Made by a program: the position numbers and the translations under genes. DNA of 64,000 nt from Pseudomonadota bacterium (GTDB taxonomy: Bacteria > Pseudomonadota > Gammaproteobacteria > Steroidobacterales > Steroidobacteraceae), in the NCBI GenBank assembly GCA_026398735.1, contig JAPLSH010000014.1, positions 145,697 through 209,696 of the forward strand, given 5' to 3'. Positions 1-64,000 of this stretch are shown one piece after another. Under the pieces are notes generated by a model, which did not search any database, was not told the DNA's origin, and worked only from the letters and a program-made list of their open reading frames with translations. The number at the start of each line of letters is the position of its first letter. The stretch's first letter is position 1.

Positions 1-1401
1 TTGGGCAAACGTATTGTGTCAGAAATGATAGTGCTGACTTTTTTGATGATCGTCCTTGCTTGCCTGTTTGCCTATTGGGTAGGGGATCGCGTGTCGCGTC
101 CCATCGAAGCGTTACGTGATGCGGGCCGTGATCTGCAAGCCGGAATGCCCGTGCTACCTATAGCCAGCGGAGTGAACGAACTTGCTGCCATCGGCTCTGC
201 GCTGGTAAAGGCTAGCGAGGCTAACCGGAACAGCACTGCGGTGATGAATCGTCGTATTGCAGAGGCGGTGGCGGCCACCGAGGCGACGCAGAAACAATTG
301 TTGCAAAGCCAAAAGCTAGAGACGGTAGGTCAGTTGGCCGGTGGCGTTGCGCACGATTTTAATAATGTGCTGCAAACGATCTCTACGGCTTTGCATGTGC
401 TGGGCGCACTGCCGCAACAAGTTGCGGCAAGACCGGTTATTGAGGCCGGTCAGCGTGCTGTGCAACGTGCTGCGCGCTTGGTGCGTCAACTGTTATCGCT
501 GGGGCGAACGCCGCCGCTTGAACCACAACCGACTGATCTGCGTGATCTGCTGCTGCAAATGCATGACTTGCTGTCTTGCACCTTGCCGCCGCAGTTGCGC
601 TTGCAAACCGATTTGACGCCAGAGCTTTGGTTAATTGAAGCTGATCCGGCGCAGCTTGAGGTGGCGCTGCTCAACCTGGTATTCAATGCTCGCGATGCCA
701 CGCTGGGCAAAGGTCTTGTGACTATCAGTGCCAACAACCAGTCCTCCAATGACGGGGATTGGGTTGTGATAACCGTACATGACAATGGTGAAGGCATTGC
801 GCCGCATGTGCTGCCGCGCATTTTTGAACCGTTTTTCACCACCAAGGAAGATGGTCGTGGCACCGGTTTAGGACTGGCGCAAGTGCGTCGGTTTGCATCG
901 TTGTCCCAGGGGACTGTCACTGCTGAAAGCATTTTGGGACAGGGCTCGAGCGTCAAATTGAGACTGCCTCGCGCGACTCGGGCTGTGTCCCAAAGTCTGC
1001 TCGATCAAGCTGCAGGACAATTGGCCGGCCCCTGTTGGCTGCTGTTTGTTGAGGATGATCTGCTGGTGGCGCAAGTAATCGTTCCTGCGCTGGAAAGTGC
1101 CGGATTTTCGGTCCTGCACGCGCGCAGAGGTGACGAGGCTTTGGCGATGCTTCGCGCCGGTACGCGCTTCGACTTGGTATTCTCCGATATCATGATGCCG
1201 GGTAGCGTGGATGGCTTGGCCTTGGCTCGGTGTCTGGCGCTGGATTGGCCGCATATTCCAGTGGTGTTGGCATCGGCATTTGCTAGCGACGTAGCGCAGT
1301 TGCCCGAGGTGCCAGTGCTCGTTAAGCCCTTTTCCATCCAGACTCTGGTCACTGCCCTAGTAGAAGCCCTAGCAAGACATGTCCGACCTTCCACCAATTG
1401 A
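1..1401 (+). CDS. hybrid sensor histidine kinase / response regulator, probably 5'-truncated by the window edge
   Basis: ORF open at nt 1. TM helix, H-box GGVAHDFNNVLQTI, N-box LNLVFNARDA, G-boxes DNGEGI and GTGLGLA, then a C-terminal receiver (LLFVEDD, FSDIMMPG, VKPF). Confidence 0.85.
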   Translation: MGKRIVSEMIVLTFLMIVLACLFAYWVGDRVSRPIEALRDAGRDLQAGMPVLPIASGVNELAAIGSALVKASEANRNSTAVMNRRIAEAVAATEATQKQLLQSQKLETVGQLAGGVAHDFNNVLQTISTALHVLGALPQQVAARPVIEAGQRAVQRAARLVRQLLSLGRTPPLEPQPTDLRDLLLQMHDLLSCTLPPQLRLQTDLTPELWLIEADPAQLEVALLNLVFNARDATLGKGLVTISANNQSSNDGDWVVITVHDNGEGIAPHVLPRIFEPFFTTKEDGRGTGLGLAQVRRFASLSQGTVTAESILGQGSSVKLRLPRATRAVSQSLLDQAAGQLAGPCWLLFVEDDLLVAQVIVPALESAGFSVLHARRGDEALAMLRAGTRFDLVFSDIMMPGSVDGLALARCLALDWPHIPVVLASAFASDVAQLPEVPVLVKPFSIQTLVTALVEALARHVRPSTN

Positions 1402-2209
1402 TCCTGCGCCCGCCGAGGGCGTCTCGACAACCTATCGCCGCGCTGATCGACGCGTCGCACTGGTGACCGGCGCGGGGTCAGGTGCCGGTGCAGCGATTGT
1501 CCATGCCTATGCTCAAGCCGGCATGCGCGTGGTGGTCTCCGATATCGACTACACGCTGGCTGGTTCCGTGGCGGCCGATGTTCGCAATCGAGGCGGCCAG
1601 GCGCTGGCTCATCGTTGCGATGTGGCAAGCCAAGAGCAAGTCGTGGCACTCATTGAGCGCGCCCAGCGCGACTTCGGCGCGATCTCTTGTGTTGTGAATA
1701 ACGCCGGGCCCTGTCTGGAAGACGCACCACTGGAGCATTGGTACCGTCTGGTCAGCGCAAATCTGCTGGGCACCTTGCTTGTTACGCGACATGCGCTCGA
1801 TGCCATGCAGGATCGAGGCGGTTCTATCGTCAATATTGGGGCCAGTATTGGCTTGGGTCTGGGTGCTGCGGCGCAGCCGGCTTATGCCGCGGCTAAGGCC
1901 GGCGTAATGCGCTTTACCGCAGCTATGCGCTTTGCTCATCAAGACCATGGCGTGCGCATCAATTGTCTGGTGCCAGACTGGATTGCTACCGAGTCGCGTT
2001 TGGCCTGGTTAGCAGGGTTGTCTGCAGAGCAGCGACAACACTGCGGTGTGCCTGATGTGCTTAGCACACCAGAGCAGGTCGCTCAGGCGGTATTGGCCCT
2101 ATCGCAGCGCCTGGATCATGCCGGGCGCGTGGTGTTGTGCCGTGCTGGTCAGCCGCTGCAACTGCTGCCCATTGAAGACGTGGGCTATGGACAGCTTGAG
2201 CCTTTTTGA
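1379..2209 (+). CDS. SDR family oxidoreductase
   Basis: Cofactor motif VALVTGAGSGAGAAI, NNAG, catalytic YAAAKAG (YxxxK). Overlaps the kinase gene by 23 nt. Confidence 0.85.
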   Translation: MSDLPPIDPAPAEGVSTTYRRADRRVALVTGAGSGAGAAIVHAYAQAGMRVVVSDIDYTLAGSVAADVRNRGGQALAHRCDVASQEQVVALIERAQRDFGAISCVVNNAGPCLEDAPLEHWYRLVSANLLGTLLVTRHALDAMQDRGGSIVNIGASIGLGLGAAAQPAYAAAKAGVMRFTAAMRFAHQDHGVRINCLVPDWIATESRLAWLAGLSAEQRQHCGVPDVLSTPEQVAQAVLALSQRLDHAGRVVLCRAGQPLQLLPIEDVGYGQLEPF

Positions 2210-3372
2210 TTTGGTCGACGTTACGGGAGTTTGTCTTGAAAGTGATCAATAGCATTGCCGATCTGCGTGAGATCGCCAAGCGTCGTGTACCACGCGCAAT
2301 CTTCCAATACCTCGACCATGGCTCTTACGATGAAGTCACATTGCGGCGCAATCGCAGCGACTTTGAGGCGCTGCAGTTTCGTCAGCGGGTGTTAGTAGAC
2401 GTAACTAAGCAATCAATGCAAAAGGACATTCTGGGTGTTCCGGCCAGCATGCCGCTGGTGCTGGCGCCGTGCGGGCTGACTGGCTTGGTACACCGTGACG
2501 GAGAAATCCTCGCAGCCCAGGCTGCCGAGGCCTTTGGTGTGCCGCTGTGTTTGAGCACGGTGTCCGTGTGTTCCATCGAAGATGTTGCCGCTGCCACCAA
2601 GGCTCCCTTCTGGTTCCAGCTCTATGTCATGAAAGATCGCGGGTACACAGGTGCATTGATCGATCGTGCAGAGGCTGCGGGCTGCCCGGTGTTGGTGCTC
2701 ACAGTCGATATTCCAGTGTCCGGACTGCGCCGGCGTGATGCCAAGAACGGCTTGGCTGTGCCGCCGCGTGTGACGTTCAGTAACCTCATCGATATGGCGA
2801 CCAAGCCCGCTTGGGTGGCTGGCGTGTTGATGAGCAAGCGCAAGACCTTTGGCAATCTGGCAGCGGCCATGCCCCATACCGGCGTGGCTACGTTGTCGCA
2901 GTGGATCGCTTCGCAGTTTGATGCCTCAGTCACGTGGAAGGACTTTGAGCAGATCCGGGCACGCTGGAAAGGCAAGTTGGTCATCAAGGGCATCCTTGAT
3001 GCCGATGATGCGCGTCGCGCAGTTGAGCTCGGTGCGGATGCCGTTATCGTCAGTAATCATGGCGGCCGTCAGCTCGATGGTGCGCCGTCCACCATCTCTG
3101 CACTGCCGCGTGTGGCCGAGGCTGTCGCCGGTCGCTCACAAGTGCTGCTCGACAGCGGTGTGCGCTGCGGTCAGGACGTGCTCAAGGCGGTGGCTTTGGG
3201 TGCCGATGCAGTGCTTATCGGCCGCAGCTATCTGTACGGGCTCGGTGCCGCGGGCAAGTCTGGTGTGACCTTGGCGCTAGAGATCCTTGCGCGTGAGTTG
3301 CAGGTGAGCCTGGCGCTCACCGGTTGCAACGATGTGCGCGAGGCGACGCCAGCAATCCTCTGCCGGGACTAA
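2206..3372 (+). CDS. FMN-dependent alpha-hydroxy-acid dehydrogenase/oxidase (L-lactate dehydrogenase / glycolate oxidase family)
   Basis: Family blocks FWFQLYV, SNHGGRQLD, GADAVLIGR. Start uncertain (TTG 2206, TTG 2236 or GTG 2242; GGGAG at 2225-2229). Confidence 0.85.
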   Translation: MIWSTLREFVLKVINSIADLREIAKRRVPRAIFQYLDHGSYDEVTLRRNRSDFEALQFRQRVLVDVTKQSMQKDILGVPASMPLVLAPCGLTGLVHRDGEILAAQAAEAFGVPLCLSTVSVCSIEDVAAATKAPFWFQLYVMKDRGYTGALIDRAEAAGCPVLVLTVDIPVSGLRRRDAKNGLAVPPRVTFSNLIDMATKPAWVAGVLMSKRKTFGNLAAAMPHTGVATLSQWIASQFDASVTWKDFEQIRARWKGKLVIKGILDADDARRAVELGADAVIVSNHGGRQLDGAPSTISALPRVAEAVAGRSQVLLDSGVRCGQDVLKAVALGADAVLIGRSYLYGLGAAGKSGVTLALEILARELQVSLALTGCNDVREATPAILCRD

Positions 3373-3391
3373 ACAGCCGCCGACGTCGTGG

Positions 3392-4372
3392 TTACATGAC
3401 TAGCGGCGTGGCGATGAACTGCACGCCGCGTTGGCCGCGCGGCACTTTGTTCTTGAATGCTGCTGGTTTTACGACCAGCACGTCGCAGGGCAGGGCATCG
3501 AGAATACGTTCTGCTGTGTTGCCGATCAGCAAGCGCTTGAGCCCGCTGCGCGAGATTGCGCCCATCACCACAATATCAGCGTGCAGCTTCTTGGCAGTAG
3601 CCGGTATTGCATCAACCGCATGCTTGGCGACCAGATGCCGGTTGGCGGTGCGAATATTGCTGCCCTTGAGTGCCTTGTCGATAGCGCTTTGAGCGTGACT
3701 GGCCGCCTCGACTTCGATGTAGGCAGACAGGTTGGGAAGATTTACATCCAAGCGGTCAATGTCCAAGGTTGCCGGTGCAAACGCATGCACTGCATGCAGA
3801 TCGCCCGTTAACGCTTTGGTGATGGCAGTGGCAGCATCGAGAATGCCTGCATCAAGCTTGGTTGGCTTGGCAAAGCTGTGCGACGGATCAATGGCCGCTA
3901 ACACCACGGGCTTGTCGTATTGGCCCTTGGTCTTGACCAGCAGCACCGGCACTGTTGCCTTGCGTAGCAGTTCCCAGTCGCTGAAACGCAGTGCCCAAGC
4001 GGCAATGTGCCGTGTGGCGTGACGCTCAGCCACGATCAGATCTGCTTTTGTACGCGAGGCACGACGCAGCACGGCCTCGAAGGCGGGGAAATCCCATTCG
4101 ACGCAGATTGCCACTTTGGTACCGGCTTCACGCAGCTTGGTGGCCACACGATCCAAGCGCTCGAGTTGCGAGTTCTTCCAAGTCTTCTGGAGTTGCCGCA
4201 CGCTTTGACCGGCCAGCGTTAGTGCATCCACATAGACCGGTTCGCATATAGCGTGGAAGAGCTCCAGTTCTGCGCCTGTCGCGCGTGCCAGTTGAGCTGC
4301 CTTTTGTACGGCAGGCATGCTGCGGGCACTGGTGTCTTTGATAGCAACAAGGATGCGACGGATTCTGGCCAT
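3392..4372 (-). CDS. tandem-domain universal stress protein (UspA family)
   Basis: 326 aa, two Usp-like halves. C-terminal ATP-binding-type block VVMGAISRSGLKRLLIGNTAE. Confidence 0.8.
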   Translation of the reverse strand: MARIRRILVAIKDTSARSMPAVQKAAQLARATGAELELFHAICEPVYVDALTLAGQSVRQLQKTWKNSQLERLDRVATKLREAGTKVAICVEWDFPAFEAVLRRASRTKADLIVAERHATRHIAAWALRFSDWELLRKATVPVLLVKTKGQYDKPVVLAAIDPSHSFAKPTKLDAGILDAATAITKALTGDLHAVHAFAPATLDIDRLDVNLPNLSAYIEVEAASHAQSAIDKALKGSNIRTANRHLVAKHAVDAIPATAKKLHADIVVMGAISRSGLKRLLIGNTAERILDALPCDVLVVKPAAFKNKVPRGQRGVQFIATPLVM

Positions 4373-4534
4373 GGTTAGCTCCTGGTTGGATACGCCGGCA
4401 TACCGCTGCCGGTCTGATGGCTATCAGTGTGCCGTCATTGAATATAGGGCTCCACCGGTGCAGTGCGGTACCTCTAAGTAGTTCTACTTGGGTACTCTTG
4501 GCAGACGGGCCGACCGGCCTTAGTGGAGTGCAAC

Positions 4535-5278
4535 ATGACAGGCAAAGTGGCGGTGGTGACGGGGGCGGGATCGGGCATCGGTCGCGCAGTGGGCATTGCG
4601 TTGGGTCAGGCTGGCTATGCGGTGGTGCTGGCAGGCCGGCGTCTCGAATTGCTGCACAGGGCGGCTGCCGAGGCTGGCGCACAGGCCTTGGCCGTACAGG
4701 CCGATGTCACCGAGCCTGGGCAGGTGCAGGCGCTTTTTGATAAGGCTGTGCAGGCATTTGGTCGGGTCGATGTGCTCTTTAACAACGCCGGTGCTGCACT
4801 GCCGCCGACACCGATTGAAGACTTGCCCTTCGAGGCCTGGCAACGGTTGGTCAACACCAACCTGACCGGCGTGTTCTTGTGTACGCAGGTAGCCATGCGT
4901 GTGATGAAGGCTCAGCAGCCACGCGGTGGCCGCATCATCAACAATGGTTCGATTGCCGCTTACACGCCGCGACCGCATCAAGGTGCGTATGCGGCTACCA
5001 AACACGCGGTCAGTGGCCTTACCAAAACCACTGCGCTGGAAGGGCGTCAGTACGACATTGCCTGCGGCCAGATCGACATTGGCAATGTGCAGACCGATCT
5101 TGGTATCCCGATGTCAGCCGGGGCCTTACAGGCCGATTTCACGCGCAGACCTGAGCCCACCTTCGATGTGAAGCACGTGGCTGATGCGGTGCTGTACATG
5201 GCAGGCCTGCCGTTGGATGCCAACGTGCTCAACATGACAGTCATGGCTACTGCGATGCCGTTTGTGGGTCGGGGCTAA
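4535..5278 (+). CDS. SDR family oxidoreductase
   Basis: [29 protein letters not shown] 4535 sits 6 nt after GGAG (4525-4528); the track start GTG 4523 is less likely. Confidence 0.85.
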
Positions 5279-5281
5279 GTT

Positions 5282-6142
5282 ATGAAGCAACCCGTAGGCT
5301 TGTATCACGCTCCTGCTGGACACTGGGTTGGCGATGGCTTTCCGGTACGCAGCTTGTTCAGCTACGACCGGTTGGGTCGTCATGTCAGTCCTTTTCTGTT
5401 GTTCGACTATGCCGGGCCACAGCTGTTTGATCCCACGCAGCAGCGGCGTGGTGTGGGAGCTCATCCGCATAGGGGCTTCGAGACGGTGTCCATTGTCTAT
5501 GGTGGGGGCGTTGCGCACCGCGACTCGGCGGGCAACGGTGGCGTCATTGGTCCGGGTGATGTGCAGTGGATGACGGCTGGTTCCGGGCTGCTGCATGAGG
5601 AGTTTCACAGTGAGCAGTTCGCCCGTGAGGGTGGGCTGCTGGAGATGGTGCAGTTGTGGGTCAACCTGCCAGCTAGCGCCAAGTCTGTGCCACCGCGTTA
5701 TCAGACCATCGTCGATGCTCAGATTCCGGTGCTTGGGCTGCCGGGCGGCGCAGGTCAGGTCCGTTTGATAGCCGGTGAATGGCAAGGCCAGCGTGGACCT
5801 GCTGACACGCATACGCCCTTATGGGTGTGGGATGTGGCACTGGCGCTGGGGGCAGAGGTCGACTTCCCGGTACCGGCAGGCTGGAACGTAGTGGTGGCGT
5901 TGTTGCACGGTGAACTGGATGTAGGCGCTAGTCAGACCATGGGGCCGGCTGATATGGCGCTGTTTGATGCTAGCGCGGCAGGGCTGCGCCTGAAGGCCAA
6001 GGCCGATAGCCGGTTGGTATTGCTGGCGGGCGAGCCGATTGACGAGCCCATTGTCGGGTATGGGCCGTTTGTGATGAACACGCGAGCCGAGATCGAGGCC
6101 GCGTTTGCTGATTATCACGCCGGTGTGTACGGGCAAATGTAA
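5282..6142 (+). CDS. pirin family protein (bicupin)
   Basis: 286 aa, cupin metal motif HPHRGFETVS, 3 nt after the SDR stop. Confidence 0.9.
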   Translation: MKQPVGLYHAPAGHWVGDGFPVRSLFSYDRLGRHVSPFLLFDYAGPQLFDPTQQRRGVGAHPHRGFETVSIVYGGGVAHRDSAGNGGVIGPGDVQWMTAGSGLLHEEFHSEQFAREGGLLEMVQLWVNLPASAKSVPPRYQTIVDAQIPVLGLPGGAGQVRLIAGEWQGQRGPADTHTPLWVWDVALALGAEVDFPVPAGWNVVVALLHGELDVGASQTMGPADMALFDASAAGLRLKAKADSRLVLLAGEPIDEPIVGYGPFVMNTRAEIEAAFADYHAGVYGQM

Positions 6143-6156
6143 TGCCCCAAAAGAAA

Positions 6157-6181
6157 AAGGCCCGGGATAACCCGGGCCTTT
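6157..6181. terminator. bidirectional intrinsic terminator between pirin (+) and the RRM gene (-)
   Basis: Perfect 10-bp stem AAGGCCCGGG / CCCGGGCCTT with loop ATAA. A-run upstream and T-rich tract downstream. Confidence 0.75.
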
Positions 6182-6207
6182 CTGTAGCGCGTTAGCGCAG
6201 AGGCTGC

Positions 6208-6606
6208 TTACCAGCGGCCGCCGCCACCGCCGCCGCCGCCGTAGCCGCCACCGCCGCCGCTGTCGCCGCCACGGTAGCCGCCGCCGCCGCCGCCGCTGCC
6301 GCCGCGGTAGCCACCGCCACCGCCACCGCCGCCGCCGCCGCCGAAGCCACCACCACCGCCGCGCGGCTTGTCCTGGGCCTCATTGATGCGCAGGGCACGA
6401 CCGCCCAGCTGCTGGCCGTTCAGGCTCTCGATAGCGCGGGCTGCGTCAGCCTGTGCCATTTCCACGAAGCCGAAGCCACGGGGACGACCGGTCTCACGAT
6501 CGGTCGGCAGGGCCACTGAAACAACGTTGCCGTGCTGGGCAAACAGAGTGCGAAGTTCCTGCTCGGTAGCAGTAAAGGGCAGGTTGCCCACATAGATCTT
6601 GGTCAT
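6208..6606 (-). CDS. RRM-type RNA-binding protein with a Gly/Arg/Tyr-rich C-terminal tail
   Basis: RNP2 IYVGNL and RNP1 RGFGFVEM. Start taken at MTKIYVGNL (ATG 6606), not the track start 6627. Tail is GGGGGFGGGG..YRGG..YRGG..YGGG. Confidence 0.9.
   Translation of the reverse strand: MTKIYVGNLPFTATEQELRTLFAQHGNVVSVALPTDRETGRPRGFGFVEMAQADAARAIESLNGQQLGGRALRINEAQDKPRGGGGGFGGGGGGGGGGGYRGGSGGGGGGYRGGDSGGGGGYGGGGGGGGRW
6211..6360 (-). repeat. about 150 nt of near-pure GGN (GCC on the + strand) triplet repeat encoding the glycine tail
   Basis: Runs of gccgccgcc / accgccacc on the + strand. They also generate the spurious poly-Ala ORF 6192..6398. Confidence 0.85.
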
Positions 6607-6843
6607 GAAAAACTCTCTCGGTAACAAAACGAATGAACTGTCATAAAATGCAGGAACAGCAAGCGAAGTCAGGGAGAGAGCGTCTCACGAGCCATCGGAG
6701 TGAATCCTGTCACTTGACCGCTGCAAGGCATCTTTATATGCCAAAAAAGCAGGCGATCTCGGCCAGAATATCCCATTTGCGGCCGAGGTGCAGTTTTTTT
6801 GCGTTAAAGTTCGCTCAAATCGACACGTTCAGGGGCGAAACAC

Positions 6844-8319
6844 ATGGCAGATTTTTCAAAAACGGCCACCGGCCGCGGCTATAACGCGCCGATGCGTTTC
6901 GAAGCCGACATCGACGACTGTGAGGTTGTCGGCAAGCTGCCTTCTGACCTCGATGGTGCCTTTTTCAGAGTCGGCGGCGAATGGTACTACCCGCCCTTGA
7001 GCCCGGACGATGCGCCGCTTAATTCCGACGGCTTCATCAGTTCCTTCCGTTTCAAGTCCGGCAAAGTCGATTTCCACAATCGCTGGATACATACCCATCG
7101 TTTTGAAGAGCAGCGCAAGGCGCGCCGCCAGCTGTACGGCAATTATCGAAATCCCTATACCGATGATCCGTCGGTGCGTGATCCTCTGCATCCCAATTTG
7201 CGTACGGTGTCCAACACTGCGCCGGTAGTGCATGCCGGCAAACTGTTTTCGCTCAAGGAAGACGGGCTGCCTTACCAGATTGACCCCAACACGCTTGCCA
7301 CCAAAGGCACATGGGACTTTCAGGGTAAGTGGAAGAGCCAAACCTTTGCGGCGCATCCCAAGATTGATCCGCTGACGGGTGAGATGATTGCGCTGGGCTA
7401 CGAGGCAACAGGGCTGCTGAGTGATGATGTGTTTATTTACACCATCGACAAGAGCGGCTCGGTCAAACGCGAGGTGCGCATCAAGCAGCCCTATGTCAGT
7501 TTGATTCATGACATGGCGATAACGCACAAGCACATCATCCTGCCGTTCGGCGGTTATGTGACCAGCAAGGAACGACTGGCTGAGGGAAAAGTGCATTGGG
7601 GTTGGGATCAGACCAAGCCCAGTTATATCGGTGTGCTGCCGCGCGATGGTGATGCGAAGGATCTGCGCTGGTTCAAGGGTCCAGAGCGCTGCATGATGCA
7701 TGTGTTCAACGCGCATACCGAGGGCAACAAAGTCATCCTCTACGCGCCGTTTTACGACTCCAACTTCTTCCCCTTCTTTCCTCCGATCGACGGCTCGCCC
7801 TGGAACCCGGCCAAGGCCAGAGCCTTCATCCGCAAGATCACGTTGGATCTGGACTCCAAGTCCGACGGTTGGCAGGAGGAGATTCTCTGGCCGACGCAGG
7901 TTGTGGATCTAGGCAAGGTGGATCCGCGCGTCGTTAGTCTGCAGTCTCGCTACCTGTACACCTCGTACAGCGATGCCTCCAAGCCCTATGACCGCGATGC
8001 CAGTGGCCCCGGTGCGCCGGCCCGCACGAACAATAGCTACATGCGTTTTGACATTGCCACCGGCAAGGTGGAGTCGCTGTTTGCTGGCCCCACACACAAT
8101 TTGCAGGAGCTTAGCTTCGTGCCGCGGGGGCGTGGTGAGGAAGGAGTTGGCTACATTGTCGGCGTGGCCGCCAACTATGCCGAAATGCGTTCTGAGCTGA
8201 TCGTGGCAGATGCGCAGCGGCTGGGTGAGGGCGAGATCGCGCGTGTCATCCTGCCGTTCAGGCTCAACAGCCAAGTGCACGGCGTCTGGGCTGACGCCAA
8301 AGAGTTGCCTTTTAAGTGA
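6844..8319 (+). CDS. carotenoid oxygenase family protein (carotenoid/stilbene cleavage dioxygenase-like)
   Basis: 491 aa. Four His-ligand contexts typical of the RPE65/CCO fold: FAAHPKIDP, LIHDMAIT, MMHVFNAH, SQVHGVW. Confidence 0.8.
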   Translation: MADFSKTATGRGYNAPMRFEADIDDCEVVGKLPSDLDGAFFRVGGEWYYPPLSPDDAPLNSDGFISSFRFKSGKVDFHNRWIHTHRFEEQRKARRQLYGNYRNPYTDDPSVRDPLHPNLRTVSNTAPVVHAGKLFSLKEDGLPYQIDPNTLATKGTWDFQGKWKSQTFAAHPKIDPLTGEMIALGYEATGLLSDDVFIYTIDKSGSVKREVRIKQPYVSLIHDMAITHKHIILPFGGYVTSKERLAEGKVHWGWDQTKPSYIGVLPRDGDAKDLRWFKGPERCMMHVFNAHTEGNKVILYAPFYDSNFFPFFPPIDGSPWNPAKARAFIRKITLDLDSKSDGWQEEILWPTQVVDLGKVDPRVVSLQSRYLYTSYSDASKPYDRDASGPGAPARTNNSYMRFDIATGKVESLFAGPTHNLQELSFVPRGRGEEGVGYIVGVAANYAEMRSELIVADAQRLGEGEIARVILPFRLNSQVHGVWADAKELPFK

Positions 8320-8325
8320 CGGTAA

Positions 8326-8351
8326 GCTGGGCAGCATTGCTGCTGCCCAGC
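8326..8351. terminator. perfect 11-bp hairpin between convergent genes (probable bidirectional terminator)
   Basis: GCTGGGCAGCA-TTGC-TGCTGCCCAGC, 7 nt after the oxygenase stop and 8 nt before the hemF stop. No U-run. Confidence 0.55.
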
Positions 8352-8358
8352 CCGGTCG

Positions 8359-9285
8359 TCAGGCCAGCCAGTCCTTACCGCGCAGTGTCGTGAGGTAGGG
8401 CAGCAGTTGGGCGTCTAACTCTGCGCTGGGCGATTCATAGGCCCAGCGCACCTCTGGCGGCATGGACATCAGGATGGAATTGGTGCGACCGCCGGACTGC
8501 AAGCCAAAGTGCGTGCCGCGGTCGAAAACCAAGTTGAACTCCACATAGCGGCCGCGGCGATGCAGTTGGTATTCGCGCTGCGCTGAAGTCCAGGCAATGC
8601 CTTGGCGACGATCCACTATGGTTTTGTAGACATCACCAAAGCCGTTGCCTACTGCTTGCATGAAGCCAAAGCATTGTTCCCAGGGCATGCCCAGCTCTGG
8701 CGTCTCTTCGTTTAAGTCGTCATAAAAGATGCCACCGATGCCACGGGCTTCACCGCGATGCTTGAGATAAAAATATTCATCGCAGATGGCACGGGTTTGG
8801 GCGTATAGCGTCTGGCCGTACGGGGCACAGGCATCACGCGCGGCTGTATGCCACGCAATGACATCTTCTTCGTAGGGTAGATACGGCGTCAGATCAAAGC
8901 CGCCACCGAACCACCAGGCGTCGCCGGCATTGAAGAAGCGTACGTTGGCGTGTGCCGTGGGCGCATGCGGATTGCGTGGATGCATCACTACCGATACACC
9001 CATCGCGCGCCACTCGCGGCCAGCCAGATGCGGATTGCGCGCGGTAGCGGCCGGCGGCAGCTTGTTGCCGCGTACGTCCGACAAGGCAACGCCGCCGCGT
9101 TCCATGGTGGGGCCGTTTTCCTGCACCGCCGTGATACCGCGACCTTGCATCGACTCGGCCGATGCCGGTCGAGTCCACTCATCGCGACGGAACTCTCCGC
9201 CAAAGCTGCTGGTCAGATCGCGTTGCAATTGCAGTAGGAAGGCATAGACGGCCTCGCTGCGGGCATCTGCTATCGCCGTGCTCAT
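8359..9285 (-). CDS. hemF: oxygen-dependent coproporphyrinogen III oxidase
   Basis: HRRGRYVEFNLVFDRGTHFGLQSGGRTNSILMSMPP closely resembles the E. coli HemF core as I recall it. The start overlaps the upstream stop (ATGA). Confidence 0.92.
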   Translation of the reverse strand: MSTAIADARSEAVYAFLLQLQRDLTSSFGGEFRRDEWTRPASAESMQGRGITAVQENGPTMERGGVALSDVRGNKLPPAATARNPHLAGREWRAMGVSVVMHPRNPHAPTAHANVRFFNAGDAWWFGGGFDLTPYLPYEEDVIAWHTAARDACAPYGQTLYAQTRAICDEYFYLKHRGEARGIGGIFYDDLNEETPELGMPWEQCFGFMQAVGNGFGDVYKTIVDRRQGIAWTSAQREYQLHRRGRYVEFNLVFDRGTHFGLQSGGRTNSILMSMPPEVRWAYESPSAELDAQLLPYLTTLRGKDWLA

Positions 9286-11426
9286 GGCGTCACCGCAGCG
9301 GCTAATGCCGCCGCCTCCACTTTGGCTTCGCCTGCAACATAGCCGCGGATCCGCTCGGAACCGCCCTCAGGCAGGAAGCTCTTCCACGCGATCATGCCGT
9401 TGCCCTGCAGTGCGCCGTCCTCGACGATCGAACGCCAGCTGTCTTTGCTGGCCAAGGTGGGTGAACGGCGCAGGTCCGGCAAGATGTTGGGCGAGCGCGC
9501 GTTGAGGCCATGGCAGCGACCGCAGCGGTTCAGGTACAGATCTTTGCCCTGTTCGATGTCGGTAGCGCTCCAAGTCTCGGTGACTATGACCGGCGGCTCT
9601 GCCCTGGGCGGGTCCGGTGGCAGCACCGCTGTGCCGCCGAGTTTGAAGGCTACCAAACGTCCCGGTTGGCGAGCGCGCACATCCGGTGTTCCGGCGATGA
9701 TGCTGCCGCCACCGGCACCGGTGGTTGCAAGAATGTATTGCTCGCCGTCGATGGCATAGCTGATGACGCCACCGACAATCGCGTTGGGAGTTTTATGGCT
9801 CCAAACCTGCTCACCGGTATCGGCGCGGTAAGCAGACAGTTCGCCCATGACGACGTTGCGGCTGTGGCCCTGGAATACCAAGCCACCTGCAGTGGCCAGT
9901 ACTGCGCCACCGACACCGGGTGTTTTCCAAGCAGCCTTTTGTGCGACTGGGTCCCAGGCAATCAGGTTGGCCTGAGGCTTGGGTGCTTTGGGATCGGGAA
10001 CGGGCGGCGCTTCGCCCGGCATGTGGCTGGCAAAATGATAGGTACCGATATTGTCCAGGCCCTTCACGTACTCGAAGCTTGGACGCGGCAGGTGACGCCC
10101 GCTTGAGTAGTCGAATGCCTGCAGATAAAACAGCTTGGTCTTGGGGCTGAATGCGGTCGGATTCCAGGAGTGGCCGCCGCCTTCGCCCGGGCTGGCCGTG
10201 AAGGGTTGCTTGCGCTCATCAAAGCGCGCCGCAGGATTGTCGATGGGCTTGCCGGTCTTTTTGTCGATACCGAGCGTCCAGTTGATGCCTTGAATGTAAG
10301 GCTCAGCCGAGATCAACTCACCGGTGCGACGATCCAAGTTGTAGAAGAAGCCGTTCTTTGGCGTGTGCATCAGCACCTTGCGTGACTGCCCACCGATGTC
10401 CAAGTCGGCCAAGATCATGTCTGCGACGGAGTCATAGTCCCAGATGTCACCCGGCGTCTCTTGGTAGTGCCATTTGTAAGCGCCGGTGCGCGCATCCAAT
10501 GCCACCACCGAGCAGATAAACAGGTTGTCGCCCTTGCCGCCGGAACGGAAGGTGCGCAGCCACGGATAGCCATTGCCTGTGGCCAGATACACCTGATCTA
10601 GCTCCGGGTCGAACACGATAGAGTTCCAGACATTGCCGCCGCCACGATAGGACTCGTATTTGCCAAACCACGTGGGCTGAGCAAACTTGGCGATGGCTTC
10701 ATCGCTGGCTGCACCGTCGGCTTTGCCCGGTTCGCCTGGCACCGTATAAAACCGCCAGGCCAGTTCACCGGTATCGGCCTTGTAGGCACTGATAAAGCCG
10801 CGGCCACCAAACTCGCCACCGCTGTTGCCGATGAACACCAGTCCTGCACCCACGCGCGGTGCGCCGCTGATGGCATACATGGTTTCCGGATCAAAAGTGG
10901 CGGTGCTCCATGCTTGCTTACCGGTAGCCGCATCCAGAGCGATGAGCCTGCCGTCGAAGGTGGCGACGAACACTTTGCCCTGATAAACCGCTGCGCCACG
11001 GTTCACCACATCACAGCAATTGCGCGCTGCATGTGGGCCGTTGACCTTAGGGTCAAACTGCCACAGCGTTTTGCCGGTTTTGCCCTCTACCGCATAGACC
11101 TTGCTCCAAGCGGTGGTGACGTACAGCACGCCATCGACTGCAATCGCAGTGGCTTCCTGGCCGCGGTTGGTGTCGAAATCCAGCGACCAAGCTGGCTTAA
11201 GGTTGGCGACGGTCTGCAGGTTGACGGCATCCAAGCCCGAATAGCGCTGCGCCAGTTGATTGCCACCGTGAGCAAGCCAGTTTTGCGGCTCGCTGTCGGC
11301 CTTGGCCAAGCGGGCGTCATCCACTTGACCGGCAGGAGCCACTGCTGTGGTTGTTGCTTGTTTGCTGCTGCAGCCAGCCAGAGTAAGCAGCAGCAGGGCG
11401 GCGAGAGCGGTATTGAAGTGCTTCAT
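9282..11426 (-). CDS. PQQ-dependent quinohaemoprotein alcohol dehydrogenase, predicted lipoprotein
   Basis: Lipobox LTLAGCSS; vicinal Cys pair ARNCCDVVNRG typical of PQQ-ADHs; propeller W-repeats; C-terminal haem c motif CGRCHG. Confidence 0.85.
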   Translation of the reverse strand: MKHFNTALAALLLLTLAGCSSKQATTTAVAPAGQVDDARLAKADSEPQNWLAHGGNQLAQRYSGLDAVNLQTVANLKPAWSLDFDTNRGQEATAIAVDGVLYVTTAWSKVYAVEGKTGKTLWQFDPKVNGPHAARNCCDVVNRGAAVYQGKVFVATFDGRLIALDAATGKQAWSTATFDPETMYAISGAPRVGAGLVFIGNSGGEFGGRGFISAYKADTGELAWRFYTVPGEPGKADGAASDEAIAKFAQPTWFGKYESYRGGGNVWNSIVFDPELDQVYLATGNGYPWLRTFRSGGKGDNLFICSVVALDARTGAYKWHYQETPGDIWDYDSVADMILADLDIGGQSRKVLMHTPKNGFFYNLDRRTGELISAEPYIQGINWTLGIDKKTGKPIDNPAARFDERKQPFTASPGEGGGHSWNPTAFSPKTKLFYLQAFDYSSGRHLPRPSFEYVKGLDNIGTYHFASHMPGEAPPVPDPKAPKPQANLIAWDPVAQKAAWKTPGVGGAVLATAGGLVFQGHSRNVVMGELSAYRADTGEQVWSHKTPNAIVGGVISYAIDGEQYILATTGAGGGSIIAGTPDVRARQPGRLVAFKLGGTAVLPPDPPRAEPPVIVTETWSATDIEQGKDLYLNRCGRCHGLNARSPNILPDLRRSPTLASKDSWRSIVEDGALQGNGMIAWKSFLPEGGSERIRGYVAGEAKVEAAALAAAVTP

Positions 11427-11449
11427 GGGGTTTCCTAGCGTGTGCCGGC

Positions 11450-12361
11450 TTACTTGGGCCAGCTGTCCTTGAACTGCAGCATTACCTCGCGCAGCGAGCG
11501 AGGCTTGCGACCGGTGATGCGTTCAACGTGGTCGGTGACCACATTAAAAAAGCCTTCGCGTATCGACTGACCAAAGGTAACCATGTCATCGCTGGACCAA
11601 GGGATTGGTGCCGTAACGGGATCATCTGAGGCATGACGCGGCACGCCCAGCGAATCGAAGTAGGCAAACATCGCTTCGTCGTCTACGGGCTTGTAGGCGA
11701 TGTTCTTGCCGCTGAGTTCAATGGCCATCTGCACGGCCTTGGGGAAGCTCAGCAATTCAGGGCCGGTGATGTCATAGGCTTTGTTCTCGTGGCCTGACTG
11801 CGTCAACACACCTACCGCGGAGGCGATGCAATCCTCGCGCGATACGAAGGCGATGGGACCATCGTGGGCATTGTCGGGCAATACACCGGACATCAATGCC
11901 GGCGGAATGACCGCCGCTGCAATGGCTTCGGCGTACTGGCTGTCACGCAGAAACGTGTAGGACGCACCAGACTTTTCGATGATCAACTCGGTGGCGCGGT
12001 GATCGAGCTTGACGATGGCAGGATTGTCTTCGCGAGCTGCACCTAACAAAGAGGTGTAGACAATATGTTTGACGCCCGCGGCCACTGCCGCTGTGACGGC
12101 GTTTTGATGCTGGCCGACTCGTGATCCCACGCGTGCGGTGCTGATCAGCAGCATGCGTGTGCCACCTGCAAATGCAGCTGGCAACGATGACGGGGCATCA
12201 AAATCTGCAAACCGCACGCTGGCGCCGCGCGCAGCAAACTCTGCCAGACCCGCTGGTTTGCGAGTCGTGAAAATCAGTTCGGAGGCGGGAATCTTGTCGA
12301 GCAGTTGGGCGGCGGCAGCGCGGCCAAACCCACCCGAAGCGCCAGTGATAATGATGGCCAT
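11450..12361 (-). CDS. NmrA-like / atypical SDR NAD(P)-binding protein
   Basis: Start taken at MAIIITGASGGFGRAAA (ATG 12361, hand-checked). The track N-terminal extension is Arg-rich junk. Confidence 0.75.
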   Translation of the reverse strand: MAIIITGASGGFGRAAAAQLLDKIPASELIFTTRKPAGLAEFAARGASVRFADFDAPSSLPAAFAGGTRMLLISTARVGSRVGQHQNAVTAAVAAGVKHIVYTSLLGAAREDNPAIVKLDHRATELIIEKSGASYTFLRDSQYAEAIAAAVIPPALMSGVLPDNAHDGPIAFVSREDCIASAVGVLTQSGHENKAYDITGPELLSFPKAVQMAIELSGKNIAYKPVDDEAMFAYFDSLGVPRHASDDPVTAPIPWSSDDMVTFGQSIREGFFNVVTDHVERITGRKPRSLREVMLQFKDSWPK

Positions 12362-12484
12362 GTGCGTGCGATGCCCCCCTGATTCGATACGGGTCGCGTA
12401 CCGCGACCCTGACTGTGGCCGAGGGTACCATCGGCGCCGCTTTACTGGCATCCGAGGTGGCCGCGTAGCGGGGTAGGGGGTATC

Positions 12485-13279
12485 TTGGCGTCCATGCCAA
12501 AACTAGCTGCCAATCTCTCCACGATGTTTACCCAACTGCCGCTGGCACAGCGTTTTGCCGCGGCTGCGGCGGCAGGGTTTTCTGCCGTTGAGTGCCAGTT
12601 CCCTTATGAATTGCCGGCTGCGGAGCTGCGCGCCTCGCTGGATCTGCTGGGGCTGCAGCAGGTGCTTATCAACACCAGCCCCGGCGAGGCCGGCGAGCGT
12701 GGACTTGCGGCCCAGCCCGGGCGGCAGAAGCAGTTTCGTGAGGCCATGGAACAGGCGCTGCACTACGCGCAGGTGTTGCGCTGTCCGCGCATCCATGTGA
12801 TGGCGGGTGTTAAGCCCGCCGAGGCCACCTTGCAGCAGTGTCTGGAGCAGTACCTGGTTAATTTGGAGTGGGCTGCGCGGCGCTGTGGGGATGCTGGCGT
12901 GCTGGCACTTATCGAGCCCATCAACACGCGAGTGGATGTCCCCGGCTATGTGCTCGACAGCACGGCCTTGGCGTTGCAGTGCCTGCACGAGGTGGGTAGT
13001 GCGCATCTCAAGATGCAATATGACGTCTACCATATGCAGATCATGGAAGGTGACGTCGCCCGCAGCATTGAGCGGTTGCTGCCGCAGATCGGTCATATCC
13101 AGATTGCCGATAATCCGGGCCGCCATGAACCCGGTACAGGTGAGATCAACTTTGCTTGGTTGCTGCGTCATATCGATGCGCTTGGCTATGACGGCTATGT
13201 CGGCTGTGAATACGTTCCGGTAGGCGACACACTCAGTGGATTGACTTGGGCGCGTGACTTCCTGCCCCGCAGGCATTGA
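12485..13279 (+). CDS. hyi: hydroxypyruvate isomerase family (xylose-isomerase-like TIM barrel)
   Basis: MPKLAANLSTMF N-terminus resembles Hyi, plus a HIQIAD block. Start is TTG 12485 or ATG 12494. Confidence 0.8.
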   Translation: MASMPKLAANLSTMFTQLPLAQRFAAAAAAGFSAVECQFPYELPAAELRASLDLLGLQQVLINTSPGEAGERGLAAQPGRQKQFREAMEQALHYAQVLRCPRIHVMAGVKPAEATLQQCLEQYLVNLEWAARRCGDAGVLALIEPINTRVDVPGYVLDSTALALQCLHEVGSAHLKMQYDVYHMQIMEGDVARSIERLLPQIGHIQIADNPGRHEPGTGEINFAWLLRHIDALGYDGYVGCEYVPVGDTLSGLTWARDFLPRRH

Positions 13280-13354
13280 ACATCGATTGCGAATATCTTT
13301 GACAGTTAAGTCAAATAAGCCGCCTTTACTTAGTTCAGCCGCTAACTTGGCCCC

Positions 13355-14131
13355 ATGAACACCAAAACCAGAAAACGACTTACGGCTCTCGTTTTTTTGA
13401 TGTCTGCAGCAAGCGCTAGCGCAGCGCATGCCGGGACGGTCAGCATCGCCGATGCCTATTGGGGCGGTACACCAGACACAAACGGCGGCACGCAAGTGGC
13501 GTCAGCTGCAACGGGTGCAGATGTTATCGGTGCAAGTGTGTTCGACATCCAGGGAATGGATGTCACGCTGACCGGCAACATTCTTACGGTCAAGGTCAAC
13601 ACCAACTATTCAAACAAATCCGGCCCGGTGTCTGGGACGGTGTATGGCGATCTGCTGATTAGTACGACGGGTTGGCATCCGTACACGGCAGCAGGCTGTG
13701 GAGCGGCGCAGTTCTATGCCTGCGATACGTTTGCCAATACAGGAACCAATTGGAACTATGCGGTCGACACGTCGACCGGCGGGCTCTATGCCATTGCACG
13801 CGGCAACATCATCACCACCGATCAAGCGTTTGGTGTCACGCAGCCAGGTTGGACCTACCGGACGGGCCAGGCCACTTTGATCAACGGCGGGACCTATGCC
13901 GGTGCAGCGAGCTTTGACGATTCGCATGCGGGCGTTGGTGGTTATCTGGTCTATACGGTGGATGTCTCAAGCTTGGGGCCGCTGGCGACCTTGGCGTTGC
14001 AGTGGAACATGATCTGCGGCAACGACACGATGCAGGGCGAAGTCTCTGTGCCAGAGCCCACCACCGGTTTGCTTATGGCGTCTGGCCTGCTGTGTATGCT
14101 GGGTTTTCGCCGGCGCCTGCGTTTGAGTTAG
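13355..14131 (+). CDS. PEP-CTERM sorting-domain protein
   Basis: Signal peptide. C-terminus is VPEPTTGLLMASGLLCMLGFRRRLRLS (PEP motif, TM, basic tail). Confidence 0.8.
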   Translation: MNTKTRKRLTALVFLMSAASASAAHAGTVSIADAYWGGTPDTNGGTQVASAATGADVIGASVFDIQGMDVTLTGNILTVKVNTNYSNKSGPVSGTVYGDLLISTTGWHPYTAAGCGAAQFYACDTFANTGTNWNYAVDTSTGGLYAIARGNIITTDQAFGVTQPGWTYRTGQATLINGGTYAGAASFDDSHAGVGGYLVYTVDVSSLGPLATLALQWNMICGNDTMQGEVSVPEPTTGLLMASGLLCMLGFRRRLRLS

Positions 14132-14171
14132 ATTGCCGGCTACCGCGACCGGCGGTTTGTCGGAGTCTGTG

Positions 14172-14864
14172 ATGTCCACTCAAGCGCTACACCTGATCTC
14201 GTCGATGGCTACCCGTAAGCTGCTGGACGAGCTTGCCGCGCAATACACGGGTGCCACGGGTCAGTCTGTCTCGTGCAGTGCTGCCGGCGGTGTCGACGTT
14301 GCCAAGCGGGTGCGCGCTGGCGAGTACACCGATGTGGTGGTGTTGGCAGACAACGTCATCGACAAACTTATCGCCGAAGGGCATCTGTTGATGGGCAGTC
14401 GTGTTGATGTGGTGCGTTCGGGCGTCGCTGTTGCGGTGCCTGCCACCGATCCTGTGCCAGATCTCTCTAGTGAAGAATCAGTGCGACTGGCGGTGCTTGC
14501 GGCGCCGACGATCAGCTATTCCACAGGCCCCAGTGGCGTGTACTTGGAACAGTTGTTTACCCGTTGGGGCATCTTTGAAACGGTCAAACCGCGCATCGTT
14601 GTGCCGCCGCCGGGTGTGCCTGTGGGTTCATTGGTAGCAGACGGTCGCGTGGCCCTGGGCTTTCAGCAGCTCAGTGAGTTGCTGGGTATCGAGGGTCTGG
14701 TGGTGGCAGGCCCGCTGCCGCCGGCCATCCAAACCATTACGGTGTTTTCTGGGGCAGTCAGTGCGCAGAGCCGCACACCCGCAGCGGCCGCTGCGCTGTT
14801 GGCACAGCTAGGTGCCCCTGCAACCGCTGCCGTGAAGCAGCGTCACGGCATGGACGGAGCCTAG
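14172..14864 (+). CDS. ModA-like periplasmic-binding-protein-fold protein without a signal peptide
   Basis: 230 aa; type II SBP-like alternating pattern (VVVLADNVIDKL.., ALGFQQLSEL). N-terminus MSTQALHLISSMATRK is not hydrophobic. Confidence 0.55.
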   Translation: MSTQALHLISSMATRKLLDELAAQYTGATGQSVSCSAAGGVDVAKRVRAGEYTDVVVLADNVIDKLIAEGHLLMGSRVDVVRSGVAVAVPATDPVPDLSSEESVRLAVLAAPTISYSTGPSGVYLEQLFTRWGIFETVKPRIVVPPPGVPVGSLVADGRVALGFQQLSELLGIEGLVVAGPLPPAIQTITVFSGAVSAQSRTPAAAAALLAQLGAPATAAVKQRHGMDGA

Positions 14865-14875
14865 CCCAAGGTCGT

Positions 14876-16528
14876 TCAGGCGTACGGTGCGGGGTGCAGA
14901 AAAGGCCAGGGGCTGGCGTCACTGCCGCGCTCACTCTGCACCACGATAACCGCGGGTACGTCGGCTGCAATCGATCGCTCTAATGCACCGCGCAGGCCGG
15001 CAGGCGAGCTGACACGCTCGGCGCGCGCGCCGAAGCTTTCGGCCAGCTTCACAAAGTCTGGGTTGCGCAGCTCTGCGCCGATAAAGCGGCTGTCATAGCG
15101 CTCAGTCTGGTCGCGGCGCACATTGCCGAAGCTGGCGTTGTCGAATACCACTGCGATGACATTGATGCCGTATTGCACCGCGGTAGCCAGTTCTTGCACG
15201 CCGAACATGAAACCGCCATCGCCATTGACCGAGATCACCACCTTGTCGGGGTTGGCCACTTTGACACCCAGCGCGGTGTTAAAGCCGAAGCCCAGATTGT
15301 CCTGATAGCCGCAGGTGACGTATTGGCGCGGGCCATAAACGGGGAAGGCCAAGCGCGCCGCAAAGCCAATTTGGGCAATTTCTTCGACAAAGAAGCCATC
15401 GCGGGGCAGTACGTCACGAATGGTTTGCAGGTAACTGACTTGCGGTTGCAGCGATTGCAGTGCTGCCAGATCGCGCTGTTTGCAGGCGTTCAGCGCCTCC
15501 AGGCGGGAGGTCTGGGCCGGCAGTAGGCCATCGAGCGACTGCAACAGGGCGCGCGTACCGAGCGCAGCATCTGTCACCAGTCCGACTGTGGGTTTGAGCC
15601 GCACCATTTCTGTCGGATCGATGTCGATGCGCAGGGTTTTTAGACCAGGGGGCATCCAGCGCCAGCGCATGTGCTGCAGCTCCAAGCGGCTGCCAATCCC
15701 GATCAGCAAATCGCAGTCTTGCCACCAGTCATAGGCCGCACCCATCGACAGGCCGTAGGGCAGGTGTTCCCCCACAATGCCTTTGCCGCTGCGATGCGCA
15801 GTCACTGGGGCCTGTAAGCGTTGCGCCAGTTCGAGTATTTCATCGCCCGCATGCACGGCACCTGCACCGACCATGATCAGCGGTTTGCGTGCCGCAGCAA
15901 TAAGCCGTGCAGCGGCTTGCACGCTGTCTGGATCGGGCAAAGGTGGGGGCACTGGAGCGAGCATCTCTACGGCTCGCACGGCGGCCCGTTGTCCGAACAC
16001 ATCCCAAGGTGTTTCCACGGCAACTGGGCGTACGCGACCGCTGCGCAGCTGTTGGAAGGCCTGTGCCATGACAGTGCCCGCTTCGCTGGGGTGGTTGATG
16101 CGTTCTGCCCACTTGGTCAGGCCGCGCAGCAACGCCAGCTGGTCAGACAGCTCATGCAGCTGGCCACGCCCCTGGCCGATCAGATGGGACATGATATTGC
16201 CCGTCAAACACAGCACCGGAGCGTTGGCCCCATAGGCAGTACACAAAGCCGCGCCGCTGTTGAGCACGCCAGGCCCGGGCACGACGGTGTAAGTGCCCAC
16301 GCGTCCGGTGGACTTGGCATAACCGAAGGCCATGTAGCCTGCGCCCTGCTCGTGTCGCGTTGTGACGAAACGCAGCGTATTGTTACGACGAGCTAAAGCA
16401 TCGTTGAGGTCGTACATGTGCGCGCCGGGAATGCCAAACACAGTGTCTACGCCATGCGCTATCAGCGCGTCGGCTATTACATCGCCTGTGGTGGGTGTCA
16501 TCCTCGGTTCTCCGGTCGTTACTGACAT
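14876..16528 (-). CDS. thiamine-pyrophosphate-dependent enzyme (acetolactate synthase / benzoylformate decarboxylase-like)
   Basis: GVDTVFGIPGAH N-terminal block and TPP motif NGDGGFMFGVQELATAVQYGINVIAVVFDNASFG. Alternative start at M10 (16501). Confidence 0.85.
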   Translation of the reverse strand: MSVTTGEPRMTPTTGDVIADALIAHGVDTVFGIPGAHMYDLNDALARRNNTLRFVTTRHEQGAGYMAFGYAKSTGRVGTYTVVPGPGVLNSGAALCTAYGANAPVLCLTGNIMSHLIGQGRGQLHELSDQLALLRGLTKWAERINHPSEAGTVMAQAFQQLRSGRVRPVAVETPWDVFGQRAAVRAVEMLAPVPPPLPDPDSVQAAARLIAAARKPLIMVGAGAVHAGDEILELAQRLQAPVTAHRSGKGIVGEHLPYGLSMGAAYDWWQDCDLLIGIGSRLELQHMRWRWMPPGLKTLRIDIDPTEMVRLKPTVGLVTDAALGTRALLQSLDGLLPAQTSRLEALNACKQRDLAALQSLQPQVSYLQTIRDVLPRDGFFVEEIAQIGFAARLAFPVYGPRQYVTCGYQDNLGFGFNTALGVKVANPDKVVISVNGDGGFMFGVQELATAVQYGINVIAVVFDNASFGNVRRDQTERYDSRFIGAELRNPDFVKLAESFGARAERVSSPAGLRGALERSIAADVPAVIVVQSERGSDASPWPFLHPAPYA

Positions 16529-16596
16529 ACGCTGCTTTAGCTCTTGTTGAAAATTATCAAAATCGCCGGCTATATGACTACCAAGGCACGGTTTCT

Positions 16597-17376
16597 ATGA
16601 CGACCAAGTCAGGGCATATCAGGGCGGTTGCAAGGGCATTAAATCTGCTCGATGCAATGAACGAACGCCAGCCCTGCAGTTTGGCCGAGTTGCACCATGC
16701 CACGGGCTTGCCCAAGCCCACGGTGTTTCGCATTTTGGCAACGCTTGAAGCCGAAGGCTATGTGCGCAGTGAAGGGGGCTTGGGCCAGTACCGACTCACT
16801 GCGCGTACCAGACGGTTGGGAGCCGCCTACAGCGAAAAGTCGATGGTTATTGATGTCGGGGCGGCTATCGCACTGACTGTCACCAAGGCCATCAAATGGC
16901 CGCTCGCTATTGGTGTGCTGGACGGAGATGCGATTGTGGTGCGCCACAGCACAATGCCGTACAGCCCGCTTGCGGTGCAGGCCACCACATTGGGACATCG
17001 CTTGGGTTTGCTGGATTCGGCGATGGGACAGGCTTACTTGGCATTTTGTGACGACAAAGAGCGGAGCATTTTGGTCGACATGCTGTGCACCGGTGCAGAC
17101 GCAGCAGGTCTGGAGCATGTGCAGCAGGCGTTGGAAAAGCTGCCCGCGGCGCGTGAGCGCGGCTATGGCTTGCGCCTGCCCAAAGCAGTGGGTGTCAGCG
17201 CTACTGTTGCGGTACCGATTTTGCGTGGGTCGCAGGTTCCTGCCGTGCTGAGCATGACCACGTTTGGTCGCGTGATGAACGACAGCATGCTTGCGACGCA
17301 TCTGCCGGTGTTGCGACAAACTGCAACGGATATCGCGTTGGCGCTGGCTGCGCGTGAGAGTCAATTGCCTGCTTGA
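16597..17376 (+). CDS. IclR family transcriptional regulator
   Basis: N-terminal wHTH (ALNLLDAMNE.., LAELHHATGLPKPTVFRILATLEAEGYV) plus an IclR effector domain. ATG 16597 hand-checked. Divergent from the TPP enzyme gene. Confidence 0.85.
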   Translation: MTTKSGHIRAVARALNLLDAMNERQPCSLAELHHATGLPKPTVFRILATLEAEGYVRSEGGLGQYRLTARTRRLGAAYSEKSMVIDVGAAIALTVTKAIKWPLAIGVLDGDAIVVRHSTMPYSPLAVQATTLGHRLGLLDSAMGQAYLAFCDDKERSILVDMLCTGADAAGLEHVQQALEKLPAARERGYGLRLPKAVGVSATVAVPILRGSQVPAVLSMTTFGRVMNDSMLATHLPVLRQTATDIALALAARESQLPA

Positions 17377-17396
17377 GGCTGCGCAGGCGTCAGCGC

Positions 17397-18722
17397 TCAA
17401 CGCGCGGTCCCCATTACACCCAATAGAGCCAATGACATCGCGCGCACACCGGTGCGCAGGGTGGGTTCTGCCACGGGTATGAATTGCGGCGAATGATTAG
17501 CAGGCACCTGTTCGCCCCCGGCGCGCGCTGCAGCCATGCGCTTTGGCTCATAGATGCCCAAACCGAAAAAGAACGACGGTACTCCCGCCGCTTGGAACTC
17601 TGTGTAGTCCTCACCGGCTGACCAAGCGCTGCTCAGTTGCACGGACTTATCACCGAAGGCCTGGTTAAACAGTGCTGCAGTGCGGGCGGTGAGTTGTGGA
17701 TCGTTCATCACAGAACGGGTCCCGACGCTGAAACTTACTTGCGGTGGCGGTGCGCCGGCCATTGCCGCGACCGCTTGCGCAGTACGGGTTACACCCTGCT
17801 GTAACCTCTCGTGTACCGCATCTGATTGGCTGCGCACGGTGCCACGCAGTGCCACTTGATCCGGGATGATGTTGCCGGCACTTCCGCCCTGAATTGCTCC
17901 GATACTCACGACGCCAAACGCCGCCGGATCTTTTTCGCGACTTACAACCGATTGCAGGTCTACAACAAAACGGCTGGCCATCATCACCGGATCGATGGTG
18001 GTGCTTGGGTCTGAGCCATGCCCGCCACGCCCTAGAAAGGTAACGTTGAGCGCCGACCCGTTGGATGTCATCGCTCCGGCCCGCCACAGGACCTCGTCAT
18101 AGGCGCCCGGCATGGTGTGCAAAGCAAAGCCGTAGTCTGGCTTTCCGAATCGCTCAAACAGACGGTCCGCTAGCATCGCCTTGGCGCCTGCCACACGCTC
18201 TTCTGCCGGCTGTGCGATGAACATCAGTGTGCCGCGCCAGTTGCTGCGCTGGGCCAGCATCGCGCGCGCCGTGCCAACCCAGATGCTCATATGCATGTCG
18301 TGCGCACAGGTGTGGGCGGTGAAAGTGTCTGCGCCGTTGTACTGTGTGCGCGTCCGGCTGGCGAAAGGCAGGTCGCTCTGCTCCTGCATTGGCAGGCCAT
18401 CGAGCTCTGTGCGCACCATCACCAGAGGGCCGCTGCCGTTACGCAGCACAGCCACAAGACCTGTGCCACCTACGCCTTGCGTGACTTCAAAGCCGGCAGA
18501 ACGCATTTGTGCTGCAAGCAGCGCAGCGGTGCGTGTCTCGGCGAACGCCAGCTCTGGGTGGGCATGAAGGTCTGCATATAAGGCCAATAAAGACCCTTGT
18601 TCTTTTGCGAGTGAGGCATCTACGCGCAGCAATGCTGCTTTCACATCCAGCTGTGCGCACCAGGCCGCAGGCTGTGCCAGCATGCTGAGGAGCACGGTGG
18701 CGCAGACTGCGATTGGCTTCAT
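17397..18722 (-). CDS. exported M20D-family amidohydrolase (hippurate hydrolase / N-acyl-amino-acid hydrolase-like)
   Basis: Signal peptide MKPIAVCATVLLSMLAQPAAWCAQ. Blocks HAHPELAFAE, VRTELDGLPM, HTCAHDMH. Start overlaps the RidA stop (ATGA). Confidence 0.85.
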   Translation of the reverse strand: MKPIAVCATVLLSMLAQPAAWCAQLDVKAALLRVDASLAKEQGSLLALYADLHAHPELAFAETRTAALLAAQMRSAGFEVTQGVGGTGLVAVLRNGSGPLVMVRTELDGLPMQEQSDLPFASRTRTQYNGADTFTAHTCAHDMHMSIWVGTARAMLAQRSNWRGTLMFIAQPAEERVAGAKAMLADRLFERFGKPDYGFALHTMPGAYDEVLWRAGAMTSNGSALNVTFLGRGGHGSDPSTTIDPVMMASRFVVDLQSVVSREKDPAAFGVVSIGAIQGGSAGNIIPDQVALRGTVRSQSDAVHERLQQGVTRTAQAVAAMAGAPPPQVSFSVGTRSVMNDPQLTARTAALFNQAFGDKSVQLSSAWSAGEDYTEFQAAGVPSFFFGLGIYEPKRMAAARAGGEQVPANHSPQFIPVAEPTLRTGVRAMSLALLGVMGTAR

Positions 18723-19192
18723 CGTGAGGCCTTCCGGGCAGCGATCACTTCGATTTCAACCAAGGCTCCGGCTCGTGCCAAGCCTGCCACCTGCACGGTG
18801 GCACGTACCGGACGATTGGGCTGGCTTGCGGTGCCGAAGAACTCCAAATAGCTCGCGTTCATTGCCGCGAAATCCATCTTGCCGCCCAACGCAGGATCGC
18901 CAAGCAGATAGACGCGCATCTGGATCACATCTGCCATATCCAAGCCCTGCGATTGCAGCACCTTTTTGATGGCTAGAAGCGTGCTAGTGGTCTGGGCGCG
19001 CGTGTTGCCGCTGATGTCATCGGGAAGCATGCCGGCGACATACAGCTGATCACCGACCCAAATGCTTGAGGAGAACGGTGCGCCGTCGGTTGCGTTGCGT
19101 TGTATAGCTAGTCCGTCGGCAAGGCTGGTGCCGGTTGCCAGTAACAAACAAACCGCAGTGATGCTGCGTAGTTGAAGCGAGAAGGTGCTCAT
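18719..19192 (-). CDS. RidA/YjgF family protein with an N-terminal signal peptide
   Basis: 157 aa versus about 125 aa for cytosolic RidA. Leader MSTFSLQLRSITAVCLLLATGTSLA. Core LYVAGMLP.., MRVYL.., ARATVQVAGLARAGALVEIEVIA. Confidence 0.8.
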   Translation of the reverse strand: MSTFSLQLRSITAVCLLLATGTSLADGLAIQRNATDGAPFSSSIWVGDQLYVAGMLPDDISGNTRAQTTSTLLAIKKVLQSQGLDMADVIQMRVYLLGDPALGGKMDFAAMNASYLEFFGTASQPNRPVRATVQVAGLARAGALVEIEVIAARKASR

Positions 19193-19769
19193 GGCTTTGT
19201 CGACTCGTTGTTAAGGTTGTACAGGTGTGCGATGACGTCTTGAATAGGAAAGTCAGTGGGCATTGCACGAGAAATCTCGGCCATGCCTAGTGCCCAAGCG
19301 TTGCCCGTAACAGCTGCGCCACGCAAGCCTTCACGATATTTGGCCCACGTTGCTGCCAGATACCAATCGTTGAGTCGGTGTAATGCCGGCGCATGCAACT
19401 CTGGGCGACCTTGCGCTTGGGCGCCATGGCATGCGGCGCAGTGTTGGTCCCACAGCTTGGCGCCATTGTTGGCGTCGCCAGCAGCAAGCCAGCGCACAGG
19501 GCGGGTTGGCGCAAAGCTGGCAACATGGAGTAGTGCAGCTGCACGCTGCGCTGGCGTGACGATTTCTCGCGCCACACTTTGCATTTCTTTGCCAGCTGGG
19601 TCGCGGTCAAACCCAGCGGTACCACAGGGGCTTGCAAAGCCACGTTACCTTGCAATTGGCTGCCGTGGCAGGTGCTGCAATGGGTTGGCTCAGTGCTGCG
19701 ATCCGCGCCGCAGGCTGCAACTGGCGCTAACAACACAGTCGTGACCCATACGGTTAAGGCAATTCTCAT
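19189..19769 (-). pseudogene. dihaem c-type cytochrome with an interrupted reading frame (frame change near 19585-19590)
   Basis: Frame from 19769: signal peptide plus CSTCHG, sensible up to ..LTATQLAKK. Frame from ATG 19584: second domain with CAACHG but no signal peptide. See findings. Confidence 0.6.
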
Positions 19770-21301
19770 AGGGCCTCCCGAAGCTGGAGACGGTTGAGCA
19801 CATCGTGGGCAGCCAGCACGGCAGATTCCTGCCAGCCTGGATGGGCAGTAATCTGATCGCCGATGAGATAGTGCCGGCCCACGGGCTCACGCAATACAGC
19901 CAAGGTATCGTGGTCCACATCGCGCGCAGTGCAGCCGAGTTGATGGTTCATGCGATACCACGCCACGCTGACACCGTTTTCTATATGGCTTGCATAGTCC
20001 GGGTGCACGGCAGTGCCTTGCGTTGTAGCAGCACTGATCCGCTCTGCTGCTGACATCACGTGAAAGCGGTCTGCAGCGTCTTGTTGCAGGTAATAGCCAC
20101 CGACCACGATGCCCTTGCGGCTGTGAAAGCCGTGCGATGGATATTGGATCTGACCGATATCCTGATCGGTCCAGCTGATACCGCCATAGATGCCCTCCTG
20201 TTCCCAGAAGCGCTCGCGCATCTGAAAGGCAATTTTGGCGAGCTTGCCTCGCGGGCGTGTTGCCAGTCGCGCTACCAGTGGTTGGGGAAGATTGGTGTCC
20301 AGACCCGCCAGCAAATGTGCCGGAATGCTGTTCAGGCAGTAATCGACGCGCTCTTGGTGGGTTTTTCCGTTCTGCGTCCACCGCACATCTACCGTGCGTT
20401 CGTTGCAGTGAATGGAAACCACCTGGGCTCCAAAGTCTATTCGGCCCTTGAGTTGGTGGGCGAATGCCAAGGGGATCCGGTCCATGCCGCCCACGGGCTG
20501 CAAGACGGAGGATTGTGCCTCGCCTTCGCCGAAGTGCATGTTGGTCTGCCAGTGTCCCGAGCGCAGCAAGGCGCTTGCGGGTGTGACGGGTTTGGCGACA
20601 CCGGCGTCAAACAAGCCGCCGCTGGCGTAGCCCGCGCGTGCTGGGGAGCCGCGATAACGGCCATCGCTTCCCAGATCACCAAATTGAGTGATGAAGTCGG
20701 CCAGCCGACTTCTGTCTGCGGCATCAAGTGGCGTATCGAGTGTGGCTTGGGGCAAGGAGCGCGTCAGCAGTTCGGTCATAAAACCGCGCGCATCGGCGTT
20801 GTATTCGCGTTGGCGCAAACGCAGGCTGCCCTGCGCAGCGTTGTATTGCGCCCATGCAGAAGGGTTGTAGTTGACGTGCGTTTCCAGCGCCACACCGAAT
20901 TGACGACAGTAGTCGAGCAGGCGTCGATGCGAGACTGGAATGCGTGAGGCACCCGCGTTGAAATACAGGTTGGGGTCCTTATCGAAACGACAGACTTGGC
21001 GGTTGCCAATCTCGTCTACGACGTCCCCATGACGCAGTGTCAGTACGCGCCCGCCGATGCGCTGTGATGCTTCAAGCAGGCGCACCTGATAGCCCGCGCG
21101 CTGCAGCTCATAGGCGCACACCAGCCCTGCAATGCCGGCTCCGAGCACAAGGACTTTGCGCGGGCCCCGCGGTGCTCCTAGGCGCAGCGCAGGGGCTGAC
21201 GCACTGTCTGGGAGCGCCTGCATTGCACCGGCTAGTTTAACCAGTGCTGCGCTTCCTCCGGCCGCAGCAGCCAGCTCCAGTAGTCGTCGCCGTGTAAGCA
21301 T
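19766..21301 (-). CDS. Tat-exported flavin amine oxidase family protein
   Basis: Twin-arginine leader MLTRRRLLELAAAAGGSAA. FAD fold VLVLGAGIAGLVCAYEL..VRLLEASQRIGGR. 511 aa. Confidence 0.85.
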   Translation of the reverse strand: MLTRRRLLELAAAAGGSAALVKLAGAMQALPDSASAPALRLGAPRGPRKVLVLGAGIAGLVCAYELQRAGYQVRLLEASQRIGGRVLTLRHGDVVDEIGNRQVCRFDKDPNLYFNAGASRIPVSHRRLLDYCRQFGVALETHVNYNPSAWAQYNAAQGSLRLRQREYNADARGFMTELLTRSLPQATLDTPLDAADRSRLADFITQFGDLGSDGRYRGSPARAGYASGGLFDAGVAKPVTPASALLRSGHWQTNMHFGEGEAQSSVLQPVGGMDRIPLAFAHQLKGRIDFGAQVVSIHCNERTVDVRWTQNGKTHQERVDYCLNSIPAHLLAGLDTNLPQPLVARLATRPRGKLAKIAFQMRERFWEQEGIYGGISWTDQDIGQIQYPSHGFHSRKGIVVGGYYLQQDAADRFHVMSAAERISAATTQGTAVHPDYASHIENGVSVAWYRMNHQLGCTARDVDHDTLAVLREPVGRHYLIGDQITAHPGWQESAVLAAHDVLNRLQLREAL

Positions 21302-21309
21302 GGGCCGGG

Positions 21310-22167
21310 CTACTTCACTAATTGCGAGGGTTGTGCGCTGGGCAGCTTAGCCATCTCTGCGGCGATGCAATGCACCTCGAAGATGTCGCGGTCATCGCGC
21401 AAGTTGTAGCGCTTGGTGTTCACCCAGTTGCCTTCCCAATATTGCGGATCGGTCATTGTCAGCTCAATGGCCAACACGGTGCCATCACTTTCCAAGGTCC
21501 AGCGCTCCACGATCTTGAGCTGTTCACCGACCGGAACGCCTGCCTGTATCCAGTGATGGTTTGGCTCAAAGTTGCGCGTTTCGACCACCAAGGACTTGCC
21601 CTCGAAGTGGCCAATAGAGTCGCCGTTGAATGACGGCAGCGTGAAGTCGGGATCCGGGTGCTTACGACCGTCGAGATAGATCCAGCGGACTTGGTTCTCA
21701 AAGCCCTGAATCATCACGATGGCAGTGGGCAGTTGTATGACCTGAATGGGCCAGACACGCGTTAGAAATCGCGGCATGCCTGGCGGGTAGCAGCTACCGG
21801 CATCATCTTTATAGGCTTTGCCGTCTTTATCAGCTTGTAGCTTTTCGTTGTAAATCGTCTGCGCGGCTGCGGTGAATTTTGGCAGCGGAAAGAATTCCCA
21901 ATCCGGCGGCGGGCCGTTGGTGGCTGTGCGCTGCATGAGCCATGTGCCCATGAAGTTCACTGTGGCTTTGGGGCGTTTGGCGTTGAGGTTGCCAGCGGCC
22001 AGCATGCTCCAGTTGCCTTTGGCGGGCGCTGCAGACAGCTTGACGGCAGGCTCTACCTTTCGAACCTGCGCAACCGCATCAGTGCAGTTCAGCACGGTGA
22101 GGGCAAGCAAGCCCACAGTCAGCAGCGCGGCTTTGTGTCGCAATGCGCCAAAGTTCAGAGCAAGCAT
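21310..22167 (-). CDS. exported protein of unknown function, first gene of the amine-oxidase operon
   Basis: Start taken at MLALNFGALRHKAALLTVGLLALTVLNC (ATG 22167, GGAGGGG 5 nt upstream). The track start 22476 would overlap the TBDR gene. Confidence 0.7.
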   Translation of the reverse strand: MLALNFGALRHKAALLTVGLLALTVLNCTDAVAQVRKVEPAVKLSAAPAKGNWSMLAAGNLNAKRPKATVNFMGTWLMQRTATNGPPPDWEFFPLPKFTAAAQTIYNEKLQADKDGKAYKDDAGSCYPPGMPRFLTRVWPIQVIQLPTAIVMIQGFENQVRWIYLDGRKHPDPDFTLPSFNGDSIGHFEGKSLVVETRNFEPNHHWIQAGVPVGEQLKIVERWTLESDGTVLAIELTMTDPQYWEGNWVNTKRYNLRDDRDIFEVHCIAAEMAKLPSAQPSQLVK

Positions 22168-22411
22168 AGTGTCCCCTCCAAGTTGACAGTGTGAAGTGAC
22201 TATAGAGCAGGCAATTTTACTGCTCTTGAGAGTGATGGACTTTTCTAAGCTCATTTCGACTGGCGGAACCATTCTGCTTGTGCGTCGGAAGTGGGTCGTT
22301 ATCCTTGGCCCACTAAGGCTACAAGTCGCGGCGTATCGGTAAGTCGACCGAATTCTACGCTGCCGTCGGTGTGACCTCTCAGAGCAATGGCAAGTAACGG
22401 AGACTATAAAA

Positions 22412-25294
22412 ATGACAATCCGCAACACCGCACTTAACCGCAGCATTGCGTTGGCAGTTGCTGCCGCGCTCGCCACTGCTGTTGCACAGGCTCAAACTGC
22501 CGATGCACTAGACGAAGTTGCAGTCACTGCCTCGCGCATCCAGCGCACAGGCTTTGAAGCGCCCACACCCACGACATACCTGGGTGCAGATGAAATTGAA
22601 AACCGCGCTGCGGTACGTATCAGTCAAGTGTTGTTTGAGTTGCCTGCTATGCGTCCTACCGCCACTGCAGTGCCGTTCTCGGCCTCAGCTGGTGGTAGCT
22701 ACGCCAACTTGCGCAATCTCAATCCGGGTTCGCCGACGCAGACCGCCACGCGCACGTTGGTGCTGGTTGATGGGCGTCGTGTCGTAGCCAGTACGACGAC
22801 AGGTTTGGTGGATCTCAACACCATTCCAACGGCACTTGTTGAGCGCGTCGAAGTGGTTACAGGTGGTGCATCGGCCGCCTGGGGTTCCGACGCAGTTGCT
22901 GGCGTTACCAACTTCCTGCTTAAGAAAAAGCTTGATGGGCTTGAGGCCAACGTGCAGTACGGCCAATCGGCTCACAATGATCAACGTGAGTCTTCATTCT
23001 CGTTGGCGTGGGGCAGTGGTTATGCCGGCGGTCGTGGCCAGTTCATGCTCGCTGCAGAAGGCAGCAAACTGACCGATCCGGTGACGGCCGGTGCGCGCAG
23101 TTGGGGTCGTAATCAGTACGGCTGGGTCAGCGGCGCCGTTGATGGCGTCACCTATACGCGTATCACGGTGCCTGGTGTGACGGCCTCGGGTGTTACTAAC
23201 GGTGGTGTCATCGTGGCATCCACTGGTGCACCGTTACCCACCACCGGTGCTACGGCGGCACTGCGTGGCATTCAGTTCGGCCCCGGTGGAGCGGTGCAGC
23301 CATTTACCTATGGCACCTATTTGAGCAACAACACGATGGTCGGGGGCAGTGGCGGGGTGTTTTCACCGCTGAACAATTTGACTGCGCCGGTGGACCGTCA
23401 GAGTGTGTTTGGGCGCACCACCTTCGATTTCACGGACAATGTTCGTGGCTTCGCAGAGCTCGCGTACGCCAATTCTTCCTCTACTGTAAACACCCAGCCT
23501 ACGTACACGCCCAACGGCGATCCGGTGTTTACCATCCGCAAGGACAATCCGTTCTTGCCGGCCTCTATTGTGTCGCTGATGACCGCCAATGCGCTGACCA
23601 CCTTCGGCCTCGGTCGGGCCAACCCCGAGTTCGGTCTTTACTCAATTGGCGAGTCGCAAGCCACGGTCAAGCGCGGTTCGGCAGGCTTAGACGGCGAAGT
23701 AAGCGGCTGGAAGTGGAAGGCTTGGGTCACCAGCGGCAGCACCGACTATTACGATCGAGTGCCCAACAACATCAAGCAGGCCAATCTGCGTGCAGCCGTT
23801 GATAGCGTGATGGGCCCGGGCGGTACGCCTATCTGCCGCATCAATAGCACGGCTGCGGCCGACATCGCCCTTGTGACGGCGACCACCTATCAGGGTCGCG
23901 GTGCCGATGCGGGCTGTGTTGCGGCCAATCCATTTGGACCCGGGTCGTTCACGTCACAGGTCGCCGGCTATGTGCTGGGTCTGAGTCAGGCTACGGCGAC
24001 CATTCGTCAGGACACTGGCGGTGCAACGATTCAAGGCGAGCCGTTTGCAATTTGGGCCGGCCCGGTGTCGTTGGCCGGTGGTATTGAATACCGCAAGGAG
24101 AGCGTCGATCAGGTTTCTGATGCGACCGCACAGACCTCTACACCGGCATTCCAAACCGGTGGTTGGCAGTTCGCCAACCGCAAGCCGCTCAATGGTCAGT
24201 ACGATGTGAAGGAATATTTCGCAGAGACGATTGTGCCGCTGGCCAAGGATCATGCGTTGTTCCAGGCGCTGGATTTCAACGCGGCGGTGCGTGCCACCGA
24301 CTACAGCACTAGCGGTAGCGTCACCAGCTGGAAGGCAGGTCTAACCTGGTCACCGTTTGAAGGGGTCTTGTTGCGCGGTACGCGCTCGCGCGATATCCGG
24401 GCGGCTAACTTGGTCGAGTTGTTTACGCCTGGCGTTTCGATAGTCGGCGCCATTGTCGATCACGGGCGCACGGGCAGCCCGACCTCTTCAGTGCCTACCA
24501 CCACCGTGGGTAATGCAGATCTCAAGCCAGAGCAGGCCGATACCCAAACCGTCGGCATCACTTGGCAACCCACGGGCACGGGCTTTCATGCATCTTTGGA
24601 CTGGTATCGCATCGACCTCAAGAACGCCATCGGCTCGTTTGGCGGTCAGAATATCGTCAGTGCCTGCTATGGCAAGGCACCGTTTACTGCAGTGGTTTCT
24701 GATGCCTGTGCACTGATCTCACGCGATACGGCGGGTGTTATTAGCAACGTCTTCAACAAGACGCTCAACTTGGCATTTACCAAGACCAACGGCACCGACG
24801 TTGAGCTGGGCTACAAGTTTGCCCTGGCCAGCCTGTCGGATGGCCTGGGTGGTGATATGCAGTTGCGCTTGTTGGGCACGTATCTGGACAAGCTCGACAC
24901 TAACAACGGCATTGTGACGGTGGATCGCGCCGGCGAGATCGGTAATTCGCGCTGGCGTTTGACGGCAACAGCCAATTACGTCAATGGCCGCTTCTCTGGC
25001 TATCTGCAGGGCCGATATTTTGACAGCGCCAAGGTCGACAACACGTTCAGTGCGACCGACATCTATGACAACAGCGTGCCTAGTGTGATTTATGCCAATG
25101 CCTCTGTGCAGTACGTATTTGGAAATGTCATGGGCAATGGTTCATTGCAGGGTTTCCTCAGCATCAACAACCTGTTCGACAAGGCGCCGCCATTGGTTAC
25201 TTCGGCCAGCGTATCTCCGAGTCAGGCGCCCTTGGCTCCCGACTACGACAAAGTGGGTCGTTACTTCACTTTGGGTTTGCGGTACCGCCGCTAA
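22412..25294 (+). CDS. TonB-dependent receptor
   Basis: Signal peptide; plug region DEVAVTASRIQRTGFEAPTP and TLVLVDGRRV; VERVEVVTGGASAAWGSDAVAGVTNF; long barrel; 960 aa. Confidence 0.9.
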   Translation: MTIRNTALNRSIALAVAAALATAVAQAQTADALDEVAVTASRIQRTGFEAPTPTTYLGADEIENRAAVRISQVLFELPAMRPTATAVPFSASAGGSYANLRNLNPGSPTQTATRTLVLVDGRRVVASTTTGLVDLNTIPTALVERVEVVTGGASAAWGSDAVAGVTNFLLKKKLDGLEANVQYGQSAHNDQRESSFSLAWGSGYAGGRGQFMLAAEGSKLTDPVTAGARSWGRNQYGWVSGAVDGVTYTRITVPGVTASGVTNGGVIVASTGAPLPTTGATAALRGIQFGPGGAVQPFTYGTYLSNNTMVGGSGGVFSPLNNLTAPVDRQSVFGRTTFDFTDNVRGFAELAYANSSSTVNTQPTYTPNGDPVFTIRKDNPFLPASIVSLMTANALTTFGLGRANPEFGLYSIGESQATVKRGSAGLDGEVSGWKWKAWVTSGSTDYYDRVPNNIKQANLRAAVDSVMGPGGTPICRINSTAAADIALVTATTYQGRGADAGCVAANPFGPGSFTSQVAGYVLGLSQATATIRQDTGGATIQGEPFAIWAGPVSLAGGIEYRKESVDQVSDATAQTSTPAFQTGGWQFANRKPLNGQYDVKEYFAETIVPLAKDHALFQALDFNAAVRATDYSTSGSVTSWKAGLTWSPFEGVLLRGTRSRDIRAANLVELFTPGVSIVGAIVDHGRTGSPTSSVPTTTVGNADLKPEQADTQTVGITWQPTGTGFHASLDWYRIDLKNAIGSFGGQNIVSACYGKAPFTAVVSDACALISRDTAGVISNVFNKTLNLAFTKTNGTDVELGYKFALASLSDGLGGDMQLRLLGTYLDKLDTNNGIVTVDRAGEIGNSRWRLTATANYVNGRFSGYLQGRYFDSAKVDNTFSATDIYDNSVPSVIYANASVQYVFGNVMGNGSLQGFLSINNLFDKAPPLVTSASVSPSQAPLAPDYDKVGRYFTLGLRYRR

Positions 25295-25312
25295 TCACAG
25301 GGGGATTCAGTC

Positions 25313-25696
25313 ATGAAGCATTTGAAGCAAAAGCTGCTGCTGTTAGCCCTTATGGCGAGTGTTGGGCCACTGGCTGTGGCCCATCATTCCTTCGCTGCCT
25401 TTGATTTGACACGCACGGTTACGGTGGAAGGCGAGCTGACGGAAGTGCATTTCACCAATCCGCACAGCTGGTTCGAGCTCAAAGTGATCGATGCCAAAGG
25501 TGCCGAGCAGCGTTGGGCAATTGAAGGGTTGAGTCCTCAGCAGCTAGTCAGTAAGGGGCTCAAGCGCACCGCTATGAAGGTGGGGGACAAGGTGACCATC
25601 ACCGTAAACCCACTTCGAGATGGCGCTGTGGGCGGCAGCTTGGTGGCAGTCAAGCTGGCTGATGGCACCGTGATTAACGGCGGCCCCGGGCAATAG
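25313..25696 (+). CDS. small exported protein, DUF6152-like (family assignment from memory)
   Basis: Signal peptide ending VAHHSFAAFD, then NPHSW and a single beta-rich domain. 18 nt after the TBDR stop. Confidence 0.65.
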   Translation: MKHLKQKLLLLALMASVGPLAVAHHSFAAFDLTRTVTVEGELTEVHFTNPHSWFELKVIDAKGAEQRWAIEGLSPQQLVSKGLKRTAMKVGDKVTITVNPLRDGAVGGSLVAVKLADGTVINGGPGQ

Positions 25697-25729
25697 CCCG
25701 AGGTCGCTGCAGCCTGCCGCCGGCTCGGC

Positions 25730-26443
25730 TCAGGGCTTGCCGATAGCCTGAGCTGAGTCCAGTCGAGCCCGCAATATGCGTGCCCACAGGATGGCGGTGC
25801 GTCGCGCCTCCATCTCGTTGATCATGCTGTTGGTCAGCATCAACTGACCGGTGCCGCGACTCTCTTCTCTGTCCACGACACGCGCAATGATCGAGCCGCT
25901 CTCTGAGTCGTAGAGCGCAGCAACCAGCGTCATCTCGCCAGCCGAGATTACATAGGTATGCGTCAGCGTTGCTTCGCGACTTTCCGGCGCATTGACATAC
26001 AAGTCGACGATGTCAGCCTTAACGCGCAACACGTCGGGGCCGGGGGCATTAACCACTTGATAACGGCTCTTGCTCTGCAGCTCGCGCGTAAATTCCTCGC
26101 GAACCAGTTTTGCCACACTTGTGCGGATTGCCTCGCGATCTTTGATATCGAGCGGAAAAGTAGAGCCGGTACGGTTTGGCTTCCAATCCTTGCGGAAAGA
26201 GACATCAACGGTATCGATCATTACTTTGCGATAGGCAGAAAGCGTCGCGCCGGGTGCCGCATAGGCTTGGTCGATACCCTTGATCTTGATCTGCACTAAG
26301 CCATCGTGGCTGGCCTGAGCTTTGATTTCGGTAGCTGCTGCATTGCACAGGGTCAGCGGCGCTACAGCCAACACGATCAGCAGGCCGGCCATAGATCCGG
26401 TGCGGCGCAATATGCCGCCGCCAGTTGGGCGGGTGGTAAGCAT
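25730..26443 (-). CDS. exported protein or lipoprotein, possibly DUF3313-like
   Basis: Start taken at ATG 26443 (MLTTRPTGGG...LTLCNAAA). Family call is weak. Confidence 0.5.
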   Translation of the reverse strand: MLTTRPTGGGILRRTGSMAGLLIVLAVAPLTLCNAAATEIKAQASHDGLVQIKIKGIDQAYAAPGATLSAYRKVMIDTVDVSFRKDWKPNRTGSTFPLDIKDREAIRTSVAKLVREEFTRELQSKSRYQVVNAPGPDVLRVKADIVDLYVNAPESREATLTHTYVISAGEMTLVAALYDSESGSIIARVVDREESRGTGQLMLTNSMINEMEARRTAILWARILRARLDSAQAIGKP

Positions 26444-26675
26444 GGTGGGTTCCCCTTGTTGAATGAGACTGTGTGGCACAGAGAAATAGCCTAGGTCGCA
26501 ACAGTCACACGCCGCACAGGCATTTGACAATGCGTGCTGGCGACTGGTACTGCCAAGGCTGCCAGTTATGCTGCCTTAAGGGCTGGCCGGCAGGATGACG
26601 GCACAATGGCCCGGTTGTTTAAGGCTTCGCATCGGGAATTGTGACAAGTAGGTGGCGCGTTTTTTCGGGGGGGGA

Positions 26676-27170
26676 ATGCAAAAATTACTCAAAGCGCTGC
26701 ATATCCTGGGGTCGGCAGGAGTCCTCGGGGCATTGCTGGCCTGCCTTGTGCTGGATACCCGCGCGACTACGGCAGACACTGCTGCTGCCGCAGTGCTTCG
26801 AGCGGACATCGCGTTGCTGGTGCGTGTGCTGCTGGTGCCATCGCTTGGGCTGGCGCTGTTCAGTGGTTTGCTGTCCACGGCAATCAACAGTCTTTATCAA
26901 GAGGCGCGCTGGGTGTGGCTCAAAGCCGGCCTTGGCTTGGCGATTTTTGAAGCTACTTTGTTCAGCGTGGGCGCTGGTGCGCGCCGGGCGGCAGAGTTGG
27001 CTGCTGCTGCGGCAGCCGGTCAAGTGGTGACCGTTGAGTTGGCGCAGGTGCTGCGTACCCAGACCCGCGGTCTGTGGTTGCTGGGACTTGTGGCGGTCGC
27101 CAGCACGCTGTTGGCAGTCTGGCGGCCGCGCTTGCGGCGATCGGTCGTTTCTTCCGGAGACAGTACATGA
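26676..27170 (+). CDS. small polytopic membrane protein (about 4 TM)
   Basis: MQKLLKALHILGSAGVLGALLACLVL and three further hydrophobic helices. Start is ATG 26676 or GTG 26652. Stop overlaps the next start (ATGA). Confidence 0.55.
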   Translation: MQKLLKALHILGSAGVLGALLACLVLDTRATTADTAAAAVLRADIALLVRVLLVPSLGLALFSGLLSTAINSLYQEARWVWLKAGLGLAIFEATLFSVGAGARRAAELAAAAAAGQVVTVELAQVLRTQTRGLWLLGLVAVASTLLAVWRPRLRRSVVSSGDST

Positions 27171-27922
27171 CAGACATCCACGTTGAGCATCATCTGGGCT
27201 ATCAGACCTTGATGTTCAATCGACCTGCAAAGCGCAACGCGCTGCACGATCCGATGTATGACGCGCTGCGTCTCGCGTTGGAGCACGGCGAGGCGGATGA
27301 CGCGATCCGCGCCCACGTGCTCATCGGGCATCCGGGAGTGTTCACTGCAGGCAACGACATCAGCGAGTTCGTAGCCAAAGACTGGCAGGCCACTGCGGTG
27401 CAGCCTGTGGTGAGCTTCCTGCGATGTGTGGCGCAACTGCGCAAGCCGCTGTTGGCCGGTGTTGATGGCCTGTGCATCGGCATTGGTACCACGTTGCTGC
27501 TGCACTGCGACTATGTCGTGGCCTCGCCACGTAGTGTATTTCGCACGCCGTTTGTTGATCTGGGCCTGGTTCCCGAAGCAGCCTCGTCGCTGCTGGCGCC
27601 GCGGCTGATGGGTCATGCCCGGGCCTTCGAGTTGCTGTGTCTGGGTGCAAGCTTTGATGCGCCCAAGGCGCTGCAGGCCGGCTTGGTCAACGCGGTTGTC
27701 GCGGAGAGTGAAGTGCTGGCCAGCATCGTCAACGTGGCCGAGGCATTGGCTACCAAACCGCCGCAGGCACTGGCTTTGGCGCGGCGCTTGCTGCGCGGGG
27801 ACCCTGCGCAGGTGTTAGCGCGTATCGATGAAGAGGCGACGTTGTTTGCCCAGCAATTGAGCTCACCCGAAGCTCGACAGTTCTTTCAGCGCTTTCTGGG
27901 CCGCAGTGGTGCGCCGTCATGA
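27167..27922 (+). CDS. enoyl-CoA hydratase/isomerase (crotonase) family protein
   Basis: LMFNRPAKRNAL, FTAGNDISEF, AGVDGLCIGIGTTLLLHCD. Confidence 0.85.
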   Translation: MTDIHVEHHLGYQTLMFNRPAKRNALHDPMYDALRLALEHGEADDAIRAHVLIGHPGVFTAGNDISEFVAKDWQATAVQPVVSFLRCVAQLRKPLLAGVDGLCIGIGTTLLLHCDYVVASPRSVFRTPFVDLGLVPEAASSLLAPRLMGHARAFELLCLGASFDAPKALQAGLVNAVVAESEVLASIVNVAEALATKPPQALALARRLLRGDPAQVLARIDEEATLFAQQLSSPEARQFFQRFLGRSGAPS

Positions 27923-28893
27923 CCGTCTCAGTGCAGATGTTTACGGCTGCCAGTCTCAAAGCCAGTCTGCGGTTGCCGGTAATCGCAGCTCCTATGTTTA
28001 TTGTGTCGGGGCCGGAGTTGGTCATTGCCCAATGCAAGGCTGGCATCGTTGGTAGCTTTCCTGCGCTCAATGCCCGGCCTCAGTCGCAGCTGGATGAATG
28101 GTTGCACCAGATCAGCGAAGAGCTGACTGCCCACGACCGGGCCAATCCGCAGTCACCGGCAGCGCCGTTTGCCGTTAATCAGATTGTGCATCGCAGCAAT
28201 GACCGTCTCGAAAAAGACCTGGAGACCTGCCTGCGTCGTGGCGTGCGTTTGATGATTACGTCGCTGGGCGCACGTGCGGATGTCTATGACGCCTGCCGTG
28301 CGGCAGGCACGTTGGTACTGCACGATGTCATCTCTGACCGCTTCGCCCACAAGGCCATCGAGAAGGGGGCAGGAGGCTTGATCGCAGTGGCGGCAGGTGC
28401 CGGTGGTCATGCCGGTCGCCAATCGCCGTTTGCATTGCTGCAAGAGATCCGCAGTTGGTACGCAGGGCCGCTAGCATTGGCTGGAGCCATTGCCACCGGA
28501 CGGGCGGTGTTGGCTGCCCAAGTGTTAGGCGCCGATTTTGCCTATTGCGGTTCGATGTTTATCGCTGCACAGGAGGCGCGCGCCAGCGCCGCCTATAAGC
28601 AGGGCGTGGTGGATGCGACGGCAGAGGATGTCGTATACACCCGTGCTATTACTGGGGTGCACGGCAACTACCTGCGTCCCTCCTTGGTTGCAGCCGGGCT
28701 CGACCCGGATCAGTTGGAGCAACAGGACCCGCCTTCGATGGACTTTGCCAGTGCGGCAACCGGCGCCAAGGCCTGGAAAGATATCTGGGGGGCCGGTCAG
28801 GGGGTCGGTGCAGTTGCAGCCGTCGAGCCCGTGGCGGCGCAGGTGCTGCGCTTGAGCACCGAATATGCGGCCGCGAGAAGTGCCTTGGGCTGA
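27919..28893 (+). CDS. nitronate monooxygenase (NMO / 2-nitropropane dioxygenase family)
   Basis: LPVIAAPMFIVSGPELVIAQCKAGIVGSFPALN and GGLIAVAAGAGGHAG. 4-nt overlap with the upstream gene. Confidence 0.85.
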   Translation: MTVSVQMFTAASLKASLRLPVIAAPMFIVSGPELVIAQCKAGIVGSFPALNARPQSQLDEWLHQISEELTAHDRANPQSPAAPFAVNQIVHRSNDRLEKDLETCLRRGVRLMITSLGARADVYDACRAAGTLVLHDVISDRFAHKAIEKGAGGLIAVAAGAGGHAGRQSPFALLQEIRSWYAGPLALAGAIATGRAVLAAQVLGADFAYCGSMFIAAQEARASAAYKQGVVDATAEDVVYTRAITGVHGNYLRPSLVAAGLDPDQLEQQDPPSMDFASAATGAKAWKDIWGAGQGVGAVAAVEPVAAQVLRLSTEYAAARSALG

Positions 28894-28943
28894 CCTGGGT
28901 GGGGGGGCTGGGATGTGCACCCATTCCGGTCTAGCATTCGCGG

Positions 28944-31439
28944 ATGAGAAACCGATTCGGATTGATAGGGCTTGGCAGCCTGATGGCTGTCGCGGCATTG
29001 GCAGGCGTGGCGGGCGCTGCGGGCGCTGCGGGCGCTGCGGGCGCGGCGGGCGTCAAAGGCACGCCGGGCGATGCGGATCGTAAGTTCGCGCAACTGGAAA
29101 CCGCTTTGCCGACGCCGGGTGAAACGCGCTCAGCCTCCGGTGCACCGGGTGCACGCTATTGGCAGCAGCGCGCCGACTACCGCATCAAAGTGTCGCTCGA
29201 CGAGAGCAAGCACAGGCTCACCGGCTCCGCGGTCATCAGCTACACCAACCGCTCGCCCGATGCGCTGACCTATATCTGGTTACAGCTGGATCAGAACACT
29301 TTCAAGGATGGATCGGTGTCCCGACTCACCGAGACCACACAAACCACCGGTGCACGCGGTGGTGCAGCCGGTTCCGGTGACAGCGTCAGCTATGGCGCGC
29401 TGCGTCGTCAGCAGGCCTTTCAAGACACGCCCTTTGGCGTGGAGCTCGGTGATGTCACCAGCAACGGTCGCAAGCTGCATACGGCCATCAGTGACACGAT
29501 GGCCCGTGTGGATTTAGAGACGCCTCTGCGTCCTGGCCAAACCATTGCACTGCAGATGAACTGGTCGTTCAACATCATCAACGAGGCCGCGATAGGTGGT
29601 CGCAGCGGCTACGAACACTTCCCTGATAACAACACCTACCTGTACTTCATCGCGCAATGGTTCCCGCGCCTGGTGGCCTATACCGATTACACGGGCTGGC
29701 AACACAAGCAGTTCCTCGGGCGCGGGGAGTTCACGCTTGAATTCGGTGATTATGAAGTGGACATCACCGTGCCGTCAGATCACGTGGTGTCGTCAACCGG
29801 TGTGCTGCAGAACGCTGATGCAGTGCTTAGCGCCGAGCAGCGTGCGCGGCTCAAAAAAGCCGAAACTGCTACTGCGCCGGTGTTCGTTGTAACGCCAGCA
29901 GAGGCTTTGATTGCAGAGAAGGGCAAGCCCTCCGGCACGCGCACCTGGCGCTTCAAGGCACAGAACGTGCGCGACTTTGCTTGGGCCAGCTCGCGCAAGT
30001 TCATTTGGGATGCGATGGGTTACAAGCAAGCCGATGCGCAGGCACCCAAGGTGCTGGCGATGTCGTTCTATCCCAATGAAGCCGAGCCGGTGTGGTCGCG
30101 TTATTCAACGCAGGCTGTTATTCACACACTGGAAAGCTATTCCAAGCTGTCCTTCCCTTATCCCTATCCCACTGCCCAATCGGTCAACACTTGGGATCGC
30201 GGTGGCATGGAATATCCGATGGTCTCCTTTAATGGCTACCGGCCCAGCAAGGATGAGAAGTCGGGCAAGGTCACTTATTCCAGCGACGTCAAATACGGTC
30301 TGATTGGTGTGGTGATCCATGAGGTGGGCCACAACTACTTCCCAATGATCGTCAATTCTGACGAACGCCAGTGGACCTGGATGGACGAGGGCCTCAACAC
30401 CTTTTTGGAATATCAGGCCGAGCTGGCTTGGGAAGACAAATTCCCTGCCTTTGGCAACAAGACCAACGTGCTCGACTTCATTCCTGACTATATGAAGTCA
30501 GCCAATCAAGTGCCGATCATGACCAACTCAGAGTCGGTCGTGCAGTTTGGTCCTAATGGCTACACCAAGCCCACTGCTGCCTTGACGGTGCTACGTGAGA
30601 CCGTCATGGGTCGTGAGTTGTTTGATCATGCGTTTCGCGAGTACGCCAACCGCTGGAAGTTCAAGCGCCCGACGCCAGCAGACTTCTTCCGTACGATGGA
30701 AGATGCCTCAGGCGTGGATCTGGACTGGTTCTGGCGCGGCTGGTTCTATGGCACCGACTATGTCGATGTGGATGTAGCGGCAGTGCGTGAGTACCAGCTC
30801 TCCAGTCAGGACCCTGATAAAGAGTTTCCGCTGGCGCGTGAGCGATTTGCACAGAAGTATCCGCGTGGCCTCGATGAGGAGCGTACTCGTGCTCAGGACG
30901 GACCGAGCAAGGTTGCGCGAGATCCGTCCCTCAAAGACTTTTATAACGAGAATGATGACTTCACGGTCACCAATAAGGACCGTAACGAGTACAAGGAGTT
31001 CAGAGAGAAGCTCAAGCCTTGGGAGCGTGACGCGCTGGATCGCGCGCTTAAAGCCAACGAGTATTTCTACTTCGTAGACTTCCATAATTTGGGTGGCTTG
31101 GTCACACCCTTGCCGTTGACCCTGCACTTTGCGGATGGCAGTAGCGAGTCCTACATCGTGCCTGCAGAGGTGTGGCGCTATGACGCGTCGGCTGTATCGC
31201 AGTTGATCGTGCGTCCCAAGCGCGTGGTTTCGATAGAGGTTGATGCTCGCCATCAAACTGGCGATGCCGATTTCACCAACAACATTTTTCCGCGACGCAT
31301 CACGCCGACCAAACTTGAGGTGTTCAAGGGTAAGTCGCGCGATCGCAACTTGATGCTCGACATGATGACCGAGCTTAAGTCCGACAAGGCTGCGCCCAAG
31401 GATGACGGTGCTGCCGCGCCGCTGAAGTCCGTTCCGTGA
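28944..31439 (+). CDS. secreted M1-family zinc metallopeptidase
   Basis: Gluzincin motif HEVGH-x18-E (VIHEVGHNYF...WMDEGLN). Signal peptide. 831 aa. Confidence 0.9.
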   Translation: MRNRFGLIGLGSLMAVAALAGVAGAAGAAGAAGAAGVKGTPGDADRKFAQLETALPTPGETRSASGAPGARYWQQRADYRIKVSLDESKHRLTGSAVISYTNRSPDALTYIWLQLDQNTFKDGSVSRLTETTQTTGARGGAAGSGDSVSYGALRRQQAFQDTPFGVELGDVTSNGRKLHTAISDTMARVDLETPLRPGQTIALQMNWSFNIINEAAIGGRSGYEHFPDNNTYLYFIAQWFPRLVAYTDYTGWQHKQFLGRGEFTLEFGDYEVDITVPSDHVVSSTGVLQNADAVLSAEQRARLKKAETATAPVFVVTPAEALIAEKGKPSGTRTWRFKAQNVRDFAWASSRKFIWDAMGYKQADAQAPKVLAMSFYPNEAEPVWSRYSTQAVIHTLESYSKLSFPYPYPTAQSVNTWDRGGMEYPMVSFNGYRPSKDEKSGKVTYSSDVKYGLIGVVIHEVGHNYFPMIVNSDERQWTWMDEGLNTFLEYQAELAWEDKFPAFGNKTNVLDFIPDYMKSANQVPIMTNSESVVQFGPNGYTKPTAALTVLRETVMGRELFDHAFREYANRWKFKRPTPADFFRTMEDASGVDLDWFWRGWFYGTDYVDVDVAAVREYQLSSQDPDKEFPLARERFAQKYPRGLDEERTRAQDGPSKVARDPSLKDFYNENDDFTVTNKDRNEYKEFREKLKPWERDALDRALKANEYFYFVDFHNLGGLVTPLPLTLHFADGSSESYIVPAEVWRYDASAVSQLIVRPKRVVSIEVDARHQTGDADFTNNIFPRRITPTKLEVFKGKSRDRNLMLDMMTELKSDKAAPKDDGAAAPLKSVP
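29001..29054 (+). repeat. six tandem copies of a 9-nt unit (three perfect gcgggcgct) encoding (AG[AV])n
   Basis: Codons gca ggc gtg / gcg ggc gct x3 / gcg ggc gcg / gcg ggc gtc give AGVAGAAGAAGAAGAAGV at the end of the signal peptide. Confidence 0.9.
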
Positions 31440-31984
31440 CAGCTCCTGTGCAAAGTCGCCGTCAAGCGCTGAGGCGTTTGGCGGCCTGTGCTGTGGCCCC
31501 GTTGGCGGCCGGGGTTGCGCTGCTGCTGCCAAGTCCAGCACTGGCGCATCGTGCCCATGTGTTGCTTACACGCTTGAGTCACAACTCACAGGCTGGCACC
31601 TGGGAGTTGGTGCACTATCTTCACTATCACGACATGCTGGAGCTGTTGGCGCTGCGAACACCTCAAGTGCGCATCGAGCCTTCATCTGTTGAGGGCCGGG
31701 CTCGTATAGCGCTGGAGGTGGAGCAGCGTGTGAGTCTGCTAGCACCGGATCTGAGCGTGCTGCCAGTGCGAACCGTCGGTGCAGAGACTGATGGCGACAA
31801 CGTGGTGGTCTACCGTGAAGTGCCAGCGCCCAAGGCCGCTGGGCGCTATGACCTGTTGTCGACGTTATTGCTGGATGTGTACCCGGACCAGGTACACAAC
31901 GTTAATGTGGTCTTTGATGCTGCGCCGCAGCTGCTAGCGCTGGATGCAAGTCACCAGCGCGGCACATTTGACTGGCGGGGCTAA
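31436..31984 (+). CDS. exported protein, DUF6702-like (family assignment from memory)
   Basis: Leader SRRQALRRLAACAVAPLAAG..ALAHRAH. GTG start overlaps the M1 peptidase stop (GTGA). Confidence 0.55.
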   Translation: MTAPVQSRRQALRRLAACAVAPLAAGVALLLPSPALAHRAHVLLTRLSHNSQAGTWELVHYLHYHDMLELLALRTPQVRIEPSSVEGRARIALEVEQRVSLLAPDLSVLPVRTVGAETDGDNVVVYREVPAPKAAGRYDLLSTLLLDVYPDQVHNVNVVFDAAPQLLALDASHQRGTFDWRG

Positions 31985-32008
31985 GAGTTAGCCCCGCCAA
32001 GCCTGCCT

Positions 32009-33634
32009 TTACTTGCTGGCAGGCACGCCCGGATAGGGAATGCCCAGCTGCTCCAGATAGCTGTTGTACTTCTTCGGGTCGTAATAGAACTTTTGCATCT
32101 TCGGACGCATTTGATCCATCAGTTCCTTGTTGAGATGCACGCCCGGGGAGTCCTCGGCGGTCAGCACTGGCGTGTACTTAACGTCCTTGGTCTGCACGTT
32201 ATTGAAGTAGTCCTTGGCGTCAGCCAAAAGCTTCGGTGTGGTCATGAGATCCAGCACTGTCATGGCAACGGCCTTGGCACCGGCCACAGCGCCTTTGTGC
32301 GCGATGGGTGTGGTCATGGCCATGGCTGAGGTGACGTGGTGACCGGCCACATTGGGAATGTTGGACGGATAACGGATGGTGATGGTGGGGACCGACCACA
32401 TGATGTCGCCGATGTCATCAGAGCCGCCGCTGCCAGCGTTACCAGTGGGTGCGCGCAGTGGTGTGACTTCGGTGGCCAGCGGCTTGAGATCGCTGCTGCC
32501 GGGACGGCTGAAGTCGACTACCCGGTTGGCCTCGCCGACCATGCGTGCGAAGGCCACATCGTCTGCGCTCCATTTGGGCATGCCGACGGCCTTAATGTTC
32601 TCGTAGGCGGCTTCGGCTAGTGGCTTATTGCCGTAGTTGGGCGCGGCATAACCGAGCACCCGGCGCGTCACCTTAGTTTCGGTAGCCAAGGCGGCAGCTT
32701 CAGAGATGGTATTGCCGGTCTGGTACAGGTTCTTGATTGATTCGAAGTCCTGCTCACGGAAGTAGTACCAGACTGAGGCGACGTCGGGCACCACGTTGGG
32801 CTGGCCGCCACCGTTGGTGATGACGTAATGCGAACGCTGCGTGATGGGCAGATGTTCGCGGCGCATGTTCCAAGCCATGTTCATGATTTCAACGGCATCG
32901 AGCGCGCTGCGCCCCATCCACGGCGAAGCGCCGGCGTGGGCCGAGCGGCCGTTGAAGGTGTATTCGACCGATACCAGGCCGGTGTTGCCACCGGGGCCAT
33001 AGCCGGTGCTGAAGTCGGTGCTGACGTGCGTGAAGATGGTAGCGTCGACGTTCTTGAACAGGCCGTCGCGCACATAAAATGCCTTGGTGGCCAGCAGCTC
33101 TTCCGCCACACCAGGCCAGACCATCAAACGCCCCTTGATGCCGTTCTTTTCCATGACTTCTTTGGTGGACAGCGCAGCGGCGACGATCAGTGGCATGCCA
33201 GAATTGTGACCTTCGCCATGGCCTGGCGCGCCAGCGACCATGGGCTTGACGTCTTTGATACCCGGATACTGCGAGAGTCCCAGCAGTGCGTCGATATCGC
33301 TGCCCAGCGCGATCATCGGGCCGCTGTCGCCCCAGGTGGCAGTCCACGCGGTGGGAATACCGGCTACGCCGCGAGTGACCTTGAAGCCATTCTTTTCGAG
33401 GATGCCGGTGATGTATTCCGACGTTTTGAATTCCTGAAAGCCAGGCTCTGCAAAGCTGAACACCGAGTCGACCATTTCCTGCACAAGCTTGGCGCGCTTG
33501 TCGATGCCGGCCGCAACGGCCTGCTTGAGCTCGGGTGAGGCCTGTGCCTGCGCGGTGGGAGCGTAGGCCTGAAGCAGTGCCGCAACCGTGAAGGCGACGA
33601 GTGTGGCGGGGGCTTTGCCCAAGGGCGTGGTCAT
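32009..33634 (-). CDS. exported M20-family amidohydrolase (AbgB-like)
   Basis: Start taken at MTTPLGKAPATLVAFTVAALLQAYA (ATG 33634, GGGAGA upstream). Block APGHGEGHNSG. 541 aa. Confidence 0.8.
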   Translation of the reverse strand: MTTPLGKAPATLVAFTVAALLQAYAPTAQAQASPELKQAVAAGIDKRAKLVQEMVDSVFSFAEPGFQEFKTSEYITGILEKNGFKVTRGVAGIPTAWTATWGDSGPMIALGSDIDALLGLSQYPGIKDVKPMVAGAPGHGEGHNSGMPLIVAAALSTKEVMEKNGIKGRLMVWPGVAEELLATKAFYVRDGLFKNVDATIFTHVSTDFSTGYGPGGNTGLVSVEYTFNGRSAHAGASPWMGRSALDAVEIMNMAWNMRREHLPITQRSHYVITNGGGQPNVVPDVASVWYYFREQDFESIKNLYQTGNTISEAAALATETKVTRRVLGYAAPNYGNKPLAEAAYENIKAVGMPKWSADDVAFARMVGEANRVVDFSRPGSSDLKPLATEVTPLRAPTGNAGSGGSDDIGDIMWSVPTITIRYPSNIPNVAGHHVTSAMAMTTPIAHKGAVAGAKAVAMTVLDLMTTPKLLADAKDYFNNVQTKDVKYTPVLTAEDSPGVHLNKELMDQMRPKMQKFYYDPKKYNSYLEQLGIPYPGVPASK

Positions 33635-33894
33635 GCGTAGTTCTCCCTGCGTGGACGTTAAAGCATGGGGTGTCGCGCCGTTGGCGCAACAGGCCATGTC
33701 CGCTCGAGCATAACCAATGGGCGGGGTTCGTAAAGCTTCAACCCCGGCAAATAGTGCTTTTTTTAGCGGCTTTTTGATTGGTTTCAGCAACCTGTTAGAG
33801 GGTGAAATGGTAGCGCTGCACAACGCGCCAGCTCCGTGCGACGCGTAGTTAAGTTCCCGCTGCATAGCCTGGCCGTCCACGGCATGATCAGCAG

Positions 33895-34608
33895 GTGATG
33901 AACGACTCTGCAATACCGGCTATCCGTGTTGAGAACCTGCGCTTTGCATGGCCGGGTCAATCACCCGTGCTGGATATTGCTGCCTTGCAAGTGCACCGCG
34001 GCGAGCGCCTGTTTTTGCAAGGGGCCAGTGGCAGCGGCAAGAGCACGCTATTGGGCTTGATGGGGGGTGTGCTGGAGGCCGACGCGGGTCGCATCGATAT
34101 TCTGGGTCAGCCTTTGCAGCAACTGGGTCGTGCGCAGCGCGATCGCTTTCGTGCCTCACACATTGGCTTTGTGTTCCAGATGTTCAATCTGTTGCCGTAT
34201 TTGTCGGTGCTAGACAATGTGCTGCTGCCGCTGCGCTTTTCGCCGCAGCGCTGCGCGCAGGTGGCAAGTACAGGTATGACCGAGACGGCGCAGGCACAGC
34301 ATCTGCTTGCTGCGCTGGGTTTGGCTGATGCGTCGCTGCTGTCGCGCACTCCTGCACAGTTGAGCCAAGGTCAGCAGCAGCGGGTTGCTGTGGCCCGTGC
34401 GCTGATCGGTTGTCCCCCGGTGCTGATAGCAGATGAGCCCACCTCTGCGCTCGACACCGATGCTCGGTCTGCGTTCTTGCAGTTGCTTCTGCACGAATGC
34501 TCCGCCGCCGGCACCACACTGGTGTTTGTCAGTCACGATCGCAGTTTGGCGCCGCTGTTTGATCGTGTGGTGTCGCTGGCCGAGATCAACCGGGTGGTCA
34601 GTTCATGA
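33895..34608 (+). CDS. ABC transporter ATP-binding protein
   Basis: Walker A GASGSGKST, signature LSQGQQQRV, Walker B VLIADEPTSALD. Confidence 0.9.
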   Translation: MMNDSAIPAIRVENLRFAWPGQSPVLDIAALQVHRGERLFLQGASGSGKSTLLGLMGGVLEADAGRIDILGQPLQQLGRAQRDRFRASHIGFVFQMFNLLPYLSVLDNVLLPLRFSPQRCAQVASTGMTETAQAQHLLAALGLADASLLSRTPAQLSQGQQQRVAVARALIGCPPVLIADEPTSALDTDARSAFLQLLLHECSAAGTTLVFVSHDRSLAPLFDRVVSLAEINRVVSS

Positions 34609-35813
34609 TCATCCTGCGCTTGGCACTGCTGAGTTTATGGAATCGCCGTGGCACGGTGGTGCTGACCGTACTGGGCATTGCTGTCAGCGTGGCCTTGTTG
34701 TTGGGTGTCAACACAGTGCGCAATGACCTGCGTACAGGCTTTGCCAACACCATCAGCGATGCGGATTTGATCGTCGGTGCCCGCAGTGGCCCAGTGAATC
34801 TGCTGTTGTATTCAGTGTTTCATCTTGGCGATGCCACCGCCGACGTGTCGTGGCAAACCTATAGCAAGGTGGCGGCTCATCCGCAGGTGGCCTGGACCAT
34901 CCCCTTGGCACTGGGCGATTCGCATCGTGACTTTCGTGTGTTGGGCACGACTGGCGATTACTTCGAGCATTACAAGTACGGGCAGCAGCGATCATTAGCG
35001 TTTACGTCGGGGCGTGGGTTTAACGGCGCAGCCGAGGCCGTGTTGGGCGCAGAGGTGGCGCGGGCGCTGGGCTACCAGCTGGGGCAGTCGCTGGTGCTCT
35101 CGCATGGTTTGGGTGAGGGTGACATTACGCGCCATGAGGGGCATCCGGTGGTGGTGGTGGGCATCCTGCGCCGTACCGGTACACCGGTAGATCGCACTGT
35201 GCACGTCACACTGCAGGCCATCGAAGCGATGCACGCTGGGCCCGGCGCAAGCTTAGAGCCGGAGTCGATCACGGCATTTGTGGTGGGTCTGCGAGATCGC
35301 GTTGCAGCGTTTCAGATCCAGCGCGACATCAACGCTTGGCGAGGCGAGGCACTGCTGGCGATCATGCCTGGTGTAACGCTGCAGCAACTGTGGCAGGTGG
35401 TGGGCTTGGTCGAGACTGCGCTCTATGTAGTAGCGGGTTTTGTGGTGTTCGCCGGCCTGCTCGGCTTGCTTACCGCTTTGCTGACCAGCCTCAACGAGCG
35501 TCGTCGTGAGATGGCTATCGTGCGCAGTGTGGGCGCACGGCCGGCGCATATCGCGGTGCTGCTGATGAGTGAAGCTGGGCTGATCGGATTTGCTGGCGTA
35601 CTGTTGGGTATCGGCTTGTTGCGTGGCGGGTTGTGGTTCGCGGCACCGTTGCTCGAGCAGCGTTTTGGTATTGCATTGGCGGGCGAGGGCGCCGCGCCTG
35701 TCGAGCTGGCGCTGGCTGTTGGTGTGGTGCTGGCTTCAGTGCTCATAGGTGCCGTGCCTGCCTGGCGTGCCTATCGCAATACGCTGGCTGATGGCCTGAC
35801 TTTGCGCGTATGA
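34605..35813 (+). CDS. ABC transporter permease, FtsX-like
   Basis: N-terminal TM, large periplasmic loop, C-terminal 3-TM FtsX block (LNERRREMAIVRSVGA). 4-nt overlap with the ATPase gene. Confidence 0.85.
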   Translation: MIILRLALLSLWNRRGTVVLTVLGIAVSVALLLGVNTVRNDLRTGFANTISDADLIVGARSGPVNLLLYSVFHLGDATADVSWQTYSKVAAHPQVAWTIPLALGDSHRDFRVLGTTGDYFEHYKYGQQRSLAFTSGRGFNGAAEAVLGAEVARALGYQLGQSLVLSHGLGEGDITRHEGHPVVVVGILRRTGTPVDRTVHVTLQAIEAMHAGPGASLEPESITAFVVGLRDRVAAFQIQRDINAWRGEALLAIMPGVTLQQLWQVVGLVETALYVVAGFVVFAGLLGLLTALLTSLNERRREMAIVRSVGARPAHIAVLLMSEAGLIGFAGVLLGIGLLRGGLWFAAPLLEQRFGIALAGEGAAPVELALAVGVVLASVLIGAVPAWRAYRNTLADGLTLRV

Positions 35814-35847
35814 AGTCTGTTGCAGGCGCAGTGACGGGAGTCGATGC

Positions 35848-36366
35848 ATGAAAGCATTCAAAGCCAGTTGGTTGTTGCTGTTGCTGCAAGGCGTTGCGCT
35901 TGCAGCTTCTGGCACTGCACCCGGCAAGCCGCAGGCGCTGCAATGGACAGACTTACTCAGTGAGCAGGAACAGGCCAAAGGCTTGCCGCCACCGTTGCCT
36001 GCCAATCACAACTTTCTCGATGAGGCGCCAGGGCAAGCCTTGGCTCAGCAGTTGTCGTTTACGCCCAATCCGTCTGTAGAGGGCAAGCTGATTAAGCTGC
36101 CCGGCTATGTTGTACCGATCAGTCAGGACGACAAGGGGCGGGTGACGGAGTTCTTTTTGGTGCCGTATTACGGTGCTTGTATCCACCTGCCGCCCCCGCC
36201 ACCCAATCAAGTGGTGTATTCAATACCGGCGCAACCGTTTGCCATCAAGTCACTGACCACGCCCTACTGGATCAGTGGGCCTATGAAGATTGGCAGTAAG
36301 ACCACGCGTCTGGGGGCTGCGGCCTACACGGTTACTGGCAGTACGATTGAGCCCTACAAGAACTGA
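35848..36366 (+). CDS. DUF3299 domain protein
   Basis: Signal peptide. Hallmark block FFLVPYYGACIHLPPPPPNQVV. Confidence 0.7.
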   Translation: MKAFKASWLLLLLQGVALAASGTAPGKPQALQWTDLLSEQEQAKGLPPPLPANHNFLDEAPGQALAQQLSFTPNPSVEGKLIKLPGYVVPISQDDKGRVTEFFLVPYYGACIHLPPPPPNQVVYSIPAQPFAIKSLTTPYWISGPMKIGSKTTRLGAAAYTVTGSTIEPYKN

Positions 36367-36381
36367 CGCGGTGAGCACCGA

Positions 36382-37212
36382 TCAGAGGCTGCGGTGCAGC
36401 GCGATGGCATGGCCCGGGTTGTCGCCCACTAGTAATTGAGCGTCTTGCTCTGGCGGCAGTAACTGCACGCTGCCATCGGTGTCGGGGGTCAACACACGGT
36501 CTGCACCTTGAGCGTCTATCAAGGTCACCGCATGTGCCGTATCCATGCTCAGCACGATACGGCCAGTGCTGCGGGCTTCCAGCCGGCAGATCACGCCGCG
36601 GCCGGTCAACGTGACGCTGGTGCCCAGCACTGAAGCCAGACGGGACGAGCGACGATCGCTGCGAAGTGTGAAGTCGTTTGAGTCACGTTGGCTGCTGCGC
36701 CGATCGGCAACACGCCGCTCCAGTTGGGCCGGAAATGCGCTGATGCTCGGCGCGGCACCGGTCTGCAAGCCGTGGCGCGGCGGGTGGGCCGATGGGCTGG
36801 CTAGAATGTCTTCGATGAGACGTTGCAACTCGCCAATGCGCTGTGTCACACGCGCGCTGACTTGGGCTGTGCGGTCCAGTACGGCGTGCATCCCCACCAG
36901 ATCGTCGCGACGGCGCAATTTGATGGCACTTTGCACCTGCTCGCGCAGTCCTGCGGTGTACTGCTCGTAATCGCGCTTTTGTTCCAGAAAGGCCAGAAAG
37001 TGCTGCTGTAATTGCTCGGCTTGGCTGTTGGAAACGCGCACTGACAGCGCATCGAACATAGCTGCTGCTTCGGTCGCGCGTGTCGTGGTGTCGCTGGCGC
37101 TGAGGCCGAACTGCACATGCTCTACCTGCAGCCGCAGTGCTGTTCCGCTGCCAAGCACCATAACGGTGCCCAGCAGTTGGCGCGGTGGCGGTTGTTCAGG
37201 GGGCGCTGACAT
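36382..37212 (-). CDS. hypothetical soluble protein, third gene of the NfeD-SPFH operon
   Basis: 276 aa, no TM. Central helical/coiled-coil region, low-complexity Arg/Ser linker with RRSSQR and RRSSR, beta-rich C-terminus. Starts 10 nt after the SPFH stop. Confidence 0.65.
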   Translation of the reverse strand: MSAPPEQPPPRQLLGTVMVLGSGTALRLQVEHVQFGLSASDTTTRATEAAAMFDALSVRVSNSQAEQLQQHFLAFLEQKRDYEQYTAGLREQVQSAIKLRRRDDLVGMHAVLDRTAQVSARVTQRIGELQRLIEDILASPSAHPPRHGLQTGAAPSISAFPAQLERRVADRRSSQRDSNDFTLRSDRRSSRLASVLGTSVTLTGRGVICRLEARSTGRIVLSMDTAHAVTLIDAQGADRVLTPDTDGSVQLLPPEQDAQLLVGDNPGHAIALHRSL

Positions 37213-37222
37213 TGGCTCAGTA

Positions 37223-38128
37223 TCAGCTGACCTTGATCATCTTCATGGCAGAGGTGATCAATGCAGACACTTCCGTCATGTTTGATGGCACTACCAGGGT
37301 GGTGTTCGCATTAGCGGCCACGCGTGAATAGGCTTCCACGGCCTTCTCGGCAACCTTGAGTTGCACGGCGTCGCTGCCGCCGGGCTGGCGGATAGCCGCA
37401 GCAATTCGCTCGATGGCCGCTGCAGTGGCCTCTGCCACAGCGGTGATCGCTGCGGCTTCGCCCTGCGAATTGTTGATGGCGGCCTGCTTCTCGCCCTCGG
37501 AGCGCGCAATGAACGCTTCGCGCTCACCGGTGGCGATGTTGATCTGTTCCTGGCGGCGGCCTTCTGAAGCGGCGATTAGTGCGCGCTTCTCACGTTCCGC
37601 AGTGATCTGTCGCTGCATGGCATGCAGAATTTCTTTGGGTGGGGTGAGATCTTTGATCTCGTAGCGCAGCACTTTGACGCCCCAGTTGAGCGCTGCCTCG
37701 TCGATGGCCTGCACAACCTGTGCATTGATGATGTCGCGTTCTTCAAAGGTCTTGTCCAGCTCCAGCTTGCCTATCACTGAACGCAGTGAGGTCTGTGCCA
37801 GCTGCGTGATGGCCACCACATAGTTGCTCGAGCCATAGCTGGCGCGCATTGCATCTGTGACTTGGAAGTAGAGGATGCCGTCGACCTGCAATTGCGTGTT
37901 GTCGCGTGTGATGCAAATCTGGCTGGGAATATCCAAAGGGATTTCCTTGAGGATGTGCTTTTGTGCGATGCGGTCAATGAACGGCAGCACGAAGCTCAAG
38001 CCTGGCGTGAGCGTGCCGTTGTACTTGCCCAGCCGCTCAACCACCCATGCATGCTGCTGCGGCACGACTTTGACGGTCTGGGTTACAAAGATGATGGCCA
38101 GTACGACCAGTACGATGGCGATTTCCAT
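37223..38128 (-). CDS. SPFH/band-7 (stomatin-like) membrane protein
   Basis: Start at MEIAIVLVVLAIIFV (ATG 38128). Core VVPQQHAWVVERLGKY..ITRDNTQLQVDGILYFQVTD. Ala/Glu-rich coiled-coil tail. Confidence 0.9.
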   Translation of the reverse strand: MEIAIVLVVLAIIFVTQTVKVVPQQHAWVVERLGKYNGTLTPGLSFVLPFIDRIAQKHILKEIPLDIPSQICITRDNTQLQVDGILYFQVTDAMRASYGSSNYVVAITQLAQTSLRSVIGKLELDKTFEERDIINAQVVQAIDEAALNWGVKVLRYEIKDLTPPKEILHAMQRQITAEREKRALIAASEGRRQEQINIATGEREAFIARSEGEKQAAINNSQGEAAAITAVAEATAAAIERIAAAIRQPGGSDAVQLKVAEKAVEAYSRVAANANTTLVVPSNMTEVSALITSAMKMIKVS

Positions 38129-38162
38129 GGCAAAACCTCTGTTGGTTGACGGGTGCCTGAAC

Positions 38163-38588
38163 TTAGGCGGGTTGAACGATGAGTCGATTACCTTCGACGC
38201 TGACAATCCGCTGCGACCCTGACGTGGCACTGTGGCCGGCCGCCAGTGCAACCTGCCACTGGGCACCACGGTAGTGGGTTGTGGCGGTGTTGTCCGTCGA
38301 CCAGTTCTCTACATGCACGGTTTCACCCAGATCCAGGTGCACATCGCGGTTGGAATTGGCAGGTTGGCGGTCAGGATGGCGACTGCGCCAGGTGCGCCAG
38401 GCCAAGGTGGCTCCGGCGCTTATCAATGCGCTGATAATCAATTGTGCAATAACTCCTGCGCCCAGAATCGCTGCCAGTCCGGCTGCAGCCAAGCCTGTTG
38501 AAACCATCAGTAGATAGAACGTGCCGGTCAGCAGTTCAGCGGCGATCAGCACGCCTGCTGCAACCCACCAAAGTGTGGCTGTACTCAT
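38163..38588 (-). CDS. NfeD family membrane protein
   Basis: Three N-terminal TM helices plus a C-terminal OB-like soluble domain. Lies immediately upstream of the SPFH gene, the classic pairing. Confidence 0.8.
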   Translation of the reverse strand: MSTATLWWVAAGVLIAAELLTGTFYLLMVSTGLAAAGLAAILGAGVIAQLIISALISAGATLAWRTWRSRHPDRQPANSNRDVHLDLGETVHVENWSTDNTATTHYRGAQWQVALAAGHSATSGSQRIVSVEGNRLIVQPA

Positions 38589-38664
38589 GTGAACTCCGCG
38601 GACGGATGACTGGCGCTCATGTTACGCCTAAGCGGCGTATTGGAAGGGTGCGGCCTGCAGTTGA

Positions 38665-39339
38665 TTGCGAAGCTTTTTAATGCAAAGTACTTCTGATATA
38701 GTTGAGGGTATGATGTCCGTCCGCACCGCCCGAACGACCACCCCTGCGCCGAGTCAGTCCGGTGCGGCGCAGTTACAGGATCGGGCGATAGCCGATCTGC
38801 AGTTCATTCGCCAGACCATGGCGACGGCCACAGCATTTACGGCTTTGTCCGGCGTTGCGTTCATGGTGATCGGCATGGGTGCGTTGGTAACCGGTGTCGT
38901 GGCGCAACGTCTCGGGGATCCGCTGCTGCAGGTGTTGGCTTGGACTGCTGATGCAGCGCTTTCAGTGTGCCTGAGCACTGCTTTTTCGATTCGTAAGGCT
39001 CGTTGCGCGGGGCAATCCCTAATCTCGAGTGCATTTCGCAAATTTCTTGCTGGTCTGGTGCCCGCAATTTTTGCCGGCGCGGTGCTGACTGCGTTGGTAG
39101 TGCGCAGCGAGGCCTATGAACTGCTGCCGCCGCTGTGGTTGTTGCTCTATGGCTGTGGCTTGGTTGCTGCTGGCAGTTTCTCCATTGCCGTGGTGCCGTT
39201 GATGGGTGCCAGTTTCCTAGTGCTGGGCGCGGTCAGTGCTGTGGCGCCAGCAGCGTGGGGTGGGACCCTGCTCGTGCTGGGCTTTGCCGGTTTGCACTGC
39301 GGCTTTGGCTGGGTCATCGCGAGACGCCACGGTGGCTGA
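38665..39339 (+). CDS. polytopic membrane protein of unknown function
   Basis: Five to six hydrophobic helices. Start uncertain (TTG 38665, ATG 38680, 38710 or 38713). Confidence 0.6.
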   Translation: MRSFLMQSTSDIVEGMMSVRTARTTTPAPSQSGAAQLQDRAIADLQFIRQTMATATAFTALSGVAFMVIGMGALVTGVVAQRLGDPLLQVLAWTADAALSVCLSTAFSIRKARCAGQSLISSAFRKFLAGLVPAIFAGAVLTALVVRSEAYELLPPLWLLLYGCGLVAAGSFSIAVVPLMGASFLVLGAVSAVAPAAWGGTLLVLGFAGLHCGFGWVIARRHGG

Positions 39340-39391
39340 GCGCGCACGCCGAGTCGTTGTCGGTCGCAACAGCAGCTCAGGCAAGGAGCGT

Positions 39392-39748
39392 GTGAGTTTG
39401 CACAGCGTAAAGACGCAAGCCACTACCAACACATTGTCAGGGGCCGGCGATTTGCAGCACGAGGTGCTGCACCATCGTTTGCGGTTGGGCATGGCCAGCG
39501 CACTGGCTGGGGCGGGTACTCTGACGTTTGTGGAGTTGCGGGATCTTTTGCAGACCACCGACGGCAACTTGAGTGTGCATGCCAGAAAGCTCGAAGAAGC
39601 CGGGATGGTTTCATGCACCAAGTCTTTTGCGGATCGCAAGCCGCGCACTGATTATTGCCTGACACAGGCGGGGCAGCGTGCGTTGCGTCGTTATCTTGAT
39701 CACATGGAGGCCTTGATCCAGGCCGCGCGGTTAGCCTTAGGCAGATGA
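39392..39748 (+). CDS. small winged-helix transcriptional regulator
   Basis: FVELRDLLQTTDGNLSVHARKLEEAGMVSCTKSF..YCLTQAGQRAL. GTG 39392 or TTG 39398 follows AAGGAG (39383-39388). The track start 39236 overlaps the previous gene. Confidence 0.7.
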   Translation: MSLHSVKTQATTNTLSGAGDLQHEVLHHRLRLGMASALAGAGTLTFVELRDLLQTTDGNLSVHARKLEEAGMVSCTKSFADRKPRTDYCLTQAGQRALRRYLDHMEALIQAARLALGR

Positions 39749-39775
39749 GGTTCGGTTTTTTTAAAGGTAAGCTTT

Positions 39776-41314
39776 ATGAATCAAAGCACTTCTTATAAGT
39801 CAGCCGGTCTGTCTGGGCGGCATTGCGCAGTGGGCAGTGATGCCGCCGGGATCTGGGGTTTTGCGTTGGCTTCAGGGTGTGTACCGGCGAGCCTGGTGTT
39901 TGATGCCCGGCCGGGCCTCAACATAGCGATAAGCCTGGCGGTCATCGCTGTGGCCTGTTGGTGGTTTGAGTGTCGTAAGAGCATCCGGCGGTGGCGCGAA
40001 GTTCCACATCCTGACTTGATGGCACTGACACTTGCCTCGGTCAGCGCCGTCAGCAGTAACCCCGTGGTGTTGGTGTTGTCACTGTTGGCGCTGGGGTGGA
40101 GTTGTGCGCTGTCGGTCCTGCACCGTGCCGGTTGGCGAGGTGCGGCACTTCACCCGTTCTGGCTGGCTTTGGCTCCACTGCGTGCTTTGGGGCTGGTGGC
40201 TAGCGGTACGCGGGATGCGGCTCTCGGTGCCATCAGTCAACTGCGGGCTGAGCGGCATCTGCCGGTGCTGCGCGGTGTGCTGTTTGCAGTACCGCTGGTG
40301 CTGGTGTTCTTCCTGTTGCTGGCTGAAGCCGACACTACACTTGAGACTTGGCGCTCCCAGTTGAGCGCTGCGTTGCAGGATTTATCGTTCCTACCGCGCC
40401 TGCTGTTCTGGTTGGTGATGTCCTTGTTGATGGCAGGTGTCTTGGCGATTGCCTCGCGGGATCCGGTGCCGCAGCGCGAGCCTGCTGTGGCGGCTGATAT
40501 TGCGGGGACCCGTACGGCAACGGAGCGCCTCATCGTTCTGGGTTCTGTGGTTGCGCTGTTTGCTGTGTTTCTCGTGCTCCAGGTGGGCACGCTGTTTGGC
40601 AATCCCGGTGCCATTGCCGGTAGCGGCATCACCTATGCACAGGCCGTGCATCGCGGCTTTGGTCAGCTGATCGTGGTGGTCAGTGTGTCTGCTGCGCTGC
40701 TGCTGGTACTCGATCGCAGGGCGTTGCGAGGCGCTGCAGAAGGGCGCGTGCGCGCTGTCTCTGCAGTGCTGCTGGGTCAGTGTCTGTTGCTGCTGCTGTC
40801 GGCCTGGCAGCGTTTGGCGGCTTATGAAGAGGCCTATGGCTGGACGGTGCAGCGTGTGTGCGTGCAGCTGTGCATCATCGCCATTGCCGCGGCCTTGCTG
40901 GTGCTGCTGCGTGAATTGATGTTGGGATTGGTGCTGCGTCGCGCGCTGCGACGCATCACCACAGTGATGGCGCTGATGGCGCTGGTGCTGTGCTTTTGGA
41001 ATATCCCGGCCTGGGTGGTGGATGCCAATCTGGATCGCTCCGCCCGCGGTCATGAGGTCGATTGGCGATATCTGGTGGATGAGCTGCCACTGGATGCCGT
41101 GCCGGCACTGCAGCGGCAGTTGGCTGGGCTCGATGCCACACAGGGCAATGCGCTGCGCTGCCGGCTGCTACGGCAACCGCAGCTCAAGTCGCTACTGACA
41201 ACGCCCGATCGCTGGTTTGAATGGAACTGGCGCCGCAGTCAGGCATTGGCTGCGGCACAGCGCCTGACGAGAGAAGCCGGGGAGGGCTGCGCCGCCAGTA
41301 CCGGTGGCGAATGA
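39776..41314 (+). CDS. large polytopic membrane protein (DUF4153/DUF4173-like; family uncertain)
   Basis: 512 aa with more than 10 hydrophobic segments and a soluble C-terminal tail. Confidence 0.7.
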   Translation: MNQSTSYKSAGLSGRHCAVGSDAAGIWGFALASGCVPASLVFDARPGLNIAISLAVIAVACWWFECRKSIRRWREVPHPDLMALTLASVSAVSSNPVVLVLSLLALGWSCALSVLHRAGWRGAALHPFWLALAPLRALGLVASGTRDAALGAISQLRAERHLPVLRGVLFAVPLVLVFFLLLAEADTTLETWRSQLSAALQDLSFLPRLLFWLVMSLLMAGVLAIASRDPVPQREPAVAADIAGTRTATERLIVLGSVVALFAVFLVLQVGTLFGNPGAIAGSGITYAQAVHRGFGQLIVVVSVSAALLLVLDRRALRGAAEGRVRAVSAVLLGQCLLLLLSAWQRLAAYEEAYGWTVQRVCVQLCIIAIAAALLVLLRELMLGLVLRRALRRITTVMALMALVLCFWNIPAWVVDANLDRSARGHEVDWRYLVDELPLDAVPALQRQLAGLDATQGNALRCRLLRQPQLKSLLTTPDRWFEWNWRRSQALAAAQRLTREAGEGCAASTGGE

Positions 41315-41357
41315 CCATCGTTTGATACGCCGGACCCTCGGAAAAGGCCGGTCACGA

Positions 41358-41434
<77 letters not shown>

Positions 41435-41492
41435 AATCTGGAGGCCGCGAAGTGTATGCCACACGGCCGCAGCCTTCAATCAAAGATGGCAC

Positions 41493-42005
41493 TCAATTGC
41501 GCCATCGTGCGGCGATGGCCGCTGCCTCGTCTTGTGCAGACAGCGCTTCACCAACCTGACGCGCTACGACTGCTTGGCGAATGGCTTCCGGGAAGGGCGC
41601 CCCGGATTGACGATAGCCGTCTGGAGCACGGCCATCACGCGGCCTGGGGTTACGGGCCAGCACTTCGATAACCCAGTCGCCGCGTTCACGACAGGCAAGC
41701 CCCGCTGGACCACGCTGCGTGGCAAAGCTGCGGCACCAACCGCCAGTATTGCCGCGAAAGCTCATGCCAACGAAGGTGCCCATGGAGTCGGTGCCCTGCT
41801 TGCCGGTGGGCAGCGTGTCGAGGGCGGTCTCTAGCGCGGCGACGGCCACGACGCGACCGCCGTCAGACATCAGCGGCAGGGGCTGCGAACTGCTTAAAAA
41901 CGGTGCGCCCAGCAATACCCCGAGCACCAGGGCGGCTGCCACCGCGCTGGCCTGACGCCAGGTCCAGCGCGCGCCGCCTGCTGTGGTGGGGCTCGGCGCG
42001 TTCAC
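41493..42005 (-). CDS. single-pass membrane protein with a periplasmic Cys-containing domain (resembles the C-terminal half of anti-sigma factors)
   Basis: Short cytosolic N-terminus, TM AVAAALVLGVLLGAPFL, then ..GGWCRSFATQRGPAGLACRERGDWVIEV. No zf-HC2 domain and no room for one before ispB. Confidence 0.5.
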   Translation of the reverse strand: MNAPSPTTAGGARWTWRQASAVAAALVLGVLLGAPFLSSSQPLPLMSDGGRVVAVAALETALDTLPTGKQGTDSMGTFVGMSFRGNTGGWCRSFATQRGPAGLACRERGDWVIEVLARNPRPRDGRAPDGYRQSGAPFPEAIRQAVVARQVGEALSAQDEAAAIAARWRN

Positions 42006-42015
42006 GGTAGGCCGG

Positions 42016-43014
42016 TCAGCGGTCCCGGCCGACAGCCAAATGGGCCAAGGCTGCCAGTCCGTCGCGGCAAGGCGAGGGCGGTAGGACAGCTAGCGCTGCC
42101 ACGGCGCGGTCGCTTTCGGCCAGTGCCCGTTCGCGGGTGTAGTCGATACCGCCGGTACGATCGATGCAGGCGATGATGTGCGCCAAGTCGGCCTCACCGC
42201 CGCGGGCTGCGGTGATGGCCTCACGGATGCGTGCGGCGTCGCTACCGCTGCTGTTACGCAGCGCATGGATCAACGGCAGCGTGGGCTTGCCTTCGGCCAG
42301 ATCCTCACCCAGGTTCTTACCGCGCGTGGCGGGGTCTGAGCGGTAGTCCAGTACATCGTCAATAAGTTGGTAGGCAGCGCCCAGATGCCGCCCATAGGCG
42401 GCCAAGGAGGCTTCCTGAGCCTCACTGCCCTCGCACAGCACGGCAGCTACCTGAGCGCCGGCCTCAAACAGCCGAGCGGTCTTGCGGTAAATGACCTCGA
42501 GGTAGCGCTCTTCGGTTGTCTCGGGGTCCTGCGCGTTCATCATCTGCAGCACCTCGCCCTCGGCGATGACATTGGTGGCGTCGGCCATGATCTCGATGAC
42601 GCGCTGCGAGCCGGTGGCAGCCATGATCTGGAAGGCGCGCGAATAGACAAAATCGCCGACCAGCACGCTGGCTTCATTGCCAAACAGGCTGTTGGCAGTG
42701 GCGCGGCCGCGGCGCCTGTCGGAGTGGTCGACCACATCGTCGTGCAGCAGGGTGGCGGTGTGGATGAACTCGATGAAGGCGGCAGCTTCAAGATGCAGGC
42801 CATGAGCCGGGGGCTTGCCACCAGCCACAGCATGGGCCGACAGCAGTACCACCAGCGGGCGCAGGCGCTTGCCGCCGGCGGCAATGATGTGTTCTGCGAC
42901 CTGATCGACCAGCGGAACGGCGCTTTTGAGGCGCGACCGGATCACCGTGTCGACTGCCCGCCAGTCCGCGCCAACCAGGGCGCGAATCTCGTCCACTGTC
43001 ATTGTCCCGACCAC
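42016..43014 (-). CDS. ispB: octaprenyl-diphosphate synthase (polyprenyl synthetase family)
   Basis: First and second Asp-rich motifs LLHDDVVDHSD and QLIDDVLD. Conserved position upstream of rplU. Start is GTG 43014 or ATG 43002. Confidence 0.9.
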   Translation of the reverse strand: MVGTMTVDEIRALVGADWRAVDTVIRSRLKSAVPLVDQVAEHIIAAGGKRLRPLVVLLSAHAVAGGKPPAHGLHLEAAAFIEFIHTATLLHDDVVDHSDRRRGRATANSLFGNEASVLVGDFVYSRAFQIMAATGSQRVIEIMADATNVIAEGEVLQMMNAQDPETTEERYLEVIYRKTARLFEAGAQVAAVLCEGSEAQEASLAAYGRHLGAAYQLIDDVLDYRSDPATRGKNLGEDLAEGKPTLPLIHALRNSSGSDAARIREAITAARGGEADLAHIIACIDRTGGIDYTRERALAESDRAVAALAVLPPSPCRDGLAALAHLAVGRDR

Positions 43015-43072
43015 CCCAGACTGCGTGATTGGGACAATCCTAGCAGTACCGTCACAATGCCCCTAGAGCAAA

Positions 43073-43109
43073 TTGACCTCGACGGTCTGCCTGAGTAGAA
43101 TGCGCGACC
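43073..43109 (+). promoter_or_regulatory. sigma70-type promoter of rplU-rpmA with a GC-rich discriminator
   Basis: TTGACC (43073-78), 17-nt spacer, TAGAAT (43096-101), then GCGCGACC. The 14-mer TAGAATGCGCGACC recurs upstream of tRNA-Thr. Confidence 0.5.
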
Positions 43110-43177
43110 TTTCGCAGGACGTGAAACGCCCTCTGGGCGCTTACGGTGCGAATCATCATTGAAAGGCAGGGTTCTAC

Positions 43178-43492
43178 ATGTACGCGGTCATTGCCACTGG
43201 CGGTAAGCAGTATCGGGTCGAAATCGGCAGCTCGCTGCGTGTTGAGCTGCTCGACGCCGAAGCAGGCAGCTCGGTGGTGTTTGATGAGGTGCTGTTGATT
43301 GCCGACGGCGCCAACATCAAAATCGGTGCACCGCTGCTGCAGGGCAGCAAAGTCACTGCCACGGTCGAGCGTCACGGTCAGGGCGAAAAGAAGCCCATCG
43401 TCAAATTCCGCCGCCGCAAGCACTACTTGCGCATGAAGAACCACCGCCAGAAGTACACTCTGGTTACGATCACGGGCATCGCGGCGGGCTGA
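43178..43492 (+). CDS. rplU: 50S ribosomal protein L21
   Basis: [14 protein letters not shown]..., 104 aa. Confidence 0.97.
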
Positions 43493-43517
43493 TTGCCCCG
43501 CATTTCGGAGACGCAAA

Positions 43518-43775
43518 ATGGCACATAAAAAAGCAGGCGGCAGTACACGCAACGGTCGTGACTCACACAGCAAGCGACTGGGCGTGAAGCGCTTCGGTGG
43601 CGAGGCCGTGTTGGCCGGCAACATCCTCATTCGTCAGCGCGGCACGCCGGTGCGCGCCGGTGAGAACGTGGGCGTGGGCACAGACCACACCTTGTTCGCG
43701 CTGGTAGACGGTCGTGTGCACTTCGGTCGTAAAGGTCCGGAGCAGCGCCGCTATGTGAGCGTTCTGCCGAACTGA
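43518..43775 (+). CDS. rpmA: 50S ribosomal protein L27
   Basis: [16 protein letters not shown]..., 85 aa. Confidence 0.97.
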
Positions 43776-43804
43776 CCGGCAGTCCGGCCCATTGGTCGAT
43801 ACCG

Positions 43805-43833
43805 AAAGCCCCGGCCTCCGTGCCGGGGTTTTC
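43805..43833 (+). terminator. intrinsic terminator/attenuator between rpmA and obg
   Basis: Stem CCCCGGC (43809-15) / GCCGGGG (43822-28), loop CTCCGT, followed by TTTTCGTC. Confidence 0.65.
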
Positions 43834-43850
43834 GTCTCTGGAGTCCATAC

Positions 43851-44885
43851 ATGAAGTTCGTCGATGAAGCCCTGGTCAAAATCCAGGCGGGCAATGGAGG
43901 CCGCGGCTGCGTGAGCTTCCGGCGCGAAAAATTCGTGCCCTTCGGCGGCCCTGATGGCGGTGATGGTGGCTATGGCGGCAGCGTCTACCTGCGCGCGGTC
44001 GAGGGTATCAACACACTGGTCGACTTTCGTATCCAGCGCACCTTTAAAGCCCGCTCTGGCGATGCCGGCTCGGGCAGCGATCGCACCGGCCGCAGCGGCG
44101 AAGACCTCTATGTAAATGTGCCTGTGGGTACCACCGTCAAGGACACTGAAACCGGCGAAGAGCTGGGCGACCTAAGCGAGCCGGGCCAGACCATTAAGGT
44201 GGCCGAGGGCGGCAAGGGCGGCTTTGGCAATCAGCGTTTCAAGTCCAGCACCAACCGCGCGCCGCGCCAGTACGGCCCGGGCCTGCCGGGCGAGAAGCGC
44301 ATGTTGGGGCTGGAGCTCAAGGTGATCGCCGACGTGGGTCTGCTGGGCCTGCCCAACGCGGGTAAGTCGACGTTGATCCGCGCGGTCTCGGCGGCGCGCC
44401 CGCGTGTGGCCGATTACCCGTTCACCACGCTATACCCGAATCTGGGTGTGGTGGATGTGGGCGAGCACCGCAGCTTTGTGATGGCCGACATCCCCGGTTT
44501 GATTGAGGGCGCGGCAGAGGGCGCGGGCCTGGGTCATCGATTCCTTAAGCATCTGCAGCGCACCGGTGTGCTGCTGCACTTGATCGATATCTGCCCGCCC
44601 GACCCGGACTCAGATCCGGTCAAGGAAGCCCGCGCGATCATTGCGGAGCTGAAAAAGTACAGCAAGGAACTGGCCGCCAAGCCGCGTTGGCTGGTGCTCA
44701 ACAAGAGTGATCTGCTGACGCCGGAAGAAGCCAAGACGGTGGCGGCGGACATTGCCCGTCGATTGCGGCACAAGGGGCCGCGATTCCTGATTTCTGGAGC
44801 TACCGGCTCGGGCACCAAGGAGTTGTGCGCGGCGGTAATGACGGCTCTGGAAGAGCGCGCCGAAGCAGAGCGGGCGCAGGCCTGA
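43851..44885 (+). CDS. obg: GTPase Obg/CgtA
   Basis: [23 protein letters not shown], Gly-rich Obg fold, G1 [10 protein letters not shown]3 DIPG, G4 NKSD. Confidence 0.95.
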
Positions 44886-44912
44886 CGGCGGCTGCGCCCC
44901 TCGCCGGGGGCT

Positions 44913-45176
44913 TTAGGCCTTGGCCAGAGCCTTGACCTTGGCGGCCAAGCGGCTTTTGTGACGGGCGGCCTTGTTGCGGTGCACGAGGCCCTTGTTGACC
45001 ATGGTGTCGATGGCCGGCACTGCTGCCAAGTAAGCCGCCGTTGCGTCGCCCTTGTCGGCGATTGCATCGGTTACTTTGCGCATCGCGGTACGCATGCGGG
45101 ACCGCAACGCAACATTGCGCTCGCGATGCTTTTCCGCCTGTTTCGCCGCTTTCTCTGCCGATTTGGTGTTCGCCAC
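44913..45176 (-). CDS. rpsT: 30S ribosomal protein S20
   Basis: [24 protein letters not shown] start, GGAGAT upstream. Confidence 0.95.
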
Positions 45177-45270
45177 GCCTATCTCCGCCGCTGCCGAATA
45201 TTGCTAAGCCGCCTAGTCTGCGCAGCGCGGTACCCGTTGTCAATGAAGCTCTGGTAGTCTCGAGTACTGC

Positions 45271-46833
45271 ATGAGTGGCGCCATCTTTCGTAAAACCAGC
45301 ATCGTCGGGCTGGCCACGCTGCTCTCGCGGGTCACTGGCCTGCTGCGCGAAATCATTTATGCCCAGAGCTTTGGCGCCAGTGCCTTCATGGATGCCTTTC
45401 TGGTCGCCTTCAAGATACCCAACTTCCTGCGCCGGCTATTTGCCGAGGGCGCCTTCTCGCAGTCGTTTGTGCCGGTTATCTCTGAGCACAAGGTGCAGCG
45501 TAGCCACGACGAGGTGCGCGAGCTGGTGGCCGGTGTGTCGGGCACGCTGGGCGCGGTGTTGCTGGTGCTCAGCGCCATCGGTGTGATTGCGGCGCCGGTC
45601 ATCATCTTCCTGTTTGCGCCGGGCTTCACCGGCACTGCCGGCAAGTACGAGATGGCCGTGCAGATGCTGCGCTGGACCTTTCCCTATCTGTTTTTCATCT
45701 CGCTGACGGCGCTGTTCTCAGGCGTGCTCAACAGCTATGGCCGGTTCGCCATTCCCGCGTTGACCAGTGTGGTGATGAACACGGTGATGATCGGTGCGAC
45801 GCTGCTGGCCGCTACACACAGCAGTAACCCGGGCCTGACCATGTCTATCGGCGTGTTCGTGGCGGGTGTTATCCAGCTGGGTTTTCAGTTGCCCGCTGTG
45901 GCCAAGTTGCACTTGTTGGCGTGGCCACGCTGGCGACCTGCGATGGCTGGAGTGCGGCGCATCGGTGCCTTGATGGTGCCTGGCATTATTGGTTCGTCGA
46001 TGGCGCAGGTCAGTTTGCTGCTCGATACGCTGATCGCCTCTTTTTTGGCCACAGGCAGCATTGCTTGGCTGTATTACGCCGATCGCTTGATGGAGTTTCC
46101 ATTAGGCGTATTTAGCATTGCGCTGGCCACGGTGATCTTGCCGGGTCTGTCTGCAAATCATGCACAGAATTCTCGCGAACAGTTCAGCCAGACCCTCGAC
46201 TGGGCACTGCGCCTGACGGTGCTTTTAGCCACGCCTGCGGCTGTAGCGCTGTTGGCGTTTGCAGGACCTTTGACGGCCACAATCTTTGGTTATGGCCGCT
46301 TTAATGAGGGTGATGTGCGGATGGCCAGCTATGCGCTGATGGCCTATTCGTGGGGCTTGCTGGGTTTCTCGTTTGTCAAAGTGCTGGCGCCGGGCTACTT
46401 CGCAAGACAAGACACCCGCGCACCGGTGCGCATCGGGTTGACCGCGTTGGCCTGCACCATGACGCTCAACGTACTGGTGGTGTTCCCTGCAGCAAAGTTG
46501 GGCTTTCCTGTGCCGCATGTGTTGCTGGCCACCACCACCTGCATCGGCGCAGCCATCAATACCGTGCTGCTATGGCGCGGTTTGGTGCGCGCCGGCGTGC
46601 TGCGTCATGCGCCGGGTTGGGGCGCGTTTTTATGGCGCGTGGTGCTGGCCAACGTGGTCATGGCAGTGGTGTTGTGGGGGCTCGGTGGTGATCTTGCCGA
46701 ATGGACCACCCTGCACGCAGTGCAGCGCGTTGCACGTTTGGCCGGCTGCGTGATGTTGGCAGCTTGTGTGTATTTCGCAGTGTTGTTTGCCACAGGGCTG
46801 CGGTATCAACATCTGCGTGCCGCGGATCGCTGA
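45271..46833 (+). CDS. murJ: lipid II flippase MurJ (MviN)
   Basis: N-terminal LLSRVTGLLREIIYAQSFGAS..DAFLVAFKIPNFLRRLFAEGAFSQSFVP. About 14 TM. 520 aa. Confidence 0.9.
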   Translation: MSGAIFRKTSIVGLATLLSRVTGLLREIIYAQSFGASAFMDAFLVAFKIPNFLRRLFAEGAFSQSFVPVISEHKVQRSHDEVRELVAGVSGTLGAVLLVLSAIGVIAAPVIIFLFAPGFTGTAGKYEMAVQMLRWTFPYLFFISLTALFSGVLNSYGRFAIPALTSVVMNTVMIGATLLAATHSSNPGLTMSIGVFVAGVIQLGFQLPAVAKLHLLAWPRWRPAMAGVRRIGALMVPGIIGSSMAQVSLLLDTLIASFLATGSIAWLYYADRLMEFPLGVFSIALATVILPGLSANHAQNSREQFSQTLDWALRLTVLLATPAAVALLAFAGPLTATIFGYGRFNEGDVRMASYALMAYSWGLLGFSFVKVLAPGYFARQDTRAPVRIGLTALACTMTLNVLVVFPAAKLGFPVPHVLLATTTCIGAAINTVLLWRGLVRAGVLRHAPGWGAFLWRVVLANVVMAVVLWGLGGDLAEWTTLHAVQRVARLAGCVMLAACVYFAVLFATGLRYQHLRAADR

Positions 46834-47780
46834 TGCAACTGCTGCGCAAACTCGTGCCGTCCCGCACCGCCGGCGGTCAGGTGGTCACCATCGGCAGCTT
46901 TGATGGCCTGCATGTGGGGCATCGTGAGTTGTTGCGCCGGGCGCTCTCGCATGCGCAGTTGCGTGGGCTTGCTAGCGTCATGCTTACCTTTGAGCCCCTA
47001 CCGCGCGAGTTCTTCTCGCCGCAGTCGCCACCGCCACGGCTCAGTTGCTTGCGTGAGCGCTATCGGCTGTTGCAGGGCACCGGTCTCGATACGCTATGTG
47101 TGCTGCGATTTGACGCTGCCCTGCGTCAGATGGACGCAGAGGCCTTTGCCAGGTTGCTGCAGCAGGCACAGGTGCGACAGGTGGTGGTGGGACACGACTT
47201 CAAAGCAGCACGCGATGGTGCTGCCACGGCGCTCTGGCTGCAGCAGCAGGGGCCGCGATTGGGTTTTGAGGTGGAGATCGTGCAGCCGGTGCTGGTTGAT
47301 GGGTTGCGGGTCAGCAGCCGGGCGGTGCGCGAGGCGCTGCGCGCTGGCGACTTGCTCCTGGCTGAGCGCCTGTTGGGTCGTCGCTATGCCATGACCGGTC
47401 GGGTGCAGCGCGGTCAGCAGTTGGGCCGCACCTTGGGGTATCCAACTGCCAACCTGCGGTTGTCGCGGCGCAGTTCGCCCTGTGACGGTATCTTTGCGGT
47501 GCGCGTGCACGGGGTGCGCGGGGTGCGCGATGATGCGACGGGCCGGCGCGGTTTGCCCGGTGTTGCCAGCTTGGGCACGCGACCGACCGTGCAGGGTCGC
47601 GAGCCGTTGCTGGAGACGCACCTGTTCGATTTTGAGGGTGACCTTTACGGCCAAGAGATCGAGGTGGAGTTCGTGGCGCGATTGCGCGGCGAACAGCATT
47701 TTGATTCGCTGGATTTGATGGTGGAACAGATTCATCGCGACGCGGCGCAAGCCCGTGCGGTGCTGGCCGCTAATCGCTGA
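46833..47780 (+). CDS. ribF: bifunctional riboflavin kinase / FMN adenylyltransferase
   Basis: Start MQLLRKL (ATG 46833, TGATG overlap with murJ). IGSFDGLHVGH. C-terminal kinase GRTLGYPTANL..THLFDFEGDLYG. Confidence 0.9.
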   Translation: MQLLRKLVPSRTAGGQVVTIGSFDGLHVGHRELLRRALSHAQLRGLASVMLTFEPLPREFFSPQSPPPRLSCLRERYRLLQGTGLDTLCVLRFDAALRQMDAEAFARLLQQAQVRQVVVGHDFKAARDGAATALWLQQQGPRLGFEVEIVQPVLVDGLRVSSRAVREALRAGDLLLAERLLGRRYAMTGRVQRGQQLGRTLGYPTANLRLSRRSSPCDGIFAVRVHGVRGVRDDATGRRGLPGVASLGTRPTVQGREPLLETHLFDFEGDLYGQEIEVEFVARLRGEQHFDSLDLMVEQIHRDAAQARAVLAANR

Positions 47781-47802
47781 ACTGAAGCTGGAGCAAGACC
47801 GG

Positions 47803-50640
47803 GTGACAGACTACAAGCAGACAGTAAACCTGCCGCAAACCGACTTCCCGATGAAGGCCGATCTGGCCCGTCGTGAAGCGCCCTTGCAGGCGTGGTGGGA
47901 GAGCCAGGACATCTACGGCAAGCTGCGTGCTCAGTCGGTCGGTCGTCCGCGCTTTGCGCTGCACGATGGTCCGCCGTATGCCAACGGCGTGATTCACATC
48001 GGTCATGCCACCAACAAGGTGCTCAAAGACTTCATCGTCAAGTCGCGCACGCTCGACGGCTGTGATTCTCCTTACATTCCCGGTTGGGATTGCCATGGCT
48101 TGCCCATCGAACTGCAGGTTGAAAAAAAGCATGGCCGCGTGGGTCAGAAGCTCGATGCGCGCGCGTTTCGCGCTGCCTGTCGTGCCTATGCGCATGAGCA
48201 AGTTGAGTTACAGCGCAAAGACTTCAAGCGTCTGGGCATCCTGGGCGATTGGGATAAGCCTTATCTGACGATGGATCCATCGTTCGAAGCGCAGCAGATC
48301 CGCGGGCTGGGCAAGGTGATTGCCAACGGTCACTTGTACAAGGGCGCAAAGCCCGTGCACTGGTGTCTGGATTGCCGCTCGGCATTGGCCGAGGCCGAGG
48401 TCGAATACGAAGACAAGACCTCTGCAGCCATCGATGTGGCTTTTGCGGTGGTCGATGGCGCAGATCTGGCTAAACGTGTGGGCGCAGCCGACGCCGCCAC
48501 TGTGCCAGCTTCACTGGTGATCTGGACTACTACACCTTGGACGCTGCCTGCCAATGAGGCGGTGGCCTTGCGTGCCGATCTGGAATACGTGCTAGTCGAA
48601 GTGCAACGCGAACATGGCACTGAGCGATTGCTGCTGGCCGAAGGCCTGCGCGATGTATGCCTGACACGCTATGGCTTAGCAGCGGTGCGTGAGGTGGCCC
48701 GCTGCACCGGCGCGGCGCTTGAGGGATTGCAGTTGGCACACCCGTTCTTGCCGAAGCAGGTGCCGGTGGTGCTGGGCGATCACGTAACGCTCGAAGCCGG
48801 TACGGGTGCAGTGCACACCGCGCCGGCGCATGGTCAGGACGATTTTATTGTCGGTCGCCAGTACGGCTTGCCGGTGGTCAATCCGGTGGGTGGCGATGGC
48901 CGCTTCTTTGCCGATACACCGATCGTCGGTGGACAGAAGATTGATGAAGGCGGCAAGCAGCTCATCGAGTTGATGCAGACCAGTGGCCGTCTGCTGCGGC
49001 ATGAGCCCTTGCGTCATAGCTATCCGCATTGCTGGCGCCACAAGTCGCCGGTCATCTTTCGCGCCACGCCGCAATGGTTCATCTCGATGGACCAGAACGG
49101 CCTGCGTGCCGGAGCGCTGCGCGACATCGCCACAGTGAGGTGGATTCCTGCGTGGGGTGAGCAGCGCATCAGCGGCATGATTGCCGGTCGCCCGGACTGG
49201 TGCATCTCGCGCCAGCGCACATGGGGTGTTCCCATCACGCTGTTTGTGCACAAAGAAAGCGGCGAGCTGCATCCGCGCACCCAGCAGATCATCCAGACCG
49301 TGGCTGCGATGGTTGAGAAGGACGGCATCGACGCGTGGTTCGATACTGAATCTGCAACGCTCATCGGTGCCGACGATGCACAGGTCTATGACAAGGTCAC
49401 CGATGTCATGGACGTGTGGGCTGACTCTGGTTCCAGCTTCGAGTGTGTGGCCCATACGCGCCCAGAGCTTGCCGGCCCGGTCGAGATGTACTTGGAAGGC
49501 TCGGATCAACATCGTGGTTGGTTCCACAGTTCGCTGCTGATGTCCGAAGCGTTGTATGGCCGTGCGCCCTACAAGAACGTGCTGACGCACGGTTTCACTG
49601 TTGACGACAAGGGCCGCAAGATGTCCAAGTCGTTGGGCAACGTAGTGGCCCCCGACAAAGTGGTGTCGACGCTCGGTGCCGATGTGCTGCGCCTGTGGGT
49701 GGCCTCGACCGACTACACCAGCGAGATGACCTGCTCTGACGAGATCTTAAAGCGCACGTCAGACAGCTATCGCAGGCTGCGCAACACCGTGCGCTTTTTG
49801 CTGGGCAACTTGCATGGCTTTGATCCGCAGCGCGATGCCGTGCCGGCAGATCAGCTGGTGCAACTGGATGCCTGGGCTATTGCACGTGCAGCGCAGTTGC
49901 AGGATGAGGTGATTGCGGCCTATCGCGATTATCAGTTCCTGTCGGTCTACCAGAAGGTGCATGGCTTTTGCGTGGCAGAGCTGGGCGGCCTGTATCTGGA
50001 TGTGATCAAGGATCGTCTATACACCACGCCGGCCGGCAGCGTAGCGCGCCGCAGTGCCCAGACCGCCATGTATCACATCGCCCATGCGATGACGCGTTGG
50101 CTCGCACCCATCCTGTCGTTTACTGCCGAAGAGATCTGGCAGCACTTGCCCGGTGCCGCGCAGCGGGCCGAGTCTGTGTTCCTGACTCAGTGGTATCAGC
50201 TGCCAGCCATGCCGTCACAGGCCATTGACTGGGCTGCGCTGGTGCAACTGCGTGCGGCAGTGCTGCGGCAACTGGAAGTGCTGCGCGATGCCGGCAGCAT
50301 CGGTGCGCCGCTGGATGCAGAGCTGGATGTGTACTGCCTGCCTGCGCAGTTGGCTGCGCTGTCGGCGCTGGGTGATGAACTGCGGTTTTTCACGATTACC
50401 TCTGCGGCGCGCGTGCATGCGGTTGCAGCAGAGCAAGTGCCGGCCGATGCACAGCCGGCAGATACCGGTGCCGGTGTAGTTGAGGGTGTGTGGCTGCGCG
50501 TGCAGCCCGCGGCACCTGCCAAGTGCGTGCGCTGCTGGCACAAGCGCGAAGATGTGGGCAGTCATGCCGAGCATCCGGAACTGTGCGCTCGCTGCGCTGG
50601 CAATGTGATGGGCCTGCCTGAAACAAGGCGGTTCGCATGA
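47803..50640 (+). CDS. ileS: isoleucine--tRNA ligase
   Basis: HIGH-type PPYANGVIHIGHA, KMSKS motif, C-terminal Zn knuckles CVRCW..CARC. GTG 47803 start (MTDYKQTVNLP) after GGAG. Confidence 0.95.
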   Translation: MTDYKQTVNLPQTDFPMKADLARREAPLQAWWESQDIYGKLRAQSVGRPRFALHDGPPYANGVIHIGHATNKVLKDFIVKSRTLDGCDSPYIPGWDCHGLPIELQVEKKHGRVGQKLDARAFRAACRAYAHEQVELQRKDFKRLGILGDWDKPYLTMDPSFEAQQIRGLGKVIANGHLYKGAKPVHWCLDCRSALAEAEVEYEDKTSAAIDVAFAVVDGADLAKRVGAADAATVPASLVIWTTTPWTLPANEAVALRADLEYVLVEVQREHGTERLLLAEGLRDVCLTRYGLAAVREVARCTGAALEGLQLAHPFLPKQVPVVLGDHVTLEAGTGAVHTAPAHGQDDFIVGRQYGLPVVNPVGGDGRFFADTPIVGGQKIDEGGKQLIELMQTSGRLLRHEPLRHSYPHCWRHKSPVIFRATPQWFISMDQNGLRAGALRDIATVRWIPAWGEQRISGMIAGRPDWCISRQRTWGVPITLFVHKESGELHPRTQQIIQTVAAMVEKDGIDAWFDTESATLIGADDAQVYDKVTDVMDVWADSGSSFECVAHTRPELAGPVEMYLEGSDQHRGWFHSSLLMSEALYGRAPYKNVLTHGFTVDDKGRKMSKSLGNVVAPDKVVSTLGADVLRLWVASTDYTSEMTCSDEILKRTSDSYRRLRNTVRFLLGNLHGFDPQRDAVPADQLVQLDAWAIARAAQLQDEVIAAYRDYQFLSVYQKVHGFCVAELGGLYLDVIKDRLYTTPAGSVARRSAQTAMYHIAHAMTRWLAPILSFTAEEIWQHLPGAAQRAESVFLTQWYQLPAMPSQAIDWAALVQLRAAVLRQLEVLRDAGSIGAPLDAELDVYCLPAQLAALSALGDELRFFTITSAARVHAVAAEQVPADAQPADTGAGVVEGVWLRVQPAAPAKCVRCWHKREDVGSHAEHPELCARCAGNVMGLPETRRFA

Positions 50641-51182
50641 GTACGCCGGGCAGCACCCACAGCGCGCCGCAGCCAGTGGCGTTGCCAATCCGTCACAGTG
50701 GTCTGCCGTGGTTGGCATTGTCGTTGGTAGGCGTGATTGCCGATCAGGCCAGTAAGGCTTGGGTGGTGGCTAACTTTCAGCTGTATGAAACGCGCACGCT
50801 GTGGCCAATGCTGGACTTCATACATACGCGCAATACCGGCGCAGCCTTCAGCTTTTTGGCCAATGCTGGAGGCTGGCAGCGCTGGCTGTTTGCAGTGCTG
50901 GCGCTGGGTGTCAGTGGCGTGATTGTGGTGTGGTTGCGGCGCACGGTGGCCGCCTTGCAGCCCCTGCTGGTAGTGGGTTTGTCGCTAGTCCTGTCGGGTG
51001 CCGTGGGTAATGTGATTGACCGCTTGCGGCTCGGTTATGTGGTGGACTTTGTGGCGGCGCACTGGAACAACCACTATTTCCCAGCCTTCAATATTGCCGA
51101 CAGCTGTATTACGGTTGGCGCCGGCTTGTTGATCCTCGATGCCCTGCTGTCCGGCAGGGCCAAGGTTGCCGGGGGACAGTAA
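50637..51182 (+). CDS. lspA: lipoprotein signal peptidase (signal peptidase II)
   Basis: [46 protein letters not shown] overlap with ileS. Confidence 0.9.
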
Positions 51183-52138
51183 TGAAGATTCTGCTCGCCA
51201 ATCCACGCGGCTTTTGTGCCGGTGTTGATCGCGCTATCGATATTGTCGAGCGCGCTATCGACCTGTTTGGTGCGCCCATTCATGTGCGTCACGAAGTCGT
51301 GCACAACCGCCAGGTTGTTGAACGCCTGCGGGCGTTGGGGGCCGTCTTCATCGAAGAGCTGTCCGAGGTGCCGGCTGGTGCCACGCTCATCTTCAGCGCA
51401 CATGGTGTGTCCAGTGCCGTCGAGGCTGAAGCCGCGCAGCGCGGCTTTACGGTATTTGATGCCACCTGTCCGCTGGTCACCAAGGTGCACCTGGAAGTGG
51501 CCCGTCATGCGCGCGATGCGCGCGATGTGGTGTTGATTGGCCATGCCGGTCACCCGGAAGTGGAAGGCACCATGGGTCGCTTTGATCCTGCCTATGGTGG
51601 CTGCATTCATCTGGTTGAAGATGTGGCAGGAGCGGAGGCGTTGCAGGTGTCGCGCCCCGAGACACTGGCCTTTGTTACGCAGACCACGCTGTCGGTCGAT
51701 GACACGCAGGCCATCGTGCAGGTGTTGCGTCGGCGCTTTCCGCAGCTGGCCGCGCCGCGCATCGAAGACATTTGCTACGCCACGCAGAATCGCCAAGACG
51801 CGGTCAAAAAGCTGTTGCTGCAGTCCGATGCCTTGGTGGTGGTGGGTTCGGCAAGCAGTTCCAATTCAAATCGATTGCGTGAGCTGGGCGAGCGCGCCGG
51901 TGTGCCGTCGTTCCTGGTTGATGGGCCAGCCGATCTGCAGCAGCACTGGTTCGCCGGATGCAAGGCTGTGGGTGTGACGGCCGGTGCCTCGGCTCCCGAG
52001 TTGCTGGTGTCGCAGGTGGTGGCGCAGTTGCAGTTGTGGGGCGGCAAGGTTGCCGAGGAACTGGTGGGCCGCCCTGAGAATGTGGTGTTCAGTCTGCCGC
52101 GTGCGCTGCGCAAGGTGCAGCGCAGTCCGGACGCTTAG
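51182..52138 (+). CDS. ispH: 4-hydroxy-3-methylbut-2-enyl diphosphate reductase
   Basis: [19 protein letters not shown], conserved Cys contexts ([22 protein letters not shown]). TAATG overlap with lspA. Confidence 0.95.
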
Positions 52139-52560
52139 CGCCAGCAGTCGATGCCTGCGGCAGGTTCACTGCCGCGTCGGCCCAGTTCATCGATCCACAA
52201 TAGTGTGCAGGCGCCATCGCTGGCTTGGGTGCCGCCGTGCACAGGGCGTGCCTCGGCTCTATAGGCTTGGGCGTCATCAGTCGTGTGCAGTAGCAGATCG
52301 TAGCGATGGTGTTCGCTGCGTGACGCAAGGCCCAGTCCGGTGTCGTCGGTGGCCTCTAGCGTCATCGCATAGCGCAGGCGCTGCGCATACCAACGTTCTT
52401 GCGCAGTGTGTATGTGTAACAAGGCCAGGCGCGCTTCGTTGCGATGCACACGCTGCAGCAGCATTTGCATTGTTGGTATAGCCATGCCCGCCAGAGTGAC
52501 TATGAGCGTCATGACGCATAGCAGCTCGATCAGGCTGTAGCCCTGGTGCTCAGTCCGCAT
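52135..52560 (-). CDS. pilE: type IV pilus minor pilin PilE
   Basis: Start at MRTEHQG|YSLIELL (ATG 52560). Class III leader with Glu+5. C-terminal [20 protein letters not shown]. Confidence 0.75.
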
Positions 52561-54043
52561 CGTCGCGTCGCCAATACAGCTGGCGCGGTGGCGGTAGTGC
52601 AGGGCAGGCCGCAAGAGGCGTGTCATCGAGTTGGCAGCCGGCCGTGTGCGGCTCTGCAGTCGGCGGTGTGGGTGTTAGTGCCGCATCCACTCGATCGACA
52701 GCAGTGATTTGCATTGCACGGTCTTGCGCATCATTGCGACCGTCTTGGTTCAGATCCAGAGCCGGCTGGCCTGTAACAGCCGACACTGCACCGACGGCCA
52801 CTTGCACTTGCGGCTGACGGTTGCGGCAGGCAAGCGACTCTAAAGGCGGTGGCGAGAGAACTTGTGTGAACAGCAACACGCCACCCAAGGTTAATGCACG
52901 CGTCATGGATTGACCCTGGCCCAGCGGCAGTTGCCAGCCAGGTGCTGCATTGCTGATGCCGTGCAGGCTGCTGTCGTTGAGCATGGGCAGGTCGGGCGCA
53001 CTCAAGGCAAGCCGCGCATCAAACTGTTGCTGTGTCTGAGTGGTGTAGGGCTGTCGATCCCGCACAACGAACAGGCTTTGTTTACCAGCAACACTAAGGC
53101 CGGTCGCTACACTACCCAGTGCGATGTTGAACCATTGCTGGGCACCTTGGCGCAGCAGGGTGACATCGGCGGCAGCCAGAAAGCCGCGCGATAGCGGGTA
53201 GGCAGGATCGGCCAACTGCGCAAGCACACCACCTGCAGCCAGGAGTGTGGCTGGTGCGCCAGGTGTGAAGTCGAAGCGCCACAGGGCGGCATTCCAGTCG
53301 CCGACATACAGGCGATCTATTTGGCCATCGTTGTTGGTGTCGAGCACGGTCACTGCCGCCGCTATAGCGTGTTGCATAGAGGCGAAAGACTGGTCTGCAC
53401 CACTGCCCGTTGGACCGGCGCGCCACAGCAGTCGACCGTCTTGCGCGTCGAGCGCCAGCACCTGCGCACCGCTGCGTGCCGAGCTGGTTGCCGTGGCTTT
53501 GCGGGGCAAGCCTGCACCCAGCAACACTACCCACTGCGCGCTGTCGTGGTTGAGTTGGCCTATGCGCAGTCTTGCTGCAGTGGGTGCAACCACCACGTCT
53601 GCCAAGCTGACCAGTTGATGGTCATCCTGCCTCCATAACAGCTGCGGCGGCCCCGGAGTGCTGAGCTCTAAAGCCGCCACGGCAGAGTGACTTTGGCCTT
53701 GGGATAGCCAACGGATCGACAGCAGCAAACGGGCGCGGTCACCCTGAGCAGCGTTGATGAGTCCGTCACCGTTGGCATCTTGCAGCAGCGGTACGATCCA
53801 CAGTTGACCTGTGCAATCGCTGCCATTAACCGCTTGCTGAACTTGATAGCTCCAGCGCGGCGTGCCGTCTGTATCGCGGGCGCGCAGGGTGAGCCCTGTG
53901 CTGTCGAGTTGCACGCGGTTGCCCGGCAGTGTGCTGGCATAGGCCAGTTGCACCGATGGCATGGCATGGCAGGGCGGCGTTAGCCACGGCCATAGCGCGG
54001 CGCACGCCACGCCCCACACAAACCGTGCGCGCGGCATCATCAA
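52550..54043 (-). CDS. pilY1: short PilY1-like protein (C-terminal propeller domain only)
   Basis: Signal peptide. Ca-site-like LDTNNDGQIDRLYVGDWNAALWRFDF plus DANGDGLIN and DLNQDGRND. Only 497 aa. Confidence 0.7.
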   Translation of the reverse strand: MMMPRARFVWGVACAALWPWLTPPCHAMPSVQLAYASTLPGNRVQLDSTGLTLRARDTDGTPRWSYQVQQAVNGSDCTGQLWIVPLLQDANGDGLINAAQGDRARLLLSIRWLSQGQSHSAVAALELSTPGPPQLLWRQDDHQLVSLADVVVAPTAARLRIGQLNHDSAQWVVLLGAGLPRKATATSSARSGAQVLALDAQDGRLLWRAGPTGSGADQSFASMQHAIAAAVTVLDTNNDGQIDRLYVGDWNAALWRFDFTPGAPATLLAAGGVLAQLADPAYPLSRGFLAAADVTLLRQGAQQWFNIALGSVATGLSVAGKQSLFVVRDRQPYTTQTQQQFDARLALSAPDLPMLNDSSLHGISNAAPGWQLPLGQGQSMTRALTLGGVLLFTQVLSPPPLESLACRNRQPQVQVAVGAVSAVTGQPALDLNQDGRNDAQDRAMQITAVDRVDAALTPTPPTAEPHTAGCQLDDTPLAACPALPPPRQLYWRRDDAD

Positions 54044-54450
54044 AAAGGCTCGGTGCGTTGCAGCCCGACTGACACTTGCAGTCTTGCACCCCGCGCTGCG
54101 GTGCCGGTGGACTGCACTTGCAGGTGATGCGTGCGATACAGGTCTGCGCTATAGCCTTCTGCAGTGCTGTAGCCATGATCGAGCCACTGCACCTGCGCCT
54201 GTGCTTCGGCGGACACCACTGTGAAAGGCGGTGGCAGCGTGCTGCCTGGTGCGGGTGGTTGTTGCAGGGCTTGGGCGATGCCATTGCCGGCGGCATTGAA
54301 CACGGACTGACGCAGTTGCCATTGGGTGGCCAGCGCTCGCTCTGCTGCGGCATCGAGCAGTCCTTGGGTCAAGAGCAAGGACAGCAACGACAGCAGCAGC
54401 AGTACTAACGGCAGCACGACGCCTCGCTGTAACCGGCCGTGCGTAGTCAT
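54040..54450 (-). CDS. pilX: pilus assembly protein PilX
   Basis: PilX_N-like RLQRGVVLPLVLLLLSLLSLLLTQ and its position between pilW and pilY1. Confidence 0.6.
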   Translation of the reverse strand: MTTHGRLQRGVVLPLVLLLLSLLSLLLTQGLLDAAAERALATQWQLRQSVFNAAGNGIAQALQQPPAPGSTLPPPFTVVSAEAQAQVQWLDHGYSTAEGYSADLYRTHHLQVQSTGTAARGARLQVSVGLQRTEPF

Positions 54451-55322
54451 GTGCGCGGCGCATTGCGCAGGGTGATGCTGCGCGTCAGGTGCAGGGTGTT
54501 GTCGGCGGCGGTAGTGCCCACTTCGCTGCGATTGCTTGCCAGCTGCAACTGCAGTTGCACTGCCACTGCATGCGCGCCGGCAGGCAGTGCATCACCGCGC
54601 ACAAAGTGCACTGGTGCACCTGCTGCAGCTTGATAGCCCAGCAGCACTTGCAAGCCGCTGACGCCGGGTAGCACCTCGGTATCGATAAATGCGGGGCTAC
54701 CGGCATAGCGCGTAAGCGATTTGACGCGCAGTGCCGGCAGCGCGTTGTTGCTGCCGTCGGCACGACGCGCGATGTAGTAGCAGCGCACCAGCAAGTCGTG
54801 CAGTTCGATGTGGCCGGGCAGCAGTACGGTGCCTGCGGGTAGCGTGCCGTTGGCTAGCAGCGTGCTAACTGCAGGAGTGGCTGTGCTGGTGAGCAGTTGT
54901 AAGCGACCAGCATCCGGCGTTGCTGCAGCGATGGCACCACGGCGCACGATGAGCACATCGGTACCGGCCACCCAACCACCGCCTGCTGCGGCACAGGTCA
55001 GCGGCCAGTGGCCTGTACTGGCTTCGACTGCGACGGTCAGATTTTGGGCGAGGCCGGCGCCGCACCCGCTGGCACTGTTGCCTACAGCGGCGGTGCTGAT
55101 GCGGTCTGCAACGGTCAGTCCGTAGCCACCGGCCAGTTGCAGCTCGGGCTCGAGCACCGACAACACATAGAGCGCACGCTCTTGCAGCCGGTTGACCGAC
55201 TGCGCTTGATGCAATGCTGCGCGGCCTGCTGCAAAGGCCGACAGCGTGCCGGTGATAGCCAGCGAGCCCACGGCCAGACTCACTAACAGTTCGGGCAAGC
55301 TGAAGCCGCTGTGATGCCTCAT
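54447..55322 (-). CDS. pilW: type IV pilus minor pilin PilW
   Basis: Start at MRHHSG|FSLPELLVSLAVG (ATG 55322). The track ORF extends 150 codons upstream through Arg-rich junk. Confidence 0.75.
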   Translation of the reverse strand: MRHHSGFSLPELLVSLAVGSLAITGTLSAFAAGRAALHQAQSVNRLQERALYVLSVLEPELQLAGGYGLTVADRISTAAVGNSASGCGAGLAQNLTVAVEASTGHWPLTCAAAGGGWVAGTDVLIVRRGAIAAATPDAGRLQLLTSTATPAVSTLLANGTLPAGTVLLPGHIELHDLLVRCYYIARRADGSNNALPALRVKSLTRYAGSPAFIDTEVLPGVSGLQVLLGYQAAAGAPVHFVRGDALPAGAHAVAVQLQLQLASNRSEVGTTAADNTLHLTRSITLRNAPRT

Positions 55323-55750
55323 GACGACTGGGGCTGATGCGGCAGCTGGGCGATGTGGCTGGCGGCGGCGCCGTCGGCGGCGTCGATCCAATGCAGCTGT
55401 ATGCGCCAGCGCGCCGGCGAGCTCTGGGAGGCCGGCAGCAACTGCACGCTGGCCACGTCGTCTATCTTGCGCGCGCCGCTGCCGGGCATCAGCACTGCGG
55501 CAGCCTCTGACTGCCAGGCGCCCAGATCGGTGGCGGGGTCGGCTTGCAGCCGCTCGGCCAGTTCGGAGGCCAGCTCGATGGCCCGGACTCTTTGCAAGGC
55601 GGCCCGGCTGCCCCTTGCTGCCTGACTGCTGATCTGCAGTGCGTTCAGCGTACCCAGTACCAACAGGACAGTGGCCAATAGCGCCTCGATGAGACTGCTG
55701 CCGGCCTGCTTGCTGTGAGCCTTCCGTGGCCCCTGTGCGTCCCTGCCCAT
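55319..55750 (-). CDS. pilV: type IV pilus minor pilin PilV
   Basis: Start at MGRDAQGPRKAHSKQAG|SSLIEALLATVLLVLG (ATG 55750). 4-nt overlap with pilW. Confidence 0.7.
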   Translation of the reverse strand: MGRDAQGPRKAHSKQAGSSLIEALLATVLLVLGTLNALQISSQAARGSRAALQRVRAIELASELAERLQADPATDLGAWQSEAAAVLMPGSGARKIDDVASVQLLPASQSSPARWRIQLHWIDAADGAAASHIAQLPHQPQSS

Positions 55751-55867
55751 ACCGCGGCCTCTGTGTTGCCATGCATGCAGGCTAGAGATGCAGTGGTTGT
55801 CAGGACAGGCGACAAATTGCTGTAGTTGTGTCAAAACTATCGTCATCCCCTGTCGTGGCTGATTGGC

Positions 55868-56290
55868 ATGAACGTCTGTCCGGACTCCACCCGTTCTCGT
55901 CATCGTGGCGGCGCTACGCTGCTGGGCGTGCTGCTGAGCCTGGTGCTGAGCGTCGCGCTGGCGCTGTTTGCCGTGCCTGCTTGGCAGGCGCATCGACTGC
56001 GTCTGCATCGTGTGGATGCGCGCACCGAGTTGATCAGTACGGCGCAGCGTTTGGCTGCCTGCTTTGAGCGTTTGCAGGCCTACGACAACCCGGCCTGCAC
56101 GGTGAGCCTGCCGGCGGCCGTGGCCGACAACACCTATCAGTTGCAGGGCACGGTGGAGCACGGTGCATTCAAGTTGACCGCGCATCCCGTGGGTGAACAA
56201 GCGGCCGATGCGGATTGCGGTGACTTCCAGTTGGACAACGCCGGTAAGCGCAGCGTCAGTGGTGTGTTGCCCGCCAAAGAGTGTTGGTGA
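55868..56290 (+). CDS. PilE-like pilin paralogue on the opposite strand, with a degenerate prepilin leader
   Basis: MNVCPDSTRSRHRGG|ATLLGVLLSLVL (no Phe+1; Gly instead of Glu+5). C-terminal DCGDFQLDNAGKRSVSG..KECW as in PilE. Start is ATG 55868 or TTG 55826. Confidence 0.6.
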   Translation: MNVCPDSTRSRHRGGATLLGVLLSLVLSVALALFAVPAWQAHRLRLHRVDARTELISTAQRLAACFERLQAYDNPACTVSLPAAVADNTYQLQGTVEHGAFKLTAHPVGEQAADADCGDFQLDNAGKRSVSGVLPAKECW

Positions 56291-56776
56291 TCAGTCGCAG
56301 CTGCGGGTTGTAAGGCGCTGCAGTCTGGGCCGTCCGGTTTCACTGATGATGACTTGCTGTGCGCGTCCGCGTGCAGCCACATCGCATAGCGTCAGCGTGA
56401 GGGTGGTGCCCGAGCGGGGCAGCGGATACCACGTGGCAGCCGTACGCGTCGCCAGCAGTTGTGTGCCCGGCGCCAAACGATCATGACGCAGCAACACCGG
56501 CACGCTATCCAGCGTCCAAGTGGCCCATCCGGGCGCGCTGGCCGGTCTAGTCAGGCAGTGCCCGTTGGCATCGGCCAGGCACAGCCTGGTTGCCACACCG
56601 CGCGTCAGTGCCGCGGTTCGCGCTTGGTGGGCGGATTGCAGCAAGCGGTCGGCGGTGGTGGCCAGTTGCAGGTCGGCGCGCAGCGCGGCAAAGCCCGGCA
56701 CGGTGATGCCGGCAAGTATCGCCAGCAGGCTCATCACCAGCAGTAGTTCGATCAGGGTATGGCCGTCAGCACGCAT
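56291..56776 (-). CDS. fimT: GspH/FimT family minor pilin
   Basis: MRADG|HTLIELLLVMSLLAILAGITVPGF. 161 aa. Confidence 0.75.
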   Translation of the reverse strand: MRADGHTLIELLLVMSLLAILAGITVPGFAALRADLQLATTADRLLQSAHQARTAALTRGVATRLCLADANGHCLTRPASAPGWATWTLDSVPVLLRHDRLAPGTQLLATRTAATWYPLPRSGTTLTLTLCDVAARGRAQQVIISETGRPRLQRLTTRSCD

Positions 56777-56897
56777 TACCGCAGCCTGCGGCAGCCTCTT
56801 GTAGGCGGGCCACCTGGCTATTTGCGGTGATTGGCGGGTAAGGGCGCTTGCCTGCTGCTGTGACGCATGGCACTGGCCTAGCGGGCCCCGTTTCCCC

Positions 56898-56911
56898 TAG
56901 AATGCGCGACC
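56898..56911 (+). promoter_or_regulatory. -10 element plus GC-rich discriminator in front of tRNA-Thr
   Basis: TAGAATGCGCGACC, identical to the rplU promoter 14-mer. It ends 2 nt before the mature tRNA 5' end. The -35 is weak (CTGGCC). Confidence 0.4.
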
Positions 56912-56913
56912 CC

Positions 56914-56989
56914 GCCGGAGTAGCTCAGTTGGTAGAGCACGTCATTCGTAATGATGGGGTCGTAGGTTCGATTCCTATCTCCGGCACCA
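56914..56989 (+). tRNA. tRNA-Thr (anticodon CGT)
   Basis: Hand-folded: GCCGGAG/CTCCGGC acceptor, anticodon stem CGTCA/TGATG, loop TTCGTAA, T-arm GTAGG-TTCGATT-CCTAT, encoded CCA. 76 nt. Confidence 0.95.
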
Positions 56990-57000
56990 CTTGATCCCCA

Positions 57001-57030
57001 AAGGCCGCCCTCAACAGGCGGCCTTTTTTG
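57001..57030 (+). terminator. intrinsic terminator after tRNA-Thr
   Basis: AAGGCCGCC-CTCAACA-GGCGGCCTT followed by a T-run (GGCCTTTTTTG). Confidence 0.8.
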
Positions 57031-57097
57031 TGGGTCGGTTCCGGGCACGGGTGCTGCTACGCTGTGCCCCTGCTGAGCAGGGTGGGGGGGTCGGTGC

Positions 57098-58717
57098 ATG
57101 AAGTCCGAGTTCGATTACATCGTCGTGGGGTCTGGCTCGGCCGGCGCTGCTTTGGCTACGCGCCTGACCGAGGACCCTGCCGTGCGCGTGTTGCTGCTGG
57201 AGGCCGGCCCGCGCGACCGTCATCCGCTGCAGGTGATGCCGCTGGCCTTTATTAAGGTGGCGCTGGGCCGCTTCGGCACTTGGCAATACAAGACCGAGCC
57301 CGAGCCCTACCTCAATGGCCGGCGCCTCGATCTGCCGCGCGGTCGTGTGCTGGGTGGCTCGTCGTCGATCAACGCGATGATCGCCATCCGCGGACCACGC
57401 GAGGACTTTGACCGTTGGGCACGGATGGGTGCGACGGGTTGGGACTATGACTCCGTGTTGCCGTATTTTCGCCGGCTCGAGACTCACTGGCGCGGCGCCA
57501 GTGACCTGCATGGTGGCGACGGCCCGGTGCGCGTGACGCGACCCGAGAGTCCCGCGCTGTTATGGGAGCCGGTGCGCGATGCGGCACTGGCGGCGGGGTA
57601 TCCGCTGTGCGAAGACCCCAACGGCCCTGAGTACGATGGTGTGTCGCGTATCGAGTCCACCATCGGCGACGGCCAGCGCTCCAGTGTGGCGCGCGCGTAT
57701 CTGCGATCGGTGATGCACCGCAGCAATTTGGTGATCCGCACTGACGCACTGACACACCGCGTGTTGATCGCCAACGGCCGTGCCACCGGCGTGCAGTATC
57801 ACTGCGACGGCCAGTTGCAGACGGCCCACGCGCAGCGCGAAGTGGTGGTGTGTGGTGGCGCCTACAACACGCCGCAGCTGCTGATGCTCTCGGGCATTGG
57901 TCCCGCCGATGAACTGCGCGCCCTGGGCATTGAGCCGGTAGTGGATTTGCCGGGCGTGGGTCGCAACCTGAGCGATCATCCGAATATCCTTAATGAATAC
58001 GAACTGCGCGAGCACATCGGTCTGACGCCTTATCTGCGTATGGATCGTGCCGCTTTTAATGCAGCGCGTTGGTTCGTGGATCATGGCGGGCCGATGGCCT
58101 ATGCCGGCTCAACAGCTAATGTGTTTGTGCGTTCGTTGCCGGGCTTGCCACAGCCAGACTTGCAGCTCACTTGCCTGCCGGTGAGCAATCACGCCAAGTT
58201 GTGGACGCCGCTGTTGCAGCGAAAACCCACTGCGCGGCTCACGGTGCGCATTGGTCACTTGCAGCCGCGCTCGCGCGGTTGGGTCAAGCTGCGTTCGACC
58301 AATCCGGCCGATGCGCCGCTGATCCAGATGAATGTGTTCCAAGATCCTTATGATCTGGAAGCGATGGTGCGCGGGCTCAAGCTCAGCCGTGAACTGTTTA
58401 AGCAGTCACCGTTGCGCGACATGATCCGCAACGAGATGCTGCCGGGCCCTGGCAACGAGGACGATGCGGCGATCCGCGAGCATCTACGTGCTAATGCGGG
58501 GCATCGGTCGCATCCGGTGGGCACTTGTCGCATGGGTGTGGATGCAGACGCTGTGGTGGATCCGCAGCTGCGCGTACGCGGCGTTGAGGCGCTGCGTGTG
58601 GTTGATGCATCGGTGATGCCCGATGTCACCAGTGGCAACACCAATCTGCCTACGATCATGATCGGCGAGCGCGCGGCGGATTTGATTCGGGGCCGCACGC
58701 TGGGCCCGCAGTCATGA
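57098..58717 (+). CDS. GMC family oxidoreductase (choline/alcohol dehydrogenase-like)
   Basis: DYIVVGSGSAGAALATRL, GGSSSINAM, C-terminal HPVGTCRMG. Confidence 0.9.
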   Translation: MKSEFDYIVVGSGSAGAALATRLTEDPAVRVLLLEAGPRDRHPLQVMPLAFIKVALGRFGTWQYKTEPEPYLNGRRLDLPRGRVLGGSSSINAMIAIRGPREDFDRWARMGATGWDYDSVLPYFRRLETHWRGASDLHGGDGPVRVTRPESPALLWEPVRDAALAAGYPLCEDPNGPEYDGVSRIESTIGDGQRSSVARAYLRSVMHRSNLVIRTDALTHRVLIANGRATGVQYHCDGQLQTAHAQREVVVCGGAYNTPQLLMLSGIGPADELRALGIEPVVDLPGVGRNLSDHPNILNEYELREHIGLTPYLRMDRAAFNAARWFVDHGGPMAYAGSTANVFVRSLPGLPQPDLQLTCLPVSNHAKLWTPLLQRKPTARLTVRIGHLQPRSRGWVKLRSTNPADAPLIQMNVFQDPYDLEAMVRGLKLSRELFKQSPLRDMIRNEMLPGPGNEDDAAIREHLRANAGHRSHPVGTCRMGVDADAVVDPQLRVRGVEALRVVDASVMPDVTSGNTNLPTIMIGERAADLIRGRTLGPQS

Positions 58718-59067
58718 GTAGCGCGACAACCGAAGCGGTCATTCGCCATCACTTGGCTGCCTCGGCTGCGGCTGATCTTGAAGCGGTGATGTTTGACTAT
58801 GCGGACGATGCAGTGGTCATCTCGCCGGCCAGCGTCTTGCGTGGCGCAGCAGAAATTCGTACCTTTTTTGCGCAGTTCTTTCGTGATGCCGCGCATCTTG
58901 CGGCCGGGTTGCAGTTGCAGCAGCTGGTGGTCGAGGGCGAGGTGGCCTACATCATGTTCATCATGGGCGATGGGTCTGACTATCGCATGCAGTGCTCCGA
59001 CACCTACGTGCTGCGCGGCGGCAAGATTGCAGTGCAGACAGTGATCAGCGTGCCTTTGCAAAAATAG
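58714..59067 (+). CDS. NTF2/SnoaL-like small protein
   Basis: 117 aa, cone-fold-like pattern. ATGA overlap with the GMC gene. Family call moderate. Confidence 0.55.
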   Translation: MSSATTEAVIRHHLAASAAADLEAVMFDYADDAVVISPASVLRGAAEIRTFFAQFFRDAAHLAAGLQLQQLVVEGEVAYIMFIMGDGSDYRMQCSDTYVLRGGKIAVQTVISVPLQK

Positions 59068-59113
59068 ACGCGCGATCGGTCGGCGAATAAAAGAACAACA
59101 TGCTGGGGGAACC

Positions 59114-60709
59114 ATGTCGGAAGTACAGACGGATCTGGATGCGATCGTCGTGGGTGCGGGCTTTGGTGGGCTATATATGCTGCACCGGCTGCACCGCTTG
59201 GGCCTTAAGGCGCGCATTGTCGAGAAGGCTGGCGGCGTGGGCGGCACCTGGTACTGGAACAGCTACCCCGGTGCGCGCTGCGACATCGAGAGCCTGCAGT
59301 ACTCCTACAAGTTCGATGAAGCCTTGCAACAAGAATGGGTGTGGAGTGAGCGCTATGCCACAGGCGTTGAGATCCTGCGCTATCTGAACCACGTGTGCGA
59401 TCGCTTCAACTTACGCCGCGACATTCAGTTCAATGCCTGTGTGGTGTCTGCGGTGTATGACGAAGCCGGTAGCTTCTGGACCGTGACTCTAGAGAGCGGG
59501 CAGACCTTGACCGCCCGCTATCTGATCTCGGCCAGCGGTGTGCTGTCTTCGGCCAACATGCCCAACATTGCCGGGCGCGACAGCTTTGCAGGCGCTGTTT
59601 TGCATACGGGCAACTGGCCGCGTGACGGCTATGACTTTGCGGGTAAGCGGGTGGCGGTGATTGGTACCGGTTCATCGGGTATCCAGGTCATGCCCGAGAT
59701 TGCCAAGCAGGCGGCGCAGGTCACCGTGTTTCAGCGCACGGCCGCGTATACGATCCCGGCGCGCAATGCGCCGCTAGATCCTGCGGTGCAGGCCGCCATT
59801 AAGGCTGACTATCGCGGTTATCGGGAGCGTTGGGGTCGTATGCCGCTGGCCGCAGAGTTTGAACACCGCAATGTGTCGGCTCTGACAGATCCGCCCGAGT
59901 CGGCGCGCGCCGAAATGGAAGCGCGCTGGGCCAAGGGGGGGGTGTCGTTTGGTGCTGCCTTCTCTGACTTGATGATGAACAGCGAAGCCAACAAGGTGGC
60001 TGCTGAGTTTGTGCGCGAGAAGATTCGCGCCACGGTCAAAGACCCGGCAACGGCCGAGGCGTTGAGCCCGAAGCAATTGTTTGGCTGCAAGCGTGTGTGT
60101 CTCGACAGTGACTACTACGCTACCTACAACCAGCCCCATGTGTCGCTGGTCAATCTTGCATGTGGCGGCATAGACCGCATCGTGCCCGAAGGCATTGTGG
60201 TCGCAGGCAAGACCTATGCCTGTGATGCCATCGTGTTTGCCACGGGCTTTGATGCGCTGACCGGTTCGCTGCTGCGCATGGGCATTCGTGGCAAGGGCGG
60301 ACAATCACTGGCTGACAAATGGGCAGCCGGTGCGCGCACCTATCTGGGCGTCCAGACCCAGGGCTTCCCCAATCTGTTTATGGTGACCGGCCCGCAGAGC
60401 CCCTCGGTGTTCACCAACATGGTTCCTGCTATCGAGCAGGACGTGGATTTTATTGCCGACTGCTTGGCCTATTTAAAAGCGAAGGGTCTGCACAGCATTG
60501 AAGCGCAGGCCGAGGCCGAAGACGCTTGGGTCAAGCATGTGGGTGCTGTGGCTGAATCCACGCTGTACACCAGCTGCAACTCCTGGTATCTGGGCGCCAA
60601 CATTCCCGGTAAGCCGCGCGTGTTTCTGGCACACATTGGCTTTCCAAACTACGTCGATAAATGCACCGAGGTTGCGGCCAAGGGCTATGAGGGTTTTGCG
60701 CTGTTATGA
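59114..60709 (+). CDS. Baeyer-Villiger (type I flavin-containing) monooxygenase
   Basis: GAGFGG and GTGSSG Rossmann motifs. BVMO fingerprint FAGAVLHTGNWP (FxGxxxHxxxW[PD]). Confidence 0.85.
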   Translation: MSEVQTDLDAIVVGAGFGGLYMLHRLHRLGLKARIVEKAGGVGGTWYWNSYPGARCDIESLQYSYKFDEALQQEWVWSERYATGVEILRYLNHVCDRFNLRRDIQFNACVVSAVYDEAGSFWTVTLESGQTLTARYLISASGVLSSANMPNIAGRDSFAGAVLHTGNWPRDGYDFAGKRVAVIGTGSSGIQVMPEIAKQAAQVTVFQRTAAYTIPARNAPLDPAVQAAIKADYRGYRERWGRMPLAAEFEHRNVSALTDPPESARAEMEARWAKGGVSFGAAFSDLMMNSEANKVAAEFVREKIRATVKDPATAEALSPKQLFGCKRVCLDSDYYATYNQPHVSLVNLACGGIDRIVPEGIVVAGKTYACDAIVFATGFDALTGSLLRMGIRGKGGQSLADKWAAGARTYLGVQTQGFPNLFMVTGPQSPSVFTNMVPAIEQDVDFIADCLAYLKAKGLHSIEAQAEAEDAWVKHVGAVAESTLYTSCNSWYLGANIPGKPRVFLAHIGFPNYVDKCTEVAAKGYEGFALL

Positions 60710-61974
60710 GTAATCTGTCTTTGCGTATTGCGATTGTGGGTGGTGGCATCGTGGGTCTGACTGCCGCGCTGAGTTTGGCGCGCGTGGGCTTTAAACCAGT
60801 GGTCTATGAGGCAGTGCGTAAGCCACAGCCGCTGGGTGTAGGCATCAATGTGCTGCCGCATGCGGTGCGTGAGATGGCCGAGCTTGGGCTGCTGGATAAG
60901 TTGGTCAAGCTCGGTGTGCCCATCACCGATCTGGTGTATCGCATGGCCGATGGCCGCATGGTCTGGCACGAGCCGCGAGGTCTGCAGGCCGGGTATGGCT
61001 GGCCGCAGGTGGCTGTGCATCGCGGTCGACTGCAAATGATGTTGATCGAGGAAGTGCAGGCGGCGCTGGGCCCGGATGCGATTCACTTCAATCATGCTCT
61101 GTCAGATCTGCAGCTTACGCAGCAGGGCGCAACGCTGCAGTTTGTGGACCGTGAAAGCGGCGCTGCTTTGGGCACTGTCGACGCGGATCTGGTGATTGGC
61201 ACCGACGGCATCCACTCTGCGGTGCGCAAGCACTTTTATCCCAACGAAGGCATCCCCAAGTGGAGTGGTGTGTCGTTGTTTAGAGGCACCACCGTGTTAC
61301 CTGCGGGGCAGGTGGGTGCGCTGATGCACTGGACTGGTCATTCGCGACAGAAGTTCGCCGGCTATCCAATTTCTATAGATCCGCATAGCGGCGAGATCCT
61401 CTTCAACTGGATCTGTGATCTGCGTACGGCAGAGCCAGGTTCAACGCCTCGCGAGGACTGGAACTATCGCGTTGAGCGCGCACCGCTGTTACCGCGTTAT
61501 CAGAACTGGCAGTGGACCGGCATCGATGTGCCTGCCATTGTTGCAGCGGCCAGCGAAGTGTTTGAGTTCCCCATGGTAGATCGCGATCCGTTGCCACAGT
61601 GGACGCACGGTCGTGTCACGTTGGCAGGCGATGCTGCTCACCCCATGTATCCGATCGGATCTAACGGCGCGACGCAGGGCATCCTTGATGCGCGAGCACT
61701 GGCGTTTCATCTGGCCACGCAGCCTGATGTGGATGCGGCTTTGGCTGCCTATGAGAAAGATCGTCGCGAGGCTACCAGTCGTATTGTGCTGACTAATCGT
61801 GCACACGGCCCCGACAAAGTGCTGGAAATTGCCGCGGCGCGTGCGGCTGATTCAGCCACGGATTTAGAGACAGTGTTTCCGATGGCAGAGCGTGCGCAGA
61901 TCGCCCAGGACTACAAACTCATCGCGGGCTTTGATCCACAGTTACTCAACGCACGGCGCAGCTATACGCCCTGA
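60706..61974 (+). CDS. FAD-dependent aromatic-ring hydroxylase-like monooxygenase
   Basis: IAIVGGGIVGLTAAL, DLVIGTDGIHSAVR, VTLAGDAAHPMYPIGSNGATQGILDA. ATGA overlap with the BVMO gene. Confidence 0.85.
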   Translation: MSNLSLRIAIVGGGIVGLTAALSLARVGFKPVVYEAVRKPQPLGVGINVLPHAVREMAELGLLDKLVKLGVPITDLVYRMADGRMVWHEPRGLQAGYGWPQVAVHRGRLQMMLIEEVQAALGPDAIHFNHALSDLQLTQQGATLQFVDRESGAALGTVDADLVIGTDGIHSAVRKHFYPNEGIPKWSGVSLFRGTTVLPAGQVGALMHWTGHSRQKFAGYPISIDPHSGEILFNWICDLRTAEPGSTPREDWNYRVERAPLLPRYQNWQWTGIDVPAIVAAASEVFEFPMVDRDPLPQWTHGRVTLAGDAAHPMYPIGSNGATQGILDARALAFHLATQPDVDAALAAYEKDRREATSRIVLTNRAHGPDKVLEIAAARAADSATDLETVFPMAERAQIAQDYKLIAGFDPQLLNARRSYTP

Positions 61975-61991
61975 CAGAGTCGGAGAGGTTC

Positions 61992-64000
61992 ATGAAAATC
62001 AGCATTGGCAGCTTGTTGCTTGGTTTGAGTCTGGGCAGTGCGGCAATCGCCCACGCCCAAGTGATTGGTGCTCCCGGTGGCACCGGTCCTTTGCCCGCTG
62101 TGGTCGAACGCGTTGCGGCCTTGCCGCAGCACACGCTGTATCGCCCGGTGAAGCTGCCGTCTACGCCGCTGCCGGTGCTGGTCTGGGGTAATGGTGCCTG
62201 CCGAGGTAATGGTCTTGCTTACGAGACATTTCTTAAGCAGATCGCATCACAAGGTTATGTGGTCATCGCGGTTGGATCGCCGCTTGCAAGTCGCGATCAG
62301 GAGCTTGCACAACAGGCGCGCGAAGCTAACGCTGCGGCGCCAGTACCCCCACAGAGTGTGCGGCAACCCACTCCCGATGAGACTCAGTCTGCGCAGTTGC
62401 TGGAAGCCATCGACTGGGTAGTGCGGGAGAACACGCGAGAGGGCAGCCCGTTGCGCGGGCATATCAGTGCCACGAAGGTGGCTGTCGCGGGCCATAGTTG
62501 TGGCGGCTTGCAGGCGCTGGCTGTTTCTACTGATCCGCGTGTGCGGACTACCTTGGTGCTCAACAGTGGCATCTATATCAGGCCGGGCAGTGGGCTTAGC
62601 GGCGTGCAACTCGACAAATCGCATTTGGCCCGATTGCATGGGCCGATGCTCTACCTCTCTGGAGGTCCTGGCGACATTGCCCACGTCAATGCGCTGGACG
62701 ATGTGTCACGCATCAATCATGTGCCGGTGTTTCATGCTTGGTTGCCGGTAGGCCACGGCGGCACGTTCAATGCACCACAGTTAGACGGTGGTGATTGGGC
62801 GCGCGTGACGGCGCGCTGGCTTGATTGGACGCTCAAGGGAAGCGCTGATGCTAGCTGGGATTTTGCGGGTCCGGCCTGCCGGTTGTGTGTAGATGACCGG
62901 TGGCACATCACACAAAAGAATATCGGCTTGCCCACAGGCCCGTTGCGCCAGTCACTTTATGTGACGGTTCGGGACGGCACGCGTTTGGCTATGCATATCT
63001 ACCGACCTGCAGTGGGCGGAAAGCCAGTGCAGACCTCGATGCCGGTGATCTTCTCATTCACGCCTTATCGCGCGCGCTTTTATGGGCCATCGGGGGACAT
63101 CAACGAGCTGGCGCAGTTCGGCAGCTTTGGTGTGAAGGACCTTACGGATAAGGGTTATGTGATTGCCATTGCCGACATTCGTGGCAAGGGTGCTTCATTT
63201 GGTGCGCGGCGTGGCTTTCAGGATCGCACCGAAGCACTGGATGGCTATGACTTGGTGCAGTGGCTGAGCCGTCAGCCTTGGGGCAGTGACAAGGTCGGCA
63301 TGCTTGGCTGTTCATACCTAGGTGGCACCACCACACAGGTGGCCAGCACCGCTCCGCCTGCATTGAAGGCTATCTTTACGGGCGCCACGGACTTGGACAA
63401 ATTTGCCTTTGTTCGTCGCGGTGGGATCACAGCGCAATTTAATACGCGACCGGATGAGCCTCTGACCGACGATTTAGCCAGCGTGCCGGTTGATGAAGAT
63501 CCTCAAGGCATCCTGATGCGCGCTGCAGTGGCGCAGCATGCGGGCAACACGCCGATGGCACCGCTGTGGTACGGCATGCCCTATCGCGACAGTCTGTCTG
63601 CATTGACCGGTACGCGCTTTTGGCAGGAGGTGGCGCTGTACGGCTATCTGGACACCATCCGCAAGGCCGGCATCGCCACCTACTTCTGGGGCAACTGGCA
63701 GGATGAGCCGACCGAGCAGGTGATGCAGTGGTCGGCCAACCTCAAGTCCAAGCTGATCGTGGGCCCCGGCAGTCATTGCGTCGCTCCACCAGACATGGAT
63801 TTTGCCGGCGAGATTCGCCGCTACTTTGATCATCATTTGCAGGGCAAAGACACTGGTTTGTACCGCGAGCCGCGAGTGCGTTATTGGGTCGATAACAGCG
63901 CAACAGGCAAGGCCTGGCAGCGCAGTGAGCAAGAGCCTGGCGTTGGCGTGACGCGTACGCGCCTGTATCTGGGTGCTGGTTCGACGCTGACCGCATCCGC
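61992..64000 (+). CDS. secreted fusion protein: cutinase/dienelactone-hydrolase-like alpha/beta hydrolase plus CocE/NonD (S15) hydrolase; 3' end beyond the window
   Basis: Absent from the ORF track. Hand translation from ATG 61992 (GGAGAGG upstream) has no stop through 64000. Signal peptide MKISIGSLLLGLSLGSAAIAHA. First nucleophile elbow GHSCGG (Ser codon 62496-98). Second domain YVTVRDGTRLAMHIYRP...GMLGCSYLGG (Ser codon 63312-14). Confidence 0.75.
   Translation, partial: MKISIGSLLLGLSLGSAAIAHAQVIGAPGGTGPLPAVVERVAALPQHTLYRPVKLPSTPLPVLVWGNGACRGNGLAYETFLKQIASQGYVVIAVGSPLASRDQELAQQAREANAAAPVPPQSVRQPTPDETQSAQLLEAIDWVVRENTREGSPLRGHISATKVAVAGHSCGGLQALAVSTDPRVRTTLVLNSGIYIRPGSGLSGVQLDKSHLARLHGPMLYLSGGPGDIAHVNALDDVSRINHVPVFHAWLPVGHGGTFNAPQLDGGDWARVTARWLDWTLKGSADASWDFAGPACRLCVDDRWHITQKNIGLPTGPLRQSLYVTVRDGTRLAMHIYRPAVGGKPVQTSMPVIFSFTPYRARFYGPSGDINELAQFGSFGVKDLTDKGYVIAIADIRGKGASFGARRGFQDRTEALDGYDLVQWLSRQPWGSDKVGMLGCSYLGGTTTQVASTAPPALKAIFTGATDLDKFAFVRRGGITAQFNTRPDEPLTDDLASVPVDEDPQGILMRAAVAQHAGNTPMAPLWYGMPYRDSLSALTGTRFWQEVALYGYLDTIRKAGIATYFWGNWQDEPTEQVMQWSANLKSKLIVGPGSHCVAPPDMDFAGEIRRYFDHHLQGKDTGLYREPRVRYWVDNSATGKAWQRSEQEPGVGVTRTRLYLGAGSTLTAS

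Follow-up and report, generated by a model that had tools for sequence, protein, structure and literature searches.

The window, a 64,000-nt stretch of a Steroidobacteraceae contig, carries a five-gene minus-strand cluster, flanked on one side by an IclR-family regulator and a ThDP-dependent enzyme and on the other by a divergent TonB-dependent receptor and a DUF6152 gene (Table 1). The last four genes are chained by ATGA start/stop overlaps (19766-19769, 19189-19192 and 18719-18722), while an 8-nt spacer (21302-21309) separates the oxidase gene from the first gene, which is preceded by a strong Shine-Dalgarno sequence (GGAGGGG). The overlaps and the gap are exactly those given in the original prediction. 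Its count of five genes holds for the four intact ORFs, but the cytochrome c interval is not a single ORF.

Table 1. Features of the locus, in window positions.
Feature	Position	Strand	Description
ThDP-dependent enzyme	14876..16528	-	Cytoplasmic; NCBIfam PRK08266, 831 bits
IclR-family regulator	16597..17376	+	Convergent with operon; Pfam HTH_IclR and IclR_C
M20D amidohydrolase	17397..18722	-	441 aa; predicted Sec export; last operon gene
Rid-family imine deaminase, Rid3-like	18719..19192	-	157 aa; predicted Sec export
Dihaem class-I cytochrome c gene	19189..19769	-	581 nt; frame-broken in this assembly
Cytochrome 3' fragment ORF	19189..19584	-	Second haem domain, CAACH; Pfam Cytochrom_C, E 3.7e-9
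Cytochrome 5' fragment ORF	19287..19769	-	Signal peptide (possible lipobox VAAC); first haem motif, CSTCH
64-nt gap junction	19625..19626	-	From alignment to other assemblies
Tat flavoenzyme, LAAO clade	19766..21301	-	511 aa; Pfam Amino_oxidase
Protein without named family	21310..22167	-	Secreted; 285 aa from MLALNF start; operon gene 1
Divergent intergenic region, operon/receptor	22168..22411	.	244 nt
TonB-dependent outer-membrane receptor	22412..25294	+	960 aa; Pfam Plug and TonB_dep_Rec_b-barrel; divergent from operon
DUF6152 protein	25313..25696	+	127 aa; Pfam DUF6152, E 1e-31; signal peptide, predicted secreted

Export signals and flanking genes

All signal peptides were predicted by a heuristic scan for hydrophobicity, charge and a cleavage site. 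The 285-aa protein, the cytochrome, the Rid protein and the M20D enzyme gave h-region scores of 2.2-2.6 (first 13 residues). Cytoplasmic neighbours used as controls mostly scored 0.95-2.0; one of them, NMO, reached 2.33 with a hydrophobic stretch that begins at residue 20. The oxidase carries a twin-arginine leader (TRRRLLEL) whose R4 and R5 are at least 90% conserved among 26 homologues. Among orthologues adjoining an oxidase, 55 of 65 Rid proteins and 59 of 78 cytochromes also scored at least 2.0, and most of the others look signal-peptide-like by eye. N-terminal extensions of about 20-40 residues relative to solved homologues further back export. The earlier claim that all five genes bear export signals is thus upheld: the N-termini that it quoted are present, and both the scan and the orthologues agree with it.

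No Pfam or NCBIfam model matched the 285-aa protein, and its 431 homologues are all named "hypothetical". Across 32 sequences of this family, the signal peptide and two invariant cysteines are conserved. By searching with an AF2 model (pLDDT 81, pTM 0.76) in Foldseek, we found a weak match to a FABP/CRABP-like calycin barrel only (E 4e-4, target TM ~0.55). Elsewhere, in unrelated loci, members of the family sit beside a DUF6152 gene and in many cases a TonB-dependent receptor gene as well, and on these genomic associations we assign the protein to an uptake module. The neighbouring DUF6152 protein has a predicted mature N-terminus that starts with HHSF. The same receptor type lies beside the oxidase cluster in loci L001, L006 and L008, in 32 further loci the gene immediately upstream of the oxidase encodes a different, 870-aa receptor, and about 38 of 82 loci have a TonB-dependent receptor gene adjoining that of the oxidase. 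The intergenic region between operon and receptor, which has neither an Rfam family nor a consensus sigma-70 match, is presumably a shared promoter/regulatory region. On the other flank, the IclR regulator (start uncertain, 16495 or 16597; 259 aa as called in L001) is also found beside the cluster in L007, with 67% identity. The nearest named family of the ThDP enzyme is 5-guanidino-2-oxopentanoate decarboxylase, with a score below that family's cut-off. The enzyme also lies beside the cluster in L001, L006 and L008 (73-74% identity); to judge by its position, it may decarboxylate the 2-oxo acid that the pathway would yield.

The cytochrome c gene and its 64-nt gap

In intact relatives, the cytochrome gene measures 645 nt and encodes a 214-aa dihaem cytochrome c, whereas the length of the window's interval is not divisible by 3. 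The 5' fragment leaves the frame after QAP; the 3' fragment lies in another frame without a signal peptide of its own, and its stop overlaps the Rid start. As read, the window cannot produce an exported full-length cytochrome, which we count against the dehydrogenase reading set out below. The missing 64 nt are present in L001, L002 and L004 and appear as a single gap in the alignment to the window. The codons missing at the junction encode ALAGMDPWYLDEQLRAYNQLQR, and the junction microhomology is 1 nt. In L001, the gene translates intact, with a signal peptide and the motifs CSTCH and CASCH.

The operon might be decaying in this organism, with a real 64-nt deletion and a cytochrome c pseudogene. 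Indeed, the gap breaks the frame as read, and the aligned sequence showed no flanking repeat that would explain an assembly collapse. However, three independent contigs from three sequencing runs (L086, L087 and L088) carry the 64 nt and an intact cytochrome gene; their oxidase is identical to that of the window, and they agree with the window in its SNP alleles. Moreover, each of the other four operon genes is intact, with 99-100% identity to its counterpart in relatives. Over the 17.5 kb aligned to L001, the cytochrome gap alone divides the alignment; 8 further gap openings, together 29 nt, are confined to the half without the operon's other genes. We consider decay improbable. Judged from these alignments, the gap belongs to this assembly alone, as an artefact or as a rare variant, and is no property of the system.

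Substrate class and conserved core

The oxidase (Pfam Amino_oxidase, E 2e-39) has as its top solved relative the L-amino-acid oxidase of Rhodococcus opacus (RoLAAO, 2JAE; E 1.1e-77, residues 41-508, 37% identity). L-amino-acid oxidases (LAAOs) occupy the top 13 of the 60 PDB matches listed, and NicA2, to which the original prediction had likened the enzyme, is absent from these 60. R120 of the oxidase aligns with RoLAAO R84, which binds the substrate carboxylate (PMC10900486), K356 with the flavin-N5 lysine and W490 with W467; none of the three varies among 26 homologues. Because the oxidase falls in the LAAO clade and not in the NicA2 clade, its substrate is, as read from sequence, almost certainly an alpha-amino acid instead of the unspecified amine or N-acyl-amine first proposed.

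The Rid protein (Pfam Ribonuc_L-PSP, E 9e-21) is closest among solved structures to the Rid3 proteins PFL_1385 (E 8e-32) and PSPTO_3006 (E 9e-27), with RidA-type chains at ~1e-11. What had been called a secreted RidA is therefore a predicted exported Rid-family protein, but by its PDB matches Rid3-like and not RidA proper. It retains the catalytic arginine (PVRATVQV aligns with PARTTVQV). In vitro, PFL_1385 and PSPTO_3006 deaminate LAAO-made imino acids derived from Leu, Gln, Phe, Met and His (PMC5619798), and clustering of Rid3 genes with amine oxidases has been reported earlier (PMC4433059).

The M20D enzyme scores 225 bits against NCBIfam TIGR01891 amidohydrolase (cut-off 153.75). Its top PDB match is the N-alpha-acyl-glutamine aminoacylase 6SLF (E 1.5e-59), with which the motifs HTCAHDMH and QPAEE align, followed by YxeP and ILL2. 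To our knowledge, every characterised M20D relative among these matches releases a free L-alpha-amino acid. The overlap of its start with the Rid stop and its retention in L005 and L006 argue for a step in the same pathway. However, its coupling to the oxidase is tentative because the gene is found in L001-L006 only; L007, L008 and every more distant locus lack it.

By comparing 80 GTDB species-level loci (oxidase identity 41-65%), we found the oxidase together with a dihaem cytochrome c in 74 of them, in several orders, and with both a cytochrome c and a secreted Rid in 61; the order oxidase-cytochrome-Rid occurs in 47. On the heuristic scan, export signals are conserved across loci on the oxidase (RR), the cytochrome and the Rid protein. 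The three genes are separable, since oxidase-Rid pairs without cytochrome exist in Caulobacterales and oxidase-cytochrome pairs without Rid in Vicinamibacterales. By this synteny, oxidase, cytochrome c and Rid form the conserved core, and the M20D enzyme and the 285-aa protein are lineage-specific additions outside it, restricted to the closest relatives. Of the four-gene co-occurrence suggested as a check on the original prediction, the first three genes are borne out and the M20D gene is not. Its more general view, of a Tat flavoenzyme that would cooperate with a c-type cytochrome and a Rid protein in a periplasmic unit that looks co-transcribed, agrees with the synteny.

Proposed function and comparison with known systems

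Based on sequence and on analogy with characterised relatives, we propose, with a probability of roughly 55%, that the operon encodes a periplasmic L-amino-acid dehydrogenase system; the most likely role of the cluster is the extracytoplasmic removal of nitrogen and electrons from amino acids. The receptor, the DUF6152 protein and the calycin-like accessory protein would import an amino-acid-containing substrate across the outer membrane, and the secreted M20D enzyme could remove an N-acyl or peptide block, freeing the alpha-amino group of an L-amino acid. The flavoenzyme, by its family and active-site residues, would oxidise the L-amino acid to a 2-imino acid. Given the strongly conserved synteny and the behaviour of other Tat flavin amine oxidoreductases, its reduced FAD would be re-oxidised in two one-electron steps by the co-encoded dihaem cytochrome c and not by O2, so that electrons would reach the respiratory chain without formation of H2O2. 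By analogy with its closest solved relatives in vitro, the secreted Rid3 would accelerate conversion of the imino acid to a 2-oxo acid and ammonium. In this lineage, the M20D enzyme and the receptor module may fit this core to a particular class of substrates.

The dehydrogenase reading fits a rule described in 2025: among Tat flavin amine oxidoreductases, an adjacent CytC gene is the stronger predictor of dehydrogenase behaviour, with CytC rate constants of 1e4-1e6 M-1 s-1 (PMC12224317). The same study also supports a different view, in which the flavoenzyme is an ordinary exported LAAO that uses O2 and produces H2O2 for nitrogen scavenging or antagonism, the cytochrome having another role, or no direct one, in flavin re-oxidation. 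Tat-only enzymes react fast with O2, and clade 1, whose members were the only ones tested with ~20-kDa dihaem c4-type cytochromes, gave modest rates in vitro (290-2700 M-1 s-1; PMC12224317). In addition, RoLAAO, the closest characterised homologue, is a true Tat-exported O2-using oxidase (PMC10900486, PMC5053998), and the oxidase-Rid pairs dispense with the cytochrome. However, 74 of 80 loci have the dihaem cytochrome c gene next to that of the oxidase, in most cases with the Rid gene on its other side, and in the window the oxidase stop overlaps the cytochrome start. In Pfam and NCBIfam, the cytochrome hits no models other than those of class-I cytochrome c, its PDB matches are electron-transfer cytochromes, none named a peroxidase, and cytochrome-maturation mutants of Gluconacetobacter diazotrophicus lose the LAAO-dependent phenotype (PMC5053998). 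An O2-using oxidase is therefore unlikely, although the most probable of the alternatives.

We give little credence to a cluster producing signalling or auxin-type 2-oxo acids, such as indole-3-pyruvate from Trp, in which the M20D enzyme would hydrolyse IAA-amino-acid conjugates and the ThDP enzyme would decarboxylate the 2-oxo acid. Loss of indole-3-pyruvate and IAA is the sole known genetic phenotype of a lao-cccA-ridA cluster (PMC5053998), M20D matches plant ILL2 (E 3e-41), and the ThDP enzyme recurs at the flank of three other loci. Nevertheless, the top M20D matches are aminoacylases and not ILR1-type, and the ThDP enzyme, whose nearest families are PRK08266 and AruI-like ones, is cytoplasmic, with no transporter linking the compartments. 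The spread of the cluster in aquatic and sediment Gammaproteobacteria, often adjoining TonB-dependent receptors, suggests nutrient acquisition instead. Finally, a non-amino-acid amine or alkaloid substrate, as in the NicA2/Pnao model, has in its favour that the window operon, like NicA2/CycN, places a cytochrome c gene next to that of a Tat flavoenzyme (PMC12224317). The PDB ranking and the invariant carboxylate-binding arginine make it very improbable, as do Rid3 and M20D, which both indicate alpha-amino and alpha-imino acids.

Several known systems resemble parts of the operon. RoLAAO aligns over its full length and shares a Tat-type signal peptide, the carboxylate-binding arginine, the flavin-N5 lysine and the W467 equivalent. 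It is a secreted, O2-using, Gram-positive enzyme with no reported cytochrome or Rid partner, and the window oxidase differs from it at the positions aligned to D227 and W426. The residue opposite W426 is a Thr, in a part of the alignment that borders an indel, and counts against the dehydrogenase reading. PFL_1385 and PSPTO_3006 (PDB 9BKC and 9BKA) are matched by the window Rid in the catalytic arginine and, for PFL_1385, through the N-terminal hydrophobic leader. A Phe in the window protein takes the place of the Ile typical of Rid3 and of the Tyr of RidA. The genomic partners and cellular location of PFL_1385 and PSPTO_3006 are not addressed in PMC5619798. The M20D aminoacylases (6SLF of Corynebacterium, YxeP, HipO-type hippurate hydrolases and ILR1/ILL2) share the TIGR01891 family and aligned metal-site motifs, whereas the window enzyme has a predicted Sec signal peptide and resides in an LAAO operon.

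The LAO1 complex of Chlamydomonas reinhardtii also combines an extracytoplasmic LAAO with a Rid-like subunit and yields ammonium from external amino acids; as far as the cited passages describe it, it is eukaryotic and O2-dependent, without cytochrome, amidohydrolase or receptor (PMC5053998, PMC10805672). The NicA2/Pnao-CycN-type dehydrogenases likewise pair a Tat-exported flavin amine oxidoreductase with an adjacent Sec-exported cytochrome c gene, and no Rid partner is mentioned in that work (PMC9396064, PMC12224317). By contrast, the window enzyme lies in the LAAO clade, with alpha-amino acids as predicted substrate class, and its cytochrome is a ~20-kDa dihaem and not an 11-kDa monohaem protein.

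The original prediction knew of no characterised pathway with this gene combination; its core, lao-cccA-ridA, had been described genetically in G. diazotrophicus in 2016 (PMC5053998). There, the three genes are co-expressed, a lao::Tn5 mutant no longer converts Trp to indole-3-pyruvate and IAA, ccm (cytochrome maturation) mutants show a 95% decrease in IAA, and the authors proposed a periplasmic location and cooperation of the three proteins (PMC5053998). By its published description, the PAL5 cluster (GDI2456-2454) has a Tat-signal LAAO-clade flavoenzyme (GDI2456, 34% identical to RoLAAO versus 37% for the window oxidase) followed by cytochrome c and Rid genes in one transcription unit, with auxin production as its phenotype. 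The window adds an upstream secreted calycin-like protein, a downstream secreted M20D enzyme and a divergent TonB-dependent receptor with a DUF6152 gene. On gene content, the window operon is a lineage-specific extension of this known cluster.

Gene arrangement and the interrupted cytochrome c gene

The oxidase, cytochrome c and Rid genes of the operon are contiguous and co-oriented, in that order, and their stop and start codons overlap, the oxidase stop and the cytochrome start sharing an ATGA. The ATGA overlaps at 19766-19769, 19189-19192 and 18719-18722, together with the 8-nt gap at 21302-21309, are exactly as first described. By using consensus scans, we found no internal promoters or terminators splitting the operon above shuffle expectation, and no Rfam family matched in the 244-nt divergent region where a riboswitch was looked for. 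The layout seen in the original prediction is real, except for the reading frame of the cytochrome, which is broken.

Positions of the operon genes, their neighbours and related gene pairs
Feature	Positions	Strand	Remarks
285-aa protein	21310-22167	minus	clean ORF, length counted from the MLALNF start
Oxidase, 511 aa	19766-21301	minus	clean ORF
Cytochrome c interval, 581 nt	19189-19769	minus	broken ORF, length not divisible by 3
Rid, 157 aa	18719-19192	minus	clean ORF
M20D, 441 aa	17397-18722	minus	clean ORF
ThDP-dependent enzyme	14876-16528	minus	flanks the operon
IclR regulator	16597-17376	plus	flanks the operon
285-aa/DUF6152 pair, window	21310-22167, 25313-25696
285-aa/DUF6152 pair, contig L089	6001-7032
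285-aa/DUF6152 pair, contig L090	5530-6804
285-aa/DUF6152 pair, contig L091	4777-7262
M1-family aminopeptidase, 831 aa	28944-31439	plus	secreted
PQQ-dependent quinohaemoprotein, 714 aa	9282-11426	minus	alcohol-dehydrogenase type
Secreted protein, 258 aa	13355-14131	plus	weak C-terminal PEP-CTERM sorting signal
ORF, 634 aa	32009-33913	minus	start codon uncertain
ORF, 961 aa	47755-50640		isoleucyl-tRNA synthetase
tRNA gene	41361-41434	minus
tRNA gene	56914-56986	plus
Oxidase-Rid pair, contig L092	6425-8510		no cytochrome c
Oxidase-Rid pair, contig L093	1675-3825		no cytochrome c

The cytochrome had been read as a single gene; in the window, however, the quoted leader and the downstream ATGA are in different frames. 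The signal peptide and the first haem motif (CSTCH) are encoded in ORF 19287-19769, and the Pfam cytochrome c domain with the second motif (CAACH) in ORF 19189-19584, in another frame, so that frame arithmetic and alignments exclude a continuous ORF. Metagenome contigs that match the window over 17.5 kb at 97.6-98.9% identity have, at the same place, a gene of 645 nt; its product, 214 aa long in the related locus L001, combines a signal peptide with two haem motifs. When aligned with them, the window shows a single clean gap of 64 nt, which follows ...CAAGCCCCT at about 19625/19626; the codons lost encode ALAGMEPWYLDEQLRAYNQLQR and the frame is shifted.

One reading of this gap is a true strain feature. 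Three contigs from three sequencing runs (SRR20698643, SRR20698653 and ERR15302218) encode exactly the oxidase of the window, and all three hold the 64 nt while also carrying the SNP alleles of the window around the site; one of them, L087, translates in frame through both haem motifs. Since contigs with the same alleles contain the missing bases, the gap is specific to this assembly, and we judge a real deletion in the strain unlikely; the gap is either an assembly artefact or a minor variant. In what follows, the organism is taken to have an unbroken gene for a dihaem cytochrome c, even though the window sequence as given cannot make it: the signal peptide and two CxxCH motifs fall within one polypeptide in L001 and in the reconstruction based on L087, and in two frames in the window. 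For annotators of the record (the MAG proteins are MCX7036465, MCX7036468 and MCX7036469), this matters in that a MAG consensus may break a gene which is intact in the underlying population. Taken as intact, the protein is a dihaem class-I cytochrome with weak similarity to PDB entries, among them CcoP (2e-6), the c4-type 1H1O (c-552; 2e-4) and, from flavocytochrome c sulfide dehydrogenase, the dihaem subunit.

Identity and predicted export of the enzymes

The oxidase matches Pfam Amino_oxidase (E 2e-39, residues 57-498) and has the GxGxxG motif of the FAD-binding fold, VLVLGAGIAGL, at residues 50-60. Its best solved relative is the L-amino-acid oxidase (LAAO) of Rhodococcus opacus, RoLAAO (2JAE, E 1.1e-77, residues 41-508, 37% identity). 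In all, 13 LAAO entries head its PDB matches, vertebrate and snake-venom LAAOs and L-glutamate oxidases coming after 2JAE, and NicA2 is absent among the 60 matches listed; on this ranking we dropped a NicA2-type assignment. By alignment, R120 corresponds to RoLAAO R84, which holds the substrate alpha-carboxylate (PMC10900486), K356 to the flavin-N5 lysine and W490 to W467, and all three are invariant in 26 homologues. RoLAAO A466 aligns with the invariant G489 and Y371 with Y404, the neighbouring Y403 being the invariant one, and W426 aligns with T458 where the alignment borders an indel. As judged from its sequence, the oxidase is an alpha-amino-acid enzyme of the LAAO clade and not a generic amine oxidase.

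The Rid protein had been labelled RidA and is instead Rid3-like. Its E-values are far better against the Rid3 proteins PFL_1385 (8e-32) and PSPTO_3006 (9e-27) than against the RidA-type 2DYY (1e-11) and 1J7H (6e-10), and with 53.5 bits it stays under the cut-off of 106 set for TIGR00004, the RidA model of NCBIfam. The catalytic arginine equivalent to RidA R105, a criterion for the imine-deaminase Rid subfamilies (PMC4433059), is kept, PVRATVQV aligning with PARTTVQV of PFL_1385. Both PFL_1385 and PSPTO_3006 hydrolyse the imino acids that LAAO generates from Leu, Gln, Phe, Met and His, as well as iminoarginine (PMC5619798). A word-based homologue search directed at the Rid3 loci of Pseudomonas (PFL_1385) gave 62 matches, none of them from Pseudomonas.

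The M20D protein scores 225 bits with TIGR01891 (cut-off 153.75), contains Pfam Peptidase_M20 and M20_dimer, and is closest to the N-alpha-acyl-glutamine aminoacylase 6SLF (E 1.5e-59), followed by YxeP and ILL2. Its HTCAHDMH and QPAEE, which we take to be the metal-binding and catalytic motifs of M20D, align with HACGHDLH and QPGEE of 6SLF (HxCxHDxH and QPxEE). Every characterised M20D relative among the matches listed releases a free L-alpha-amino acid.

Export was judged with a heuristic scan (hydrophobic core, positive n-region and small-residue cleavage site). The 285-aa protein, the cytochrome, Rid, M20D, the divergent TonB-dependent receptor and DUF6152 have h-region scores of 2.2-2.8 within their first 13 residues; most cytoplasmic neighbours score 0.95-2.0, and the control NMO reaches 2.33 with a hydrophobic stretch that begins at residue 20. 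The oxidase leader reads TRRRLLEL and continues into an Ala-rich h-region, with the two arginines R4 and R5 at least 90% conserved in 26 homologues. Orthologues strengthen the case: among those adjoining the oxidase in other loci, h was at or above 2.0 for 55 of 65 Rid genes and for 59 of 78 cytochrome genes, and most sub-threshold orthologues resemble signal peptides by eye, for example MKSLTKLALLSLCVASGSLMA ahead of EVKRYP. Moreover, the oxidase, Rid and M20D all carry N-terminal extensions of about 20-40 residues compared to solved homologues. Scan scores, conserved arginines, orthologue leaders and extensions together uphold, at the level of heuristics, the proposal that the whole operon is exported.

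Conservation of the core and its extensions

By scanning one genome per GTDB species with the oxidase alignment as query, we recovered 80 loci (41-65% identity) from Steroidobacteraceae, Rheinheimera, Pseudohongiella, Haliea, Woeseiaceae, Azotimanducaceae, other Pseudomonadales and Vicinamibacterales. Counting neighbours by tblastn with the proteins of the window, we found that a dihaem cytochrome c adjoins the oxidase in 74/80 loci and that cytochrome and Rid occur together in 61/80; oxidase, cytochrome c and Rid form the conserved core. The order oxidase-cytochrome-Rid is seen in 47 loci; 8 others have oxidase-Rid-cytochrome, and in 6 the cytochrome and Rid genes form a divergent pair. The 19 loci lacking Rid include 11 from Acidobacteria and 3 on truncated contigs. 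Cultivable carriers of the core include Rheinheimera pacifica, R. hassiensis and Haliea sp. E17 (loci L026, L030 and L081). M20D, present only in L001-L006, and the 285-aa protein, present only in L001-L005, L007 and L008, are not part of this conserved unit, contrary to what had been supposed.

Unbiased clustering of all neighbouring ORFs showed that a TonB-dependent receptor adjoins in about 38/82 loci; in 32 of these, it is of the 870-aa type and sits directly upstream, in most cases with the same orientation. In 18 loci there is a CadC-like regulator, which may be dedicated to the core cluster. This protein of about 700 aa (winged-helix DNA-binding and TPR-like) is divergently upstream of the oxidase in Pseudohongiella-type and related loci (L050, L053, L058, L062, L066, L070-L072, L074-L077 and L081-L083 are included). 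In Caulobacterales, the oxidase and Rid form a pair without the cytochrome. Asticcacaulis and one further contig have this different module variant; downstream of it come a D-Ala-D-Ala-ligase-like gene, DUF4259 and the methionine synthase gene metH.

No Pfam or NCBIfam family matches the 285-aa protein, and its 431 homologues are all named hypothetical. Its AF2 model (pLDDT 81) suggests a weak resemblance to FABP/CRABP calycin barrels, for which we claim no ligand. Membership in the catabolic core was rejected: the protein is missing from most oxidase loci, and its distant homologues adjoin DUF6152 in 3/3 loci examined, in unrelated contexts and each time with a TonB-dependent receptor. Because of this pairing, we assign it to the uptake module formed with the divergent receptor and DUF6152. 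One context of the pair is zinc-uptake-like (Zip, FUR, ZrgA and DUF3299) and another contains TauD and a luciferase-like gene; mature DUF6152 starts with HHSF, and in the 285-aa family Cys residues are invariant and His residues nearly so. The two proteins may assist receptor-mediated uptake as a periplasmic accessory system that is as yet uncharacterised. The 961-aa ORF, considered as a paralogous receptor, turned out to be a tRNA synthetase.

The ThDP-dependent enzyme flanking the operon belongs to the PRK08266 family, the nearest named family being 5-guanidino-2-oxopentanoate decarboxylase. L006 and L008 retain it next to the cluster, and it may act as a cytoplasmic 2-oxo-acid decarboxylase for the product. 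The M1 aminopeptidase, which has (AGA)n low-complexity sequence right after its signal peptide, is located about 3.6 kb past the receptor gene and its DUF6152 partner; free amino acids for the periplasmic oxidase could come from its activity. The 634-aa ORF, whose sole Pfam match is the M20 dimerisation domain, may encode a second, divergent M20-type peptidase. With its lipoprotein-like signal (LAGC) and a cytochrome c550/PedF-like domain at the C-terminus, the quinohaemoprotein is a second c-type-cytochrome-linked periplasmic dehydrogenase in the window; the PEP-CTERM signal of the 258-aa protein implies an exosortase system in the organism. Apart from the two tRNA genes, nothing in the window matched Rfam, and the remainder of its 3' half is housekeeping (Obg, MurJ, RibF and IleRS).

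Proposed pathway and relation to known systems

The outline of a periplasmic pathway, originally drawn for an amine or N-acyl-amine, stands once re-centred on L-amino acids, Rid3 and a published three-gene core. In the reading with the best support, the receptor would import an amino-acid-containing compound, whose alpha-amine the secreted M20D would presumably unmask. The Tat-exported LAAO-class enzyme would then pass a hydride from the L-amino acid to its FAD, the dihaem cytochrome c would re-oxidise FADH2 in two one-electron steps, and Rid3 would speed the conversion of the released 2-imino acid to 2-oxo acid and ammonium. Family membership, conserved residues of the active site, export signals and gene order are what the analysis shows directly; the substrate, the feeding step by M20D, the electron path in this clade and the roles of the IclR regulator and of the ThDP-dependent enzyme are what we infer here. 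More broadly, LAAO-class flavoenzymes of Gram-negative bacteria could be, rather than oxidases, respiratory periplasmic L-amino-acid:cytochrome-c dehydrogenases acting with a dedicated, secreted Rid3 as imine hydrolase, often fed by TonB-dependent receptors, and could form a widespread route to ammonium and electrons, a reading to which we give roughly one chance in three.

If it holds, aquatic and soil Gammaproteobacteria as well as Acidobacteria would obtain ammonium as well as electrons for respiration from dissolved organic nitrogen while leaving the amino acids outside the cytoplasm, a periplasmic and energy-conserving use of amino-acid nitrogen that avoids H2O2, and secreted Rid3 proteins would gain a physiological job. 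The frequent receptor link would tie LAAO chemistry to the uptake of dissolved organic nitrogen. In this lineage, the secreted M20D would extend the route to N-acylated amino acids or blocked peptides, and the version with M20D is a concrete starting point in the search for the natural substrate.

The alternative to cytochrome-linked turnover is an ordinary oxidase, as RoLAAO itself is. Two features of NicA2-type dehydrogenases, a Tat leader (by heuristics) and an adjacent cytochrome c gene (intact in the same-allele contigs), are present here. For Tat flavin amine oxidoreductases, such a neighbouring gene is predictive of a dehydrogenase; O2 reactivity is not predictable from sequence (PMC12224317). 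That survey, which has since generalised the NicA2/CycN concept, took BLAST hits of NicA2 as its starting set, and neither LAAOs nor Rid proteins are mentioned in it; the only enzymes of the superfamily assayed with dihaem cytochrome partners of about 20 kDa reacted modestly in vitro (PMC12224317). We found no paper testing an LAAO-clade enzyme with cytochrome c in the literature searched. Were the cytochrome the real acceptor, the revision of the flavin amine oxidoreductase superfamily from oxidase to dehydrogenase would reach the LAAO clade.

The three-gene core of the combination has already been described genetically in Gluconacetobacter diazotrophicus PAL5 (PMC5053998), and a 2015 paper noted that genes for RidA and Rid3 cluster with those of FAD amine oxidases (PMC4433059). 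New here are how broadly Tat-LAAO, dihaem cytochrome and secreted Rid3 are conserved together, how often a TonB-dependent receptor accompanies them, and the lineage-specific extension by M20D and the uptake module. In G. diazotrophicus, lao, cccA and ridA (GDI2456-GDI2454) are co-expressed, the LAAO has a Tat signal of 38 residues, Tn5 insertions in lao leave Trp unconverted to indole-3-pyruvate and IAA, mutants in cytochrome maturation have 95% less IAA, and periplasmic cooperation of the three products was already proposed (PMC5053998). Likened by gene order and description, lao-cccA-ridA and the core of the window have the same three-gene arrangement.
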